The translations under genes and the position numbers were made by a program. This document shows, piece by piece, positions 1-64,000 of a DNA stretch of 64,000 bases. Origin of the DNA: an uncultured Chloroflexia bacterium (GTDB lineage Bacteria > Chloroflexota > Limnocylindria > QHBO01); the NCBI GenBank assembly GCA_963814375.1, contig CAWFCQ010000007.1:128001-192000 (forward strand). Direction: 5' to 3'. Position 1 is the first letter of the stretch. Every line of letters begins with the position of its first letter. The notes below the pieces were generated by a model. That model saw only the letters and a program-made list of their open reading frames with translations, was not told the DNA's origin and ran no database searches.

Positions 1-96
1 TGGTGGGCCATCGCCGAGCGTCTTGCCGCGATCGTGGGCGAGCCGCTGGTCGAGGGACAGCTCCAGGTTCCCGTTGCTGCCGAGACGGAGCGATGA
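1..96 (+). CDS. 3' end of an unknown gene (partial)
   Basis: Frame 1 is open from the window edge (WWAIAERLAAIVGEPLVEGQLQVPVAAETER*) with GC3-rich codons; TGA at 94-96. Confidence 0.45.
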   Translation, partial: WWAIAERLAAIVGEPLVEGQLQVPVAAETER

Positions 97-162
97 GGTG
101 GCAGAATGACGACCGCCCGGCGCGACCGAGACCACCGCGCGCTGTGACGGAGGTGACCCGAG

Positions 163-1242
163 GTGACGAACCCGCTCCGGATGCTCTTCGCTGCGCCGTT
201 GATCCGGCGCATCGGCTTCCACGCGAAGCGCATCGGCGGCCAGATGGACCGGCACTTCTTCTCCTCGCTGCTGACCTTCGTCGTCGGCTTCGTGCTGGTG
301 GCCGCGCTGGCGGTGACCCTGCTCGAGGAGGAGAAGCGCACCTTCGCCGGGATGGGAAGCTCGTTCTACTGGGCCATCACCACCGTCATCGGCTCGGGTG
401 ACAGCAGCTATGTGACCTCGCCGGGCGGCTTCATCGTCGGCTGGCTTCTCGCCTTCTTCGGGGTCGCGATCGTTGCCGCGATCACCGGGGCGGTCGTCGG
501 ATTCGTCATCGACTTTCTGCTCAAGGAGGGACAGGGAATGGGCGCTGCCGGCTACACCGACCACATCGTCGTCTGCGGCTGGAACGCCACCGCCCGCGAT
601 CTTCTCGAGGAGCTCAAGGGCGACGAGTTCGACGTCAAGGTCGTGCTCCTGGCCGATGCCGAGCGCAACCCCGCCGGCGACGGCGTCTACTTCGTGCGGG
701 GCGACATCACGAGCACGGACGACCTCGAGCGATGCGGCATCACCGAGGCGAGCTCGGCGATCGTCTTCCCGGCCGATGCGTCCGACGCGGCGGACATGCG
801 CTCGATCCTGGCGGTGATGGCAATCGAGTCAGTCGCGCCCGATGTGCGCACGGTGGTCGAGGTCAACAACCAGATGCACGTCGCACACCTGCGACGCGCC
901 AATGCCAACGAGATCCTCGTCACCTCTCGGCTCGGTGCTCGGCTGCTCGCGCGCTCGGCCCTCTATCCCGGCCTCTCCGAGCTGGTGACCGACATCGTCT
1001 CGGGTGGCGAGGGATCCGAGCTGTACCGGGTTGCGCTGCCCGAGGACTACATCGGCCTCTCGGTCGATGAGCTCTCGACCAAGCTGCGCGGCGATCATCG
1101 GGCGACGCTCCTGGCCGTGACCCGCGACGGGGCGAGCATGACGAACCCGTCGGCGGACTTCCGGCTCGCCTTCGGTGACGATGCCGTGGTCGTTGCCGAG
1201 GGCCTGGGCGACCTCCAGCCACTCGAGCTTCAGCGCGAGTAG
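163..1242 (+). CDS. Potassium channel-like protein (2-TM pore plus RCK/TrkA-N and TrkA-C)
   Basis: Pore helix FYWAITTVIGSGD (degenerate TVGYGD), HIVVCGWN Rossmann motif, GGAGG SD before GTG. Confidence 0.85.
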   Translation: MTNPLRMLFAAPLIRRIGFHAKRIGGQMDRHFFSSLLTFVVGFVLVAALAVTLLEEEKRTFAGMGSSFYWAITTVIGSGDSSYVTSPGGFIVGWLLAFFGVAIVAAITGAVVGFVIDFLLKEGQGMGAAGYTDHIVVCGWNATARDLLEELKGDEFDVKVVLLADAERNPAGDGVYFVRGDITSTDDLERCGITEASSAIVFPADASDAADMRSILAVMAIESVAPDVRTVVEVNNQMHVAHLRRANANEILVTSRLGARLLARSALYPGLSELVTDIVSGGEGSELYRVALPEDYIGLSVDELSTKLRGDHRATLLAVTRDGASMTNPSADFRLAFGDDAVVVAEGLGDLQPLELQRE

Positions 1243-1245
1243 GCG

Positions 1246-2031
1246 ATGGAGCTCGGATTGCGCGGGCGCACCGCTGTCGTCGGTGGAGCCACCTCGGGAC
1301 TCGGACGCGCGTCCGCCGAGGCGCTCGCCGCCGAAGGGTGCGACCTCCTGATCTGGTCGCGGGACGCCGATCTGCTGGCCGCCACCGCCGATGAGCTCGG
1401 CGCGGCCCATGACGTTCGCGTGGAGCACATCGCGGCGGACGCGACTGATCCCGGCGCCGCCGAGTCGGTCGCATCGGCGGCCCTGTCAATGGCACCGATC
1501 GACATCGTGGTCCTCAACGCAGGCGGTCCGCCAACGGTCGACGTGACCGCGACAGACCGAGAGGGCTGGCAGCGCGCCTTCCAGCTCCTGGCCGCCACGC
1601 CCATCGAGCTCGCCACCGCGCTCCTGCCCGGGATGCGGGAGCGGCGGTGGGGCCGCGTCGTCTCGATCCTGTCGAGCGGCGTGCGCCAGCCGATCGGCGA
1701 CCTCGTGTACTCGAACGCCGGCCGGTCCGCGCTGGCGGCATGGCTGAAGACGACGGCGCGGGCGATCGCCGCCGAGGGCGTGACGGTCAACGGCGTCATG
1801 CCCGGCCGCATCGCCACGCCCCGCATCCACGAGCTCGACTCCGGTCGAGCCGATCGTGAGGGGACTACCGAGGACGCGGTCCGCGAGGGTCACCTTCGCA
1901 CGATCCCGGCCGCGCGTTACGGGAGGCCGGAGGAGCTCGGCGCCCTCGTCGCCTTCCTCGCATCCGAGCGCGCCTCGTACATCACCGGCCAGCTGGTGGC
2001 GGTCGATGGGGGCCTCATCGCCGGCCTGTAG
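1246..2031 (+). CDS. SDR family oxidoreductase
   Basis: GATSGLG, LNAGG, YSNAGR, VNGVMPG, YITGQLVAVDGG. Confidence 0.9.
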   Translation: MELGLRGRTAVVGGATSGLGRASAEALAAEGCDLLIWSRDADLLAATADELGAAHDVRVEHIAADATDPGAAESVASAALSMAPIDIVVLNAGGPPTVDVTATDREGWQRAFQLLAATPIELATALLPGMRERRWGRVVSILSSGVRQPIGDLVYSNAGRSALAAWLKTTARAIAAEGVTVNGVMPGRIATPRIHELDSGRADREGTTEDAVREGHLRTIPAARYGRPEELGALVAFLASERASYITGQLVAVDGGLIAGL

Positions 2032-2041
2032 GATGGCGGCC

Positions 2042-3421
2042 ATGGACGAGCGGGCGGCCGCGATGCGGCGCGCGGCCGAGATCGGCCTCGCCTTCCTGGA
2101 AGGACTCGACGAGCGTCACGTCGGCGCCACGGCCGACGCCGCCGAGATTCGCGCCAGGCTCGGCGGCCCGTTGCCGGAGGCCGGGACCGATCCGATCGCC
2201 CTGGTCGAGGAGCTGACCACCGCGCTCGATCCCGGGCTGATCGGATCCGCCGGACCGCGCTACTTCGGCTTCGTCGTCGGCGGCGCCCTGCCGGCGGCGG
2301 CCGCAACCGACTGGCTGACGACGGCATGGGGCCAGAACGCGGCGCTCCACGCCCTGTCGCCGGCGGCGGCTGCGGCGGAGGAGGTGGCGGGTCGCTGGAT
2401 GCTCGAGCTGCTCGGTCTGCCGGCCGACGCGAGCTTCGGCCTTCCCACCGGCGCCGGCATCGGCAACGCGGTCGGTCTGGCTGCCGGTCGCCATGCAGTG
2501 CTCGCCAAGGCTGGCTGGGACGTCGAGGCCAACGGCCTGTACGGGGCGCCCGAGATCACCGTGATCGTGGGCGAGGAGGCGCACGCGACGCTGCTCACCG
2601 CGCTCCAGTACCTGGGCCTCGGGCGCGATCGCGTCGTGCGCGTGCCCGCCGACGACCAGGGCCGCATGGACCTGCCCGCGGCCCGCGTCGCGATCGAGGC
2701 TGCGGGCGATGGCCCGCTGATCGTGGCCTCGCAGGCCGGCAACGTGAACACCGGCGCGTTCGATCCGATCGGGGGCCTGGCCGAGACGCTCGGCGACCAT
2801 CCGAACGCCTGGCTCCACGTCGACGGCGCGTTCGGGCTGTGGGCGGCGGTCTCCCCCGAGCTGCGCCCGATGGTGGCCGGCGTCGAACGCGCCGACTCCT
2901 GGTCGACCGATGCCCACAAGTGGCTCAACGTCGGCTACGACTGCGGGTTCGTCGCCGTCCGGGATGCCGCCGCGCACCGCGCCGCCATGTCGATGACCGC
3001 CTCGTATCTCATGCGCAGCGAGCAGCGCGAGAACTGGGAGTGGGTCATGGACAGCTCGCGAAGGGCGCGCGGGTTCGTCCTCTACGCCGCGATCCGCTCG
3101 CTGGGTCGCGACGGCGTTCAGGCCCTGGTCGAGCGCTGCTGCGCCCTTGCGCGCCGCATCGCGGATCGGCTCCGTGAGGCCGATGGCGTCGAGGTGCTCA
3201 ACGACGTCGTCCTCAACCAGGTCCTGGTCCGCTTCGGCGACGACGACCGCACGCGGGCCGTCATCAGCGGTGTCCAGGCCGAGGGCACAGCCTGGATGGG
3301 CGGCACGACCTGGCAGGGCCGGGCGGCGATGCGGATCAGCGTGAGCAACTGGTCGACAACGGAGGCCGATGCTGATCGGACGGTGGACTCGATCCTGCGC
3401 TGCGCCCGCGCCGAGGGCTGA
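2042..3421 (+). CDS. Group II PLP-dependent amino-acid decarboxylase
   Basis: PRYFGFV, WLHVDGAFG, DSWSTDAHKWL (PLP lysine). Start placed 7 nt after TAGGAT. Confidence 0.88.
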   Translation: MDERAAAMRRAAEIGLAFLEGLDERHVGATADAAEIRARLGGPLPEAGTDPIALVEELTTALDPGLIGSAGPRYFGFVVGGALPAAAATDWLTTAWGQNAALHALSPAAAAAEEVAGRWMLELLGLPADASFGLPTGAGIGNAVGLAAGRHAVLAKAGWDVEANGLYGAPEITVIVGEEAHATLLTALQYLGLGRDRVVRVPADDQGRMDLPAARVAIEAAGDGPLIVASQAGNVNTGAFDPIGGLAETLGDHPNAWLHVDGAFGLWAAVSPELRPMVAGVERADSWSTDAHKWLNVGYDCGFVAVRDAAAHRAAMSMTASYLMRSEQRENWEWVMDSSRRARGFVLYAAIRSLGRDGVQALVERCCALARRIADRLREADGVEVLNDVVLNQVLVRFGDDDRTRAVISGVQAEGTAWMGGTTWQGRAAMRISVSNWSTTEADADRTVDSILRCARAEG

Positions 3422-3423
3422 GC

Positions 3424-3822
3424 TCAGGCCTCCTCGATCCAGCCCGTGGCCTCCTCCTGGCGATCTCGGCCACCGAAGTCCTCGCGCACCCACGCCATGA
3501 GCCGCGCGGGTCCGAGCGCAATGGCCAGGCAGGCTCCGATCATGAGCAGCGGCCCGAGCATGCCCTCCGCGTGAGCTCGCGGCAGCACGGCCGCCCAGAT
3601 GGCGGTACCCGCCAGGGCTGCGACCTCGGTGCGTCCGAGGCGGAGTGCGACGAGCATCAGCGCCGATGGGATCGCCAGCCATCCCTCCGGCTGCCCGGCT
3701 ACGAGGGCCATCACCCCGGCCATGCCCCCGACGCCGACTGTCAGCCCGAGAACGGCGCGAGTCAGCGCTGATACCTCGTCCGAGGCATCGCGGCGCCTCG
3801 CGGAGAGTGCGGCCCAGACCAT
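3424..3822 (-). CDS. Small hypothetical membrane protein
   Basis: About four hydrophobic segments; TAGACT shortly upstream of the ATG. Confidence 0.6.
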   Translation of the reverse strand: MVWAALSARRRDASDEVSALTRAVLGLTVGVGGMAGVMALVAGQPEGWLAIPSALMLVALRLGRTEVAALAGTAIWAAVLPRAHAEGMLGPLLMIGACLAIALGPARLMAWVREDFGGRDRQEEATGWIEEA

Positions 3823-3899
3823 GAGGGAACGAGTCTACGACCGTGGCGTCGCGGGATCCACGCCCCGCATACGCCCGGCGTACCGACCAATCTCCGCCT

Positions 3900-4050
3900 G
3901 GACGCCCGTTCGGGCGCCGAGTGCTCGCTCCAGCGGGCACCGATGAGCACGAATGGCGCGTCCGCGCGCCCGTCAGGCGTCCCAGCGCTCGCTCCAGCGC
4001 GCGAACGCCTCCGGACAAGGCATGGCGCGAAGGACGCCCGGTCAAGCGAG
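3900..4050. repeat. Degenerate tandem ~64-68 bp hairpin repeat (copy A of a dispersed element)
   Basis: GCTCGCTCCAGCG at 3923 and 3987; ATGGCGCG at 3953 and 4022; CGCCCG-TC-GCG-like units at 3903, 3967 and 4035. Confidence 0.65.
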
Positions 4051-4113
4051 CGGCAGCGAGGGCTACCGACGGTGTGCTGTAATCGGTCCACCAAATACGG
4101 AGCTGAGGGCCGG

Positions 4114-5448
4114 ATGGCGATCGAGACCGAGCGAGGGGCGATGACGGGCGACGAGATCGTCGCGCTCACCAAGCGCCACACCCTGTTCGAGTGGTCGGCG
4201 CAGTCCAAGGTCGATCCCATCCCGGTGGCCGGCGCGAAGGGGGTCTACTTCTGGACGCCCGAGGGCAAGCGGTTCCTCGACTTCAACTCGCAGCTGATGT
4301 GCACGAACATCGGCCACGGGCATCCGAAGGTGATCGCCGCCATCCAGGCGCAGGCCGAGCAGCTGGCCTACGCGAACCCGTTCATGGCCACCGAGCCGCG
4401 GGCGCGCCTTGGACAGAAGCTGGCCGAGATCACGCCCGGCGACATCGACACCTTCTTCTTCACCAACGGCGGCGCAGAGGCGAACGAGAACGCGATCAAG
4501 CTGGCCCGATTCGTCACCGGCCGCCACAAGATCCTGACGCGCTACCGCTCGTACCACGGCGGCACGGCCGGCGCCATCAGCCTGACCGGCGACCCGCGCC
4601 GCTGGGCTGCCGAGCCGGGCATCCCCGGCGTGGTGCGCGTGCTCGACCCGTATCACGGCATCCAGCGCGGCTGGGACACCGCCGACGAGGCCCTCGCGAA
4701 CCTGGAGGAGACGATCCAGCTCGAGGGGCCGAACACGATCGCCGCCTTCATCCTCGAGACTGTCACCGGCACGAACGGCATCCTCGTTCCGCCGGACGGC
4801 TACATCGCCGGCGTGCGCGAGATCTGCGATCGCTACGGGATCATGATGATCGCCGACGAGGTGATGGCCGGCTTCGGGCGCACCGGCAAATGGTTCGCGG
4901 TCGATCACTGGGACGTGGTTCCCGACCTGATCACCATGGCCAAGGGCCTCACCAGCGCCTATGTCCAGCTCGGCGCCCTCGGCATGCGACGCAAGTACGC
5001 CGAGCACTTCACCGACAAGGTCTTCTACGGCGGCCTGACCTACAACTCGCACCCGCTGGCGTGTGCGACGGCCCTTGCCACGATCGCCGTCTACGAGGAG
5101 GAGAACCTCATCGAGCGCGCGGCGCAGATGGGCGAGGTGCTGAAGCAGCACCTATCGACGCTGGCCGACCGGCACCCGAGCATCGGCGCGACGCGCAGCA
5201 TCGGCCTCTTCGGCATCGTCGAGCTGGTCCGCGATCGAACCACCATGGAGCCGATGGCGCCCTTCAACGGCACATCGGACGAGATGGCGGCACTGGGCAG
5301 GAGATTCCGCGAGGAGGGCCTCTACACCTTCGTGCGCTGGAACACGTTCTTCACCAACCCGCCGCTCATCATCACGGAAGAGGAGATGGCCGAGGGCTTC
5401 GCGATCATTGATCGCGCCCTCGAGGCGACCGATGCCGCCGTCGGCTGA
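4114..5448 (+). CDS. Class III PLP aminotransferase (omega-amino acid/taurine/beta-alanine type)
   Basis: FLDFNSQLMCTNIGHGHP, SYHGGT, IADEVMAGFGRTG, DLITMAKG, GGLTY. Confidence 0.92.
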   Translation: MAIETERGAMTGDEIVALTKRHTLFEWSAQSKVDPIPVAGAKGVYFWTPEGKRFLDFNSQLMCTNIGHGHPKVIAAIQAQAEQLAYANPFMATEPRARLGQKLAEITPGDIDTFFFTNGGAEANENAIKLARFVTGRHKILTRYRSYHGGTAGAISLTGDPRRWAAEPGIPGVVRVLDPYHGIQRGWDTADEALANLEETIQLEGPNTIAAFILETVTGTNGILVPPDGYIAGVREICDRYGIMMIADEVMAGFGRTGKWFAVDHWDVVPDLITMAKGLTSAYVQLGALGMRRKYAEHFTDKVFYGGLTYNSHPLACATALATIAVYEEENLIERAAQMGEVLKQHLSTLADRHPSIGATRSIGLFGIVELVRDRTTMEPMAPFNGTSDEMAALGRRFREEGLYTFVRWNTFFTNPPLIITEEEMAEGFAIIDRALEATDAAVG

Positions 5449-6304
5449 GCGCCACGGCTGGCCCCGGCGCACGGCCACCTTCGTGGCCTTCGTCGTTCTC
5501 GCCCTCCTCGTCTGGGAGGTTCTGAAGTTCATCGGCGGCGATCCGTGGCGCTACTTCGGCTGGGAATGGCATCCGCCGCTCGAGATCTGGTTCGCCACCG
5601 ACCTTCGGCTGCCGCACGTGTGGGAGATCGGCGGAGCGCTGGTGAACCCGGTCCAGCGCAGCGCGGACGAGAGCCTGGCCCAGTTTCTGGCAGGCGCTGC
5701 CTTCTACACCTGGCGTGAGGCCGCGATCGGCTTCATCGCCGGAACCGTCATCGGCATCTCACTGGCCGCCGTCTTCGTGCACTCTGGCGTGCTCGAGCGC
5801 GCGTTCGTTCCCTACGTGATTGTCAGCCAGACGATCCCGATCGTGGCGCTCGCGCCGATGATCGTCTTCGCGTTCGGCCAGGACGTGACGAGCGTGGTCA
5901 TCATCGCCACCTACCTGACCTTCTTCCCGGTCACGATCGCGATGATCCGCGGCCTGCGGTCGCCGGATCCGCGCGCCCTCGAGCTCATGCGCAGCTACGC
6001 GGCGTCGAAGTGGAGCATCTTCTGGAAGCTGCGCATGCCCGCCTCGCTGCCGTATCTCTTCACCGCTCTGAAGATCGCGGCGACCGCCAGCATCGTCGGT
6101 GCGATCGTCGGTGAAGGGCCCGGTGGCATCCCCGATGGGCTGGGCCGCGCGATCATCAACTTCAACAACCAGTACGTGTCGGGCCCGGAGAAGCTGTGGG
6201 CCGCGATCGTCGCCACGGCCGTGCTCGGCATCGTCTTCTTCAGCCTCGTTCGACTGACGGAGGCGGCCGTTCTCCGCGGCCGCCCGACGGTGGGCGATGG
6301 ATAA
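5432..6304 (+). CDS. NitT/TauT-family ABC transporter permease
   Basis: SQTIPIVALAP, TFFPV, EAA-like loop ELMRSYAASKWSIFWKLRMP; start uncertain. Confidence 0.88.
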   Translation: MPPSAERHGWPRRTATFVAFVVLALLVWEVLKFIGGDPWRYFGWEWHPPLEIWFATDLRLPHVWEIGGALVNPVQRSADESLAQFLAGAAFYTWREAAIGFIAGTVIGISLAAVFVHSGVLERAFVPYVIVSQTIPIVALAPMIVFAFGQDVTSVVIIATYLTFFPVTIAMIRGLRSPDPRALELMRSYAASKWSIFWKLRMPASLPYLFTALKIAATASIVGAIVGEGPGGIPDGLGRAIINFNNQYVSGPEKLWAAIVATAVLGIVFFSLVRLTEAAVLRGRPTVGDG

Positions 6305-7148
6305 CAGCACGGCAAAGCTCGACCCCGGGGCAAGCGTCGTCCGAGTCGACGGCGCGGGCAAGACCTTCGCATCGCACGGTGAGAAGGGCCGGACGACCGC
6401 GCTGGAAGGCATCGACCTGGACATCCGCCGCGGCGAGTTCGTCAGCCTGATCGGTCCGTCCGGATGCGGGAAAAGCACCCTGCTGCGCCTTATCGGCGAC
6501 CTGACGGCTCCCACCGCTGGGATCGTGAGCGTCAACGGCAAGGGCGCCCACGAGGCGCGATTGGGTCGCGAGTACGGCATCGTCTTTCAAGCTCCGGTCC
6601 TGTTCGAATGGCGGACCGTCGAGGACAACGTGAAGCTGCCGCTCGAGCTGATCGGCATGGAACGCCGTGGGCGCCAAGCGCGGGCGCGCGAGCTGCTGGA
6701 GCTGGTGGAGCTCGGCGACTTCATGCGGCACTACCCCTACCAGCTCTCGGGCGGGATGCAGCAACGTGTCGCCATCGCCCGCGCGCTTGCCCTGGAGCCG
6801 GCGCTTCTGCTGATGGACGAGCCGTTCGGCGCGCTCGACGAGATGACGCGTGAGCGGATGAACAGCGAGGTGCTGCGGATCTGGCGGCAGACCGGGACCA
6901 CGATCGTCTTCGTGACCCACTCGATCCCGGAGGCGGTCTTCCTGTCGACGCGGGTGGCGGTCATGAGCGCTCGCCCCGGACGCATCACGCACCTGGTCGA
7001 GGTCGATCTGCCGCAGCCCCGCAACGAGCTTACCCGCGAGGAACCGCGCTACTTCGAGCTCGTGACCGAGGTGCGCGAAGCCCTGCGCGGCAGAGGGCCC
7101 TCCGGCGCATCGGTCGAGCGGATGGCGGCCGAGGGCGGGATCGGCTGA
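6297..7148 (+). CDS. NitT/TauT-family ABC ATP-binding protein
   Basis: GPSGCGKS, LSGGMQQR, LLMDEPFGALD, FVTHS. Confidence 0.95.
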   Translation: MDNSTAKLDPGASVVRVDGAGKTFASHGEKGRTTALEGIDLDIRRGEFVSLIGPSGCGKSTLLRLIGDLTAPTAGIVSVNGKGAHEARLGREYGIVFQAPVLFEWRTVEDNVKLPLELIGMERRGRQARARELLELVELGDFMRHYPYQLSGGMQQRVAIARALALEPALLLMDEPFGALDEMTRERMNSEVLRIWRQTGTTIVFVTHSIPEAVFLSTRVAVMSARPGRITHLVEVDLPQPRNELTREEPRYFELVTEVREALRGRGPSGASVERMAAEGGIG

Positions 7149-7161
7149 TGGCGGCAGCCGG

Positions 7162-8001
7162 ATGATCGCCTCCCCGGACGCGGGGCCGGCACCCGGCCTC
7201 CCCCGCCGGCTCGGCGCGCGCCTCGGCTACTACCTGCCGGCCGTGCTCGTGCTCGTCGGTGGGCTCCTCGTGTGGGAGGTACTGACCCGGGTGCTCAGCG
7301 TCCGCGCATTCATCCTTCCGCCGCCGAGCGCCATCGGGTCGGCACTCGGGGAGAACTGGAGCGGTGGCACATGGTCACTCGCGCCCTCGGTCATCGCCAC
7401 GCTGACCGAAGCGATCGGTGGCCTGATCATCGGCACGGTCACCGGGGTCGCCGTCGGCTTTGCCGTGGCGCGTTGGGCCACAGCGCGGGAGTCGGTCCTG
7501 CCCATTGCCATCGCGGCCAACGCGATCCCGATCATCGCCATCGCGCCGATCTTCAACAACTGGTTCGGGGTCCTCAACCCGCTCTCGAAGATGATGATGG
7601 CGGCGCTCCTCGTCTTCTTCCCCGTGATGATCAACGTGACCCGCGGCCTCTCGCAGGTTGAGCCGGCGGCACTCGAGCTGATGCGGGCGTATGCCGCATC
7701 CGAGTGGACGGTGCTGGCGAAGGTCCGCGTCCCGAACGCCCTCCCGTACTTCCTGACTGCCCTCAAGGTCGCCACCACCCTCAGCTTGATCGGCGCCGTG
7801 GTGGGCGAGTACTTCGGCGGCACCACCCAGGTCATCGGGCGGGTGGTGGTGCAGAGCGCGAGCGCGCTGCGCTTCGACGTCACCTGGGCCGCGATCCTGC
7901 TCATGGCGATCGCCGGGGTCATCATGTACGTGGCGGTGCTCGTCATCGAGCGGCTGCTGATTCCATGGCATCCGTCACTTCGGGCGCACGATCACTCCTG
8001 A
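7162..8001 (+). CDS. NitT/TauT-family ABC transporter permease
   Basis: ILPPPS, NAIPIIAIAP, KVRVPNALPY, VVGEYFG. Confidence 0.9.
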   Translation: MIASPDAGPAPGLPRRLGARLGYYLPAVLVLVGGLLVWEVLTRVLSVRAFILPPPSAIGSALGENWSGGTWSLAPSVIATLTEAIGGLIIGTVTGVAVGFAVARWATARESVLPIAIAANAIPIIAIAPIFNNWFGVLNPLSKMMMAALLVFFPVMINVTRGLSQVEPAALELMRAYAASEWTVLAKVRVPNALPYFLTALKVATTLSLIGAVVGEYFGGTTQVIGRVVVQSASALRFDVTWAAILLMAIAGVIMYVAVLVIERLLIPWHPSLRAHDHS

Positions 8002-8122
8002 CCGCACGCGGGTGGGCTCGATTCGCCAGCCGCCGTCGCACCGGCTCCGTAGAATGCGCGGATCAGATGAGCGGGTGTGGCGCAGCCGCCCCGCGCCCCT
8101 TTCCGGAAGCGAGGTCCGAGGG

Positions 8123-9265
8123 ATGAAGGTAACGCGCGCGTGGCCGGTGCTGGCCGCGGTCCTCACGCTGGTCCTGTCAGCGTGCCAGGCGGGAGATGGG
8201 GGCGAGAGCAGCGATGGGGGTGATGCCGAGCTGGACACCGTTCGCCTCCAGCTCCAGTGGGTGCCGCAGGCTCAGTTCGGCGGCTATTTCGCGGCGCAGG
8301 AGCTCGGCTACTACGAGGATGAGGGCCTCGACGTCGAACTCGTCGACGGCGGGCCTGAGGTGATCCCGCAGCAGGTGGGTTCGGCGGCAGACGGCCCGGA
8401 GTTCACGATCAGCTGGGTGCCCAAGGTGCTCCAGGCGCGCCTGGAGGAGTCCGACCTCGTCAACATCGCCCAGATCTTCCAGCGGGCCGGCACGCTCTCC
8501 GTCGCGTGGGCCGACTCGGGCATCGCGTCACCGGAGGACTTTGCCGACAAGAAGGTCGGCGTCTGGGACTTCGGCAACGAGCTGGAAGTCGTGGCCTCCG
8601 CCCGATTGGCAGGACTCGAGCCGGGCGAGGACTTCGAGGTCGTCATCCAGCCCTTCGACATGACGCTCCTCCTCAATGCCGTCGAGGGCTGCGAGGCGAG
8701 CGCCAGCGACTGCGTCGATGTTGCGGAGGCGATGATCTACAACGAGTACGCTCAGCTGCTCGAGACCGAGAATCCCGACACCGGCGAGCTCTACCAGCCC
8801 GATGACTTGAACGTCATCGACTACAACGAGGTCGGCACGGCGATGCTCCAGGACGCGCTCTTCGCGCGCGCCGACTGGCTTGCCCAGGAGGGCAACGAGG
8901 ACATCGCCGTCCGCTTCCTGCGGGCGTCGTTCCGCGGCTGGATCCACTGCCGTGACAACCCCGACGACTGCGTCCAGTACGTGACCGACGCCGGATCGAC
9001 GCTCGGCGCTGGGCACCAGGCTTGGATGATGAATGAGATCAACGCCCTCATCTGGCCTTCACCCAACAGCATCGGCGTCATGGACCCCGAGCTGTGGGCC
9101 CAGACCGTCGAGACCGCCATCGAGGCCGAGATCATCCCGGAGGCGCCGCCAGACGATGCCTACCGTACGGATCTGGCCGAGCAGGCGCTGGAGGGAATCG
9201 AGGAGGACACGACCGGGGAGGACTTCCAGAAGGAAGCCGTGGAGGTCACACCGGGCGGCGAATAA
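8123..9265 (+). CDS. NMT1/THI5-like ABC substrate-binding lipoprotein
   Basis: Lipobox LSAC; LQLQWVPQAQFGGYFAA; internal TAGAAT at 8050-8055. Confidence 0.9.
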   Translation: MKVTRAWPVLAAVLTLVLSACQAGDGGESSDGGDAELDTVRLQLQWVPQAQFGGYFAAQELGYYEDEGLDVELVDGGPEVIPQQVGSAADGPEFTISWVPKVLQARLEESDLVNIAQIFQRAGTLSVAWADSGIASPEDFADKKVGVWDFGNELEVVASARLAGLEPGEDFEVVIQPFDMTLLLNAVEGCEASASDCVDVAEAMIYNEYAQLLETENPDTGELYQPDDLNVIDYNEVGTAMLQDALFARADWLAQEGNEDIAVRFLRASFRGWIHCRDNPDDCVQYVTDAGSTLGAGHQAWMMNEINALIWPSPNSIGVMDPELWAQTVETAIEAEIIPEAPPDDAYRTDLAEQALEGIEEDTTGEDFQKEAVEVTPGGE

Positions 9266-9288
9266 GCCGATCGGTCTCTCCCGCAATC

Positions 9289-9320
9289 TCGCCCCTTCCC
9301 GGCCCGCCGGGGAGGGGCGA
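9289..9320. terminator. GC-rich hairpin between convergent genes
   Basis: TCGCCCCTTCCCGGC / GCCGGGGAGGGGCGA inverted repeat with one G-U pair; no U tail. Confidence 0.6.
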
Positions 9321-9325
9321 TCGCG

Positions 9326-10594
9326 TCACACCAGGAACCGCAGCCACAGGTACACCGTGCTGATGAGCACGGTGGCGACCGTCACCGGCAGCCCGTAGCG
9401 AAGGAACGCCCCGAACGTGATCGGGTGCCCCTCGCGCTCGGCCATCGAGGCGAGGATCACATTGGCGCTCGCGCCGATGATCGTCATGTTGCCTCCGAGG
9501 TCCGCGCCGATGGCGAGTGCCCACCACAGGACGTCGGACTCATGACCCTCGGACAGCTGCTCAACGACCGGGAGCATCGTGGCCGTATATGGGATGTTGT
9601 CGATGATGCCGGACAGGATTGTCGAGACCCACAGGAGGAGGAACGCCGTCGCGCCCAGCGCTCCGCCGGTCACAGCGAGGATCGCGTCGGCAACCGCGTC
9701 GATGAGCCCGATCTCGATGACCCCGGCCACGAGCATGAAAAGGCCGATGAAGAAGAAGAGCGTCGGCCACTCGACCTCGCGCAGGACATCGTGCGGGTCC
9801 TCACGGGCGACGAGCATGAGGACGACGGCGCCGGTGAGAGCTATGGTCGCCGGCTCGAAGCCGACGATCCCGTGGACGAGGAAGCCCACGAGGGTCGCGC
9901 CCATGACGATGAGGGAAGAGCGCAGGAGCCGTGGGTCGGTGATCATCTCGCGCTCGTCGAGGGCGAGCAGCGTGTCACGTAGGTCTGGATCGGTGTCCAG
10001 CTGGCCGCGGAAAAGCCAGCGCGCCGCGATGAGGTAGAGCGTCAGCAGCAGGGCCGACAGCGGCGCCATGACGAGCAGGAAGTCGACGAAGTCGAGGCCT
10101 GCCGCGCTGCCGATCAGGATGTTGGGCGGATCGCCGATAAGCGTGGCGGCACCACCGATGTTGCTGGCCAAGATCTCGCTCACGAGGAGAGGAAACGGGC
10201 TCATCCCGAGTCGCGCTGCCAGGAAGAGCGTGATCGGTCCGACCAGGACGACGGTGGTGACGTTGTCCAGGAACGCGCTGGCGATGGCGGTGATGACGCT
10301 CAACACAACCAGGACCCGGTAGCCGTCTCCCCCCGCGAAGCGCGCAGCCCGCACTGCCAGCCAGCCGAAGACGCCAGTCTTCCGGATGATGCTGGCCAGG
10401 ATCATCATCCCGGCCAGGAGGAAGATGACGTTGAAGTCGATCGCCTCGAAGGCTTCCTCCTGAGTGATGATCCCGAGAAGCACCATCGTCACGCCGCCCG
10501 CCAGGGCCGCGATGGTCTTGTGGACGCGTTCGGTCGCAATGAGCCCGTAGGTGGCAATGAAGACCGCGAGGCCGGCGACGACCTCGAACGTCAT
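9326..10594 (-). CDS. ArsB/NhaD (IT superfamily) ion transporter
   Basis: SAFLDNVTTV, SNIGGAATLIGDPPN, DNIPY, LGGNMTIIGASAN. Confidence 0.92.
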   Translation of the reverse strand: MTFEVVAGLAVFIATYGLIATERVHKTIAALAGGVTMVLLGIITQEEAFEAIDFNVIFLLAGMMILASIIRKTGVFGWLAVRAARFAGGDGYRVLVVLSVITAIASAFLDNVTTVVLVGPITLFLAARLGMSPFPLLVSEILASNIGGAATLIGDPPNILIGSAAGLDFVDFLLVMAPLSALLLTLYLIAARWLFRGQLDTDPDLRDTLLALDEREMITDPRLLRSSLIVMGATLVGFLVHGIVGFEPATIALTGAVVLMLVAREDPHDVLREVEWPTLFFFIGLFMLVAGVIEIGLIDAVADAILAVTGGALGATAFLLLWVSTILSGIIDNIPYTATMLPVVEQLSEGHESDVLWWALAIGADLGGNMTIIGASANVILASMAEREGHPITFGAFLRYGLPVTVATVLISTVYLWLRFLV

Positions 10595-11118
10595 TGGTCG
10601 TGCTCGTGCTTCGGCTCCAGGAGACCCTCGCTACCAGTGGCACGCACCCAGACAAGCAACAGCTCCAGCTGGTCGACATAGCCCACGACGCGCCCTTCGT
10701 CGTCGGTGATCGGCACCCCGTTGAGCTTTGCGGCGTGCATCCGCTCGAAGGCATCGCGGACGGTCTCGTCGCGCCGCACCGAGACCGGCGGCAGCATGAC
10801 GTCGCCGGCAGTTCGGGCCCGGAGGTGCTGCGCGTACTTGAGTGCGCCCTCGAGATCGAGGATCTCGCCCAGGAACTCCTCCGGCACGATCTTGAGAAAG
10901 ATGTCGTTTACGAGGACGCGGATAGGGATGACTCCCATGAGTCTCATGTCGTCATCGGTAACCGCGATCACCCGGCAGCCGGTGTTGTCGACCGCCGCTT
11001 CGGCAACAGCTCGGAGGCTCACATCGGCGTGGACGACGACCGGTTCCATCCGCAGGATCGTGTCGGCCTCGGCGATCGGCGTGGTCTGGGTGATCGATTC
11101 TGGGGTCCGCTGAGCCAT
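10591..11118 (-). CDS. Tandem CBS-domain protein
   Basis: Two CBS repeats (LMGVI; VPITDDEGRVVGYV); ATGA overlap with the transporter. Confidence 0.88.
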   Translation of the reverse strand: MAQRTPESITQTTPIAEADTILRMEPVVVHADVSLRAVAEAAVDNTGCRVIAVTDDDMRLMGVIPIRVLVNDIFLKIVPEEFLGEILDLEGALKYAQHLRARTAGDVMLPPVSVRRDETVRDAFERMHAAKLNGVPITDDEGRVVGYVDQLELLLVWVRATGSEGLLEPKHEHDQ

Positions 11119-11120
11119 TG

Positions 11121-11220
11121 GCGACTCCGTAGCACATGAGGCTGCGCACGTGCGCAGCCTCCACCGTGGCGCCAGTGCTACGGGCTCGGCGCCTGAGCCC
11201 TCCCGGTCGAGACAGGACCC
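11121..11220 (-). promoter_or_regulatory. Structured 5' leader of the CBS-ArsB/NhaD operon (riboswitch/attenuator candidate)
   Basis: TAGACT -10 (11225-11230). A 24-nt perfect palindrome (11138-11161) is nested in the stem 11127-11135/11175-11183, which overlaps the GGAG SD. Confidence 0.45.
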
Positions 11221-11267
11221 GTTGAGTCTAGCCGGACGCCCGGGAGGCGGTCGGTATCATCTCGCCC

Positions 11268-12944
11268 ATGCCGCCCAGCCGACCGATGACCGGGCTCGAG
11301 CTGACGCTCATCGTCGCCCTGGCGGCGGCGCTGGTCCTCGGCGCCATCGCCCACCGGCTTGGCGTGCCACCGATGGTCGGTTACGTGGTCGCCGGGCTGG
11401 TGGTCGGGCCGGCGACGCCCGGCTTCGTGGCCACCCGCGAAGACGTGCTCGCGCTTGCGGACGTGGGCGTGGCACTGCTGATGTTCAGCATCGGCCTTCG
11501 ATTCAGCCTCGCCGAGCTGCGCTCGGTCGGCGTGCGGATCCTGGCCGGCACGCCCGTCCAGGTCGCGGCCACCATGGCTATCGGGACGGGAACCGGCCTC
11601 GCGCTCGGTTGGCCGTTGGCCGAGGCGCTCTTCATCGGCGGAGCGCTGGCCGTGTGCTCGACCGTCGTGCTGTTCAAGATCGGCGGCGAGGACGCGCTGC
11701 ACACCACCTCGTACGGGCTCACCGCGCTCGGCGTGTCGATCGTCCAGGACCTGCTGACGATCGTGCTGGTCGTGGCGCTGTCCGCCCTCGGCTCGCGCGA
11801 GGACGAAGGGCTGGTGCCGGTCATCGTGCGGGGCGCCGTGGCACTCGGCTTCGTGACGTTGCTGGTTGTGGCCGGCTCCCGGCTGCTGCCGCGGCTGCTG
11901 GGCATGATCGCCGGCCTGCGGTCGCGCGAGCTGTTCGTCATCGGTGTCGCCGTCATCGCCATCGGCACCGCCTTCGCCGCCAGCGCGCTCGGCGTCAGCG
12001 TCGCGCTGGGAGCCTTCGTCGCCGGGCTCGCGCTCGCCGACTCGGACCTGACCGACAGCGTGCTGGGCGAGATCGTCCCGCTGCGCGAGCTGTTCGCGAC
12101 CTTCTTCTTCGTCTCGATCGGGATCCTCCTCCAGCCAGCGGCGATCCTGGCGGCCATTCCCGTGGTCGTGGCGCTGCTTCTCATCGTCACGCTCGGCAAG
12201 GCCGTCCCGATCGCGGCGCTGGCGCGGTTCGACGGACAGCGACCGTCATCGGCGCTGCGCGCCGGCGCGCTCGTCGGCCAGAGCGGCGAGTTCAGCTTCG
12301 TGCTGGCCTCGACCGGCCTGGCGCTGGGTGCCGTCGGGCCGGACTCGTTCAGCCTGGCAATGGGGGCAGTGGTCATCTCGATCCTGACCGCCGAGCCGCT
12401 CCTCGCGGGGGCGAGCCGGCTGGGGGATTGGCTCGACACCCGGGCACGACTCCCCGACATGCCCGGCGAGGAGCCGGCGAACCTGCGCCGGCACGCGGTG
12501 ATCCTGGGCTACGGGCGAGTCGGACGCTCCGTGGCCCGCGTGCTGGGGTCGCGCGGCTTCGCATGGGTCGCCGTCGAGGGCGACTACCACGTCGCGCGCG
12601 AGGCGCGGTTGGCCGGGGCCTCGGTCGTGTTCGGCGAGGCAGGCACACCGTCGGTGCTGGACCGCGCCAGCGTCGCCGATGCCCACGCGCTGATCGTCGC
12701 CATCCCCGATGCGCTCGCGACGCGCCAGGCGATCACCTACGCGCGCGGCCGGAACCCTCGCCTGGACGTCGTGGCTCGCGCCCACTCGGAGGCGGAGGAG
12801 ACGGACCTGCGGCGGCTCGGCGCGATGCGTGTCGTGGTCGCCGAGCGAGAGCTCGGGAACGAGCTCATTCGCCACGCCCTGCGACGCTTCGGCGTCAGCG
12901 ACCGGGAGGTCGCCGCCATCCTCGAGTCCCGCCGCCGCGTTTGA
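11268..12944 (+). CDS. CPA2-family cation:proton antiporter with C-terminal TrkA-N (Kef/YbaL-like)
   Basis: LLMFSIGL, VCSTVV, IVQDL, FFVSIG, GQSGEFSFV, HAVILGYGRVG. Confidence 0.92.
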   Translation: MPPSRPMTGLELTLIVALAAALVLGAIAHRLGVPPMVGYVVAGLVVGPATPGFVATREDVLALADVGVALLMFSIGLRFSLAELRSVGVRILAGTPVQVAATMAIGTGTGLALGWPLAEALFIGGALAVCSTVVLFKIGGEDALHTTSYGLTALGVSIVQDLLTIVLVVALSALGSREDEGLVPVIVRGAVALGFVTLLVVAGSRLLPRLLGMIAGLRSRELFVIGVAVIAIGTAFAASALGVSVALGAFVAGLALADSDLTDSVLGEIVPLRELFATFFFVSIGILLQPAAILAAIPVVVALLLIVTLGKAVPIAALARFDGQRPSSALRAGALVGQSGEFSFVLASTGLALGAVGPDSFSLAMGAVVISILTAEPLLAGASRLGDWLDTRARLPDMPGEEPANLRRHAVILGYGRVGRSVARVLGSRGFAWVAVEGDYHVAREARLAGASVVFGEAGTPSVLDRASVADAHALIVAIPDALATRQAITYARGRNPRLDVVARAHSEAEETDLRRLGAMRVVVAERELGNELIRHALRRFGVSDREVAAILESRRRV

Positions 12945-13095
12945 TGGGGCGCCCGCGCACCGTTGACGCAGTGTTGACCGGGCCGCGGCGAGACGCTTCA
13001 CGCGGCTCGGCGTAGAATCGGCGGCGCGCAGTCAGCCGGACTCCCGAGCGCCGGCGTCCTTCAGCGCATCACCGAAGGATCCGAGGGAGATCACT

Positions 13096-14925
13096 TTGAC
13101 CGGACGCAAGCTCTTCGCCGTGCCCATTGCGGTACTCATCGCCCTTGCCGCCGTCCTCGGCGGCGGGGCCGCGGCTCTCGCCAAGAACGACAAGCCGCCC
13201 GTCATCAAGAACGGCCGGCAGGTCGAGGTCCAGATCCTCGCCCTGAACGACTTCCACGGGAACGTCCTGCCGCCGGCCGGCTCGAGTGGCCGTGTCGGAC
13301 CTGCCGTCGGTGGCACGATCGCCGGTGGCGCGGAGTATCTCGCCACCCATGTCGCCAACTTGGAGAAGACGAACAGGAACACCATCGTCGTCTCGGCCGG
13401 CGACCTCATCGGCGCCAGCCCCATCCTCTCCGCGCTGTTCCATGACGAGCCGACGATCGAGGCGATGAACCTCATCGGTCTCGACCTCAACGCGGTCGGC
13501 AACCACGAGTTCGACGAGGGCGCCACCGAGCTGCTGCGGATGCAGAACGGCGGATGCCACCCCGTCGACGGCTGCCAGGACGGCACCGGCTTTGCGGGAG
13601 CCGACTTCGACTTCCTCGCGGCGAACGTCGTCAACGAGGCGACCGGCGCGACCCTCTTCGCCCCGTACAGCATCCGGAACTTCAACGGCGCCAAGGTGGC
13701 GTTCATCGGCATGACCCTCGAGGGCACGCCGAACATCGTCAGCCCGTCGGGCGTCGCCGGCTATGACTTCCGCGACGAGGCCGACACCGTCAACGCGCTC
13801 ATCCCGGCCATCCGGGCACAGGGCGTCGAGGCCGTCGTCGTGCTCCTGCACGAAGGCGCCACGCCGTCAGGCACCGTCACCGCCGCCAGCATCAACCAGT
13901 GCGGTGCCAACAACGCCGGCATCAGCGGGCCGATCATCGACATCGCGACCCGCCTCGACAGCGAGGTCGACCTCCTCATCTCCGGCCACACCCACCAGCC
14001 CTACACCTGCGTGGTCGACGGCCTGCCGGTGACGAGCGCCTACTCGTTCGGCCGCCTCCTGACCGACATCGACATGACCGTCGACAAGGGGACCAAGGAC
14101 GTCACCAAGCTCACGATCAACAACCGGATCGTCACGCGGGACGTCCCGAAGGACGCCCGCATCAGCGACCTGATCGCGCGCTACCAGGTGTTCGAGGCGC
14201 CGATCGCTAACCGTGTCATCGGTCACATGCAGGTTCCGGCCGGCTGCGACCCGCTCGCCGCGGGGGCCACGTGCGCCGACATCACGACGGCCAACGACGA
14301 CTCCAAGGAGCAGTCGATGGGCAACGTGATCGCCGATGCCCAGCTGGCAGCGACCGATGATGCCGGCACCGGACAGGCGGTGGTCAGCTTCATGAACCCC
14401 GGTGGCGTGCGCGCCAACCTCAACTACCTGTCGAGCTCGGCGGGCGAGGGCAACGGGGTAATCACCTACGGCGAGCTGTTCACGGTCCAGCCGTTCGGCA
14501 ACTCGCTGGTGACGATGACGCTGACCGGGGCGCAGATCGAGCGGATGCTCGAGCAGCAGTTCTGCGGGTTGAACTCGCCCGCCAACACGTTCTTCCACAA
14601 GGTGCTGCTGCCGTCGGCTGGCTTCAGCTACACGTGGGACCTCTCGGCTGCCGACTCGGCGGCCGGGGCGAACTGCGCCACGGCCGATGCGGTCAATCCC
14701 GCCTCGATCACCCTCAACGGGGCGCCGCTGAGCATGACGGGGACGTATCGCGTCACCGTCAACAGCTTCCTGGCCGAGGGTGGTGACGGCTTCCCGGTCT
14801 TCGTCGAGGGCACGAATCGCCTCGGCGGGGCCGTCGACACCGATGCCTTCGAGGCCTACCTGGCGGCTGCCGAGCCGGCCGGGATCCTCCCCGCACCGCG
14901 CAACCGCATCAACGTCGTTCCGTAG
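13096..14925 (+). CDS. Secreted bifunctional metallophosphatase/5'-nucleotidase
   Basis: Signal peptide; NDFHG, AGDLIG, GNHEFD, SGHTH, MNPGGVRA, QPFGN, GGDGF; GAGGGAG SD before TTG. Confidence 0.93.
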   Translation: MTGRKLFAVPIAVLIALAAVLGGGAAALAKNDKPPVIKNGRQVEVQILALNDFHGNVLPPAGSSGRVGPAVGGTIAGGAEYLATHVANLEKTNRNTIVVSAGDLIGASPILSALFHDEPTIEAMNLIGLDLNAVGNHEFDEGATELLRMQNGGCHPVDGCQDGTGFAGADFDFLAANVVNEATGATLFAPYSIRNFNGAKVAFIGMTLEGTPNIVSPSGVAGYDFRDEADTVNALIPAIRAQGVEAVVVLLHEGATPSGTVTAASINQCGANNAGISGPIIDIATRLDSEVDLLISGHTHQPYTCVVDGLPVTSAYSFGRLLTDIDMTVDKGTKDVTKLTINNRIVTRDVPKDARISDLIARYQVFEAPIANRVIGHMQVPAGCDPLAAGATCADITTANDDSKEQSMGNVIADAQLAATDDAGTGQAVVSFMNPGGVRANLNYLSSSAGEGNGVITYGELFTVQPFGNSLVTMTLTGAQIERMLEQQFCGLNSPANTFFHKVLLPSAGFSYTWDLSAADSAAGANCATADAVNPASITLNGAPLSMTGTYRVTVNSFLAEGGDGFPVFVEGTNRLGGAVDTDAFEAYLAAAEPAGILPAPRNRINVVP

Positions 14926-14955
14926 GTCCTGCCGCTGAGCGGCAAGCCGAACCCT

Positions 14956-14992
14956 GGGTGGGCCGCCTCCTCGGAGGCGGCTCACTCTGTTT
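14956..14992 (+). terminator. Intrinsic terminator-like hairpin
   Basis: GGGTGGGCCGCCTCC / GGAGGCGGCTCACTC stem followed by TGTTT. Confidence 0.7.
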
Positions 14993-15657
14993 CAGTCGCC
15001 TTGCGGGCCTGCCCACGCCTCGTCGATGCGCTCGACCAGCTCGTCCAGGGATCGCACGACGAGGTGGGCGGCTCCGTCGGTGTCCTCCTGGAGAAACCCC
15101 CACGGCCCGCGCCGGATCCAGATCGCGCGCATCCCGGCGGCGGCCGCGGGCCTGACGTCGTTGTCGACCCTGTCGCCGACATAGGCCACCGCTCCCGCCT
15201 CCGGCGAGCCGATGAGCTCCAGGGTCCTCGCGAAGAACGCGCCGTCCGGCTTATGGAGGCCCATCGCGTCGCTCATGGCCATCGCCTCCACCTTCAGCCC
15301 GAGCGCCTCGAGCTCCTCGTGGCGGCGAGCCGGCTGGTTCGCGGTGATGGCGACCCGGTAGCCGCCGGCCTTCAGGCCATCGACGGCGCGGATCGCATCG
15401 GGATAGAGGTCATCGGCCCGGAGTGCGCCGAATCGCTCCTCGAACTCCGGCTGACGGTCGCGCCATTCGGGCCGCTGGAGCAGCTCGAAGAAGCGGCGCC
15501 AGTCATCGGGCTTCTCGCCGTTCGTGATCGAGCCGCCCAGGACCGCCATGAGCGTGAACTGGGGCAGGCCGAGAACCTCGGCCCAGGTGCGGAAGACGCG
15601 CGTCTCGTCCACGAGCGTCTCGCCGACGTCGAGGACGACCCATCGGTCACCGCTCAT
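14992..15657 (-). CDS. HAD-superfamily hydrolase
   Basis: LDVGETLVD, HKP, YVGDRVDNDV. Confidence 0.88.
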   Translation of the reverse strand: MSGDRWVVLDVGETLVDETRVFRTWAEVLGLPQFTLMAVLGGSITNGEKPDDWRRFFELLQRPEWRDRQPEFEERFGALRADDLYPDAIRAVDGLKAGGYRVAITANQPARRHEELEALGLKVEAMAMSDAMGLHKPDGAFFARTLELIGSPEAGAVAYVGDRVDNDVRPAAAAGMRAIWIRRGPWGFLQEDTDGAAHLVVRSLDELVERIDEAWAGPQGD

Positions 15658-15701
15658 CTCGTTGCCCTCTCGATTCGGACGCGCTGGAAACTGTCAGCCG
15701 A

Positions 15702-15719
15702 TATGTCACTAACGACATA
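15702..15719. promoter_or_regulatory. Operator-like AT-rich inverted repeat TATGTC-N6-GACATA
   Basis: Perfect 6-bp arms in the intergenic region upstream of the HAD gene. Confidence 0.4.
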
Positions 15720-15768
15720 ACGCGTGATGGCGCGCGGCAGCGGTCGCCGCCTGCTCATCGGCGCCTGG

Positions 15769-17172
15769 CTAGGCTTGCTTCACCCCGGACACCAGGGCCT
15801 CGACTGAAGGCTTCGCGTCCCCGAACAGCATCTTCGTCTTCTCGTTGCTGAACAGCGGGTTCGGGATGCCGGCAAACCCGGTCCCACGACCGCGCTTCAG
15901 GACGATGATGTTCTGCGCCTGGTCGACGTTGAGGATCGGCATGCCGCTGATCGGCGAGCCCTCCTCGCGCGCGAGCGGGTTCACGACGTCGTTTGCGCCG
16001 ATGATGAGCGCGACGTCGGTATCGGCGAAGTCGTCGTTGATCTCGTCCATCTCCTGGAGGCGGTCGTACGGCACGTTCGCCTCCGCCAGGAGCACGTTCA
16101 TATGGCCGGGCATGCGGCCGGCGACCGGGTGGATCGCGAACTGGACGTCAACGCCCCTGGCGACGAGGAGGTCCATGAGCTCGCGCACCGGCCCCTGCGC
16201 CTGCGCAACCGCCATGCCGTAGCCGGGCACGATGATCACGCGCTTGCCGTAGGCCATGAGGACCGCGGCGTCCTCGGCGCCGATCTCGCGCAGCTGCTCC
16301 TCGCCCTCCGCTCCGGCGGCCGTCGCCTCGCCGCCGGTGCCGAATCCGGCGAAGAGGACGTTGAACAGCGAGCGGTTCATGGCCCTGCACATGAGCTGGG
16401 TGAGGATGGCGCCGGAAGCGCCGACCAGCGTGCCGGCGATGAGGAGCGCGTAGTTGCTCAGCACGAAGCCGGTCGCCGCCACCGCGATGCCGGTGTAGCT
16501 GTTGAGCAGCGACACCACGACCGGCATGTCCGCGCCGCCGATGGGCATGACCAGCTGCACGCCGAGGACGAGTGAAAGCCCGACGAACAGGAGGAAGAGC
16601 GGCGTGGACGGCTCGACCGCCGTCAGGTAGATGCCGATGGCGACGAGCGCCAGGGCGAGCGCCGCGGTCACCAGCTGCGAACCCGGGTACTTCACCGGCC
16701 GCGAGGCGATGACCCCCTGGAGCTTGCCCCAGGCGACGACGGAGCCGGTGAGCGAGACGGAGCCGATCACGGCACCAAGGAGGGTCGCGACGATGAACGC
16801 GAGCGGCAGCAGCTCGCCGGGATGGAGCTGGACGTCGCGCGTGAACTCGACGACCGCGACGAGCGCCGCCGCGCCGCCGCCGGCGCCATTGAAGATGGCG
16901 ACCATCTGCGGCATGGCGGTCATCGCCACGCGCTTTGCGCCGAGCCAGCCGGCAACGGAGCCGATGGCGCCGCCGAGCACGACGATCCACCAGTTGTCGA
17001 GCATGCCCTCGGTGGTGAAGAAGGTCCACGCCACCACGAGCGCCATGCCGGCCGCGCCGAGGAGGTTGCCGGTGCGCGCCGTCCTCGGACTGGCCAGGAA
17101 CTTGAGGGCGAGGATGAAGGTGACGCTGGCGACGAGCCAGACGAGGTAGGTCAGGATCTCGAGCGTGTCCAT
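15769..17172 (-). CDS. pntB: NAD(P)+ transhydrogenase subunit beta
   Basis: MTAMPQMVA, IGGADMPVVVSLLNSY, VPGYGMAVAQAQ, HPVAGRMPGHMNVLLAEA, GANDVVNP. Confidence 0.97.
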   Translation of the reverse strand: MDTLEILTYLVWLVASVTFILALKFLASPRTARTGNLLGAAGMALVVAWTFFTTEGMLDNWWIVVLGGAIGSVAGWLGAKRVAMTAMPQMVAIFNGAGGGAAALVAVVEFTRDVQLHPGELLPLAFIVATLLGAVIGSVSLTGSVVAWGKLQGVIASRPVKYPGSQLVTAALALALVAIGIYLTAVEPSTPLFLLFVGLSLVLGVQLVMPIGGADMPVVVSLLNSYTGIAVAATGFVLSNYALLIAGTLVGASGAILTQLMCRAMNRSLFNVLFAGFGTGGEATAAGAEGEEQLREIGAEDAAVLMAYGKRVIIVPGYGMAVAQAQGPVRELMDLLVARGVDVQFAIHPVAGRMPGHMNVLLAEANVPYDRLQEMDEINDDFADTDVALIIGANDVVNPLAREEGSPISGMPILNVDQAQNIIVLKRGRGTGFAGIPNPLFSNEKTKMLFGDAKPSVEALVSGVKQA

Positions 17173-17478
17173 CTAGCGGCGATCCCCGCCCCGTCCCTTG
17201 AACATCTCGAGCATCCGATCCGTGACGGTGAAGCCGCCAACCACGTTGATCGTGCCGAGGATCACGGCGAGGAACGCGAGCACAATCGCGATCGGGGTGT
17301 CGGCGGTTGCGGCGACCAGCATCGCCCCCACCACGATGACGCCGTGGACGGCGTTGGCGCCGCTCATCAGCGGGGTATGGAGCATCGTCGGGACCTTCGA
17401 CACCACCTCGTAGCCGACGAATGCCGCAAGCACGAGGATGAAGAGGGCCGAGATCAGCTCGAAGGCGGAGAGCTCCAT
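17173..17478 (-). CDS. pntA: NAD(P)+ transhydrogenase alpha, membrane part (split alpha, PntAB)
   Basis: LHTPLMSGANA, INVVGGFTVTDRMLEMFK. Confidence 0.93.
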   Translation of the reverse strand: MELSAFELISALFILVLAAFVGYEVVSKVPTMLHTPLMSGANAVHGVIVVGAMLVAATADTPIAIVLAFLAVILGTINVVGGFTVTDRMLEMFKGRGGDRR

Positions 17479-17482
17479 CGGT

Positions 17483-18670
17483 CTAGGCCTCCTTCTCTGG
17501 CTGGGCTTTGGCCTCTGGCTGGGCGACTTCGATGCCCAGCGCCTTGGCGGTCGCCTCGTGGACGACCTTCCCGCCGTGGGTGATCGTGGCGCCTCGGGTG
17601 ATCTCATCGGCGAGGTCGATCTGGAGCTCGCCGTCGACGAGGAGGTGCTTGATGAGGGTCTGGAGGTTCTTGGCGTACATCTGCGTCGCACTGGCAGGCA
17701 TGGTCGCCGGAAGGTTGGTGAGCCCCACGATCAGCACCCCGTGGCGGACGACCTCCTTGCCGGCCTCGGTGCCCTCGACGTTCCCACCCATCTCCGCGGC
17801 CATGTCGATGATCACGCTTCCGGGCTTCATGCTGGCCACCATCTCGTCGGTGACGAGCTTCGGCGCCGGGCGTCCCGGGATCAGGGCGGTGGTGATGATG
17901 AAGTCGGCCTCCTTGACGCGCTCGGCGATGAGCTCTGCCTGGCGGCGCTTGTAGTCGTCGCTCATCTCGGTGGCGTAGCCGCCGGCGGTCTCCGCCTTCG
18001 CCTTCTCCTCGTCGGTCATCTCGACCTCGATGAAGGTGCCGCCCAGGCTCTCGACCTGCTCCTTGACGACCGGCCGCACATCCGTGGCCTCGACCACGGC
18101 GCCGAGCCGTCGCGCGGTGCCGATGGCCATCAGGCCGGCAACGCCGGCGCCCATGACGATGCCGCGAGCGGGGCGGATGGTCCCGGCAGCGGTGGTGAGC
18201 AACGGGAAGAACTTCGGCAGCCGCTCGGCGGCGATGAGGACGGCCTTGTAGCCACCAACGGTCGCCTGCGAGCTCAGCGTGTCCATGCTCTGCGCCCGGG
18301 TGATGCGCGGGATGGCGTCCATGCTGATGGCGGTGACACCCGCCTTCGCCAGCTTCTGCGCCAGCTCAGGCTTGGCCAGGGTGCCCAGGGTGCCGATGAG
18401 GACGCTGCGGTTCCGCAGCATCTCGACCTCCTCGTCCGAGGGGCGGCCGACGCGCAGGATCATGTCCGCCTGGCTGTACAGCTGAGCCGCATCCGGGACG
18501 ACGGTGGCACCTGCCTCGCGGTACGCCTCGTCCAGGTTTGCCGATGCGTCGCCGGCACCGGACTCGACGAGAACCTCGACGCCGTCGCCGATCAGCTGGC
18601 CGGCGATCTGGGGAGTGAGCGCGACGCGCGTCTCGCCATCTGCCGTTTCGCGCGGGACACCGATCTTCAT
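17483..18670 (-). CDS. pntA: NAD(P)+ transhydrogenase alpha, NAD(H)-binding part (PntAA)
   Basis: MKIGVPRE, PRITRAQSMD, GAGVAGL, TALIPGRPAP, GGNVE. Confidence 0.96.
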   Translation of the reverse strand: MKIGVPRETADGETRVALTPQIAGQLIGDGVEVLVESGAGDASANLDEAYREAGATVVPDAAQLYSQADMILRVGRPSDEEVEMLRNRSVLIGTLGTLAKPELAQKLAKAGVTAISMDAIPRITRAQSMDTLSSQATVGGYKAVLIAAERLPKFFPLLTTAAGTIRPARGIVMGAGVAGLMAIGTARRLGAVVEATDVRPVVKEQVESLGGTFIEVEMTDEEKAKAETAGGYATEMSDDYKRRQAELIAERVKEADFIITTALIPGRPAPKLVTDEMVASMKPGSVIIDMAAEMGGNVEGTEAGKEVVRHGVLIVGLTNLPATMPASATQMYAKNLQTLIKHLLVDGELQIDLADEITRGATITHGGKVVHEATAKALGIEVAQPEAKAQPEKEA

Positions 18671-18826
18671 GGACAGTCTCTACACCGATGGGCATTCACG
18701 CCGCGAACCGCCGCAGCTCCTCCGAGAAGGGCGCATGGCGGTTCGGGATCCAGAGTGTAGCAGTCCACGCGACCGCCAGTAGAGCCGCACAGCGGCCGAA
18801 TGGCGACCATTGCACAATACGTTCGC

Positions 18827-19786
18827 ATGAGCCTGGTCGTTGACTCCATCACGAAGCGGTTCGGTGACGTCGTCGCCCTCGACGAGGCCAGCTTCACCGT
18901 GGAGCCCGGCCGTATATTCGGCCTCCTCGGCGCGAACGGAGCAGGCAAGACCACGAGCATGCGGATCGTCCTCGACATCCTCCGCGCCGATGCCGGAACC
19001 GTCACCTGGAAGGGGACCGAGAACATCGCCCTGCCCCGCCGTACGTGGGGCTATCTGCCCGAGGAGCGCGGCCTCTATCCGCGCATGAAGGTCGGTGAGC
19101 AGCTCCGGTTCTTTGCGGCCCTGTACGGCATCCCGGACGCGACGGCTCGCGACGAGATATCCGACTGGCTCGAGCGGTTCCGAATCCCCGACTATCTCGA
19201 TCGTCGAGTCGAGGAGCTGAGCAAGGGCAACCAGCAGAAGATCCAGTTCATCGCCGCGATCCTGCACGACCCCGAGGTGCTGATCATGGACGAGCCCTTC
19301 ACCGGCCTCGATCCGATCAACGTCCGCCTCCTCAAGGAGGCATTCCTCGAGATGAAGGAGCGTGGCAAGACGCTCATCTTCAGCACGCACCAGATGGAGA
19401 CAGTGGAGGAGCTGTGCGAGTCGATCGCCATCGTCGACCGCGGACGGGTCATCGTCAGCGGCTCGGTCCGCGACGTCAGGCGGGCGATGGGCCGCCAGGT
19501 CGTCCGCCTCGCCACCGACGGCGACGGCAACGGCGTCGAGTGGCTGGGCACACTGCCGGGCGTCCAGGTCACCGCCGAGCGCGAGGACTACGTGGAGCTC
19601 CACGTGCCCGCCGATCGCGATCCCGCCACGATCCTGCGCACCGCGGTCGATCGCGGCGACCGCGTCACGCTCTTCGAGATCGCCGATCCGAGCCTCGAGG
19701 AGATCTTCGTCGAGCACGTCGGCCGGCGCGCCGTCAGCGAGGAGGAAGAGCACCTCGCCACCACCGGACGCGAGGCGAAGCCATGA
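18827..19786 (+). CDS. ABC-2 ATP-binding protein (NatA/YhaQ-like)
   Basis: GANGAGKT, GYLPEERGLY, LSKGNQQK, MDEPFTGLD. Confidence 0.92.
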   Translation: MSLVVDSITKRFGDVVALDEASFTVEPGRIFGLLGANGAGKTTSMRIVLDILRADAGTVTWKGTENIALPRRTWGYLPEERGLYPRMKVGEQLRFFAALYGIPDATARDEISDWLERFRIPDYLDRRVEELSKGNQQKIQFIAAILHDPEVLIMDEPFTGLDPINVRLLKEAFLEMKERGKTLIFSTHQMETVEELCESIAIVDRGRVIVSGSVRDVRRAMGRQVVRLATDGDGNGVEWLGTLPGVQVTAEREDYVELHVPADRDPATILRTAVDRGDRVTLFEIADPSLEEIFVEHVGRRAVSEEEEHLATTGREAKP

Positions 19787-21087
19787 GCGACCTGTTCCCC
19801 AACGCGCTCCACGTCGCCAGGCGCGAGTACCTGTTCCGCGTACGTGGGAAGGCGTTCCTCATCACGACCGCGCTCCTCGCGCTCGTCGTGGTGGCGGCCA
19901 CGCTGCTGCCGACGTTCCTCGGCGCGCTCGGCGTCGCAGATCCGTCCGAGATCGCCGTGAGCGTCGAGGCGGATGACATCTCGACCGATGCGGTGGCATC
20001 GATCCAGGCACTGCTCATCGCGGCCAGCGATCCGGAGGGTGAGGGCGAGGTGGCAGCCGAGGACCGCCCGACGGTGACTCGGACCGATGACCCGGAGGCA
20101 GCCGCCGATGACGTGCGCGCGGGAGAGCTGGATGGGCTGCTCACCATCACCCGGCCCGATGAAGAGCTCGTCTTCGAGTACCTCAGCGACCAGGGCCCGA
20201 CGAGCCAGACGCGCGTCCTGGTCACGCAGGCGGCCAATGCCATCGCGATCGCCGATCGGCTCGATCGCGCCGGGGTCGCACCGGATGAGGCCGCCGCCAT
20301 CTTCGCTCCCCCGGACTTCACGGCGGTCGCGGTCGATCCCGATGCGCTCGAGGAGGAGGACTTCGCCGGGGCGCTGCTGCTGGCCTACATCGTCGTCATC
20401 CTCACCTTCATGGCGATCCTGACCTACGGCAATTGGGTCGCGCAGAGCGTGGCGGAGGAGAAGTCCGGCCGCGTCATGGAGCTGCTCATCACGGCCGCCA
20501 CCCCGCGGCAGCTGCTCACCGGCAAGGTCCTCGGGACCGGCGCCGCGGGCCTCACCCAGTACCTGGTCATGATCGTGGCCGTCGTCGGTGGGCTCATGAT
20601 CGCCGGCCCCGTCTCGTCGATGCTCGGGGTCGCGGGTCGGACGCCGTTCGAGCTGCCGACCCTCGAGCCCGGGTTCCTTCTGGCGTTCACCGGGTTCTTC
20701 CTGCTCGGCTTCCTGCTGTACTCGACGCTCTACGCGGCTGCGGGCTCGATGGTCAGCCGCATCGAGGACGTCCAGCAGGCCGTCGGACCGCTCATCTATC
20801 TGGCGTTGGCCGGCTACCTGATCTCCTTCGTCGGGCTCAACGACCCGGACGCCGAGTGGATCGCCATCGCCTCGCTCGTGCCATTCTTCAGCCCGTACCT
20901 CATGCCGGCCCGGATGCTGATGGGGAACCCGGCATCGTGGGAGGTGCTCGTCGCGATCGTTCTCCTGGTCGTCACCCTGGTCGGAGCGATCTGGCTGGCA
21001 TCGCGCATCTACAGCGCCGGCGTGCTCCTCTACGGCCAGCGCGTCGGCATCCGGTCGGTCCTGCGCGCGACGCGCGTGGCGCGCTGA
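19783..21087 (+). CDS. ABC-2 permease (NatB/YhaP-like)
   Basis: VARREY, VAEEKSGRVMELL, GKVLG, multiple TMs; ATGA overlap. Confidence 0.9.
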   Translation: MSDLFPNALHVARREYLFRVRGKAFLITTALLALVVVAATLLPTFLGALGVADPSEIAVSVEADDISTDAVASIQALLIAASDPEGEGEVAAEDRPTVTRTDDPEAAADDVRAGELDGLLTITRPDEELVFEYLSDQGPTSQTRVLVTQAANAIAIADRLDRAGVAPDEAAAIFAPPDFTAVAVDPDALEEEDFAGALLLAYIVVILTFMAILTYGNWVAQSVAEEKSGRVMELLITAATPRQLLTGKVLGTGAAGLTQYLVMIVAVVGGLMIAGPVSSMLGVAGRTPFELPTLEPGFLLAFTGFFLLGFLLYSTLYAAAGSMVSRIEDVQQAVGPLIYLALAGYLISFVGLNDPDAEWIAIASLVPFFSPYLMPARMLMGNPASWEVLVAIVLLVVTLVGAIWLASRIYSAGVLLYGQRVGIRSVLRATRVAR

Positions 21088-21117
21088 GCGGCTGGACGCG
21101 TCGGGTACCGTCGCTGC

Positions 21118-21669
21118 GTGCAGGACGCGCTGGAGATCGGTGATCGGCGGCTCGAGATCACCCTGGGCGACATCACCCACGAGGAGGTCGATGCGGTCGC
21201 CAACGCGGCGAACGAGGCGCTCCGCGGGGGTGGCGGCGTCGACGGTGCGATTCACCGCGCGGCGGGTCCTGGCCTCCTTGACGAGCTGACGCGCCGATAC
21301 CCGGACGGCACCCCGACGGGCACGGCGGTGGCGACCGACGCCCACGAGCTCCCGGCGCGGTGGGTGCTCCACGCGGTCGGCCCGGTCTGGCGTGGCGGCG
21401 ATCACGGCGAGCCGGAGCTGCTGGCCGGCGCGTACCGGTCCTGCATGCGACTCGCGAACGAGCTCGGCGCTCGCAGCGTCGCGTTCCCGGCGATCAGCAT
21501 GGGCATCTACGGCTACCCGCCGCCGGAAGGCGCTGCCCTGGCCGTGCGGACCGTCGCCGACGAGCTTGGGGGCGAGACGAGCGTCGAGGTGGCGCGGTTC
21601 GTCCTCTTCAGCGAGGAGACCTACGAGCTCTTCGCCGATGCGATCGGCGCGCCTCGAGCAGGCGACTAG
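21118..21669 (+). CDS. Macro-domain O-acetyl-ADP-ribose deacetylase (YmdB-like)
   Basis: GDIT, NAAN, GGGGVDGAIHRAAG, HAVGP, FPAISMGIYGYP. Confidence 0.93.
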   Translation: MQDALEIGDRRLEITLGDITHEEVDAVANAANEALRGGGGVDGAIHRAAGPGLLDELTRRYPDGTPTGTAVATDAHELPARWVLHAVGPVWRGGDHGEPELLAGAYRSCMRLANELGARSVAFPAISMGIYGYPPPEGAALAVRTVADELGGETSVEVARFVLFSEETYELFADAIGAPRAGD

Positions 21670-22811
21670 TCGAGCGATGCCGGCGCCGCGGAGCGCATCC
21701 CGACGCCGGCGGTGCGCGCTCCGAGGCTGAAGCGGGCATCCGGCGGCGCCAGTGCGGCAGCTCCGGCCGCGTCGCCGGTGACGAGCGCCGCGAGGTACTC
21801 CCCCACCACCGGGCCGTGCTTGAACCCGTGGCCCGAGCCACCCCCGACGATCCACGCCCCGGGCATCGCGGGGTGGCGATCGATGACGAAGTGGGTGTCC
21901 ATCGTCAGCTCGTACTGGCAGACCCGGCCCTCGACGACGGGCTGATCGGCGAGGTCCGGGAACCGGCGACGGAGGTACTCGCGCGTGGCCTCGACCCGCT
22001 CGTCGCTCAAGCGACGGTCCTGCTGGTCGGGATCCACCACCGGCCCGGGCCAGTCGGGCGCGACCTTGAAGCCGCGGCCCTCGATCGAGGGCAGCCCGTA
22101 GAAGGCGGCCTCGTACTCGACCCACGTCGGATGACGGCCGGCGTCGAAGTCGGTGACGCCCGGGGGAGTCGCGAAGTAGATCACCTCCTGCCGGGGAACC
22201 ATCAGCTCCAGGCCGGGCACGGGGCCGAGCAGCTTCGGGAGCCACGGACCTGCCGCGAGGACGAAGGCATCGGCCTCGACGGGCGAGCCATCAACCGATA
22301 CTCGCTCCCCATCCAGCCTGGCAACGCCGATGCGGATCTCGCCGCCGTCCTCGGCGAACGCCCGCGCCGCGGATGCCACACCGCGTCGAGCCATGAGCAC
22401 CCCCGCCTCCGGCTCAAACAGGCCCCAGGCCAGCCCGTCGGTCCTCAGGCGCGGCCACCGCTCGCGCATCTGATCGGGATCGAGTCGTTCCGCGGGGATG
22501 CCGAGCGCGTCGAGCGATGCCCCCGAGTCGGCCTCGAAGCCGCCGGATGAGCCGGCCAGCCACAGCACGCCGGTCTCGACAAAGAGCGCCGGGTCGAGCG
22601 CTCGCCAGTGGTCGAGGCCACGGCGCTGCCAGCTCGGGTAGTGCCGGTCGAGGCCATGCGCCGAGCGTGACACGCGCGACTCGTCACCGGAGCTCGAGAG
22701 GGAGTTGCCCGCCCCGTACTGATCCACGAGCGTCACCGATGCGCCGCGGCGACGAAGCCATAGCGCCGTCCAGGTTCCGAAGACGCCGGCGCCGATGACG
22801 ACGATGTGCAT
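21666..22811 (-). CDS. FAD-dependent oxidoreductase (sarcosine oxidase/SolA-like)
   Basis: VVIGAGVFG, SSSGDESR, CQY, FVIDRHP, SGHGFK. Confidence 0.88.
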   Translation of the reverse strand: MHIVVIGAGVFGTWTALWLRRRGASVTLVDQYGAGNSLSSSGDESRVSRSAHGLDRHYPSWQRRGLDHWRALDPALFVETGVLWLAGSSGGFEADSGASLDALGIPAERLDPDQMRERWPRLRTDGLAWGLFEPEAGVLMARRGVASAARAFAEDGGEIRIGVARLDGERVSVDGSPVEADAFVLAAGPWLPKLLGPVPGLELMVPRQEVIYFATPPGVTDFDAGRHPTWVEYEAAFYGLPSIEGRGFKVAPDWPGPVVDPDQQDRRLSDERVEATREYLRRRFPDLADQPVVEGRVCQYELTMDTHFVIDRHPAMPGAWIVGGGSGHGFKHGPVVGEYLAALVTGDAAGAAALAPPDARFSLGARTAGVGMRSAAPASLD

Positions 22812-22845
22812 GGTGGCGAAGCGTAGCGCGCTACGATTCGCGGTG
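22812..22845. promoter_or_regulatory. Dyad-symmetric bidirectional leaderless promoter
   Basis: Palindrome CGTAGCGCGCTACG (22822-22835) gives TACGAT (+) and TACGCT (-), each 8 nt from an ATG. Confidence 0.65.
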
Positions 22846-23790
22846 ATGGAGGGCACACCATCCACGGCGGTCATCAGCACCCGCGGGCTCACGAAGCACT
22901 ACGGGCAGATTCGCGCGCTCTCCGACCTCGACCTCGAGGTCTACCAGGGCGAGATCTTCGGCTTCCTCGGGCCGAACGGCGCCGGGAAGTCGACCGCCAT
23001 CCGAACTCTCCTCGGCTTCCTCCAGCCGACACGCGGAGGGGCGCGGGTGCTGGGGCTGGACATCGTCAACGACTCGGTCGAGATCCGGCGTCTGACCGGC
23101 TATCTGCCGGGCGGGATCGCCCTGTACGACAGCCTCACCGGCGACGAGGTGCTCGACTACCTGGTTGAGATTCAGGGGCGCCCGCCCCATCGGCGCGCCG
23201 AGCTGTGCGAGCGGCTCGAGCTGCCCGGCGCGGTGCTGCGACGCAAGGTGCGTGACTACTCGCGCGGGATGCGGCAGAAGATCGGGGTGGTGCAGGCGCT
23301 CCAGCACGATCCCGAGCTGGCGATCCTGGACGAGCCGACCGAGGGCCTCGATCCGCTCATGCAGCAGGCCTTCTACCGGCTGCTCGACGACCTTCGCAAC
23401 GAGGGACGCACCGTCTTCTTCTCGTCCCACGTCCTCTCCGAGGTGGAGCGCCTCTGCGACCGGGTCGGGATCATCCGCGCCGGCCATCTCATGGCGGTCC
23501 ACGACGTCGACGACCTGCTCGCCCGACGCCGGCGTCGCGTGACGCTGCGCTGGCGCGGCGCGGCGCCGGACCCGGAGTCCCTTCCCGGGCTCGAGGACGT
23601 GCAGGTCGACGGAAGCCGGATCATCGGCACGCTGACCGGCGAGGTATCGATGTTCGTGCGCTCGATCGCCTCGCCGAATCTCGACGACCTGACGATCGAG
23701 CCGGCCAGCCTGGAGGAGGCCTTCCTCGAGTATTACGCCTCCGACGACACCGACTCGGCCGATGCGGAGCCGGAGGCGGAGACGACATGA
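22846..23790 (+). CDS. ABC-2 ATP-binding protein
   Basis: GPNGAGKS, YSRGMRQK, LDEPTEGLD, SSH. Confidence 0.93.
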   Translation: MEGTPSTAVISTRGLTKHYGQIRALSDLDLEVYQGEIFGFLGPNGAGKSTAIRTLLGFLQPTRGGARVLGLDIVNDSVEIRRLTGYLPGGIALYDSLTGDEVLDYLVEIQGRPPHRRAELCERLELPGAVLRRKVRDYSRGMRQKIGVVQALQHDPELAILDEPTEGLDPLMQQAFYRLLDDLRNEGRTVFFSSHVLSEVERLCDRVGIIRAGHLMAVHDVDDLLARRRRRVTLRWRGAAPDPESLPGLEDVQVDGSRIIGTLTGEVSMFVRSIASPNLDDLTIEPASLEEAFLEYYASDDTDSADAEPEAETT

Positions 23791-24590
23791 ACGGTCGCCT
23801 CTTCCGCCAGACGCTGCGCTGGCAGCGCGTCCGCCTCGCGATCGTGGTCGTGGCCGGCATCGCCTGGGGCGCGCTGATCCCGGTGATCTACGACGCATTC
23901 AGCGACGTCTTCCAGGAGATGGCGAACTCGGGCGTGCTGCCCGAGGAGCTGATGAACTTCGGATCCGGGTCGCTCTTCACGCTGCCCGGCTCGATGACGC
24001 TCGGCTTCCAGCATCCGCTGGCGATCGCGATGATCGGCATCTTCGCGGTCGGCGCGTCGGCTACCGCCGTGGCCGGCGAGCGGGCGCGCGGCACGCTCGA
24101 GGTGCTCCTGGCGCGTCCGATCTCGCGCACGACCCTCTACATCAGCATCCTCCTGGCGCTGCTGGTTGCCGTGCTCATCGTGCTGGTCGCGATCGTCAGC
24201 GGCATGGTCGGGAGCGCCTCGTTCATCGGCGTCTCCGACGAGATCGACATGAGCCAGCTGCCGCTCGTCGTCCTCAACGGCTTCGGCCTGTGGGCCGCCT
24301 TCACCACCTTCGGCCTGGCGATGTCGGTGACCTTCGATCGGCCGGGCCCGGCCATCGGCCTCTCGCTGGCGTTTCTGCTGATCAACTACTTCCTGGAGAT
24401 CCTCGGCTCACTGTGGACCGATGCGGCCTGGACGCAGGAGTACTCGCTGCTCCACCACTTCCAGCCGGGAGAGATCCTGACCGGCGAGCTCGACCCGATC
24501 GACCTGATCATCGTCTTCGTCGCCGCCGTGATCCCGATCATCTACGCGCTGCTCGTCTTCCCGCGACGCGACCTGGCGGCGCCGGCCTAG
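23787..24590 (+). CDS. ABC-2 permease
   Basis: VAGERARGTLEVLLARPISR, C-terminal FPRRDL. Confidence 0.88.
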   Translation: MNGRLFRQTLRWQRVRLAIVVVAGIAWGALIPVIYDAFSDVFQEMANSGVLPEELMNFGSGSLFTLPGSMTLGFQHPLAIAMIGIFAVGASATAVAGERARGTLEVLLARPISRTTLYISILLALLVAVLIVLVAIVSGMVGSASFIGVSDEIDMSQLPLVVLNGFGLWAAFTTFGLAMSVTFDRPGPAIGLSLAFLLINYFLEILGSLWTDAAWTQEYSLLHHFQPGEILTGELDPIDLIIVFVAAVIPIIYALLVFPRRDLAAPA

Positions 24591-27227
24591 TCCTCGAGCG
24601 CGTACGCCACCGCCGCGTCGACCGTCATCGCCTCGCCCTCGGCCACTGCGGCGGCGAGCTCGGGGCCCACGAAGATCTCCTGTGGGTCGAAACCGAGCAT
24701 CCCGCGGTTCCACAGGCTGATCCCGGTACCGCTGACTCGCTCCAGCTGCGTCACAGCTCCGAACAGCCGGGCAGAGCGCGGCAGATCGCCAGTGCGGTAG
24801 GCAGCCGCAGACAGCGCGTCGAGCACGAGCGTGTAGCCACTGACGTCCTGAGCTTCGGAGAAGATGCGAAGGGCGGCGTGCAGGTGACGACGCGCCTCGG
24901 CAACGTTGGCTCCTGGCTGGAGGTCGCCGAGCAGGGCGATCGCCATCGTGAACACCGCCCACCCGAGCATGAACTCATCCCCGATGCGCTCAAAGACCTC
25001 GCGAGCGTTCGCCGCGTGCTCGAACGCATCGGCCATGTGGTTGGAGCTGTAGTCCAGGTTGGCGAGGGCCCACTCACACCGGCCGATGCCACCCTCGTCG
25101 TCGAGCTCGGTGTAGATGGCGAGGGCCTGATCGATCGCCTCGCGCGACCGTCGGCGGTCGTCCTCTGGAGGGTCTTCCACGATTGCCCACGTGAAGGAGA
25201 TGCCATAGAGGGCGCCCGCCTCGCCGGCTCGGTCGCCGAGGGCGCGGCGAATTTCGACCTCCTGGAGGTACCAGCCCCGCGAAGTCTCGGAGTCCGCCAG
25301 CCAATAGGCGACACCGGCGGCCGCGTCCAGGGCATCGGCCAAGAGCTCCGGATGGTCCCCGCTCCCTGGCAAGCCGATGGCCGTCTCGAGCCTCTCGCGG
25401 CCCTCGACCAGGTAGCCGCGCATCTGCCAGAAGCGCCACAGGCGCGATGTCAGTCGAAGCGCCGCGGCCGCATCGTTCGTCTCGACGGCCCAGGAGATAG
25501 CCGCGCGCATGTTGTCGTGCTCCTCCTCGAGCCGATCGAGCCAATGGCGCTTGTCGGCACCCATCACCGCCGGCCCGGCGGACTCTGCCAGGTCCATGAA
25601 GGCGGCCCCATGGGCCGCTCGAAGCGCGTCTCGGCGGCCGCGAAGCGTCCGCCTGCTCGACCGCGAACTCGCGGATCGTCTCGAGCATCACGAACCGCGG
25701 CTCGCCGTCCACACTCTCGACCTGCCGCAGGAGGCTCTTCTCGACCAACGAGGCGAGCGCATCGATGACGTCGCCGCTGACATCCTCGGCACAGACTCGC
25801 TCGACGGCCTCGAGCCCCGCTCCCCCTGCGAAGACGGAGAGCCCCGCAAACAGCGCGCGATCGGGCTCGTCCAGCATGTCGTGGCTCCATGCGATCGCCG
25901 CGCGCAGGGTCTGCTGCCGCTCGGGAAGGTCGCGCGCGCCACCGGCGAGCAACCCGAGCCGGTCGGTCAGGCGGCCGAGCATCGCCTGGGGTGTGAGGAT
26001 GCGGATACGTGCCGCCGCCAGCTCGATCGCCAGCGGCAGCCCGTCGAGTCGCACGCAGATCTCGGCAACCGCCGGGGCATTCTCGTTGGTGACCTCGAAC
26101 GACGGCTTCACCGCCCTCGCACGCTCGATGAAGAGCGCGACCGACTCGTACTGTGAGAGCTGAGAGAGCGGTGGCAGGTGTGCCGGGTCGGGCATGGCGA
26201 GCGGCGGAACGAGGTACTCCTGCTCACCCGCGACGCGCAGCACGATGCGGCTGCTGACGAGCACCGTCAGCTTCGGGCATGCGTCGAGCAGCGCTCCGAT
26301 CGCCGGGGCGGCGGCCACCACCTGTTCGAGATTGTCGAGAACGAGCAGCACGGCACGGTCGCCGATATGGTCGATGAGGCGGTCCATCGGGTCTCGCCCG
26401 CCTCGGTCGGGGAGGTTGAGGGTCTGCGCCACGGTCGGCAGCACCAGCTCCGGATCGGTGATCGCGGACAGCTCGACGAAGAAGACCCCACCGGCGTAGT
26501 GACGGAGCGCGCGGCCGGCAACCTCAAGGCTGAGTCGCGTCTTGCCCGTGCCTCCGGGCCCGGTCAGCGTGAGCAGCCGGTTATCGCGAAGCAGCTCGCT
26601 GACCTCGGCGATTTCGCGGTGACGTCCGAGGAAGCTGGTAAGCCGGGTCGGCAGATTGTTCGGAGTGGCGTCGAGCGAGCTCAGAGTGGGAAAGTCGTTC
26701 TGCACGCCGGGGATGACGAGCTGCCAGAGATGCTCGGGATGCTCGAGGTCCTTCAGCCGATGCTCGCCGAGGTCGCGCAGATCGACACCATCCGGCAACG
26801 ACTCGCCCAGCAGCGCCCGCGTCGCCGACGAGATCAGGACCTGCCCGCCATGGCCGACGCCCGCGATGCGGCTGGCCCGATGGACGTGGAGGCCGACGTA
26901 GGTCTTCGCCGAGAGGCTCGCCTCCCCGGTATGGAGACCGATCCGGACGCGGATTTCGCCGCGCTCCGGCCACGGCTCGGCGGCCAGCGCGCGCTGCGCC
27001 CGCACGGCTGCCGCCACGGCGCCGGGCGCGGTCGGGAAGGTCACGAAGAAGGAGTCGCCCTCGGTGCCGACCTCCACGCCGTCGCTGGCCGCGAAGGCCT
27101 CGCGGAGCAGCTGCTGGTGACGCTGGAGCAGGGAGGGCCAGCCGTCTCCCTGCGCGCGGAGCAGGCGGGTAGAGCCCTCGATGTCGCTGAAGAAGAAGGT
27201 GACGGTGCCGGTCAGGAGCTCGGGCAT
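24587..27227 (-). pseudogene. Class III nucleotidyl cyclase-STAND ATPase-TPR protein with one frameshift near 25643 (probably a sequence error)
   Basis: FSDIEGST, EGDSF, RIGLHTGE, GPGGTGKT, LVLDNLEQ, LDGLPLAIELAA. Removing one A at 25643-25644 joins ...EQADA to RGRRDALRAAHGAAFMDLAE... Confidence 0.85.
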
Positions 27228-27265
27228 TCGGTCCGATGAGTGTATCGCTCGGCTAGGCTTCGCCG

Positions 27266-28192
27266 GTGCGATCACTCGTCCGCGGGCTGCGCCGCCGTCC
27301 CGTCCTGACCGCGGTCCTCGGCGCGCTGACGATCGCCTTCTCCGCCATCTTCGTCCGCCTCGCCGACGTCTCGCCCGGCACGGCGGCCGTCTTCCGCTGC
27401 CTCTACGCGCTCCCCCCGCTGGCGATCCTGGCGTGGTACGAGCACCGCCGATACGGACCGCGCGCCGCCGGACAGGCGCGCCTCGCCTGGATCGCCGGCA
27501 TCTTCTTCGCCGTCGACCTCGTGGCGTGGCACTTCGCGATCCGGGAGGTGGGGGCCGGCCTGGCGACCGTGCTCGGCAACACCCAGGTCGTCATCGTGCC
27601 CATCGCCGCCTGGCTCCTGCTCGGTGAGAAGCCCGGCGCGCGCGTCGCCGCGTCGGTGCCACTGGTTCTCATCGGCGTCGTGCTCATCTCCGGCGTCCTG
27701 GGGGGTGGCGAGGCGTACGGTCGGAACCCGGTGCTCGGCGTGGCCTTCGGCCTCCTCACCGGGCTCGCCTACGCCGGCTTTCTCCTCGTCCAGCGGCGAG
27801 CGAACGCGGACACGCGCCGGCCCGCAGGGCCGCTCTTCGACGCCACGCTGTCGGCGGCCATCGTCTCTCTCGTGCTGGGCGTGCCATTCGGCGGCGTCGA
27901 TCTCGTCCCGAGCTGGCCGGCCCACGGCTGGCTGATCCTCCTGGCGCTCAGCGTCCAGGTGCTTGGCTGGCTGCTCATCAGCATCAGCCTGCCCCGCCTC
28001 CCCTCGGCGGTGACGTCGGTGGTCCTCACCATCCAGCCGGTGGGCGCGGTCCTCCTCGGGATCTGGCTGCTGGGGGAGGCGCCCTCTTCGTTCCAGCTGA
28101 TGGGCGTCCTCTTCATCATCGGCGGGCTTCTGCTGACGACCCTTCGCATCCGCCCGCGACGCGTGCGCCGGGCGCAGCCCGAGGTCGGCTAG
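27266..28192 (+). CDS. DMT/EamA family transporter
   Basis: About 10 TMs in two EamA repeats (LLGEKP, LLGEAP). Confidence 0.9.
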   Translation: MRSLVRGLRRRPVLTAVLGALTIAFSAIFVRLADVSPGTAAVFRCLYALPPLAILAWYEHRRYGPRAAGQARLAWIAGIFFAVDLVAWHFAIREVGAGLATVLGNTQVVIVPIAAWLLLGEKPGARVAASVPLVLIGVVLISGVLGGGEAYGRNPVLGVAFGLLTGLAYAGFLLVQRRANADTRRPAGPLFDATLSAAIVSLVLGVPFGGVDLVPSWPAHGWLILLALSVQVLGWLLISISLPRLPSAVTSVVLTIQPVGAVLLGIWLLGEAPSSFQLMGVLFIIGGLLLTTLRIRPRRVRRAQPEVG

Positions 28193-29518
28193 CCGCTGCT
28201 GGCCGGGAGCGTGACGATGAAGCAGGTGCGCCCACGGCTCGGACTCGACCTCGATCCGACCACCGTGCTGGGCCACCACGTTGTGCGAGATGTGGAGGCC
28301 CAGGCCGGTGCCCTTGCCGGGCTCCTTGGTCGTGTAGAACGGCTCGAAGAGGCGCTTTCGCACCTCATCCGGAATGCCGGAGCCCGTGTCGCAGACCCAG
28401 ACCCGGACCCCGATCCCGCCCGGCTCAGGCTCGGGCGCGGCGCCGATCGTCAGGGTGCCGCGGCCGTCCATCGCGTCGACGGCGTTGTCGACGAGGTTCG
28501 TCCATACCTGGTTGAGCTCCGACCCATGGGCCTCGATCTCGGGGAGGTCGTCCGCGAGCTCGGTGCGAACGTCGATGTCGCGCAGCCGATGCCGCATGAT
28601 GACGAGGGTCTGCTCGATCCCGGTGCGAACGTCGATGCGCTGAACGGGCGCCTGGTCGAGGTAGGCGTAGCCCTTGACGGCGGCGACGATGTCCCGGATG
28701 CGGGTGAGCGCCATCTCCAGCTCCCCGAGCAGCTGCCGGACCGATGCGTCGGCCGCCAGCCACGGGATGACGTCGGCCGGCACCTCGGCCAGCGACTCCG
28801 GGGTCCAGCCGACCTCGACCAGCGCGCTGGCGGCATCGTCGTCGGTGATGAACGCCCCGAGCGCGGCGATGCGATCCGCTCGATCGAGCGCCGATCGCGG
28901 AGGCGGCGTCCCCTCCGGCGGCCTCGGCGGCGGGCTCGGCCGCGGGAGGGACTCGGCGGAGGTGACCGCGCTCTGGAGCGACGCGACCGAGCGCATCGCG
29001 GCCGCCGCGGGGTTGTTCAGCTCATGGGCCAGGCCCGCGGCCAGCGTACCCAGCCCGGCGAGCTTCTCCCGCTCCCGCAGCGTCGACTCCATCGTGCGGA
29101 GCCGACCGACGGCGGTTCGGATGACGGCCAGCGCCACGTCCGGTCCGGCGTCGAGCAGCTCCCGAATCGTCTCGACCGGGATGCGGAGCGCCTCGGCCTC
29201 CGTCAGGGCGCGCACCGACGCGAGGCGGCGGCCGCCCTCGAGCGCCGCGATCTCGCCCTGGAGCGACCCGGGGCCGACGCGGGCGAGCGGGATCTCGCTC
29301 GTGCCGGTCCGCTTGGTGACCTCGAGCTCGCCGTCGAGGACGACGTACAGGGCGTCGGCCACGTCGCCCTCCGTGATCAGGACGTCGTCCGGCGCCAGGT
29401 CGACGATCTCGCCGCGCTCGACCAGGCGGGCCAGCTGTGCATCGTCGAGACCGCCGAAGAGCGGGGTATCGCGCAGCCGTTCCGCGATCGCATCGGCCGG
29501 GAGATGCGCGTGGCTCAC
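28189..29518 (-). CDS. cNMP-binding-domain sensor histidine kinase (last ~14 codons frameshifted at 28234)
   Basis: GEIAALEGGRRLASV, AHELNNP, NQVWTNLVDNA, DTGSGI, FYTTK, GTGLGL. Deleting A28234 gives SEPGRTCFIVTLPASSG*. Confidence 0.88.
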
Positions 29519-31164
29519 AGCTGGGCCAGGTACTGGTGGACCAGCGCGACGGCCATGGCGCCCTCGCCGACGGCGCTCGCGATTCGCTTCACCGAGTCGT
29601 GGCGCACGTCCCCTGCCGCGAAAAGTCCCGGCAGGCTCGACTCGAGGAGGAATGGTGGGCGGTCGAGGCTCCAGCCCTGCTCGCGACCGACGCTCGGGCC
29701 GGTGAGGACGTAGCCGCGCTCGTCACGGGCGACGACCCCGTCGAGCCAGGCTGTGTGTGGCTGCTGGCCGATGAAGATGAAGACCGCGCTCACCGGCAGC
29801 TCGAGCTCGCCGTCCGGCGACGTGAATGCCGCGCTCTCGAGATGCTCCTTGCCACGCAGCTCGCGCGTTGTCGTGCCGGTGTGGACCTCGACGTTCTCGA
29901 GCAGGCCTATCTGCTCCACCAGGTAGGCGCTCATGCCCGCGGCGATGTCGTCGCCGCGCACGACGAGGTGGACGCGCCGCGCGAAGCGCGACAGGTGCAC
30001 CGCCGCCTGCCCGGCCGAGTTGCCGGCGCCGATGACGGCCACCTCGGCATCGCGATACAGGATCGCCTCGGTGGTGGCAGCGCCGTAGTACACGCCCGCG
30101 CCGCTCAGCTCGCCGGCGCCCGGCACCTCCAGCTGCCGATAGCTGACGCCGGTGGCGACGACCACCGCCTGGCACGAGACCTCCGCGCCGTCGTCCAGGA
30201 CGACGATGCGGTAGGGATCTCCGCGCCGCACGGCGGCCGCCTCCTGCGAAGAGAGGATCTCGGCGCCGAGCCTGCGCGCCTGGGCCAATGCGCGTCGCGC
30301 GAGGTCGCCTCCGGTCAGCCCTGCGGGAAAGCCGAGGTAGTTCTCGATCCGGCTCGTCGTCCCAGCCTGGCCGCCGGGCGCCTCGCGCTCGACGAGAAGC
30401 GTCTTCAGCCCCTCGCTCGCTCCGTAGACCGCGGCCGCCAGGCCGCCAGGCCCGGCGCCCACGATCACGAGGTCGTAGAAGGGAAGTGCTGCGTGGGTGG
30501 ACATCCCGATGGCGTCCGCCAGCTCCCGGTTGCTCGGATCCGTCAGCTGGGTCCCGTCGGGGAGGACGACGACCGGCTGCGCGGGGTCCAGCGGCTCGGC
30601 GAGCGCGGCAGCCCGGCGCTTCCCCTCCTCGTCCGTCTCGGGATCGAGCCACATGTAGGGGACCTGGTTCCGTGTCAGGAAGTCCCGGATGGCGTGGCCA
30701 CGCGGCGCCCATCGGCCGCTGAGCAGCCGGAGTCCCTCGAAGTCGGGGCGATGATTGGCCGCCCAGTCGGTCAGCAGGTCGTCGACGACGGGGTACAGCC
30801 GCTCCTCGGGGGGATCCCAGGGCTTGAGCAGGTAATGGTCGAGGTCGAGATCGTTGATGGCCCGGATGGCGACCTCGGTATCGGCGTAGGCGGTGAGCAG
30901 GACGCGGCGCGCTTCGGGTTGCAGCGCGATGGCCTCGCCCAGGAACTCGATGCCGGTCATGTGCGGCATCCGCTGGTCGACGAGGAAGAGGGCGACCGGG
31001 TTGGACCGCTGGGTGAGCTCGCGGACGACCTCGAGCGCCTCCGCCCCCGAGCCGGCGCCGATGACCCGGTAGTCGTCCCCGTAGCGCGTGCGGAGATCTC
31101 GCTCGACCGCCCGGAGCACCGGGGCGTCGTCGTCGACGGCGAGGAGGACCGGCTTGTCAGCCAT
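29515..31164 (-). CDS. Receiver domain-thioredoxin reductase-like fusion
   Basis: AVDDD, DQRMP, LLKPWDPP; VGAGPGGL, IENYLGFP, IGAGNSAGQ, FAAGDV; CxxC absent (GVYYGAA). Confidence 0.9.
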   Translation of the reverse strand: MADKPVLLAVDDDAPVLRAVERDLRTRYGDDYRVIGAGSGAEALEVVRELTQRSNPVALFLVDQRMPHMTGIEFLGEAIALQPEARRVLLTAYADTEVAIRAINDLDLDHYLLKPWDPPEERLYPVVDDLLTDWAANHRPDFEGLRLLSGRWAPRGHAIRDFLTRNQVPYMWLDPETDEEGKRRAAALAEPLDPAQPVVVLPDGTQLTDPSNRELADAIGMSTHAALPFYDLVIVGAGPGGLAAAVYGASEGLKTLLVEREAPGGQAGTTSRIENYLGFPAGLTGGDLARRALAQARRLGAEILSSQEAAAVRRGDPYRIVVLDDGAEVSCQAVVVATGVSYRQLEVPGAGELSGAGVYYGAATTEAILYRDAEVAVIGAGNSAGQAAVHLSRFARRVHLVVRGDDIAAGMSAYLVEQIGLLENVEVHTGTTTRELRGKEHLESAAFTSPDGELELPVSAVFIFIGQQPHTAWLDGVVARDERGYVLTGPSVGREQGWSLDRPPFLLESSLPGLFAAGDVRHDSVKRIASAVGEGAMAVALVHQYLAQL

Positions 31165-31231
31165 CGGCAGGAGTGTATGCCGTGGCGTCCCACGGCTCGG
31201 GCCGGCGGCGCGAACCCGGTACGCTCCCGGC

Positions 31232-32389
31232 ATGCTCCTCAGCGGAAGTGGCCGTCTTGCCCCCGGGGGGCGCTCGCCGTGGGCGATCCAGGTGCGGGAC
31301 GGGCGCATCGCATGGCTCGGCGACCCCGCGGACGCGCCGCCCGACGACGAGCGCCACGACCTCGGCGAGGCCCTCGTCACGCCCGGGCTGGTCGACAGCC
31401 ACACCCATCCCGTCTTCGTCGGCGACCGATCCGACGAGGCCGCCGCCAGGCTGGAGGGCGCGCCGTACACCGAGGGCGGGATCCTGCGCACCGTTCGCGC
31501 CACGCGCGCGGCCGACGACGCGACGCTCGAGGCCGAGGTCGAGCGGCGCCTGCGTGCTGCGCTTGCCGCGGGCACGACCACGGTCGAGTGCAAGTCGGGC
31601 TACGGGCTCTCACTCGACGAGGAGCTGCGCCACCTCCGCATCATCCGCGACGTCGGCGAACGCATTCCGGTGAGGGTGGTCCCCACCTTCCTCGGTGCGC
31701 ATGCCGTCCCGCCGGAGTCGGCCTCCCTGGAGGAGTACGCGGCGCACGTGGCCGACGAGATGATCCCGGCCGTCGCAGCCGAGCACCTCGCGGCCTTCGT
31801 CGACGTCTTCGCCGATGCCGGCTTCTTCGATCTCGCGGGCACGGAGCGAATCGCCCGGGCCGCCGCGGCATCAGGGCTGGGGCTGCGGCTCCACGCGGAG
31901 CAGCTGGCGCGCACGGGCGCGGCGGAGCTCGGCGTCCGCGTGGGCGCGGCATCGGTCGACCATCTCGAGCAGCTCGATGCGGAGGGGGTGGCCGTGATCG
32001 CCGCCTCGTCCACCGTCGCGACGCTGCTGCCGGCGCCGGCAATGGTCCTCCGCGACCGAGTGCCTCCGGCGCGGGAGCTGCTCGACGCCGGCGCGCGGCT
32101 CGCGTTGGCCAGCGACGCGAATGCCGGCACCTACGGCGGCTTCGGGACGATGCCGCTGATCGTCGGCCTCGGCGCGACGATGCTCTGGATGACCGTCACG
32201 GAGGCGCTCGTCGCCGCCACGGCCGGTGGGGCATCGGCGTTGCGGCGCCCGGAACTTGGCCGCCTGGAGGTCGGCGCAGCAGCCGACCTGGTGGCGTGGG
32301 AAGCCGAGCACGAAGGGGCGTTCGCCCTTCGGCTCGGCGCCGTGAAGCCGATCCGGGTCTGGATCGGCGGTGAGGAGGTCGCCCCCTAG
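31232..32389 (+). CDS. hutI: Imidazolonepropionase (amidohydrolase)
   Basis: PGLVDSHTHPVF, GGILRTV, ECKSGYGL, FLGAHA, LHAEQL, SVDHLE. Confidence 0.85.
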   Translation: MLLSGSGRLAPGGRSPWAIQVRDGRIAWLGDPADAPPDDERHDLGEALVTPGLVDSHTHPVFVGDRSDEAAARLEGAPYTEGGILRTVRATRAADDATLEAEVERRLRAALAAGTTTVECKSGYGLSLDEELRHLRIIRDVGERIPVRVVPTFLGAHAVPPESASLEEYAAHVADEMIPAVAAEHLAAFVDVFADAGFFDLAGTERIARAAAASGLGLRLHAEQLARTGAAELGVRVGAASVDHLEQLDAEGVAVIAASSTVATLLPAPAMVLRDRVPPARELLDAGARLALASDANAGTYGGFGTMPLIVGLGATMLWMTVTEALVAATAGGASALRRPELGRLEVGAAADLVAWEAEHEGAFALRLGAVKPIRVWIGGEEVAP

Positions 32390-32625
32390 CTGCTCAACCG
32401 CCCGCGCAGCGCCTCGAGCAGCTGCTCGGCGTGGCGCGCCTCGTCGTTGGCCAGGCTCTGGAAGAGCTGACGAACCTCGCCGTCGGCGTCCTCCTCGTAC
32501 TTGGCATACGCCTCGATCGCCTCGCACTTGCTGGTGAGCGCCTGGAGCAGGTCGTAGGTCTGGTTGTCGACGGGCGAATGCACCTCACCGGTCGAGGTGT
32601 AGTGATGGCTGGTCTGGACGGTCAT
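32386..32625 (-). CDS. Small two-helix ferritin-like/stress-type protein
   Basis: YDLLQAL..K.EA..AY..Y..DA, DEARH (ExxH); GGGGAGA SD. Confidence 0.7.
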   Translation of the reverse strand: MTVQTSHHYTSTGEVHSPVDNQTYDLLQALTSKCEAIEAYAKYEEDADGEVRQLFQSLANDEARHAEQLLEALRGRLSS

Positions 32626-32668
32626 GCGGAGATCTCCCCTGTTGGTTTCGGCGTGAGCCACCATCCAT

Positions 32669-32684
32669 CGCAGGCTGCATGCCA
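32669..32684 (-). promoter_or_regulatory. sigma54-like -24/-12 motif
   Basis: TGGCATG-CAGC-CTGCG versus consensus TGGCACG-N4-TTGC. Confidence 0.5.
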
Positions 32685-32711
32685 CCCGGAGTCCTCCCCT
32701 AACATGCCGCC

Positions 32712-34058
32712 ATGGACCGATTCGACATCGTCGTCATCGGCGCGGGCGCGGCCGGCGAGGCTGCCGCTCACCTGGCTCGGGAGCGCGGCGCATCGGTGGC
32801 GATCATCGACCGCGGCCTGTTCGGCGGCTCGTGCCCGTTCTGGGCCTGCATGCCGTCGAAGGCACTGGTCCACGCCGCGGCCGTCCACCACGCCGGCGGG
32901 GACTACCCCTGGAAGCGGGCTTCCGATTTCCGCGACTACATGATCAACCGCGAGAAGATCGACGAGCCGGACGACTCCGGTCACGTCAAGAGCCTGGAGG
33001 GCGCCGGGGCGACCGTCATCCGCGGCTCGGCTTCCCTGGACGGACCGGGGCGCGTCCGCGTCGGCGATCGGCTCCTGGAAGCCGAGGCGGTGATCGTGGC
33101 GGTCGGTTCGGTGAGCCGCGTGCCGGACCTGCCCGGCCTGGCCGAGGCGCGTCCGTGGACGAACGTCGAGGGCACCGGCACCCGGGAGCTGCCCCGGTCG
33201 CTCGCCATCCTCGGCGCCGGGCCGACCGGCGTCGAGCTCTCGCAGGTCTACGCCCGCTACGGCGTCCCGGTGACGCTCGTTCATCCGCGCGACCAGGTCC
33301 ACGATCGCGAGCACCGGCGCTCGACTCGGCTGCTCGGCGAGGCCCTCGAGAACGACGGCGTGACCCTGCGCCTCTCGACGCGCGCCACGAGCGTCAGAGC
33401 CGGCGAGGGCGCCGACGGCGCGCACGTCATCGAGCTCAGCGAGCGTGATCCGATCGAGGCGCACCAGATCCTGCTCGCCATCGGGCGCGACCTCCCACTC
33501 GACGGGCTCGGCCTCGATACCGTCGGCGTGACGCCCTCGAAGGGGCGACTGGAGCCGGACGAGAAGCTGCGCATCGCCGATGGGGTCTACGCCGCGGGCG
33601 ACGTCGCGGGGCCGGAGCTCCACACCCATCTCGGCCACTACACCGGCGAGGCCGCCGCGCGCATCGCGCTCGGCGACGACTACACGCCGTTCCTCGATGC
33701 CATCCCGCGCGCCACCTACACCGATCCGGAGGTTGCCTCGGTCGGGCTCCTTCTCGACCAGGCGAAGGAGCGCGGCATCGACGCCGCCGAGTACAGCATC
33801 GACCTCGCCACCAGCTCGAAGGGCTACACGGCCGAGGCGAAGGGCCACGCAACGATCGTCGTCGACCGCGCCGAGAAGCGCCTGGTGGGAGCATTCATGG
33901 CCGGCCCCGCCGCCAGCGAGGGCATCCACGAGTGCGTCCTGGCCATCCGGGCCGGCATTCCCATCTCCACCCTCGCCGATACGATCCATGCCTTCCCGAC
34001 CTTCGCGCGCGTCCTGGGCACCGCCTTCGTCGAGGCCGATCGAGCGCTCTCGGCCTGA
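32712..34058 (+). CDS. Pyridine nucleotide-disulfide oxidoreductase (Lpd/MerA-like class I)
   Basis: IGAGAAG, GGSCPFWACMPSK, LGAGPTGVE, TYTDPEVASVG, HAFPT. Confidence 0.9.
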   Translation: MDRFDIVVIGAGAAGEAAAHLARERGASVAIIDRGLFGGSCPFWACMPSKALVHAAAVHHAGGDYPWKRASDFRDYMINREKIDEPDDSGHVKSLEGAGATVIRGSASLDGPGRVRVGDRLLEAEAVIVAVGSVSRVPDLPGLAEARPWTNVEGTGTRELPRSLAILGAGPTGVELSQVYARYGVPVTLVHPRDQVHDREHRRSTRLLGEALENDGVTLRLSTRATSVRAGEGADGAHVIELSERDPIEAHQILLAIGRDLPLDGLGLDTVGVTPSKGRLEPDEKLRIADGVYAAGDVAGPELHTHLGHYTGEAAARIALGDDYTPFLDAIPRATYTDPEVASVGLLLDQAKERGIDAAEYSIDLATSSKGYTAEAKGHATIVVDRAEKRLVGAFMAGPAASEGIHECVLAIRAGIPISTLADTIHAFPTFARVLGTAFVEADRALSA

Positions 34059-34085
34059 GGGCCGCATCGGCGTAGGATCAGCCGT

Positions 34086-34637
34086 ATGAGCGACTTCGTC
34101 GGGGTCACGACCAGCGTCCTGCGCCGCACGCCTCAGCTGCTGCGCACGCTGCTCGTCGGCCTGCCGGAGGACTGGACCGACACGACCGACATACCGGAGA
34201 ACGGCTGGCGGCCGCATGACGTGGTCGGCCACCTCATCACCGGCGAGCTGACGGACTGGATCGAGCGCACCCAGCGCATCCTCGAGCACGGCACCGCGGT
34301 GCCATTCGACCGATTCGACCGGTTCGCGCACGAGGGCCGCGACGCCGATACCAGCCTCGATGCCCTCGTCGAGCACTTCGCGCGGCTGCGCGCCGAGAAC
34401 CTGGCGCGCCTGGACGAGCTGGTGACGGAGGAGGACCTGGACCGGCGCGGCATGCATCCGACCCTCGGCGAGGTGACGCTCCGCGAGCTGCTGGCCACGT
34501 GGGCGGTCCACGATCTCGACCACGTGTCACAGATCTTCGCCGGCATGGCCGGCAGCCACGACGCCGAGGTCGGCCCCTGGAAGGCGTATCTCGGCATCCT
34601 CCTGCGCCGGGAGGACCCCGCCGCCGTCGCAGGGTGA
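34086..34637 (+). CDS. DinB-superfamily protein
   Basis: WRPHDVVGHL, HPTLGEVTL, WAVHDLDH. Confidence 0.85.
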   Translation: MSDFVGVTTSVLRRTPQLLRTLLVGLPEDWTDTTDIPENGWRPHDVVGHLITGELTDWIERTQRILEHGTAVPFDRFDRFAHEGRDADTSLDALVEHFARLRAENLARLDELVTEEDLDRRGMHPTLGEVTLRELLATWAVHDLDHVSQIFAGMAGSHDAEVGPWKAYLGILLRREDPAAVAG

Positions 34638-35374
34638 CGCCCGAGAGCATCCTCCTTGCGGCGCTCTTCTTCGCCGCGGCGCTGCTCTACGCGAGCGTCG
34701 GTCACGCAGGAGCGTCCGCATACCTGGCGGCCATGGCGCTCGTCGGCGTCGCGCCAGAGACGATGCGGCCGACAGCCCTCGTTCTCAACCTCTTCGTGGC
34801 GACGATCGTGGTCGTCCGCTTCGCGATGGCCGGCCACCTTCCGTGGCGTCAGCTCGTACCGCTGGCGATCGGATCGGTGCCGATGGCATTCCTGGGCGGA
34901 AGCATCGCGCTGCCGGATGAGGTGTACCGCCCCCTGGTCGCCGCGGTGCTCCTCGTCGCCGCCTGGCGGCTGTTCACCGCACCGGTACCGGTCGATGACA
35001 CGGATCGCCCGGGCGTCCCATTCCTCGCCGGCGTCGTGGCAGGCGCCCTCATCGGCCTCCTTGCCGGCCTGACCGGAACCGGCGGCGGCATCTTCCTGAC
35101 CCCTCTCCTGGTCCTCGCCGGCTGGACGGGGACGCGCGATGCGGCCGGGCTCTCGGGGTCGTTCATCCTCGTGAACTCGATCTCCGGGTTAGCCGGGCTG
35201 ATGACCGGGGGTTTGGTCCTGCCGCCGGCCCTGCCGATCTGGGTGGGATCGGTGGTGGCCGGTGGGCTCATCGGCTCGTGGTTCGGCGCAGCCCGCTACA
35301 GCGTGCTGAGCCTCCGGCGGGCATTGGCGTTCGTCCTCGTGCTGGCGGCCGCCAAGCTCGTATTCCTGCCGTGA
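34634..35374 (+). CDS. Sulfite exporter TauE/SafE (TSUP) family
   Basis: YASVGHAGASAY, GLTGTGGGIFLTP, FILVNS; GTGA overlap. Confidence 0.88.
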   Translation: MTPESILLAALFFAAALLYASVGHAGASAYLAAMALVGVAPETMRPTALVLNLFVATIVVVRFAMAGHLPWRQLVPLAIGSVPMAFLGGSIALPDEVYRPLVAAVLLVAAWRLFTAPVPVDDTDRPGVPFLAGVVAGALIGLLAGLTGTGGGIFLTPLLVLAGWTGTRDAAGLSGSFILVNSISGLAGLMTGGLVLPPALPIWVGSVVAGGLIGSWFGAARYSVLSLRRALAFVLVLAAAKLVFLP

Positions 35375-35397
35375 CAGCGGGGGTAGGATGGGCGCCG

Positions 35398-36822
35398 ATG
35401 ACGGCCCCCCAGCAGCCCGCGTTGCACGGCAGCGACCGCCTCCGCCTCGTCGGCGCCGAGACCGAGGTGCCGCTCGTCACGGGCGGCACCCGTCGCTACG
35501 TCAACCTCGATTACGCCGCATCCGCGCCGGCGCTGGTCGCCGTCCACGACGCGGTGGAGGAGCTGCTCGGCTGGTACTCGAGCGTCCACCGCGGTGCCGG
35601 CTTCAAGTCGCGCGCCTCGACCGCCGCCTACGAGGGCGCCCGCGAGTCTATTCGGCGGTTCGTGAATGGCCGCGCCGACGACGCCGTGGTCATCACCCGC
35701 AACACGACCGACTCCATCAACCTCCTGGCCGGAACCCTTCCCGAGGGCACCCACGTCGTCGCCTTCGCCGGCGAGCACCACGCCAACCTTCTCCCCTGGC
35801 AGCGATGCGGCGTGCGCTACATGGGCGTGCCCCAGAGCCCGGCCGAGATGCTCGAGACGCTCGAGGCGACGCTGCGCGAGCTGCCGTCCTGCGAGGACCC
35901 GCACCTGGTTGCGACGACCGGCGCCAGCAACGTGACCGGCGAGATCTGGCCGCTGGGCGAGATGGCACGCATCGCCCACGACAACGGCGCCCGGCTGCTC
36001 GTCGATGCCGCACAGCTCGCTCCGCATTCGCCCATCGACATGCAGCGCGACGGCATCGACTTCCTGGCGCTATCCGGCCACAAGCTGTACGCCCCGTACG
36101 GCGCGGGCGCGCTCATCGGCGAGCGCGACTGGCTGATCGCCGGCGACCCGTTCCTGCGCGGCGGCGGCGCGGTCAAGCTCGTGACGGTCGACGAGACGGT
36201 GTGGGCCGATCTCCCCGATCGCCAGGAAGCTGGCTCACCGAACGTGATCGGAGCGGTCGCCCTGGGCGTCGCCTGCGACACGCTGGCCGAGGCCGGTATG
36301 GACCGCATCGCGGCCGAGGAAGCCGAGCTCCTGGCCTATGCTCGCGAGAAGCTCGCCACGATCGACGGATTCCGCCACTACCACGTCTGGCCGTCCGATC
36401 ACGCCCGCGTCGGCCTCCTCACCTTCAGCCTGGGCGAGGTCCCGTACGATCTCCTCGCCGCCTGCCTCTCGGCCGAGCACGGCATCGGCATCCGCCACGG
36501 CTGCTTCTGCGCCCACCCCCTCATGGTCCGTCTGCTCCGCGTCGACGACGGGGAGGTCGACCGCCTGCTCGACGAGACCCGCGCCGGCCACCACCTGCGC
36601 CTCCCGGGAGCCGCCCGCATGAGTCTCGGGCTCGGCTCGACCCGCGCGGACATCGACGCCCTCGCCGATGCGCTGCGCGCCATCGCCACCGAGGGGCCGC
36701 AGTGGACGTACCGCGTCGATCCCCGGACCGACGAGTACGAGCCCTACCCCGATCCTCGCCCGCTTCCGCCGCTGCCGATGCGCCTCGTTGACCACCCGCA
36801 TGGCCACGGGGAGTCGGCGTAG
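35398..36822 (+). CDS. Class V PLP enzyme, cysteine desulfurase-like
   Basis: NLDYAASAP, EHHANLLPW, VDAAQ, SGHKLYAP, RHGCFCAHP. Confidence 0.9.
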   Translation: MTAPQQPALHGSDRLRLVGAETEVPLVTGGTRRYVNLDYAASAPALVAVHDAVEELLGWYSSVHRGAGFKSRASTAAYEGARESIRRFVNGRADDAVVITRNTTDSINLLAGTLPEGTHVVAFAGEHHANLLPWQRCGVRYMGVPQSPAEMLETLEATLRELPSCEDPHLVATTGASNVTGEIWPLGEMARIAHDNGARLLVDAAQLAPHSPIDMQRDGIDFLALSGHKLYAPYGAGALIGERDWLIAGDPFLRGGGAVKLVTVDETVWADLPDRQEAGSPNVIGAVALGVACDTLAEAGMDRIAAEEAELLAYAREKLATIDGFRHYHVWPSDHARVGLLTFSLGEVPYDLLAACLSAEHGIGIRHGCFCAHPLMVRLLRVDDGEVDRLLDETRAGHHLRLPGAARMSLGLGSTRADIDALADALRAIATEGPQWTYRVDPRTDEYEPYPDPRPLPPLPMRLVDHPHGHGESA

Positions 36823-36870
36823 GGGGTTGAGCGCGCACATGCGCCGCGTCACCGCTACCGTATCGGTCAC

Positions 36871-37527
36871 ATGAGGATCGGTGCGGCCTTGGGGAGCCAT
36901 CGGCCTGCGATCGCCTTCTGGGCGGTGGCTGCGCTCGCCCTGCTCGCCAGCCACGACGCGATCTTCCTCGTCCAGGTCGGTCCGGGCGAGGAGCTCGCGC
37001 GCCTGCTCCGAAGTGCGGGCCACGGCTACTGGGGACTGGCCAGCACCATCATCGGCGTCGCCGGCATTGGTGTCGGAATCGCCGCAGCCCTCCGCCTTCG
37101 GGCGTTGCGACGCCGGGCAGCCGGCCTGCCGGCGGCACCCATCGGATCGCGGGGCGTCAGGGACATCCTGCCGATCTGGGGCCGCCTGCTCGCCGTCGTT
37201 GCCGTCGGCTTCATGGTCCAGGAAAACGTCGAGCACTTCATCGCGCACGGCCACGTGATGGGACTCGCCGCATTGGCCGGCCCGGAGTATCCGCTCGCGA
37301 CGCCCGTCATCGGCCTCATCTCGTTGGCCGCTGCCATCGTCGTCGGGTTGTTCGTCCACCACGAACGGGCTCTGCTGGCATCGATCGAGGCGGCGCTGCG
37401 CGTCAGCCTCCGCCCGGTTCGGGCACTCGTCCGCGCTCCCGGCCAACTCCGCGTCCATCCGGCGACCGGCCTCGCCCAGCCGGGCGCCGGGCGCGCCCCT
37501 CCTCTCGTGCCGCTCAGGATCGGATAA
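36871..37527 (+). CDS. 4-TM His-rich membrane protein with C-terminal RAPP motif (putative ribosome-arrest regulator)
   Basis: SHD, GHGYW, QENVEH, AHGH, HH; RAPP at residues 208-211 (37492-37503); first gene of the copper cluster. Confidence 0.75.
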   Translation: MRIGAALGSHRPAIAFWAVAALALLASHDAIFLVQVGPGEELARLLRSAGHGYWGLASTIIGVAGIGVGIAAALRLRALRRRAAGLPAAPIGSRGVRDILPIWGRLLAVVAVGFMVQENVEHFIAHGHVMGLAALAGPEYPLATPVIGLISLAAAIVVGLFVHHERALLASIEAALRVSLRPVRALVRAPGQLRVHPATGLAQPGAGRAPPLVPLRIG

Positions 37528-37574
37528 CCAGAGCAAGCGGGCGCGGGACTCAGCCGCGACCCGGCACAGAGGAG
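37499..37574 (+). promoter_or_regulatory. SD-sequestering stem linking the RAPP codons to the next gene's RBS
   Basis: CTCCTCT(C)GTGCCG (37499-37512) is complementary to CGGCACAGAGGAG (37562-37574): 13 bp with one bulge; ATG at 37585. Confidence 0.75.
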
Positions 37575-37584
37575 TCATCAACCC

Positions 37585-38175
37585 ATGCACAGTCGCATCG
37601 GACGGGCTGCCGTCCTCTCCATGCTGCTCGTCGCCCTCGCCGGAATTGGCACGGCGAGCGCCCACGAGGAGCGCGAGGTCGGCGATCACACCTTCGTCGT
37701 CGGCATGCTCGACGAGCCGGTGTTCGCCGGCCAGAAGAGCGGCCTCGAGCTGCGGGTCTCGCACGAGGGCACTGAGCCGGTCGAGGGCCTCGAGGAAACC
37801 CTCCAGGCCGAGGTCACCTTCGGCGGCGAGACGCGCGAGCTCGAGATCTCGCCGATCTTCGGTGAGCCGGGCGCCTACCGCTCGGTCTTCTTCCCGACCG
37901 CCGCGGGACCGTATTCGTTCCGCATCTTTGGCGAGGTCGAGGGCGAGCCGTTCGACGAGACCTTCACTGCCGGACCGGACACCTTCGGGGAGGTCCAGGA
38001 CGCTGCCGGCGGGCAGTTCCCGGTCCAGTACCCGCCTACCGGTGACATCGTGAGCGACGCAGAGGCCGGTGCGGCAGCCGGAACGACCGCCACGATCGCC
38101 CTGGTCCTCGGCTCGGCCGGCCTCCTCGCGGGCGTCGCCGCACTCGGCCTCTCGCTGGCACGCCGGCGAAGCTGA
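37585..38175 (+). CDS. Exported, C-terminally anchored protein with mature N-terminal His (putative Cu-binding)
   Basis: Signal peptide ending TASA|HEE, acidic beta-rich domain, C-terminal TM plus RRRS. Confidence 0.75.
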   Translation: MHSRIGRAAVLSMLLVALAGIGTASAHEEREVGDHTFVVGMLDEPVFAGQKSGLELRVSHEGTEPVEGLEETLQAEVTFGGETRELEISPIFGEPGAYRSVFFPTAAGPYSFRIFGEVEGEPFDETFTAGPDTFGEVQDAAGGQFPVQYPPTGDIVSDAEAGAAAGTTATIALVLGSAGLLAGVAALGLSLARRRS

Positions 38176-40064
38176 TGCCCCGGCTCCGCCGCTGGCGCTG
38201 GGCCGCGGTCGGCGCCTTCGTCGCGTTGCTGGCGCTCCCGGCGGTGCCGGGTGGCGCGGGCAGCCGCGTGCTGGCTCATGCCCAGCTCGTGGCGAGCTCG
38301 CCGAGCCCGGGCACGATCCTCGAGGAGCCTCCCACCGAGCTGCGGCTCGTCTTCAGCGAGCCGCTCGAGTCCCAGGTCACTTCGCTCGACCTCGTCACGC
38401 AGGACGGGACCGAGCTGCTGGTACGCGCCGGCGAGATCGACCCCAACGATCCCTACGCCCTCGTTGCCACCGCCCCCGGCCTCGCCGACGGGGTGTACTC
38501 GGTCACGTGGCGCACCCTGTCGGCTGCCGACGGGCACACCATCGAGGGCTTCTTCACCTTCGGCGTGGGTGAGATCGAAGGAGGGCTGCCACCCGTCGGT
38601 CCTGGCTCGGCCCACGCCGAGACCGACGCGATCGGGGTCCTCGGGCGGTGGCTGACCTACATCGGGCTGCTCCTCGCCATCGGCCTCGCCGCCTTCCATC
38701 GGTTCGTTGTTCGAAATGGCCCGATGCCGGTCGCCCTCGTGCGCCTCATCGCGGCCGGGCTCGCCGTCTCGGCGGTGGCGACGCTGGCGACGGCGGTCGG
38801 ATCAGCCGTGGCAGCCGGCGCGGGCGTCGACTACCTGCTCGGCACGCGCAACGGCGCGCTCCAGCTCGCTCGCGCGGCCGTTGCCGCGCTCGGCGCCATC
38901 TCGCTCCTCGTCGCCCCGCGTCGCTTGACGGGCGCCCTCGCGGCGGCCACGGGACTCATCGGCGTCGTGCTGCTCGCCGCCGCCGGGCACGCGGCCGCGC
39001 TGCCGGGTCCGGTCCCGGTGATCAGCCAGGCCGTGCATGTGGTCGCGGCCGGCATCTGGATCGGCGGGCTGGCCGGGCTGCTGATGCTCCTGGTTGCACC
39101 GGCGGTGATCAGCGAGGAGGGGCGGATCGAGATGCGCAGCGTCGTGCCGCGCTTCTCGGCGCTGGCGCTGGGATCGATCGGCATGGTGGTGCTGACCGGC
39201 GCGTACGCCGCGTGGATGGAGATGGGTGCGCTCCTCGACGTCGGCACCGAGTACGGCCGCACACTGCTGATGAAGGCCGGCCTCGTCGCCGGCGCGCTCG
39301 CCCTCGGCAGCCTCAACTACTTCGACGGCGGCCGGATGCGGCCATGGCTCGACGGATTCCGCACACGGCTCTCGGTGGAGGTCATGGTCGCGGCAAGCGT
39401 GCTGCTGATGACCGCCGTGCTGGCCACGACGCCGCCGATCCACGCTGCCGGCGGTGTCGCCATCGAGCCGGTCCCGGATGCCTTCGGGAACGTGGCGCCG
39501 CAGATGGAGATGCACGTAGTGCCGGGCCGGCCCGGCGTGAACCGTGTCGTCGTCACCACGACCGACGCCCTTGCATCGGCTGCGGGGATGGAGCTCGGGT
39601 TGGATCGGCTCGATACCGGCACGAGCACACGCGTGCCGCTCGTCCTCGAGGGGACCCAGGGCATGGGCGGCATGGAGGGAATGGACCACGCCGACGCGGC
39701 CACCGCCGATGGCGACGACAGCGTCGACTGGGTCGCCGATGCCCTGATCCTGCCCGCCGGAAGCGACTGGAGCACCAGCGTCCGGATCCTCGCCACCGAT
39801 GGAAGCGAGCTGTCGCGCCAACGGTTCGACTTCGCGCTGGGGCCGGATGGAATCTCCGAAGGCGAGGTCCGGGACCTACTCAATCCGGCAACGCTCATTG
39901 CAATCGCCCTGGCTCTCGGAGGCGCGCTCGGCATCGGCCTTGGCCTGGGCGGCTTCATCATCCCGCGCTGCGAGGCGCTCGCGTCACGCGTTGCCCTGGT
40001 GGGCGGCGGCGTCACGGCCATGGTCCTCGGCTTGTTGATGGGCATCAACGGGCTGATCGCCTGA
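38175..40064 (+). CDS. CopC-CopD fusion copper transport protein (YcnJ-like) with C-terminal extension
   Basis: VLA|HAQLVASSP, LVFSE, WRTLSAADGH, AGHAA, VHVVAAGIWIGGL, RFS, TEYGRTLLMK; MGGMEGMDH. Confidence 0.9.
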   Translation: MPRLRRWRWAAVGAFVALLALPAVPGGAGSRVLAHAQLVASSPSPGTILEEPPTELRLVFSEPLESQVTSLDLVTQDGTELLVRAGEIDPNDPYALVATAPGLADGVYSVTWRTLSAADGHTIEGFFTFGVGEIEGGLPPVGPGSAHAETDAIGVLGRWLTYIGLLLAIGLAAFHRFVVRNGPMPVALVRLIAAGLAVSAVATLATAVGSAVAAGAGVDYLLGTRNGALQLARAAVAALGAISLLVAPRRLTGALAAATGLIGVVLLAAAGHAAALPGPVPVISQAVHVVAAGIWIGGLAGLLMLLVAPAVISEEGRIEMRSVVPRFSALALGSIGMVVLTGAYAAWMEMGALLDVGTEYGRTLLMKAGLVAGALALGSLNYFDGGRMRPWLDGFRTRLSVEVMVAASVLLMTAVLATTPPIHAAGGVAIEPVPDAFGNVAPQMEMHVVPGRPGVNRVVVTTTDALASAAGMELGLDRLDTGTSTRVPLVLEGTQGMGGMEGMDHADAATADGDDSVDWVADALILPAGSDWSTSVRILATDGSELSRQRFDFALGPDGISEGEVRDLLNPATLIAIALALGGALGIGLGLGGFIIPRCEALASRVALVGGGVTAMVLGLLMGINGLIA

Positions 40065-40111
40065 GCGTGCCCACGTTGCGCCCGGGGCCGCAGACTGCGA
40101 CGATCAGGCCG

Positions 40112-41131
40112 ATGCCCGCTGACCTAACCGTGCTCGATACCTTGGGTCGGCCCATGCGCGACCTGCGCGTCAGCGTCACCGATCGGTGCAACTTCCGCTG
40201 CACGTACTGCATGCCGAAGGAGGCTTTCGGGCCGGATCATGCCTTCCTCGCGCGCGAGGAGACCCTCACCTTCGAGGAGATCTTCCGAATCGTCCGCGCC
40301 GCCGTCGGGCTCGGGGTCCGCAAGGTCCGCCTCACCGGTGGCGAGCCCCTCGTCCGCCGCGGTCTCGAGCAGCTTGTCGGTCTCCTCGCGCCGATCGAGG
40401 GAATCGAGGACCTCACGCTCACGACGAACGGCTCGCTCCTCGCGGCCCGCGCATCGGCCCTCGCGGCGGCGGGGCTCCAGCGGGTCACGGTGAGTCTCGA
40501 CGCGCTCGACGACGAGACGTTCATGGCCATGAACGACGTTGGCTTCGGCGTTGCCCGCGTGCTCGAGGCCATCGATGTGGCCCAGTCCGCCGGCCTCGGG
40601 CCGATCAAGGTCAACACGGTCGTCAGGCGCGGCGTGAACGAGCACGCGATCGTCGATCTCGCCGCTCATTTCCGCGGCCACGACACGACGGTGCGCTTCA
40701 TCGAGTACATGGATGTCGGGCACACGAATGGGTGGCGCCTCGACGAGGTCGTCCCCGCGGCCGAGATCGTGGCAACCATCGATGCTCGCTGGCCGCTCGA
40801 ACCGGTGGATCCCGGCTATCGCGGCGAGGTGGCGCAACGCTATCGGTACCGGGACGGAGCCGGCGAGATCGGCGTCGTCAGCAGCGTGACCCAGCCGTTC
40901 TGCGGCGATTGCACCCGCGCGCGGCTCTCCGCCGACGGCCACCTGTACACGTGTCTCTTCGCGACCGTCGGCCATGACCTGCGCACCCTGCTGCGCTCCG
41001 GCGCGGATGACGCGCAGCTGACCGAGGCGCTGCGGATCCTGTGGGCCGGCCGCTCGGATCGCTACTCGGAGCTCCGATCGCTCGAGACTATCGGACTTCC
41101 GAAGGTGGAGATGAGCTTCATCGGCGGCTGA
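40112..41131 (+). CDS. moaA: GTP 3',8-cyclase
   Basis: SVTDRCNFRCTYCMP, LTGGEP, FCGDCTRARL, CLF, C-terminal MSFIGG. Confidence 0.96.
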   Translation: MPADLTVLDTLGRPMRDLRVSVTDRCNFRCTYCMPKEAFGPDHAFLAREETLTFEEIFRIVRAAVGLGVRKVRLTGGEPLVRRGLEQLVGLLAPIEGIEDLTLTTNGSLLAARASALAAAGLQRVTVSLDALDDETFMAMNDVGFGVARVLEAIDVAQSAGLGPIKVNTVVRRGVNEHAIVDLAAHFRGHDTTVRFIEYMDVGHTNGWRLDEVVPAAEIVATIDARWPLEPVDPGYRGEVAQRYRYRDGAGEIGVVSSVTQPFCGDCTRARLSADGHLYTCLFATVGHDLRTLLRSGADDAQLTEALRILWAGRSDRYSELRSLETIGLPKVEMSFIGG

Positions 41132-41133
41132 GC

Positions 41134-41149
41134 TGGCCCGGGGCGTGCG
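41134..41149 (+). promoter_or_regulatory. sigma54-like -24/-12 motif
   Basis: TGGCCCG-GGGC-GTGCG about 40 nt upstream of ATG 41190. Confidence 0.4.
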
Positions 41150-41189
41150 GTAGGCCACACGTCAATTCCATCAAGGGAGAGCGAAGCTC

Positions 41190-41378
41190 ATGTGCCTGAA
41201 CTGCGGCTGCATGCGTGCCCATGACGACATGGGCAAGCCCGGGGTCAACATCACCTACGAGGACGTCAAGGCCGCCGCCGATGCCAACGGCACGACGGTC
41301 GAGGAAGCGCTGGCCACGATCGCCCGCACTGCCGACAAGGATCGCGGCGACCATCCCCAGGAGTACGCGTCCGCCTAA
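41190..41378 (+). CDS. Small CxxCxC protein (62 aa)
   Basis: MCLNCGCMRAHDD; AAGGGAG SD; GC3-rich codons. Confidence 0.75.
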   Translation: MCLNCGCMRAHDDMGKPGVNITYEDVKAAADANGTTVEEALATIARTADKDRGDHPQEYASA

Positions 41379-42395
41379 TCGTGGATCGAGCCCGGTCGCT
41401 CACGAAGCCGGCCGCCGCGTCGGCCATGGAGCACGGCCAGGATCTCGGCGACGATCGCGGTCGCGACCTGCTCAGCGCCATCGGCGCCGATGTCGAGGCC
41501 GGCTGGCGCGTGGATCGCGGCAAGGTCGGCGGGTGACGGCGCCCGCTCCAGCTCCGCGATGATCCGCTCGGTGCGGTCGCGCGGGCCGAGGATGCCCAGG
41601 TAGGCCACGCCGCGGCCGACGAACCCGCGACACGAAGTCCGCATCGCGCAGGTAGTCGTGGCTCATGACCACGGCGGCGGTCCATTCGCCGGCGCCCGAT
41701 GCCTCCCCCGCCTCGGCCGGTTCGGCGTCGAGAAGCCGAGTGCCGGGGAATCGCTCCGGCCGCAGGAAGGAGCGTCGCGAGTCGGCGACGTCGACGCGCC
41801 ATCCCTGGCGCACCGCGGCAGAGACGAGCGGTCCCGCGTCCGGCCCTGCGCCGCACACCACGAGATGGAGCGGCGGCAGAATCGGGTCGAGGACGGTCTC
41901 GCCGAGGAGCACCGGACGGCCGTGGGCGACGGCCAGCGCGGCTCGCTCGCCGAGCGCATCGGCTTCGGTGGCGGTCAGCCGTCGTCGCTCGCCGTCGAGG
42001 GTCGTCATCTGGTACGTCGCTTGGCCCTCGCGCCGGGCCGCGGCGAGCGCATCCAGCGTCTCGGCCGCGAGGGCGGGCGGCTCGGCCAGCAGGTCGATCA
42101 CCCCGCGGCACCCGAGCCCCATCCCCCACAGCTCGTCGCCCTCCGCCGAGTGGTCGATGGTGACGAGCAGCGGCACGTCCTCCGCCAGCGCGGCCCTGGC
42201 GAGCCGCGCGGCCTCCTCCTCGAGGCAGCCTCCGCTGATCAGACCGATCGGCGCTCCCTCCTCCGGCACCAGTAAGCGTGCGCCGGGCCGGCGATACGAC
42301 GAGCCGCGGACCGATACGACCGTGGCCAGCGCCACGCGTGCACCGCGAGCCTGGTGCTCGGCGGCCGCCTTGAGCAGTGCATCGATCTCGCTCAT
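41375..42395 (-). pseudogene. xdhC: XdhC/CoxF-family Moco insertion chaperone, frameshifted at 41630 (probably a sequence error)
   Basis: GSSYRRPGAR, ISGGCLE, GLGCRG, MSHDY. Deleting A41630 continues as VRGFVGRGVAYLGILGPRDRT..HAPAGLDIGA. Confidence 0.85.
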
Positions 42396-42419
42396 GCATC
42401 GACTCTACCGGGCCGCTGG

Positions 42420-42575
42420 CGCGATCCGCGCTGTGCTCGCTCAATAAGGCGCTTTCCACCGAGGCTCTATCCGCGCGTCGGATGCTCGATCCATCGAGCG
42501 CTGGACAGCATGAGGGACGCATCGGAGCGAGGCTCACGCGTCCAGGTGCCCGCCACGGCGAGCACTCGGCGCGCA
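42420..42575. repeat. Copy B (inverted) of the hairpin repeat at 3900-4050
   Basis: Reverse complement of 42545-42572 matches 3914-3941 at 24/28 positions; CCAGCGCTCG recurs at the same 68-nt offset. Confidence 0.7.
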
Positions 42576-42602
42576 CCACGTCACTCCGGAGAAGAACCGG
42601 CG

Positions 42603-44015
42603 ATGAACCGAGCAGCTGACCCGGGCGCGACTACCATCCCAGCCGTGAGCGCGTTCCTCGACGACCTGAGAGCGGAGCTGCCGAACCTTCGGCTCCTCAC
42701 CGACGCCGCCGATCGCGAGTCGTATCGGCGCGACGAGACCGCCCACTTCGAGCCTGGGCTGCCGCTGGCGGTGGCGCTGCCGGCGAGCATCGACGAGGTC
42801 GCCGCGATCATGCGGCTGGCCACCGCGCATCGCACGCCCGTCGTTCCCCGCGGCGCGGGGTCGGGCCTTTCGGGCGGATCGGCCGGCGTCGAGGGCGCGC
42901 TGACGGTCGCGCTCACGCGCATGGACCGCATCCTCGAGATCGATCGAGACAACCTCGTGGCGGTAGTGCAGCCGGGCGTCCTCAACGCTGACCTGAAGGC
43001 AGCCGCCGCCAAGGAGGACCTCTTCTACGCGCCCGATCCGGCGAGCTACGAGTTCTGCTCCATCGGCGGCAACATCGGCACCAACGCCGGTGGGCTGTGC
43101 TGCGTGAAGTACGGCGTCACGCGCGACGCGGTGCTCGGGCTCGAGGTCGTGCTGGCGGACGGTCGCGTCATTCGCACCGGCGGTCGCAATGTGAAGGACG
43201 TGGCCGGCTACTCGCTGACCCATCTGTTCGTCGGCTCGCAGGGAACCCTGGGGATCGTGACCGAGGCGACGCTGCGCCTTCGCCCGGCCCCGCCGCCGCA
43301 GCAGACGATGCTCGCCTTCTTCCCGACGATCGTCGCCGCCGGAGAGGCGGTGGCGGCGATGACCCGGGCGGGGATCGAGCCGTGCACGCTCGAGCTGATG
43401 GACCGGGTGACGATCGCGGCCGTGGACGATTGGCACAACCTCGAGCTGGACCGGACCGCCGCCGCCCTCCTGCTCGTCGAGTCGGATCGCCCCGGGTCGG
43501 CCGCGACCGAGGAGCTCGAGCGAGCCGCCGACGCGTGCACCGATGCCGGCGCCACCCAGGTCGTCCGCGCCACCGACCCGGCGGAGGCCGACTGGCTGCG
43601 GCAGGTGCGGCGGATGGCGTTCCGCGCCCTGGAACGCTTGGGCGTTGCGCGCATGGAGGACGTCGGCGCGCCTCGCTCGCGGCTCCCCGACCTGCTGCGC
43701 GACATCGAGCGAATCGCCGCCTCCCATGACGTCCGATGCGGGACGTTCGGCCACGCCGGCGACGGGAACCTGCACCCGACCTTCGTGTGGGACCGTGGCG
43801 ACACCGCCGCCGAGGAGCGGGCGCACCTAGCCTCCGAGGAGCTCTACCGTGCCGCGATCGCCATGGGCGGAACCGTGACCGGCGAGCACGGCATCGGCGC
43901 CGCGCGACGGCCGTTCCTCGAGGAGCAGGTAGGTGCGGAGGCGGTGGCGGTCATGCGGGCAATCAAGGGCGCGCTCGACCCGCTCGGTATCCTCAACCCC
44001 GGCAAGGTGATCTGA
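42603..44015 (+). CDS. FAD-linked oxidase, GlcD/D-lactate dehydrogenase family
   Basis: PRGAGSGLSGG, PDPAS, GGNIGTNAGG, GHAGDGNLH, GEHGIG, LNPGK. Confidence 0.92.
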   Translation: MNRAADPGATTIPAVSAFLDDLRAELPNLRLLTDAADRESYRRDETAHFEPGLPLAVALPASIDEVAAIMRLATAHRTPVVPRGAGSGLSGGSAGVEGALTVALTRMDRILEIDRDNLVAVVQPGVLNADLKAAAAKEDLFYAPDPASYEFCSIGGNIGTNAGGLCCVKYGVTRDAVLGLEVVLADGRVIRTGGRNVKDVAGYSLTHLFVGSQGTLGIVTEATLRLRPAPPPQQTMLAFFPTIVAAGEAVAAMTRAGIEPCTLELMDRVTIAAVDDWHNLELDRTAAALLLVESDRPGSAATEELERAADACTDAGATQVVRATDPAEADWLRQVRRMAFRALERLGVARMEDVGAPRSRLPDLLRDIERIAASHDVRCGTFGHAGDGNLHPTFVWDRGDTAAEERAHLASEELYRAAIAMGGTVTGEHGIGAARRPFLEEQVGAEAVAVMRAIKGALDPLGILNPGKVI

Positions 44016-44018
44016 GCG

Positions 44019-45620
44019 TCAGCCCAGGCTGTAGCCCTCGAGATCGGCGCTCGGCTTGACGTCGGGCAGACGCATCATCCGGAACGAGTTGAACAGCCCG
44101 ATGAGCCCGGCCAGGAGCGGGACCAGCAGCGCGACCTGCAGTGCCAGCGGCCTCGCCTCGGTGTTGATGCGGATGATCTCGGCCTCGACCTCTGGCGGCT
44201 GGTTGACGATCGCCTCCTCGAGGCCGGTGTTGCTCATGAGCTGGGCATCCTCGTCCAGTGCCGTCGCGACCTGCTGGGCCTGCTCCGTCGTGAATACCTC
44301 GCTCGACTCGGCCAGGTTCGTGAAGCTGAAGGCCAGCGTCGCCAGCATGATGGCGCCGGACACGGCAAGTCCGAATGACAGGCCGAAGGACCCGCCCGCG
44401 GAGTTCACGCCGGCCGCCTCGCTGATGCGCTCCTCCTCGATGGGCGCGAGCGTGTAGTTGTTGAGCTGCGAGACGAGCAATCCGAGACCGCAGCCGGCGA
44501 TCGCCAGGGGGATCGCCATCCACCATCCGGAGTCCGCCCGCGGCACGATCGGCAGCAGAATCGCGACCCCGATGACGAGAAGGACGAAGCCCGCGCGAAT
44601 GATGCTTGCGGGCCGTCGGTTCCCCGCCCGCCTGCCGGCGATAACGGCGACGAAGAACATGCTTAGGGACAGTGGGGCGAGGGAGAGCCCCGCCTGGAGC
44701 GCGTTGTACTCGAGGACCATCTGGAGGAAGATCGGCAGGGCGATCATCATTCCGCCGAGCGCGATCTGCTGCATCATCTGCCCCTGGATCCCGATCCTGA
44801 AGGTCTTCGATGCGAACAGGACAGGATCGAGCAGGACCGGCTTTCCCTCACGCTTGCGCCGCTGAAGCCAGTAGGTCAGCGCGGCGAGCGCAACGATGCC
44901 GATGGCGATGAGGAGCAGGACGCGCTCACCGCCCTCCTGCCAGACGAGCACGCCAAGCACGATGCCGCCCATTCCCAGGACCGAGAAGAGGGCGCCGGCG
45001 AGGTCGATGCCGCGCGAACCGGTATAGGGAACTTCCTTGATCCTGCCGATCCCGGCCAGCACGATCGCGATGACGACGATCTCCAGCGCGAATCCGACCC
45101 GCCATGACAGGAATGTCGTGATGAATCCGCCGACCAGGGGGCCGACGGCCGCGGCGATCGCCGCCGCCGCCCCGACCAGCGCGTAGACCCGTCGCTGGGC
45201 CGCGCCCTCGAAGTTGCCGTGGATGAGCGACTGCATCGAAGGCAGCAGCAGCGAGGCGCCCAGGCCGCCGAGGATCGCCCAGAAGATGATGACGGGAAGG
45301 AGACTGTTGGCGAGGACCATCGCGCCCGCGCCGATGGCGTAACCGATCAGGCCCAGCACATAGGCCCGCTTCCGGCCGAAGAGGTCGCCGATCTTGCTGC
45401 TGATCAGGATGAACGCGGCCGAGACCAGCGCCTCGAGCGCGATCGCGGACTGGACGCCGCTGACGGTCGTCCCCAGGTCCTGCACAACCGCAGAGATCGA
45501 CACATTCATGAGCGAGGTGTCGACGACGAGGACGAACATCGCCGCGGCCAGCAGGAGCCCGAGGCGCATGTCGCCCGCCGCCTCTTCGGGTGCGGTCGTG
45601 GTGGTGGCCTGCTCGGTCAT
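44019..45620 (-). CDS. MFS transporter (14-TM DHA2-like)
   Basis: VDTSLMNV, KIGDLFGRKR, GPLVGG, SWRVGF. Confidence 0.9.
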   Translation of the reverse strand: MTEQATTTTAPEEAAGDMRLGLLLAAAMFVLVVDTSLMNVSISAVVQDLGTTVSGVQSAIALEALVSAAFILISSKIGDLFGRKRAYVLGLIGYAIGAGAMVLANSLLPVIIFWAILGGLGASLLLPSMQSLIHGNFEGAAQRRVYALVGAAAAIAAAVGPLVGGFITTFLSWRVGFALEIVVIAIVLAGIGRIKEVPYTGSRGIDLAGALFSVLGMGGIVLGVLVWQEGGERVLLLIAIGIVALAALTYWLQRRKREGKPVLLDPVLFASKTFRIGIQGQMMQQIALGGMMIALPIFLQMVLEYNALQAGLSLAPLSLSMFFVAVIAGRRAGNRRPASIIRAGFVLLVIGVAILLPIVPRADSGWWMAIPLAIAGCGLGLLVSQLNNYTLAPIEEERISEAAGVNSAGGSFGLSFGLAVSGAIMLATLAFSFTNLAESSEVFTTEQAQQVATALDEDAQLMSNTGLEEAIVNQPPEVEAEIIRINTEARPLALQVALLVPLLAGLIGLFNSFRMMRLPDVKPSADLEGYSLG

Positions 45621-45681
45621 GGGCGCAGTATGGTGCCCCGCGCCACGTCCGTGGCGCCTGTCGCGGGCACGTCACCGAGGC

Positions 45682-46500
45682 CTAGCTCTGCCGGTGCTCG
45701 TCCAGGAACCCGCGCAGCGCGCTGTTGAACCGCTCCGGCTGCTCGAGGTTGAGCATGTGGGCCGAGCCCTCGAAGACCTCGAGGCGTGCGCCGGGTACCG
45801 CATCGGCCAGGTGGCGCATCGACTCGGACGTGCCCGGCTCGTCGAGCGTGCCGAGCATGACGAGGAGCGGCGCGCGAAGGGCCGCCAGCCGGCCGACGGC
45901 CGGCGGATCGAGTGGTAGCGGCGTCCCCTCCTCCTTCAGCGCCCGGTAGGTGGTGAGTATCCAGTCGTGGACACGTTCGCGGACGACCGGGTCGACGCGG
46001 TCCGGCGGCTGTCCCGGCCCATCGGCCCAGAACGCCGTCTCCCAGTCGGCGAGGCCCTCCCAGTTCTGGGCGGTCGCAAACGCCTCCGGCTCGTCCCAGG
46101 TCTCTCCCGGCATCTCGTCGGGCGACTCGTAGCCACCGATGCCGCCGGCCGCTACGACGAGCGACCGCACCCGATCCGGCGACTCGATCGCGAAGTCGAG
46201 CGCGATCTGGCCGCCGCGAGAGAGCCCCACGACGTGGGCGCTGTCCTCGCCCAGGTGGTCGAGCAGCGCCGCGATGTCGGCCCGGTTCGAGAACTCGACG
46301 GCATCGGTCTCGGTGCTCCCGTAGCCGCGGGTGTCGTAGCGGATGACCCGATACGCGTCGGAGAGGACCGGCACCTGCTCGTCCCACATCCGCAGGTTCG
46401 CCACGCCGGCGTGGATGAGCACGACGGGCTCGCCGCTGCCCTCGACCTCGTAGTAGATCCGCGCGCCGTTGGTCTCGAAGGTGCCGGTCTCGTTCGTCAT
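45682..46500 (-). CDS. Alpha/beta fold hydrolase
   Basis: YDTRGYG, GLSRGG, GTLD, AHMLNLEQP. Confidence 0.9.
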   Translation of the reverse strand: MTNETGTFETNGARIYYEVEGSGEPVVLIHAGVANLRMWDEQVPVLSDAYRVIRYDTRGYGSTETDAVEFSNRADIAALLDHLGEDSAHVVGLSRGGQIALDFAIESPDRVRSLVVAAGGIGGYESPDEMPGETWDEPEAFATAQNWEGLADWETAFWADGPGQPPDRVDPVVRERVHDWILTTYRALKEEGTPLPLDPPAVGRLAALRAPLLVMLGTLDEPGTSESMRHLADAVPGARLEVFEGSAHMLNLEQPERFNSALRGFLDEHRQS

Positions 46501-46544
46501 GGGCGGCATGCTACGGCCGCTACGTGACGCGACGTGTCAGGTAT

Positions 46545-47444
46545 TCACGGGTGACCGCCCTGCTCCAGCCGCTGCCGATCGATCGACTCGAGCTGAATAG
46601 TCGAGTGCTCGAAGTCGAAGTCATCAGTCAGGCACGCGCACAGCTCGTCGAGCACGGCCGGAGGATCGGCGTCGGCGCGGATGACGACATGGGCGGAGAC
46701 GACGTGCTTGCCCGATGTCAGGGTCCAGGCGTGCAGGTCGTGGATGTCGACGACGCCCTCCGCTCCAAGCAGGTGGCTTCGCACTTCCCCGATGTCGACG
46801 CCGCGCGGCGTTGCCTGGAGCAGGACGTCGCTCGCCTCGCGCAGCAGGCTCCATGTTCGCGGCACGATGAGCAGCGCGATGACGATCGAGGCGATCGGGT
46901 CGATCGGCGACCAGCCGGTGGCCAGGATCACCACGCCCGCCACGATCACCGCCACCGAGCCGAGCAGGTCCCCCACCACCTCGAGGTAGGCGCCGCGCAG
47001 GTTGAGGCTGTGCCGCGCGCCGGCGTGCAGGAGGCGGATCGAAACGAGATTGACCACCAGACCAAGGGTGGCGATCACCAGCATCGGCAGGCCGATCACC
47101 TGCGGCGGATTGGCGAGGCGCTGCACCGCTTCGATGACGATGACGAGCGCAACGCCGAGGAGGACGACCGCGTTGACGACCGCGGCGAAGATCTCGACCC
47201 GGTAGTACCCGAACGACTTTGCGGGCGTCGCCGGACGGCGGGCGAACCAGATCGCCAGCAGCGCCAGGAAGATGCCGGCCGCGTCGGTGGCCATGTGGCC
47301 TGCATCGGCCCACAGCGCCAGGCTGTTGGTCGCGATGCCGCCGATCACCTCGACCACCCCGAAGGCCAGCACGAGTAGCAGCACGACGCCGAGCCGCCGC
47401 GCTCCTGCTGCGGCGGCGCTTTCCGCGTGCGAGTGGGTCGTCAT
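46545..47444 (-). CDS. Cation diffusion facilitator (CzcD/ZitB-like)
   Basis: LWADAGHMATD, FGYYRVE, GDLLGS, DIHDLHAW, HSTIQLE. Confidence 0.92.
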   Translation of the reverse strand: MTTHSHAESAAAAGARRLGVVLLLVLAFGVVEVIGGIATNSLALWADAGHMATDAAGIFLALLAIWFARRPATPAKSFGYYRVEIFAAVVNAVVLLGVALVIVIEAVQRLANPPQVIGLPMLVIATLGLVVNLVSIRLLHAGARHSLNLRGAYLEVVGDLLGSVAVIVAGVVILATGWSPIDPIASIVIALLIVPRTWSLLREASDVLLQATPRGVDIGEVRSHLLGAEGVVDIHDLHAWTLTSGKHVVSAHVVIRADADPPAVLDELCACLTDDFDFEHSTIQLESIDRQRLEQGGHP

Positions 47445-48808
47445 TCGGCGAAGAGCACGCCGGGGTTGAGGATCCTCTTCGGATCCCAGGCGCGCTTGAT
47501 GGCGCGCATGGCGGCCACGGCAGGCTCGCCGCGATCGCGAGCCAGCCAGGCGACTTTCGCCACCCCGATGCCGTGCTCGGCGCTGATGCTGCCCCCGAGC
47601 TCCAGCACGAGCTCCAGGATGGCGTTGTCGACATGCTCGTCATCAGGTGCCGGCCCGATGACGTTGACGTGCACGTTCGCGTCGCCGAGATGGCCGTAGA
47701 CGATGGTGCGAGCGGCGGCGTCCGTCGCGGACACGACGGCGGGCGCGCGCTCGACCATCTCGGCATATCGGCCCAGGGGCACCGACACGTCGAGCTTGTG
47801 CGGGATGCCCTCGGCATTGACCGCCTCGGTGAGCCGCTCGCGGAGCTGCCACAGCCGATGCCGGCCAGCCTCGTCGGCGGCGATGGCAACCGCGTCGCTG
47901 GGCTCGAGGCGATCGAGCGCCGCCACGAGGCCGTCCGTCGGATCCTCCTCGTCGGCGCCGGCCTCGACGAGGAGGTAGACCGGGCAGCGATCCGCGAATG
48001 GTGGCGGGATGGCGGCGTGACGCATGACGAGGTCGAGCGCGGCATCGGTGAAGAGCTCGATCGCGAGCACTGTTCCCAGCTCGCGCCGCAGGTTCCCGGC
48101 CGCGGCGACAGCGGCGGCGGCATCGGCGAGGCCGATGACCGCCACGGCACGTCGGCGCAGCTGCGGCACGAGACTGAGTCGCACGGCGGTGATGACGGCA
48201 AGGGTGCCCTCGCTTCCGGCCAGCAACCCACCGAGGTCGTAGCCGGTGTTGTCCTTCGGCATCCCCGGCAGGCGACGCAGGACGGTGCCGTCCGCCATCA
48301 CGGCCTCGAAGCCGACGACCTGCCGCCGCATCGGGCCATGGCGGAGGACGTTCACCCCTCCGGCGTTGGTGGCGACCATGCCGCCGATCGTGGCCGAGTC
48401 GCGAGCGCCGAGGTCCACGCCGACGTCCCAGCCGGCCGCTCGCGCCGCCGCCTGGACCGCTCCGAGGGTCGCTCCGGCGCCGACGGTCATCTCCCCGGCG
48501 TCCGCGTCAACGTCGCCGATGGATCCCAGCCGCAGGAGGCTCATGACGACTTCACCGCCACGCGGTACCGAGCCTCCGACCAGGCTGGTGTTGCCGCCCT
48601 GCGGCACGACTCCGATGCCGGCATTGGCGCAGGCGCGCAAGCAGTCGCCAACCTCCGACGCGCTGCCCGGACGCACGACCGCGAGCGCCGGGCCGCCGAA
48701 CCGGCGGGTCCAGTCGGTCTCGTACGAGGCGCGCATGGCCGGCTCGGTCAGGAGGTGGCGATCACCGACGATCCGGCGCAGGTTATCGACCAGCCGCTCT
48801 TCGGTCAC
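47441..48808 (-). CDS. FAD-binding oxidoreductase (D-2-hydroxyacid dehydrogenase-like)
   Basis: PQGGNTSLVGG, KDNTGYD, GHLGDANVH, SAEHGIG, LNPG. Confidence 0.92.
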   Translation of the reverse strand: MTEERLVDNLRRIVGDRHLLTEPAMRASYETDWTRRFGGPALAVVRPGSASEVGDCLRACANAGIGVVPQGGNTSLVGGSVPRGGEVVMSLLRLGSIGDVDADAGEMTVGAGATLGAVQAAARAAGWDVGVDLGARDSATIGGMVATNAGGVNVLRHGPMRRQVVGFEAVMADGTVLRRLPGMPKDNTGYDLGGLLAGSEGTLAVITAVRLSLVPQLRRRAVAVIGLADAAAAVAAAGNLRRELGTVLAIELFTDAALDLVMRHAAIPPPFADRCPVYLLVEAGADEEDPTDGLVAALDRLEPSDAVAIAADEAGRHRLWQLRERLTEAVNAEGIPHKLDVSVPLGRYAEMVERAPAVVSATDAAARTIVYGHLGDANVHVNVIGPAPDDEHVDNAILELVLELGGSISAEHGIGVAKVAWLARDRGEPAVAAMRAIKRAWDPKRILNPGVLFAE

Positions 48809-48817
48809 ACGGTGATG

Positions 48818-49606
48818 CTAGGGCTTCCGGCGTCGCTTTCGGGCGAACGCTTCGACTCCGTCCAGATACCGCTCGAGCCCGAACCTGAAGTCGTCCTCGA
48901 TGAACTGAACGTTGTAGTTCTCCGTCCCCTCCGGCACGTCGAACCCGCCTCCCTGGGCTATGCGGCCTGAGATCGGATACCGATCCGGTGACATCTTCTC
49001 CGCGAGGATCGCGTCGCGCTCCGTCCACCACTCCAGCTCGGTCCGCCCGGTGACTCGCTCCGCCATCGCCGCCTCGACCGAGTCGCGCGCGGCACCCCGG
49101 ACGAAGATCGAGAGCGCATCAACCACGCCGACGGCGTCGCGGGCGGGCACCCCGATGTCGGCGACCACCGACAGAGCTGCCTCGTAGGAGTCGAGCTCGT
49201 TCGGACCGAGCACGGCTCGGCCTGAGGCGATGTAGAGGGTCCAAGGGTGTCGATGGTGGAAGTCCCATTGGCTGCGGGCCATCGCACGCAGCTGTTCGCG
49301 ACGCGTGCCCTGAAGTTTCGCCTCGTCGCGGCGCTCGCTGTAGACGGTGTCGAGCATGAGGTCGAGCAGCTCGCCCTTGCCCGGGACATACGTGTAGAGC
49401 GACATCGTCGCGATCCCGAGCCGCTCGGCCACCCGGCGTATCGAGACAGCCTCGAGCCCGTTCGCATCGGCGAGCTCGATCGCGGCGCGCACGACCGACT
49501 CGAGGTCGAGCGCGGGCTTCGGTCCGCGCGTCGGCTTCGTCGTGCGGCCCCACAGCAGCTCCATGCTGCGAACGGCGTCGCCACGCCCGCTGTACTCGGG
49601 GGCCAT
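48818..49606 (-). CDS. TetR/AcrR family regulator with TetR_C domain
   Basis: GPKPAL..AAIELAD..GL..SIRRVAERLGIATMSLYTYV; alternative ATG at 49612. Confidence 0.92.
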   Translation of the reverse strand: MAPEYSGRGDAVRSMELLWGRTTKPTRGPKPALDLESVVRAAIELADANGLEAVSIRRVAERLGIATMSLYTYVPGKGELLDLMLDTVYSERRDEAKLQGTRREQLRAMARSQWDFHHRHPWTLYIASGRAVLGPNELDSYEAALSVVADIGVPARDAVGVVDALSIFVRGAARDSVEAAMAERVTGRTELEWWTERDAILAEKMSPDRYPISGRIAQGGGFDVPEGTENYNVQFIEDDFRFGLERYLDGVEAFARKRRRKP

Positions 49607-49621
49607 CGGCATCGTTCCTTC

Positions 49622-49681
49622 TTGACAAACTCCGTATGGCGTACGGTATCATAGCCCATCCAACCTCGTACACCGTACCGA
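49622..49681. promoter_or_regulatory. Divergent promoters with two putative TetR operators
   Basis: TTGACA at 49622, TATCAT at 49647 (+), TATGAT (-); inverted repeats CCGTA-N5-TACGG (49632-49646) and CGTAC-ACC-GTAC (49667-49678). Confidence 0.7.
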
Positions 49682-49697
49682 TTATCAGGAGATGGGG

Positions 49698-50678
49698 ATG
49701 GAACAAGGGACGAACACGGTGGTCGCCGAAGGCCTCGTGAAGCGCTACGGATCGACTACGGCGCTGGATGGCTTCGATCTGGTGGTGGGTCGCGGACGGG
49801 TCGTCGGCCTGCTCGGACCGAACGGCGCGGGCAAGACGACGGCGATCCGGATCCTGGCGACCCTGCTGCTGCCGGACGGCGGCAGGGCCGAGGTGGCCGG
49901 GTTCGACGTGGTGCGCGACGCTGGGCGTGTCCGGCAGCGGATCGGCCTCGTCGGCCAGAACGCGGCGGTGGACGAGGTCCTGAGCGGACGCCAGAACCTC
50001 GTGATGTTCGGGCGCCTCTTTCACCTGGGCGCGAAGCGGGCGGCCGCGCGCGCGGACGAGCTTCTCGAGCACTTCGCCCTCGCCGACACCGGCCGCAAGC
50101 CGGTGAAGCAGTACTCCGGCGGAATGCGGCGCCGCCTCGACCTCGCCGCCAGCCTCATCCTCGCGCCCGAGGTGCTGTTCCTGGACGAGCCGACGACCGG
50201 CCTCGACCCGCGCGGTCGCAGCGAGGTCTGGGACTCGATCCGCCAGCTGGTTGCGGGCGGTACGGCAGTCGTGCTGACCACCCAGCACCTGGACGAGGCG
50301 GACCAGCTCGCCGACCGCATCTGCATCATCGACACCGGACGCGTGATCGCCGAGGGCACGCCGGACCAGCTCAAGTCACAGATCGGCGGCGACCGGGTCG
50401 ACGTCGTAGTGCGGCAGGTCGCCGACCTGGCCGCGTGCGCAGCCGTCGTCGAGAGGGCCGTAGGCGTGCCGGCCGAGACCGATCACGACCTGCGCCGCAT
50501 CAGCGCGCCGGTGGCCGATCGCGTCGGCGCCATGAGCGAGATCTTCGCGGGACTGAGCGCGACCGGAATCGAAGCGGAGGACCTCGCCGTGCGCCGGCCG
50601 ACCCTGGACGAGGTCTTCATGGAACTCACCGGGCATCCGGCCGAGCCGGCGCCCGACACCGAGGAAGCAGCCGCATGA
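49698..50678 (+). CDS. DrrA-family ABC ATP-binding protein
   Basis: GPNGAGKT, YSGGMRRRLDLA, LDEPTTGLD, PTLDEVF; AGGAG SD favours ATG 49698. Confidence 0.93.
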   Translation: MEQGTNTVVAEGLVKRYGSTTALDGFDLVVGRGRVVGLLGPNGAGKTTAIRILATLLLPDGGRAEVAGFDVVRDAGRVRQRIGLVGQNAAVDEVLSGRQNLVMFGRLFHLGAKRAAARADELLEHFALADTGRKPVKQYSGGMRRRLDLAASLILAPEVLFLDEPTTGLDPRGRSEVWDSIRQLVAGGTAVVLTTQHLDEADQLADRICIIDTGRVIAEGTPDQLKSQIGGDRVDVVVRQVADLAACAAVVERAVGVPAETDHDLRRISAPVADRVGAMSEIFAGLSATGIEAEDLAVRRPTLDEVFMELTGHPAEPAPDTEEAAA

Positions 50679-51520
50679 CCACCACGACCCGACCCGCCGT
50701 TGCCGTTCCGGAGACCTCCGGCTCGCCGCTCGCCCGCCTGCGGTGGACAGCGGCTGACGCCTGGACCTTGACCCTGCGCGGCATCAACCACTGGATCCGT
50801 CAGCCGCTGACCGTCATCGGCGGGCTGGCGTTCATGATCATGCTGGTCGCCCTCTACGGGCTTCTCTTCGGCGGCGCGATCAACGTCCCGGGCGGCGGCT
50901 CCTACATGGAGTTCCTCCTGCCCGGCATGTTCGTGATGGCGATGGCCTTCGGCATCGGCGAGACGATGACCTCGGTGTCGGTCGACGCCGAGCGCGGCGT
51001 GACTGATCGGTTCCGCTCCATGCCGATGGCATCCTCGGCCGTCGTCGTCGGCCGCAGCATCACCGACATGATCTACTCGACCGTCGGGCTGGCCGTGATG
51101 ATCGGCGCGGGGTTGGTGCTCGGCTGGCGCTGGCACGGCAGCCCGGCCGAAACGGCTGCGGCTATCGGCCTGCTCCTGCTGCTTCGCTTCGCGATGCTGT
51201 GGGTCGGGATTTACCTGGGGCTCATCGTCCCCGGTCCGAACGCGCTCAACGCGGTCTGGACCATCCTCTTCCCGCTCACCATGGTCACCGCCGCATTCGC
51301 GCCGCCGGAGACGATGCCACCCTGGCTGGGGTTCATCGCCGAGTGGAACCCGCTGACGGCGACCGTCTACGCCACCCGCGACCTGTTCGGCAACCCGGGC
51401 GCGGACGGCACCTCGTTCGTCGCGCAGAACGCGATCCTCCTGGCCATCGTGTGGCCGATCGTCATCGTCGCGATCTTCCTGCCGCTCTCGGTCAATCGGT
51501 ACCGCAACCTGAGCCGTTGA
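50675..51520 (+). CDS. DrrB-family ABC-2 permease
   Basis: FLLPG, DRFRSMPM, MPPWL..AEWNP; ATGA overlap. Confidence 0.92.
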   Translation: MTTTTRPAVAVPETSGSPLARLRWTAADAWTLTLRGINHWIRQPLTVIGGLAFMIMLVALYGLLFGGAINVPGGGSYMEFLLPGMFVMAMAFGIGETMTSVSVDAERGVTDRFRSMPMASSAVVVGRSITDMIYSTVGLAVMIGAGLVLGWRWHGSPAETAAAIGLLLLLRFAMLWVGIYLGLIVPGPNALNAVWTILFPLTMVTAAFAPPETMPPWLGFIAEWNPLTATVYATRDLFGNPGADGTSFVAQNAILLAIVWPIVIVAIFLPLSVNRYRNLSR

Positions 51521-51540
51521 TCGCGCGCTAGCATCGGTCG

Positions 51541-51927
51541 ATGGCGAACCAGGCCGATGTGCGCCGCATCCTCCTTGCGTTGCCGGAGGTGACCGAGGAC
51601 GCCGGCTCCTTCCACTTCCGCGTAGCAGGCAAGCAGATCGCCTGGGTCTACCCCGAGCGGGTCGACCCCAAGCGACCGCGGGTGCCGAACCCGGACGTAC
51701 TCGTCGTGTGGACCGGCGACGACCTCGACAAGCGGGCCCTGCTTGCACTCGACGCGCGGAAGTTCTTCACGACCGCGCACTACGACGGGTATCCGGCGGT
51801 CCTCGTCCACCTGCGCAAGGTCGGCGAGGCGGAGCTGACCGGCCTCCTCACCGATGCCTGGCGCAGCCGCGCCCCGAAACGCCTGGTGCGCGCGTGGGAG
51901 CAATCGCCGTCATCACCGATGAGTTGA
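51541..51927 (+). CDS. MmcQ/YjbR family protein
   Basis: LALPEV, FRVAGK, FFTTAHYDGYPAVLV, AWRSRAPKRL. Confidence 0.85.
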   Translation: MANQADVRRILLALPEVTEDAGSFHFRVAGKQIAWVYPERVDPKRPRVPNPDVLVVWTGDDLDKRALLALDARKFFTTAHYDGYPAVLVHLRKVGEAELTGLLTDAWRSRAPKRLVRAWEQSPSSPMS

Positions 51928-51946
51928 GAGACGAGGAGCGATCCTT

Positions 51947-52594
51947 ATGGGCATGAGCAAGGTAAGGGTGCACATCTCGACATCGCTGGACGGCTACGTT
52001 GCCGGCCCGAACCAGAGCCAGGAGGAGCCCCTCGGCGAGGGCGGCGAGGATCTTCACAACTGGGTGATCAAGCTGAAGGCGTGGCGCGAGGCCGCCGGTC
52101 TGGAAGGCGGTGAGGAGGACGCCAGCAGCGCCGTGGTGGCGGAGGAGCACGCGAACGTCGGCGCCGAGATCATGGGTCGGGGCAAGTTCGGCCCGGCCAG
52201 CCGCGGCCCATGGGGCGACGATCCCTGGCAGGGCTGGTGGGGCGACGACCCGCCATTCCACAAGCCGGTTTTCGTCCTCACCCATCACGAGCGGGAGCCG
52301 CTGATCCTCTCGGACACGAGCTTCACCTTCGTCACCGATGGCATCGAGCCTGCCCTGGAGCGAGCGAGGGAGGCCGCCGGTGACAAGGACGTCTTCATCG
52401 GCGGCGGCGCCGATGTCATCAACCAGTACCTGGCGGCGGGCCTCGTCGACGAGGTGGAGCTGCACATCGTCCCGCTTCTGCTGGGAGGCGGCGCACGCCT
52501 CTTCGAGGGCGTCGGCCCGGATCTGAAGCTCGAGGAGGTCCGCGCAATCGAGGCGCCCGGGGTGGCGCACCTCAAGTACCGCGTCGTCAAGTGA
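51947..52594 (+). CDS. Dihydrofolate reductase/RibD C-terminal family protein
   Basis: SLDGYVAGP, MGRGKF, VFVLTH, IGGGA, LVDE, LLGGG. Confidence 0.88.
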   Translation: MGMSKVRVHISTSLDGYVAGPNQSQEEPLGEGGEDLHNWVIKLKAWREAAGLEGGEEDASSAVVAEEHANVGAEIMGRGKFGPASRGPWGDDPWQGWWGDDPPFHKPVFVLTHHEREPLILSDTSFTFVTDGIEPALERAREAAGDKDVFIGGGADVINQYLAAGLVDEVELHIVPLLLGGGARLFEGVGPDLKLEEVRAIEAPGVAHLKYRVVK

Positions 52595-53258
52595 GACCGA
52601 GGCTGCGCGGCGGCTCGACCGCGCGCAGCAGGTGCGGACCGTCGTTCGCGACGTGGTTCACGTCGGTGCTCACCGGCCAGATGCGAAGCGTCTCCTCCGG
52701 CGCCGGCCCGAGCATCGGCTCCAGCTCCACCAGCTCGGCGGCCGGATCGAGCCAGGCGTCGAGGAGGTCGGGGCGAAGGATCACCGGCATTCGGCTGTGA
52801 ATCGACTCGACCAGCGCGTTGGGCCGCGTCGTGAGGATCGCCATGGTCGGCGCCTCGTGGCGTGAGTGGCTCCAGATGCCGGCCAGCGCCAGCATCGCGC
52901 CTTCCATGGCCGGCCCGATGGCGTACGGCTGGCGCGGCGTCCGCGCGCGATCCCACTCGTAGAAGGCATCGGCCGGGATCACGCAGCGCTGCCCGCGCAG
53001 CGCCGGCCCGAAGGCCGGTGACGCAGCCGCCGTCTCGGCGCGGGCGTTGATCCAGGATCGTGTTGCATCGGTCCAGAACGGCCGGAAGCCCCATTTCGCG
53101 GCGGCCAGCCGGCGCTCGCCGTCGCGCTCGACGATGATCCGGACCATCTCGGTGGGTGGCACGTTGTAGATGCCGTCGGGCAGGTCGTCATCGGGGTAGG
53201 CGCCGAAGTAGTCACTGATGTGGCGCGACGGCTCGCCCTGGCTGAATCGGCCGCACAT
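52587..53258 (-). CDS. SOS response-associated peptidase (SRAP; YedK/HMCES family)
   Basis: N-terminal MCGRF, INARAET, FYEW, IHSRMPVIL, VSTDVN. Confidence 0.93.
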   Translation of the reverse strand: MCGRFSQGEPSRHISDYFGAYPDDDLPDGIYNVPPTEMVRIIVERDGERRLAAAKWGFRPFWTDATRSWINARAETAAASPAFGPALRGQRCVIPADAFYEWDRARTPRQPYAIGPAMEGAMLALAGIWSHSRHEAPTMAILTTRPNALVESIHSRMPVILRPDLLDAWLDPAAELVELEPMLGPAPEETLRIWPVSTDVNHVANDGPHLLRAVEPPRSLGLT

Positions 53259-53261
53259 CCG

Positions 53262-53780
53262 TCAGGTCCATCCCAGCCAGGCGACGATCTCGGCCGCGAC
53301 CTCGCTGATCGGGCGGTCGTTGTCGACGACGAGGTCCTCGAGCCCCTCGCCGTCGCGCGCCGCGATCTGCTTGCGTGCCACCTCGAGATCGTGCTGGCGC
53401 CCGGCCGTGGGGTTGGGGCTCAGCCGCTCCTCGACCACGCTCAGCGGGACGGTGAGGCGCACCACCTGCAGCGGCATCTCCAGGGTTGCGCGGAGGCTCT
53501 CCAGCTCCGCTCGCGTGGCGTAAGAGCCGGCGAGGACGAAACGGCGCATGCCCGCTTCGCGGAAGTTCGCGAGCATCGGCGCGAGGTTGGCGAGCATGAG
53601 GCGGTTCCCCGCCTCGCCGTGCCCATCGGGGATGTTCGCCCACGACAGCCAGTCGAGGTCGATCGCGGCGTACCGAACATCAGCCGCCTCGAGCACCTCG
53701 GCGATCTCCTCGGCCACCGATGACTTGCCGCTGCCGTACACGCCGATGAGGAGCACGGCGTCGAGCTCGCGATCATCCAT
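53262..53780 (-). CDS. Small P-loop NTPase/kinase-like protein
   Basis: GVYGSGKS, AAIDLD. Confidence 0.75.
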   Translation of the reverse strand: MDDRELDAVLLIGVYGSGKSSVAEEIAEVLEAADVRYAAIDLDWLSWANIPDGHGEAGNRLMLANLAPMLANFREAGMRRFVLAGSYATRAELESLRATLEMPLQVVRLTVPLSVVEERLSPNPTAGRQHDLEVARKQIAARDGEGLEDLVVDNDRPISEVAAEIVAWLGWT

Positions 53781-53814
53781 GCGGCGAGTATGGACGGCAC
53801 GTTGGCCCAGAGAG

Positions 53815-54471
53815 TCAACCCGAAGGCGAGGCGCGTCCCGAGAGCCATCGAGCCGCTGCCGCGAGGTCGGCCACGAGCCCGGCGTAGGTCTCGTCGCGCA
53901 CGTCGTCCGGTGCCCGCAGGACAGCGGACGGATGAATCGTGGCCAGCACCAGGCCGAGCCGCGACTCGATCACCTCGCCGTGCTGGCGCGTGACGCGGAA
54001 GTCCCGACCCAGAACGGCCTGGGCCGCGGTCGCGCCGAGGCAGACGACGAGCTCCGGCCGGATCCGCGCAACCTCGGCCTCGAGCCAGGGCAGGCATGCC
54101 TCGACCTCGCCACGGTCCGGCTTCTGATGGATGCGCTTCTTGCCCGATCGCGCACGGCGCCACTTGAAGTGCTTCACCACATTCGTGAGATAGGCATCCG
54201 AACGCTCGATCCCAGCTTCAACGAGCGCGCGATCGAGCAGCCGCCCCGCGGAGCCGATGAATGGCACGCCCTCCAGGTCCTCGCTGTTCCCGGGCTGCTC
54301 GCCCACGATCAGCAGGCGCGCCCTCGCGGGACCATTGCCAAAGACGGTCTGGGTGGCACGCGACCACAGCTCGCAGGCGCGGCAGCCGCTGGCGAGCTCG
54401 CGCAGCTGCGAGACCGTCGTCGCGTCGGCGAGAGCCTCGTCCCGCTCGGCCCGGTCCAGCCCTTCGCTCAT
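53815..54471 (-). CDS. udgX: UdgX-family uracil-DNA binding protein
   Basis: CRACELW, GEQPG, VKHFKW, R-loop KKRIHQKP, ACLPWL, TIHPSAVLR. Confidence 0.9.
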   Translation of the reverse strand: MSEGLDRAERDEALADATTVSQLRELASGCRACELWSRATQTVFGNGPARARLLIVGEQPGNSEDLEGVPFIGSAGRLLDRALVEAGIERSDAYLTNVVKHFKWRRARSGKKRIHQKPDRGEVEACLPWLEAEVARIRPELVVCLGATAAQAVLGRDFRVTRQHGEVIESRLGLVLATIHPSAVLRAPDDVRDETYAGLVADLAAAARWLSGRASPSG

Positions 54472-54482
54472 GCCACAGCCTC

Positions 54483-54516
54483 AGCACAAGTTCGGCCACC
54501 CGGCGCGGCTCTTGCA
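54483..54516. promoter_or_regulatory. Back-to-back sigma54-like -24/-12 motifs
   Basis: Minus: TGGCCGA-ACTT-GTGCT (54483-54498); plus: CGGCGCG-GCTC-TTGCA (54501-54516). Confidence 0.55.
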
Positions 54517-54546
54517 TGAGCAGCGATCAAGGAGGACCACAGGACC

Positions 54547-54747
54547 ATGACCGATGAGCTCGACCGCCGCGAAGGCGGCGCCTGGATCGGCCAGCACCCC
54601 GATCCGAACACCGAGGAGGTTCGCCGGAACCTCGACCCCGCTGCCGAACGCGTCGCCGTCACCGACAACCAGGTCGGGGATCCACGCGAAAGCGACGACC
54701 AGCCGCACGGCCATGCGGAGCCCGGCCCCGCCGACGGGGCGGACTGA
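54547..54747 (+). CDS. Small acidic hydrophilic protein (66 aa)
   Basis: AAGGAGG/AGGA SD; D/E/P/G-rich. Confidence 0.65.
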   Translation: MTDELDRREGGAWIGQHPDPNTEEVRRNLDPAAERVAVTDNQVGDPRESDDQPHGHAEPGPADGAD

Positions 54748-54756
54748 GGAGGAGCA

Positions 54757-54927
54757 GTGGAACAGGAGCGCGACGCAGGCAAGGTCAACGAGCCGACCGG
54801 CGAGGCACCCGATGCAGGGCTCGCCTACGACCCGGCCATGACCGATACGGACGAGGCAAACATCCCGCCGGCGACCGAGGCCGATCCTCACGAGGAGGGC
54901 CCGATCGAGCGCGAGGACAAGGGCTAG
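54757..54927 (+). CDS. Small acidic hydrophilic protein (56 aa; not in the ORF track)
   Basis: GAGGAGGAG SD then GTG; MEQERDAGKVNEPTGEAPDAGLAYDPAMTDTDEANIPPATEADPHEEGPIEREDKG*. Confidence 0.65.
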   Translation: MEQERDAGKVNEPTGEAPDAGLAYDPAMTDTDEANIPPATEADPHEEGPIEREDKG

Positions 54928-54939
54928 GAAGGGACAAGG

Positions 54940-55377
54940 ATGGTCGACGTTTCCGCACGATCGACGCTCGAGGAGAACAAGGCGGTGGTCCGCCGCTTCA
55001 TCGACGAGATCTTCATGAAGGGCGACTTCGACGCCGTCGACGAGCTGCTGACCGATGACTTCACGCCGCATACCTGGGGACCGATGCCGCCCGGACGCGA
55101 TGGCCTCAAGGACGCGATCGAGCGCGTCAAGTCCGGAATCTCCGACCCGAAGATGACGATCGAGGACGTCATCGCGGAGGGCGACCTCGTTGCGGTGCGG
55201 CTCACGTCATCGGCGACGCACACCGGCGAGTTCATGGGCATGCCGGCCACAGGCAAGACGTACGAGATGGGCGAGATCCACATCTTCCGTCTCCGAGACG
55301 GACAAGTTGCCGAGCATTGGCACCAGGCCGACTTCATGGGGATGATGAAGCAGCTCGGAGCGGCTCCCGGCGGCTGA
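54940..55377 (+). CDS. SnoaL-like ester cyclase family protein
   Basis: ENKAVVRRF, IAEGDLV, HTGEFMGMPATGK, EHW. Confidence 0.88.
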   Translation: MVDVSARSTLEENKAVVRRFIDEIFMKGDFDAVDELLTDDFTPHTWGPMPPGRDGLKDAIERVKSGISDPKMTIEDVIAEGDLVAVRLTSSATHTGEFMGMPATGKTYEMGEIHIFRLRDGQVAEHWHQADFMGMMKQLGAAPGG

Positions 55378-55413
55378 GCGACAAACGCCCGGGAAAGGCC
55401 TAGCATCGGTGGC

Positions 55414-56301
55414 ATGGCCCTCCGCAACGACCCTGACTCGAAGCTCGCCGATTACGCCCACCCCGAGCGCCTCGTCACGACCCATTGGCTGGCGGAGCAC
55501 CTCGACGATCCTGGCCTCGTGGTCGTCGAGTCCGACGAAGACATCCTCATCTACGACACTGGGCACATTCCGGGCGCCGTGAGGGTCGACTGGCACACCG
55601 AGCTCAACGATCCGATCACCCGCGACTACCTGGAGGCCGATCGCTTCGCCGCGCTGATGGGCGAGAAGGGCATCGGCCGCGACACCACCGTCGTCTTCTA
55701 TGGGGACAAGAGCAACTGGTGGGCCGCCTACGCTCTGTGGGTCTTCAGTCTCTTCGGCCATTCCGACCTGCGCCTCCTGGACGGCGGCCGTGCCAAGTGG
55801 GAGGCCGAAGGTCGACCCATGACGACCGATGCTCCCAGCCGCGTTCCCACCGACTACCCGGTGGTCGGGCGTGACGACTCGCGCATCCGCGCCTTCCGCG
55901 ACGAGGTGACCGCGCACCTGGGCAATCCGCTCGTCGACGTCCGCTCGCCGGACGAGTACAGCGGCAAGCTGCTCCACATGCCGAACTACCCGCAGGAGGG
56001 AGCGCTGCGCGGCGGCCACATCCCCGGAGCGAAGAGCGTGCCGTGGGCGAAGGCCGCCAACGAGGACGGAACCTTCAAGTCCCGCGCGGAGCTCGAGTCT
56101 CTGTACCAGGACGAGGTCGGACTTGCGTCTTCCGATGACGTGGTCGTCTACTGCCGCATCGGCGAGCGCTCGAGCCACACCTGGTTCGCGCTGACGCACC
56201 TGCTCGGGTTCGAGAAGGTCCGCAACTACGACGGCTCGTGGACCGAGTGGGGCAATGCCGTCCGGATGCCGATCGAGCGCGAGGTGGAGACCGCAGGATG
56301 A
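55414..56301 (+). CDS. Tandem-rhodanese sulfurtransferase (CysA/SseA-like)
   Basis: GHIPGA twice, active site [18 protein letters not shown]. Confidence 0.93.
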
Positions 56302-56732
56302 CGGTCGAGGCGCTGCCGCCGCCGCTGGCCGAGATCGTCGACCTGTTCGCGACCTCTCCGCCGCGCGACCGGCTCGAGCTGCTGCTGGAGTACTCCCAAC
56401 AGCTCCCGCCGTTGCCGGCTCGATACGCCGAGCACCCCGAGCGGCTCGAGCCAGTCCCGGAATGCCAGTCGCCCCTCTTCGTGGCCGCCGAGGTGGGCGA
56501 GGATCGGCTGGTTCACCTGTTCGTGGATGCCCCGGCGGAGGCTCCCACCACGCGCGGCTTCGCCGGGATCTTCCACGCCGGCCTCGAGGGCCTGTCCGCC
56601 GAGGACGTGCTGGCCGTGCCGCAGGACATCACCGGCCGGCTCGCACTGGCGGAGGTCGTCAGCCCGTTGCGCCTGCGCGGCGCCGCGGCCCTGCTCGGGC
56701 GGATCCAGCGCCAGGTGCGAGACCAGACCTAG
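56298..56732 (+). CDS. sufE: SufE family sulfur acceptor
   Basis: [24 protein letters not shown]; ATGA overlap. Confidence 0.85.
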
Positions 56733-56754
56733 GGCCGCGGCTCACCGAGGTTGA

Positions 56755-57426
56755 TCAGCAGTCGACGTCGAATCCGCCCTGCGGATGCTGGATGACCTGG
56801 CAGAAGTAGCGGATCTGCTCGAGGGTGGCGTCGGTCGTGGGCGAGAGCTCGACTTCGGCGCCCGCGATGGTGACCGATCCCGAAGCCGTCGCCCCGGCGC
56901 TCAGGCCATGAGAGAAGGTGTGAACTCGGGCGCCGCGCTTCTCGCCCACGGGGAACCATTCATTGCTCGAGATCTTCGAGCGCTCGAAGCCGCCGATGGC
57001 TGCCCATTCCAGCTGGAGCCCGATCACGACCGGGTTGCCATCGCCATCTGTGCCGTTCAGCTGAACGTCGATCGACGCCGTGTCGAACCGCGGGCTCGTG
57101 ACCAGCTTGTCGAGCGATTGGGCATCGGCGCTGAACACCACCGGGAAGCGCGGACCGGGGCCGTCGCATATGTCGAGCTCGCGGTAGAAGACGCCGACCA
57201 GGCCCTGCTTGTTGACCGGGCCGCGCCGGCTGCCGAACTTGGCATCCATGGCGCTGACGAAGACTTCGACCTGGCGGCAGCCGTCGACCTGGACGAATGT
57301 CGCGCCGGCGTGGCGCGAGCGGATGACCCGAGCGTAGTCCTCGACCCTGGCGCCGACCGGAGCCGCGGCCGCCAGGAGGATGCCGATTGCTACGAGAGCA
57401 GGGAGGAGCGGGTGAAGGCGGCGCAT
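56755..57426 (-). CDS. Secreted hypothetical beta-rich protein
   Basis: Signal peptide; four Cys including the terminal residue. Confidence 0.7.
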   Translation of the reverse strand: MRRLHPLLPALVAIGILLAAAAPVGARVEDYARVIRSRHAGATFVQVDGCRQVEVFVSAMDAKFGSRRGPVNKQGLVGVFYRELDICDGPGPRFPVVFSADAQSLDKLVTSPRFDTASIDVQLNGTDGDGNPVVIGLQLEWAAIGGFERSKISSNEWFPVGEKRGARVHTFSHGLSAGATASGSVTIAGAEVELSPTTDATLEQIRYFCQVIQHPQGGFDVDC

Positions 57427-57479
57427 GGTGCGATCCTCGATACCACCGCGCCGGAGGATCGGCGTCGGGCTGGCCCTGG

Positions 57480-57505
57480 GACGCGCGCCACCCGGACGGC
57501 GTTAC
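57480..57505 (-). promoter_or_regulatory. ECF-sigma-like promoter
   Basis: GTAAC-N17-CGTC about 55 nt upstream of ATG 57426. Confidence 0.4.
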
Positions 57506-57510
57506 GGCGC

Positions 57511-57780
57511 CTAGGCTGCAGCTCCGCTCGAACGCCCCGCCCACCAGCGCCACAGCGCCGTCACGATCACCGCGCCGATCAGTGAGCCGATGATCCCGCT
57601 GGCGCGCAGCTCGAGGCCGTCTCCCGCGAGCAGGCTGAACAGCAGCCCGCCGACGAACGAGCCGACGAGCCCCGAGACCAGGGCGATGCCCCAGTCGATC
57701 TGACCGCCCCTGCGCCCGAGAATGAGCTGGGCCCCCGCCCCGATGAGCATGCCGAACAGAATCAGGCCGATGATGAGCAT
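57511..57780 (-). CDS. GlsB/YeaQ/YmgE (transglycosylase-associated) membrane protein
   Basis: GLVGSFVGG, IGSLIGAVI; TATACT 7 nt before the ATG. Confidence 0.85.
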   Translation of the reverse strand: MLIIGLILFGMLIGAGAQLILGRRGGQIDWGIALVSGLVGSFVGGLLFSLLAGDGLELRASGIIGSLIGAVIVTALWRWWAGRSSGAAA

Positions 57781-57806
57781 GGGCGCGAGTATAGGGACCG
57801 GGAGAG

Positions 57807-58931
57807 TCAGCGCGCCGCGGCCAGCACCGAGCGTCGCTCCCGGCCGAGGGCGGTTGATCGGTCGTAGAGGACGACGATCAGGCTGAGCACCCCGATCAGG
57901 AAGAGGAACTCCACCAGCGGCAGAGCCTGGGCGGCCGGCAGCAGCAGACCGATCCCGATCCCGATCGCGGCGTTCACGGCCGTCATCGCCACGAACTCGA
58001 CGCCCAGCGAGGTCCAGCTCACGCCGCGGCCGGCCAACCAGTGGCTGACGAGGGTGCTGGCGCCGATGATGAGCAGCACCGCGATGGCGACCTGGAGCGG
58101 GCTGCCCTCGATGCCGGGCAGCATCCGGCTGAAGATGAAGACCATCAGGCTGAGGAGCACCACCTTCTCGACGAAGGTGCGATCGAATGCGGCGGATGGG
58201 GCGGCCGCGGCCGGTCGCGGCGGCCATCCGAGATGCTCGGACTGCCGATCGGCCGAGAAGGTCGCGGGCCAGTCGGCCGGAGGCAGGAATCGGGTCGCCC
58301 ACCGCGCGAGCAGCACCGCGGCGACGAGCGCGACGACGATGGCGACCGCGACGAGCGGGCGATTGGCGATGGCATCGGTCCAGGAGCTGGTGGGGGCGAC
58401 GCCGAAGATCGTCTCCTTCATGAAGTCGGTGAAGTCCAGCTGCGCGATGTGGATCCACCACTCCTGCGGAAGCTTGATGAAGATCCAGATGAAGGCGGCG
58501 ACGCCGATGACCGCCCCCACGGCGAGCCGAAGGTGGCTGCGCGAGATCTTGAAGGCCTCGATGGCGTCGAAGAAGTACTCGAACGTGTTCGGGAAGACGA
58601 AGAGAATCCACCGCGCCCCGGTGCTCTCGAACAGCGCGACGCCGATGAGGCGGTAGTACCAGAGAAACCGCCCGACGACGAAGGCGGGGCCCTGCACCCA
58701 GTTCGCGATGGTCGAGACGTAGGCGATGGCGAGGTAGTAGATGTCGAGCGCCTTGTCGTAGGTCTGGTATCCGGCGAGGTCGGATTCGAGGGTGAGCGAG
58801 AAGACCGTCTGGTCGATCCCGTCGAGCACCATGGCGACAAGGATGGCCGGCAGCGGATAGGCCGGGATGAAGAGCGGAACGATGAGCCGCGCCGCCACGA
58901 CGGCGACCGGGATGATCAGCGCCAGCTCCAC
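57807..58931 (-). CDS. Uncharacterised polytopic membrane protein
   Basis: Many TMs; LDGIDQ..YQTYDKALDIYYL, FPNTFEYFF, KLPQEWWIH. Confidence 0.75.
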   Translation of the reverse strand: MELALIIPVAVVAARLIVPLFIPAYPLPAILVAMVLDGIDQTVFSLTLESDLAGYQTYDKALDIYYLAIAYVSTIANWVQGPAFVVGRFLWYYRLIGVALFESTGARWILFVFPNTFEYFFDAIEAFKISRSHLRLAVGAVIGVAAFIWIFIKLPQEWWIHIAQLDFTDFMKETIFGVAPTSSWTDAIANRPLVAVAIVVALVAAVLLARWATRFLPPADWPATFSADRQSEHLGWPPRPAAAAPSAAFDRTFVEKVVLLSLMVFIFSRMLPGIEGSPLQVAIAVLLIIGASTLVSHWLAGRGVSWTSLGVEFVAMTAVNAAIGIGIGLLLPAAQALPLVEFLFLIGVLSLIVVLYDRSTALGRERRSVLAAAR

Positions 58932-58941
58932 GACCGGTCGC

Positions 58942-60111
58942 TCAGGCCGGCTTGGCGCTCGCCACGCGAGAAAGGCGGCTCGCGGCCTCGGCCAGCGTCT
59001 CGGCGCGCTTGGGGAAGGCGAAGCGGATCTTGGTCCTGCCGAGCTCCGGGCGGGAGTAGAACGATGAGCCCGGGACGGTCGCGACGCCGGGATCGGCGGT
59101 GAGGCGCCGCGCGAAGGTCACGTCGTCGTCGGTGGTGAGGTCGGTGATATCGGTCATGACGTAGTACGCACCGTCGGGCGTGAAGGAGCGCAGTCCCGTC
59201 GCGCTCAGCGCGCCGAGGATCGTGTCACGCCGCTCGCGGTAGGCCGTGGCGAGCCGCTCGTAATAGGCATGCGGCATGTTCATGGCGACGGTCCCGGCTG
59301 CCTGGAGGGGTGCAGCCGCGCCGACGGTGAGGAAGTCGTGGACCTTGCGGATGCCGTTGGTGAGGCGAGCCGGTGCGATGACCCACCCGACCCGCCAGCC
59401 GGTCACCGAGTACGTCTTCGACAGCGAGTTCACCGCCACCGTGCGCTCGGCCATCCCCGGCAGGGTTGCGAGCGGGATGTGCTCCCCGGCAAAGACGATG
59501 TGCTCGTAGATGTCATCGGTGAAGGCGACGACGTCGTGCTCGCGGCACAAGGTGGCGATGAGCTCGAGCTCGGCCCGCGAGAAGACCTTGCCGGTCGGGT
59601 TGTGCGGGGTGTTGAGGACCAGGCCGCGCGTCCGAGGCCCGAACGCTGCCCGCAGCTCGGCCTCGTCGATCGACCAGTCCGGCTCGTGGAGCGTCACGTA
59701 GCGCGGGACGGCGCCCGAGAGGATGGCGTCCGGGCCGTAGTTCTCGTAGAACGGCTCGAACACGACGACCTCGTCCCCTGGATCGAGGACCGCCATCATC
59801 GCCGCGATCATCCCTTCCGTGGCGCCGCAGGTGACGGTGACATCGGTCTCCGGATCGACCGCCCAGCCCGGGTAGTGGCGAGTCGTCTTGGCGGCGATGG
59901 CCTCGCGGAAGTCGCGTGCGCCCCAGGTGATCGCGTACTGGTTGATGTCGGCGTCGATCGCCGCCTTGGCCGCCTCCTTCAGCTCGGGCGGGCATGCGAA
60001 GTCGGGGAAGCCCTGCGCCAGGTTCACCGCGTCGTGCGCCATCGCCAGCCGCGTCATCTCACGGATGACGGACTCGGTGAAGGACGCGGCCTTTCGGGAG
60101 ATCTCAGCCAT
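58942..60111 (-). CDS. Class I/II PLP aminotransferase (YbdL/DapC-like)
   Basis: NLAQGFPDF, NTPHNPTG, DDIYE, SLSKTYSVTGWRVG. Confidence 0.92.
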   Translation of the reverse strand: MAEISRKAASFTESVIREMTRLAMAHDAVNLAQGFPDFACPPELKEAAKAAIDADINQYAITWGARDFREAIAAKTTRHYPGWAVDPETDVTVTCGATEGMIAAMMAVLDPGDEVVVFEPFYENYGPDAILSGAVPRYVTLHEPDWSIDEAELRAAFGPRTRGLVLNTPHNPTGKVFSRAELELIATLCREHDVVAFTDDIYEHIVFAGEHIPLATLPGMAERTVAVNSLSKTYSVTGWRVGWVIAPARLTNGIRKVHDFLTVGAAAPLQAAGTVAMNMPHAYYERLATAYRERRDTILGALSATGLRSFTPDGAYYVMTDITDLTTDDDVTFARRLTADPGVATVPGSSFYSRPELGRTKIRFAFPKRAETLAEAASRLSRVASAKPA

Positions 60112-60145
60112 CGGTTCATTGTCGCCGACCGACGCTGCGCGCGGC

Positions 60146-60523
60146 CTACCCGGAGGTGATCAGGACGACGTTGCCGTCGGGATCGTCGACCATCGCGGCG
60201 TAGGGACCGGAGGTCCTCGCCGGCGCCATGCGCCCGTGATAGCCGAGCTCCGTCATCTCGGCGTACTTCGCGTCGACGGCGGCGTCATCGGCCAGGAAGA
60301 ACTCGAGCATGACCTGGTAGCCGCCGCTGGGCCATGTGCGCGTTGGGTCGTGCTGGTCCGCCCAGAAGGTGTCCCAGAAGATCGTGACGCCGCTCTCCAT
60401 CCGTACCTGGACGAAGCGCTTCTCGTCGGCGTCGGCTGGGATGTCCATCCCAAGCCGGCGATAGAACGCCAGCGAGGTCGCCATCTCGCGCACCATCAGA
60501 CCGACCATGCTCAGCTGCACCAT
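60146..60523 (-). CDS. VOC/glyoxalase family protein
   Basis: SLAFYRRLG, AMVDDPDGNVV. Confidence 0.85.
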   Translation of the reverse strand: MVQLSMVGLMVREMATSLAFYRRLGMDIPADADEKRFVQVRMESGVTIFWDTFWADQHDPTRTWPSGGYQVMLEFFLADDAAVDAKYAEMTELGYHGRMAPARTSGPYAAMVDDPDGNVVLITSG

Positions 60524-60588
60524 CGATTCACTCTAGCCAGCGACGCCGTCGGTCGACGGAAGGCAGCGCCAGCCGGTAGGCTGGGACC

Positions 60589-61638
60589 ATGCGACTCGGC
60601 CGCGGAGCGCGACGGGTATTGATGGTCGTCTTGGCGTTGCTGGTGTCGGTCTCGCCGATTCGGGCCGAGCCGGCCGCCGGGGCGACGGTCCTGCTGCCCA
60701 ACCTGCGCATGGTCCACATCAACCAGTACGACCCTCTGGTGATCCAGGTCGTGAACGGCAGGCGGCTGCTGCGGTTCACGACGATCATGGTCAACCTGGG
60801 GCAGGGACCGTTCGAGGTGCGTGGTCATCGAGCGAGCTCGTCGGTCCCGACGATGACTGCCACGCAGGTGCTCTACAACGACATCGGCAGCTCGAACGCC
60901 TATCCGGTGGGCGCCAAGATGCAGTGGTCCGGCGACGGCCACAACCATTGGCACGTGCTGGGAGCGATGTCGTACGAGCTTTACAACGCCAGCGGACCGA
61001 TCACCGTCCGGCGCGGCGCGAAGCTCGGGTTCTGCATGCTCGACTCGACGCCGTACAGCCTGGGACTGCCGCGAGCGCCGCAGGCACCGGTGTACCGCGG
61101 AGGAGGCTGCGGCAGCCAGACCGCGACGAGCCTGCGAACGGGCGTCTCCGTCGGCTGGGGCGACGAGTACCCGTGGAACTTCGCCTACCAGTGGATCGAT
61201 ATCACCGGCGTCGCGGCGGGCACGTACGTCCTGCGGGCCACGGCTGACCAGCAGAGCTTCTACTACGAGACGAACAACCTGGACAACTGCGTCTGGGCCC
61301 GCATCACGATCAACGCGTCCGGCTCGAGCGTTCCCGTCCAGGCCAGAGGTTCGAACTGCGGTCCGTCGTCGGTGACGTCGGTCTCGACCTTCCCCGGAGC
61401 GTTCACGTGGAGCTCGCCCCGCCGACTCGCGTTCGAGGCGGGCTCGTATGTCGGCTATCGCTTCAACTCGATCGGGACGGTGCTGCGGACAAAGACGATC
61501 ACGCTGTCTGCGGCGTCGGGGGCGAGCACGAGGGCGCGCGCCATCCCGATCGGGCAACCCACGAACTGGTTCTACATGGTCGACGGAGCGCTCGCCGGTT
61601 ATTGGGTCAAGGACACCGGCCGCATCGACATGCCCTGA
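60589..61638 (+). CDS. Secreted lysyl oxidase-family protein with extra C-terminal domain
   Basis: Signal peptide; LLRF, HNHWH, KLGFCMLD, GWGDEY, QWIDITG. Confidence 0.85.
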   Translation: MRLGRGARRVLMVVLALLVSVSPIRAEPAAGATVLLPNLRMVHINQYDPLVIQVVNGRRLLRFTTIMVNLGQGPFEVRGHRASSSVPTMTATQVLYNDIGSSNAYPVGAKMQWSGDGHNHWHVLGAMSYELYNASGPITVRRGAKLGFCMLDSTPYSLGLPRAPQAPVYRGGGCGSQTATSLRTGVSVGWGDEYPWNFAYQWIDITGVAAGTYVLRATADQQSFYYETNNLDNCVWARITINASGSSVPVQARGSNCGPSSVTSVSTFPGAFTWSSPRRLAFEAGSYVGYRFNSIGTVLRTKTITLSAASGASTRARAIPIGQPTNWFYMVDGALAGYWVKDTGRIDMP

Positions 61639-61641
61639 AAG

Positions 61642-61716
61642 TGGCTGGGGAGGAAGGATTCGAACCTTCGGTCTCCTGATCCAGAGTCAGGCGCCTTACC
61701 GCTTGGCCACTCCCCA
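61642..61716 (-). tRNA. tRNA-Gln (anticodon CTG)
   Basis: TGGGGAGTGGCCAAGCGGTAAGGCG-CCTGA-CTCTGGA-TCAGG..GTTCGAATC..CTCCCCAGCCA; encoded CCA; TACAAT upstream. Confidence 0.97.
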
Positions 61717-61914
61717 ACGCGCGCTCGACGAGCCGACGCTCGGAGCCGATCGATTGTAGCCGAGACCTCCCGCTCATGCCCCCAGAGCTCCCTGATTCCG
61801 GGCGCCCGCGCCACGGCCGTCAGAGGTCCGGGACACCCGGACAATGGGATTTGACAGCGGGAGTAGAACGGTATTGCCAGATCACGTGCCGGACCACCGA
61901 GAAGGAGGCCGTCT

Positions 61915-63006
61915 ATGGCAATCGATTCCAGCAAGGTCCCGACGGAGTTCCGTCGCCGGGCCGCCCAGCACCTCGAATCCCTGAAGGGGACGCCGATGGC
62001 GCCGTTTGGCGACGGGGCCGTCATCGGCAACGAGGTCTGGCCCATCTATCGCCCGGACCTCGACGAGCCGGCCTATTACGAGTTCTCGGTCGAGCTCGCC
62101 TCCAGCCACGTGCGGCTGGCCACCTCCGCTGCCAGCCTCGCGACGTTGCTCCAGCAGAGGGAGGGCAGCCGCGTGCGCGTAAAGAAGCCCGCTGCCAGAG
62201 CTGAACCTATCCGCGAGAGGCCGAGCGTGAGCGGGCGAGGGTTCATCGTCGTCGCGGCCGGTCCGCACGACTTCCCGATCCCGCACTGGAGCCTGGACCG
62301 ACCACCTATCAGCGCGCAGCTGGCCGCCGATGCCGAGGGCGGCGCGATCGAGCGGATCGTCAAGATCGACAGCCTGGCGTACGTCGGCGAGTCGAAGGAC
62401 GGGTCCTTGGTGGCCCGCGTCGGTCAGCTGCCCGCGCTACTGGCAGGGCTGCCGCACGATCTGAGCCGCGCCGACCGGGGCGTTTCGACGCTCGTCGCCG
62501 AGCCCGCGGTCTCCATCGCGAGCGACGATGCCGCCGAGGGGATCGAGCACAGCGCCAAGCGCGACGGCCCGCGACCAGCAAAGCTCGAGGCGGTCGGCGT
62601 CGACGACTGGGCGGGATTCCGGGAACGCTACCCCGACTCGTTCGGCCCGTTCTTGGATGACCTGCGTCGCCAGGCGGCCAGTGCGTGGGACGTCGAGGCG
62701 CTCATCGAGGAATTCGGCGAGGGGATCCGCGTCGGGCAGCCGCATCGCGTCGCCCTCCTCCAGGCCGACGCGGTCGTCGAGATCGGTGGACCGGCCGCAT
62801 CGCTGGTCAGGGCGAGCATCGATGAGCAGGGAGGGGCCGCCGCGCTGATCATCGAGGCGCCCGAAGGCACAGTGATCGAACAGGAGGCCGACCTCGACGT
62901 CGTCGTCCGCTACCCCGACGGCCTGACCGAGCGCCTCCGCTTCTTCGTCATCAGCGACGGCACGCCGTCGAACCGGCGCAGCAAGCCGGCCGAAGGGAGG
63001 GAGTAG
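61915..63006 (+). CDS. Hypothetical protein, possible stand-alone pro-domain/inhibitor of the downstream peptidase
   Basis: AAGGAGG SD; AYYEF..RGFIVVAAG..PIPHWS recalls the streptopain propeptide/Spi pattern. Confidence 0.6.
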   Translation: MAIDSSKVPTEFRRRAAQHLESLKGTPMAPFGDGAVIGNEVWPIYRPDLDEPAYYEFSVELASSHVRLATSAASLATLLQQREGSRVRVKKPAARAEPIRERPSVSGRGFIVVAAGPHDFPIPHWSLDRPPISAQLAADAEGGAIERIVKIDSLAYVGESKDGSLVARVGQLPALLAGLPHDLSRADRGVSTLVAEPAVSIASDDAAEGIEHSAKRDGPRPAKLEAVGVDDWAGFRERYPDSFGPFLDDLRRQAASAWDVEALIEEFGEGIRVGQPHRVALLQADAVVEIGGPAASLVRASIDEQGGAAALIIEAPEGTVIEQEADLDVVVRYPDGLTERLRFFVISDGTPSNRRSKPAEGRE

Positions 63007-63008
63007 CC

Positions 63009-63653
63009 GTGGCCTATTCCTATTGGTGGGCACCCGGCGCCCAGCCGCTCTACAACCAGTACAGCTACGGGGGATGCCAGATCGGCTGCGGTCCGGTGGC
63101 GTGGACGATGCTCTTCGGATGGGCCGATCGCCAGGCAGGCACCGGCAATTCCTACTGGGCCCCGCGCAATGGCCTCTACCGCCAGAACGGGGGCTACGGC
63201 GCCGATGCGCTCGCCCCGATCAACCAGGACCAGGGCATCCGTAATGTCATCCAGGAGGTCCGCGGCTACGTCGGCACCTTCTGCATATCGGACTCCGGGG
63301 CGACGTGGCCGTGGGAGATGGCCGACGCCTGGCTCTACTTCAACGGCCGCACCGGTACCCAGCTCCGGGCGGGCTGGAACAGCCTCGGCATCCACCAGGA
63401 CTGGCTCCGCGATCGAGCGCGGGACAGCATCAAGTACCGCGGCACGCCGGCGGTCATCGGCACCGGCTGGCTGAGCCACTACCCGATGGCGTTCGGCTAC
63501 GCCTACCAGGAGCGGACGGTCCGTTACTGCTTCATCTGGTGCTGGACGGACACCGTCTACGACCGATGGTTCTACGTGAACCAGGGCTGGGGTGGTGCCG
63601 GCAACGAGTGGGTCTCCGCGAGTACCTGGTTCGCGGGCGAGATCTTCCCGTAG
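63009..63653 (+). CDS. Papain-like (C10/streptopain-like) cysteine peptidase catalytic domain
   Basis: YNQ..IGCGPVAW (Cys), SHYPMAFGY (His), FYVNQGWGG; GGAGG SD before GTG. Confidence 0.7.
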   Translation: MAYSYWWAPGAQPLYNQYSYGGCQIGCGPVAWTMLFGWADRQAGTGNSYWAPRNGLYRQNGGYGADALAPINQDQGIRNVIQEVRGYVGTFCISDSGATWPWEMADAWLYFNGRTGTQLRAGWNSLGIHQDWLRDRARDSIKYRGTPAVIGTGWLSHYPMAFGYAYQERTVRYCFIWCWTDTVYDRWFYVNQGWGGAGNEWVSASTWFAGEIFP

Positions 63654-63712
63654 CGCGAGCGACTGGAGGCTAAGGGCCGGCGTCGCTTGGGCTCGATCTA
63701 AGAGCGCGGTGG

Positions 63713-64000
63713 TTAGTCGCTGACCCTCGACACCGGCCGGGTCGCTCCCTCCCATAGCATCGTGAGCGCGGCACGCGCCGCCCCAGCTGGATCCGCGCTG
63801 GGCCTGGTCGGGTGCTCTGCCGAAAGACATTGGTTCAGCCATAGGCCCTCCCGCAGGCTGACGATGGCGCTGGCCACATCAAGCGGAGTCCAGGGAGGTC
63901 GAGGCTCCAGCTCGAATCGCGCAAGGGCAGGGCGGACGAGCTCACGTTCGATGCGTTCGGCGGAGTGCTGGAACTCGCGCATGCTGGGGGCTGCGATTCG
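63713..64000 (-). CDS. C-terminal part of a helical protein, possibly TetR-like (partial)
   Basis: Frame open to the window edge; ASAIVSLREGLWL..ALTMLWEGAT. Confidence 0.45.
   Translation of the reverse strand, partial: RIAAPSMREFQHSAERIERELVRPALARFELEPRPPWTPLDVASAIVSLREGLWLNQCLSAEHPTRPSADPAGAARAALTMLWEGATRPVSRVSD

Follow-up and report, generated by a model that had tools for sequence, protein, structure and literature searches.

Described copper leaders and the Chloroflexota locus

SecM, MifM, VemP and ApdA/ApdP combine an N-terminal localisation signal with a C-terminal arrest motif and unmask a downstream Shine-Dalgarno (SD) sequence, the motif being RAPP in ApdA/ApdP and RAGP in SecM. 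To our knowledge, CruR and CutF, Cys-based DUF2946 proteins, are the only cases in which experiments have demonstrated translational copper sensing by a nascent chain.

CruR (Bp2923) of Bordetella pertussis, a DUF2946 protein (mBio 2022), carries CXXC and RAPP, and copper relieves its arrest (PMC9426467). In CutF of Rhodobacter capsulatus, also DUF2946 (mBio 2023), stalling opens a stem-loop that shields the SD (PMC9973294; bioRxiv 10.1101/2025.02.05.636593). The initial annotation of the locus studied here had credited both proteins with CxxC plus RAPP; this holds for CruR (PMC9426467), but the available text on CutF (PMC9973294) gives CxxxC and a “proline-rich” motif and does not contain the word RAPP. 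The accessible part of a study from the Chiba laboratory (EMBO J 2025, PMC12992588) reports that most RAPP/RGPP uORF proteins ahead of YcnI-family genes are transmembrane, and that all seven C-terminal RAPP/RGPP proteins of Streptomyces lividans arrest in PURE systems and in vivo, including a four-transmembrane (four-TM) protein before a metal gene. Among these, arrest was shown for the four-TM protein SLIV_18480, which has a predicted His3Met copper site (PMC12992588).

Within the window (the whole 64,000-nucleotide stretch of Chloroflexota DNA that was analysed), a 218-aa leader gene precedes an exported His protein and a CopC-CopD fusion (Table 1). Our analysis established how this leader is built, how well it is conserved and which genes it is linked to, together with a predicted RNA pairing whose arms co-vary. 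As far as the published descriptions extend, the leader is an unannotated Chloroflexota family of the known RAPP copper-leader kind (CruR 2022, CutF 2023/2025, and, in EMBO J 2025, the leaders with four helices and RAPP that precede YcnI genes); it most likely serves as the built-in translational copper switch of a copper-uptake operon. The full reading, in which an RAPP arrest leader would sense extracytoplasmic copper and unmask the downstream SD, infers arrest, copper binding, force transmission and polarity, and we give it slightly better than even odds (about 0.55).

The published descriptions allow the leader to be compared with each of these systems. Like CruR, it is the product of the first gene of a copper operon and ends in a C-terminal RAPP; the CruR nascent chain senses copper and copper down-regulates its operon, a polarity that the leader probably shares. 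CruR, however, is small, has CXXC and acts through Rho-dependent termination, whereas the leader is polytopic and Cys-free, with predicted SD unmasking. The predicted switch resembles that of CutF, in which a stall at a C-terminal Pro motif melts the SD stem of the next copper gene and the sensor part is extracytoplasmic. CutF is soluble, is exported through Sec and carries CxxxC, whereas the leader is a four-TM protein with His/Glu; copper induces stalling of CutF and turns a detoxifying oxidase on, whereas the leader precedes copper-acquisition genes and would have the opposite polarity; and in the leader's clade, unlike in CutF, the arrest codons themselves form the predicted anti-SD.

Judged by its published description, SLIV_18480 resembles the leader: four TM segments are predicted, R-A/G-P-P comes shortly before the stop codon, a copper gene follows on the same strand, and there are conserved His, which have been proposed to form a copper site. 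SLIV_18480 belongs to Actinomycetota and has Cys40 and Cys127, whereas the leader belongs to Chloroflexota and has no conserved Cys or Met ligand, its invariant set being two His and two Glu; the SLIV_18480 type precedes YcnI, whereas the gene after the leader encodes an exported His protein from a family that lacks annotation. Transmembrane RAPP/RGPP uORF proteins, with the four-TM SLIV_18480 among them, had thus already been reported (PMC12992588), and the proposal that a Cys-free polytopic His sensor would form a “distinct class” was overstated. A literature search returned no paper on the leader's Chloroflexota family; the appendix of PMC12992588 may list members.

The leader protein and its family

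The ORF translation and a simple hydropathy script, which supplied the TM segments and the positive-inside pattern, both agreed with the original description of a Cys-free 218-aa four-TM protein with His/Glu motifs and a C-terminal RAPP. The leader has no Cys, carries His at positions 10, 28, 51, 122, 126, 128, 163, 164 and 196, and holds the motifs SHD, GHGYW, QENVEH and AHGH. Its C-terminus before the stop is AGRAPPLVPLRIG (also given as ...PGAGRAPPLVPLRIG in the ORF translation), with RAPP starting 46 residues past TM4. The K+R counts were 2 in the N-terminus, 5 in the loop 79-97, 0 in the loop 117-143 and 8 in the tail, a distribution that fits an N-in/C-in topology with the His/Glu motifs at the outer face.

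Table 1. Features of the leader operon, in window coordinates
Feature	Position	Strand	Description	Basis
Conserved upstream motif	36855..36864	+	CTACCGTATC, 7 nt 5' of leader ATG	alignment A7
Leader/sensor gene	36871..37527	+	218-aa four-TM protein, C-terminal AGRAPP + 7-aa tail	ORF list
TM1	36916..36972	+	residues 16-34, with invariant H28 (36952-36954)	hydropathy; H28 invariant in A1, A2, A8
H51 and TM2	37021..37092	+	invariant H51 (37021-37023, GHGYW), then residues 56-74	hydropathy, alignments
TM3 and QENVEH	37162..37233	+	residues 98-116, then QENVEH with invariant E118 (37222-37224) and E121 (37231-37233)	hydropathy, alignments
TM4	37300..37356	+	residues 144-162; fixed-length linker onward to RAPP	hydropathy
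R208-A209-P210-P211 codons	37492..37503	+	CGC GCC CCT CCT, presumed arrest site	RxPP conservation
P1 5' arm (predicted anti-SD)	37499..37512	+	CTCCTCT-C-GTGCCG, within the footprint of a putative RAPP-stalled ribosome	inverted repeat, MFE
Hairpin P2	37512..37534	+	loop contains leader stop TAA (37525-37527)	MFE
Hairpin P3	37539..37562	+	GC-rich, intergenic	MFE
P1 3' arm	37562..37574	+	CGGCACAGAGGAG, holds gene 2 SD	inverted repeat, MFE
Gene 2, exported protein	37585..38175	+	196 aa; signal peptide, invariant H27 at predicted mature N-terminus, C-terminal membrane anchor	alignment A4
Gene 3, CopC-CopD fusion (YcnJ-like)	38175..40064	+		Pfam CopC 1.5e-18, CopD 3.4e-13

In an alignment of 17 upstream regions (A7), the columns C70, G71, T72 and A73 were invariant and T74 was conserved in at least 90%. 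The conserved upstream motif suggests a promoter, perhaps with a TANNNT-type -10 element, and its position 7 nt from the ATG of a leader without an SD suggests a very short 5' UTR. A scan for sigma-70 consensus promoters found none at the leader operon.

A word index yielded 141 leader homologues, and 311 representatives were found at E<=0.001. Of the 268 homologues fetched, 246 had R-x-P-P no more than 20 aa from the C-terminus (241 RAPP, 4 RGPP and 1 RSPP); the other 22 were fragmentary or had an odd length, and the three longest of those examined were frameshift read-throughs. The motif was also present in 55/58 genome loci and in each of 16 distant places that belong to other families within the phylum, where x was Ala in 5, Ser in 4, Pro in 6 and Gly in 1. 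H28, H51, E118, E121, R208, P210 and P211 were invariant to ~20% identity (A2, n=93 sequences; A8, n=17), so that both elements singled out by the initial annotation, His residues and the C-terminal motif, proved to be conserved. In 56 sequences RxPP was encoded by six different codons for Arg, four for Ala and four for Pro, indicating that selection acts on the peptide.

The spacing around the motif was similarly constrained. The distance from E[YF]PLA to the R of RAPP was 67-75 aa in 168/169 homologues, 125 of which had 69-70 aa, and the tail after RAPP was 7 aa in 107/169. Among 234 full-length homologues 145 were Cys-free, and the alignments contained no conserved Cys column. Conservation together with topology points to a putative metal site formed by H28, H51, E118 and E121 at the predicted outer face. 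Long “fusions” (P0195, 689 aa; P0183; and others) were rejected as frameshift read-throughs into the following genes rather than domain fusions.

Profile searches with the leader gave no Pfam, NCBIfam or PDB family match, the matches among PDB sequences being at chance level, and profile similarity to CopD was absent. The DUF2946 profile matched 0/93 family members at E<=0.1, and likewise not the window protein, and a plasmid search found no leader homologues. Ending in RAPP is not unusual in a genome this rich in GC: 86 mechanical ORFs of 40-300 aa had R[AG]PP within 15 aa of the end, although the leader alone among them had hydrophobic segments. It is therefore the very strong conservation that carries the case.

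Predicted pairing of the arrest codons with the gene 2 Shine-Dalgarno sequence

The 13-bp pairing between the PPLVP codons and the SD region described in the initial annotation was recovered as helix P1. Positions 37499-37505 pair with 37568-37574 (7 nt, 100%) and 37507-37512 with 37562-37567 (6 nt, 100%), leaving C37506 bulged. Elsewhere in the window the pattern did not occur (0 expected), and the MFE structure predicted for 37470-37600 contained P1. Taken alone, the z-score of this fold was modest (-1.88), and 9/200 shuffles folded equally well. The SD core GGAG (37571-37574) lies 10 nt 5' of the gene 2 ATG, and its modelled unpaired probability was 0.00 in the free RNA, rose to 0.46 when the ribosome footprint was blocked, and stayed at 0.00 when the pause was placed 10 codons upstream. 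Hairpin P3 is not an intrinsic terminator, since no U tract follows it, and a terminator scan returned 0 intrinsic sites. A search of Rfam found no family and gave a single chance-level match (E 0.75).

We compared P1 among 31 close sequences, comprising 30 loci and the window. The first Pro codon of RAPP was CCU in 20/31, against a background of 4.6% of 3834 Pro codons. In MFE folds, at least 3 SD-core bases paired with bases at or before P-site+15 in 25/31 loci; the null rate for such pairing was high, 31% or 9.6 expected, and when other leader 22-mers were swapped in, the maximum in 200000 simulations was 21. In 14/31, the duplex between footprint and SD was among the best 5% of leader windows. 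Blocking the footprint raised SD opening by at least 0.2 in only 11/31 loci and moved the mean from 0.16 to 0.31, a small change because alternative pairings take over in the model.

Co-variation of the stem, which the earlier reading had called for, was found by permutation of the arms across the 31 loci, but not by consensus folding. Cognate P1 arms paired better than non-cognate ones (P=0.008), and for the arms of P2, in the tail and after the stop, 0/20000 permutations matched the cognate mean, although the loci are related, so that these P values are too favourable. No consensus structure emerged when MAFFT alignments of the region from RAPP to the start (31 and 16 sequences) were folded with RNAalifold; these alignments were structurally incoherent, and in the 7-sequence alignment A6 the helix arms were misaligned. 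In 19 more distant loci the complementarity between footprint and SD was not above chance (2/19 at the 5% level), and the PP codons were mostly CCGCCG. On these sequences the predicted anti-SD is a feature of the window's clade and not of the whole family. The core of the original reading, an RAPP arrest leader with an anti-SD that controls copper genes, thus gained comparative support from the invariant RxPP, the conserved His/Glu, the copper linkage, the CCU enrichment and the pairing of SD with footprint, but its anti-SD part applies to this clade only.

Copper genes, the proposed switch and its alternatives

Gene 2 had no Pfam, NCBIfam or PDB match, with profile matches to PDB sequences at chance level only, and its homologues (n=734) are all annotated as “hypothetical.” Its stop codon shares one base with the gene 3 ATG. 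The exported His protein lies downstream of the leader in 47/58 loci, and CopC/CopD is also present in 40/58 leader loci, with 7 more loci ending before its position. SCO1 and/or PCuAC were downstream of the leader in 6/6 other loci tested by Pfam, and in 12/16 distant places copper genes (CopC, CopCD, His protein, SCO, PCuAC or cupredoxin) lay within 3 kb downstream. In some loci the leader is also found ahead of cupredoxin and thioredoxin-like genes. Of the linkage to copC/ycnI-type genes that had been proposed as a check, the CopC/CopD half was confirmed, but DUF1775 (YcnI) had no match in the genome at E<=0.01 (89% completeness), and gene 2 is not a DUF1775 protein.

In the mechanism that we propose, the leader would insert as a four-helix bundle, N-in/C-in, with H28, H51, E118 and E121 at the outer face, and the ribosome would stall at R208-A209-P210-P211. 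By analogy to the CruR toeprint in the available part of PMC12992588, Pro210 is presumed to occupy the P site and Pro211 the A site. At this point all four helices would be clear of the tunnel, which would be spanned by the ~46-residue linker of conserved length. The stalled ribosome would cover the 5' arm of P1 and so free the SD and start of gene 2 from its 3' arm, allowing the exported His protein and then the overlapping CopCD gene to be translated. Upon release of arrest, the ribosome would translate the 7-codon tail through to its stop codon within hairpin P2, after which the three-way structure would refold and the SD close. The likely modulator is extracytoplasmic copper at the His2Glu2 site, altering the pull on the nascent chain. 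Because the downstream genes serve copper acquisition and act as chaperones, a CruR-like polarity is favoured, in which copper would release the arrest and turn the operon off; the polarity is read solely from the nature of these genes.

A more specific version of this proposal can be put forward tentatively. The family may be an independent, non-DUF2946 nascent-chain copper sensor, in which a membrane-embedded His2Glu2 Cu(II) site would signal metalation mechanically through TM4 and the ~46-residue linker to RxPP, with the CCU-CCU arrest codons acting as the anti-SD in this clade. The leader would then be a portable module that has become coupled to four or more extracytoplasmic copper modules (His protein with CopCD, SCO1/PCuAC for oxidase assembly, cupredoxin, and thioredoxin-like), its motif having drifted from RAPP to RSPP and RPPP.

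The alternative that survives best, although we regard it as improbable, is that the output is transcriptional polarity as in CruR: the stalled ribosome would block Rho, release would lead to Rho termination between the leader and gene 2, and the SD stem would be secondary. This mechanism has been described for CruR (PMC9426467), the genome encodes Rho (Rho_RNA_bind 3.7e-31), and the more distant members without an anti-SD signal must have another output. The intergenic region, however, is only 57 nt long, strongly structured and not richer in C than in G (GC skew 0 to -0.1), which makes it a poor Rho loading site, and the CCU enrichment and P1 co-variation indicate SD masking.

Somewhat less probable is a constitutive, metal-independent arrest that couples translation of the exported copper proteins to translation and insertion of the leader, and that may hold the polycistronic mRNA at the membrane by XBP1u-like tethering. 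In its favour, the leader spans the membrane several times, the products of both downstream genes are likewise exported or membrane-bound, and the SD is predicted to be closed unless the leader is under translation. Such an arrest would leave unexplained both the His2Glu2 set at the outer face, invariant at ~20% identity, and the exclusive association with copper and redox modules.

We consider it just as unlikely that the leader itself works in copper handling, for instance as a membrane partner that binds or transfers Cu(II) together with the His protein and CopCD, and that its RAPP does no more than slow the end of synthesis or autoregulate, without sensing. Conservation over the whole 218 aa, far larger than classical leaders, and the ligand-like residues are in keeping with such a role, and the leader could have a function of its own besides sensing. 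The same module, however, stands ahead of unrelated CopCD, SCO1/PCuAC, cupredoxin and thioredoxin-like genes, for which a portable regulator fits better, and a fixed linker with an invariant RxPP at the extreme C-terminus is a feature of arrest sensors.

There is little probability that the leader monitors membrane insertion rather than copper, in the manner of MifM or CliM, with YidC/Sec insertion of a TM segment releasing the arrest. TM segments followed by a C-terminal arrest motif are the known architecture of such monitors, and TM4 lies ~46 residues from the arrest site. Force-profile work indicates that a TM segment at this distance should be inserted, however, so that TM4 should already be in the membrane when the ribosome meets RAPP. 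SecM, MifM, VemP and ApdA/ApdP monitor Sec/YidC and precede sec or yidC, whereas the leader precedes copper genes and has a conserved ligand-like site; sec or yidC was never downstream of it in the 58+16 loci examined. A chance GC-rich ORF ending in RAPP beside an accidental stem, which the 86 mechanical ORFs and the modest z-score might suggest, is refuted by the hundreds of homologues, a motif kept invariant through synonymous codons, and conserved synteny.

The preferred reading, a copper-sensing arrest leader, would give a second, chemically different sensor with predicted His/Glu ligands in a polytopic, Cys-free protein, and would widen the reach of the mechanism to include Chloroflexota and the copper chaperones of cytochrome oxidase (SCO1/PCuAC). 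Its signature is very clean, with four ligand-like residues and RxPP invariant at ~20% identity and a compact predicted RNA switch, and it supplies concrete residues and base pairs for mutation. Two nameless families, the leader and the exported His protein, are thereby annotated. The RSPP and RPPP variants imply that surveys keyed to RAPP/RGPP undercount such switches.

Two public RNA runs contained 4-5% of the sampled words, as short, unlike pieces that were uninformative on transcription; the sole contig from an RNA run was 186 nt long, covering 38026-38211 with 8 differences from the window. A scan of genome contigs with patterns from close relatives found only Chloroflexota-labelled MAGs and two labelled Steroidobacteraceae. 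Separately, the atlas neighbours of homologue P0073 are labelled Actinomycetota, which we note as a lead only.

Anatomy and conservation of the leader protein

The window, whose DNA is GC-rich, belongs to a genome of 2.52 Mb in 8 contigs that is 89% complete. The initial annotation had described a Cys-free protein with four transmembrane (TM) segments, His/Glu motifs, RAPP after the last TM segment and an RNA stem, and every one of these elements is present. The His/Glu motifs are SHD, GHGYW, QENVEH and AHGH, and the positive-inside pattern predicts that they lie on the outer face, with both termini cytoplasmic. The leader had no match among Pfam, NCBIfam and PDB sequences, and 93 diverse homologues gave no consistent Pfam family. 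Because a C-terminal RAPP is cheap in this genome (86 mechanical ORFs carry it, with hydrophobic segments in the leader alone) and the RNA fold of the region is modestly better than shuffles (z -1.88), the argument must rest on comparison.

Features of the leader locus (window coordinates)
Feature	Position	Strand	Detail
TauE-family and class-V aminotransferase genes	34499-36822		upstream of leader
CTACCGTATC	36855-36864		conserved; in 48-nt gap ahead of leader (36820-36870)
Leader ORF	36871-37527	+	218 aa; C-terminal end PGAGRAPPLVPLRIG, then stop
TM segments	residues 16-34, 56-74, 98-116, 144-162		from hydropathy
RAPP	37492-37503 (residues 208-211)		starts 46 residues after TM4
Spacer, leader to gene 2			57 nt
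Gene 2	37585-38175		196-aa ORF
CopC-CopD fusion (CopCD)	38175-40064		629 aa; Pfam CopC 1.5e-18, CopD 3.4e-13
P1 helix	37499-37505 with 37568-37574; 37507-37512 with 37562-37567		perfect; C37506 bulged

A word-index search returned 141 leader homologues, and an exhaustive comparison with 50%-identity representatives yielded 311 matches at E<=0.001. R-x-P-P lies no more than 20 residues from the C-terminus in 246 of the 268 homologues fetched (241 RAPP, 4 RGPP, 1 RSPP); the remaining 22 are either short fragments or of unusual length. The long homologues that were inspected were rejected as longer proteins, being frameshift read-throughs into the next gene. In 40 close homologues, the invariant residues are H28, D29, H51, W54, Q117, E118, E121, H122 and H126 and, at the motif, A206, R208, A209, P210 and P211; in the 93 diverse representatives this set is reduced to H28, H51, E118, E121, R208, P210 and P211. 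Both the C-terminal motif and two of the His residues are thus conserved throughout the homologues, a check that the initial annotation had proposed. Conserved Cys residues were absent, and 145 of 234 full-length homologues are Cys-free.

The motif is written across 56 sequences with six Arg, four Ala and all four Pro codons, and this synonymous variety indicates that selection acts on the peptide. The conserved E[YF]PLA that opens TM4 lies 69-70 residues before the Arg in 125 of 169 homologues and 67-75 residues before it in 168, so that the linker between TM4 and RAPP is held in length despite its poorly conserved sequence. The motif is followed by a 7-residue tail in 107 of the 169. The fixed linker length suggests that the geometry between TM4 and the peptidyl-transferase centre matters.

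A profile of the leader matched in 24 of 301 genomes searched, a tally that includes three genomes flagged as unpublished (G145, G173 and G272) and used for this count alone, and through this search 16 further places were fetched from other families of the phylum. At ~20% identity to the window protein, they retain the same seven columns as the sole invariant ones, while motif position 2 is A in 5, S in 4, P in 6 and G in 1; distant members (loci L064-L074) end in RSPP (4 places) or RPPP (6 places), not RAPP. Occurrence is patchy even at close range, with the leader in 2 of 15 further genomes from the window's own family, and one genome, G124, carries four copies. Relatives in public contigs are labelled Candidatus Limnocylindria or Chloroflexota MAGs. 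Two loci, L005 and L024, have a typical Chloroflexota-type operon, yet their records name Steroidobacteraceae, which may reflect mis-binning. Atlas neighbours of a leader homologue are labelled Actinomycetota and Vulcanimicrobiota, as a lead only. In tblastn, the leader or its neighbours are split across frames at L039, L041, L049, L055 and L058; these are probably assembly frameshifts and not real pseudogenes.

Linked copper genes and gene layout

The copper-gene linkage proposed for the leader was borne out in the genome collection. A gene 2 homologue lies directly downstream of the leader in 47 of 58 loci and CopC/CopD is also present in 40, with 7 more loci ending before that point; most of the remaining loci form a second leader subfamily, in which SCO1/SenC and/or PCu(A)C lie downstream in all 6 loci scanned. 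SCO1/SenC and PCu(A)C are copper chaperones for cytochrome oxidase. In this paralogous subfamily, the four-TM RAPP leader is the first gene of the SCO1/SenC and PCu(A)C operons at L044, L046, L047, L050, L053 and L056 (~4600-7700); at L056, a 567-aa protein containing a second SCO1 domain comes next. Among the 16 distant places, 12 have copper genes no more than 3 kb downstream (CopC, CopCD, the gene 2 His protein, SCO, PCuAC or cupredoxin, the last at L064), 2 have thioredoxin-like, BNR and MauE genes next, and 2 have nothing recognisable. At L062 and L065, the leader precedes thioredoxin-like, BNR-repeat and MauE/DoxX genes.

Gene 2 has 734 homologues, all "hypothetical" and none with a Pfam domain, which together make up a large unannotated family. 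Its product has a signal peptide, after which the mature protein is predicted to begin with an invariant His (AxAH|E), and it also carries a C-terminal membrane anchor and conserved EPV, PTAAG.YTF and GQFP motifs. It probably binds copper as a partner of CopCD, taking the place of YcnI. In an Atlas neighbour cluster of gene 2, 15% of members carry YtkA (PF13115), again only a lead. The CopCD ATG shares one base with the gene 2 stop (TGATG, 38173-38177), which suggests translational coupling, so that control of gene 2's Shine-Dalgarno sequence (SD) would pass on to CopCD.

The two genes upstream of the leader are syntenic with its operon in most close relatives (L001-L045). Farther upstream of the leader than CTACCGTATC, relatives carry an imperfect inverted repeat resembling GGCATGCG-N-CGCGTGCC. 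No SD precedes the leader ATG, and no terminator, consensus promoter or Rfam family was found at the locus. The operon may have a promoter of its own, together with an operator, in the region 36820-36870, giving a near-leaderless mRNA. Past CopCD, at ~40100-41131, the tail of a long mechanical ORF resembles by eye a radical-SAM MoaA-type protein with a CNFRCTYC motif.

Predicted pairing between the presumed arrest codons and the downstream SD

The proposed stem between the Pro-Pro codons and the SD region of gene 2 is real: P1 lies within the minimum free energy (MFE) fold, and its sequence pair occurs nowhere else in the window. Across the window's clade (30 loci and the window), the stretch between RAPP and the next start adopts a recurring three-way fold, in which bases at or just after the Pro-Pro codons pair with the SD (P1), tail codons pair with bases just after the stop so that the stop codon lies in or next to the hairpin loop (P2), and a GC-rich hairpin lies in the intergenic region (P3). 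CCU encodes the first Pro in 20 of 31 sequences, compared with 4.6% of 3834 background Pro codons from the same loci, and CCUCC is the exact complement of GGAGG. Where the Pro-Pro codons read CCGCC, a CCUCC- or GUCCUC-type element lies a few codons downstream, as at L034 and L012.

In 25 of 31 sequences, the MFE fold pairs at least 3 SD-core bases with positions up to P-site+15; replacing that 22-mer by other in-frame 22-mers of the same leader gave an expectation of 9.6 of 31 and at most 21 in 200000 simulations, and because the close loci are kin these RNA statistics overstate the case. In 14 of 31 sequences, the duplex that the footprint window forms with the SD falls among the top 5% when all windows of the leader are compared. 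As to covariation, cognate arms pair better than locus-swapped arms for P1 (P=0.008) and P2 (0 of 20000 permutations), and RNAalifold on MAFFT alignments found no consensus structure. When the footprint is blocked with P210 in the P site, the SD-core unpaired probability in the window rises from 0.00 to 0.46, and with a block ten codons upstream it stays at 0.00; over the 31 sequences the mean rises only from 0.16 to 0.31, with a rise of at least 0.2 in no more than 11. The footprint-SD signal was at chance (2 of 19) at the more distant loci, whose spacers are longer and very rich in GC. Further perfect 6-7-nt complements (37492-37498 with 37539-37545, and 37486-37491 with 37560-37565) join the Arg-Ala-Pro and preceding Gly codons with P3 arms, and these alternative pairings may add to the switch.

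Proposed arrest logic, alternatives and known leaders

Classical arrest-leader logic is the best-supported reading of the leader, and we place the probability of arrest at RAPP at about 0.85. The ribosome would stall on R-A-P-P once the first Pro codon occupies the P site and the second the A site, the position reported for CruR by toeprinting (PMC12992588). Its footprint would hold the 5' arm of P1 and so leave the SD of gene 2, ~55 nt downstream, free, allowing gene 2 and the overlapping CopCD to be translated; on release, the ribosome would read seven codons and terminate in P2, and the structure would close. Such SD unmasking is likely in the window's clade. At arrest, the entire four-helix bundle would already be outside the ribosome, which makes the invariant His2Glu2 on the outer face the natural place for a signal. 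Judged from sequence, the His/Glu ligands and outer location fit Cu(II), and the odds that copper is the signal appear slightly better than even. Since the controlled operons serve copper acquisition and delivery (CopCD/YcnJ-like, SCO1, PCuAC), we tentatively favour a CruR-like polarity, in which copper binding would release arrest and shut the operon, rather than CutF-like copper-induced stalling. Arrest, binding, force transmission and polarity are what we infer throughout.

The output could instead be Rho-dependent polarity, and Rho is encoded in the genome. Other alternatives are constitutive coupling or membrane tethering of the mRNA, and a leader with a working role in copper handling. 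The leader could also be an insertion monitor; no sec or yidC genes lie downstream of it at any locus examined.

These data indicate that the leader represents a real, strongly conserved and unannotated leader-sensor family of a recently described kind, to which it adds a member; the "distinct class" of the initial annotation was not sustained, as CruR, CutF and SLIV_18480-type leaders are already known. In the respective reports, copper releases arrest and shuts the operon for CruR (2022, PMC9426467) and induces stalling for CutF (2023, 2025; PMC9973294, bioRxiv 10.1101/2025.02.05.636593). CruR and CutF are DUF2946 proteins with Cys motifs, whereas the leader family is not DUF2946 and lacks conserved Cys. 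The EMBO J 2025 survey of RAPP/RGPP small proteins in 52,895 genomes (PMC12992588) describes their enrichment upstream of YcnI-family, PCu(A)C, PepSY and thioredoxin genes, finds the YcnI-class proteins mostly transmembrane, and demonstrates that seven S. lividans proteins arrest, one of them being SLIV_18480, a four-TM protein for which a His3Met site is predicted. Likened by description, SLIV_18480-type leaders have the same architecture, whereas the leader family differs in ligand set, lacks the Cys pair, occurs in another lineage and has a downstream gene that is not DUF1775. No paper on the leader family was found in the literature searched; the appendix or source data of the 2025 survey may include it. 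The His2Glu2 signature and, in the window's clade, the use of the arrest codons themselves as anti-SD may be new. That RSPP and RPPP variants belong to the family may be new as well, and members carrying them would escape RAPP/RGPP screens.
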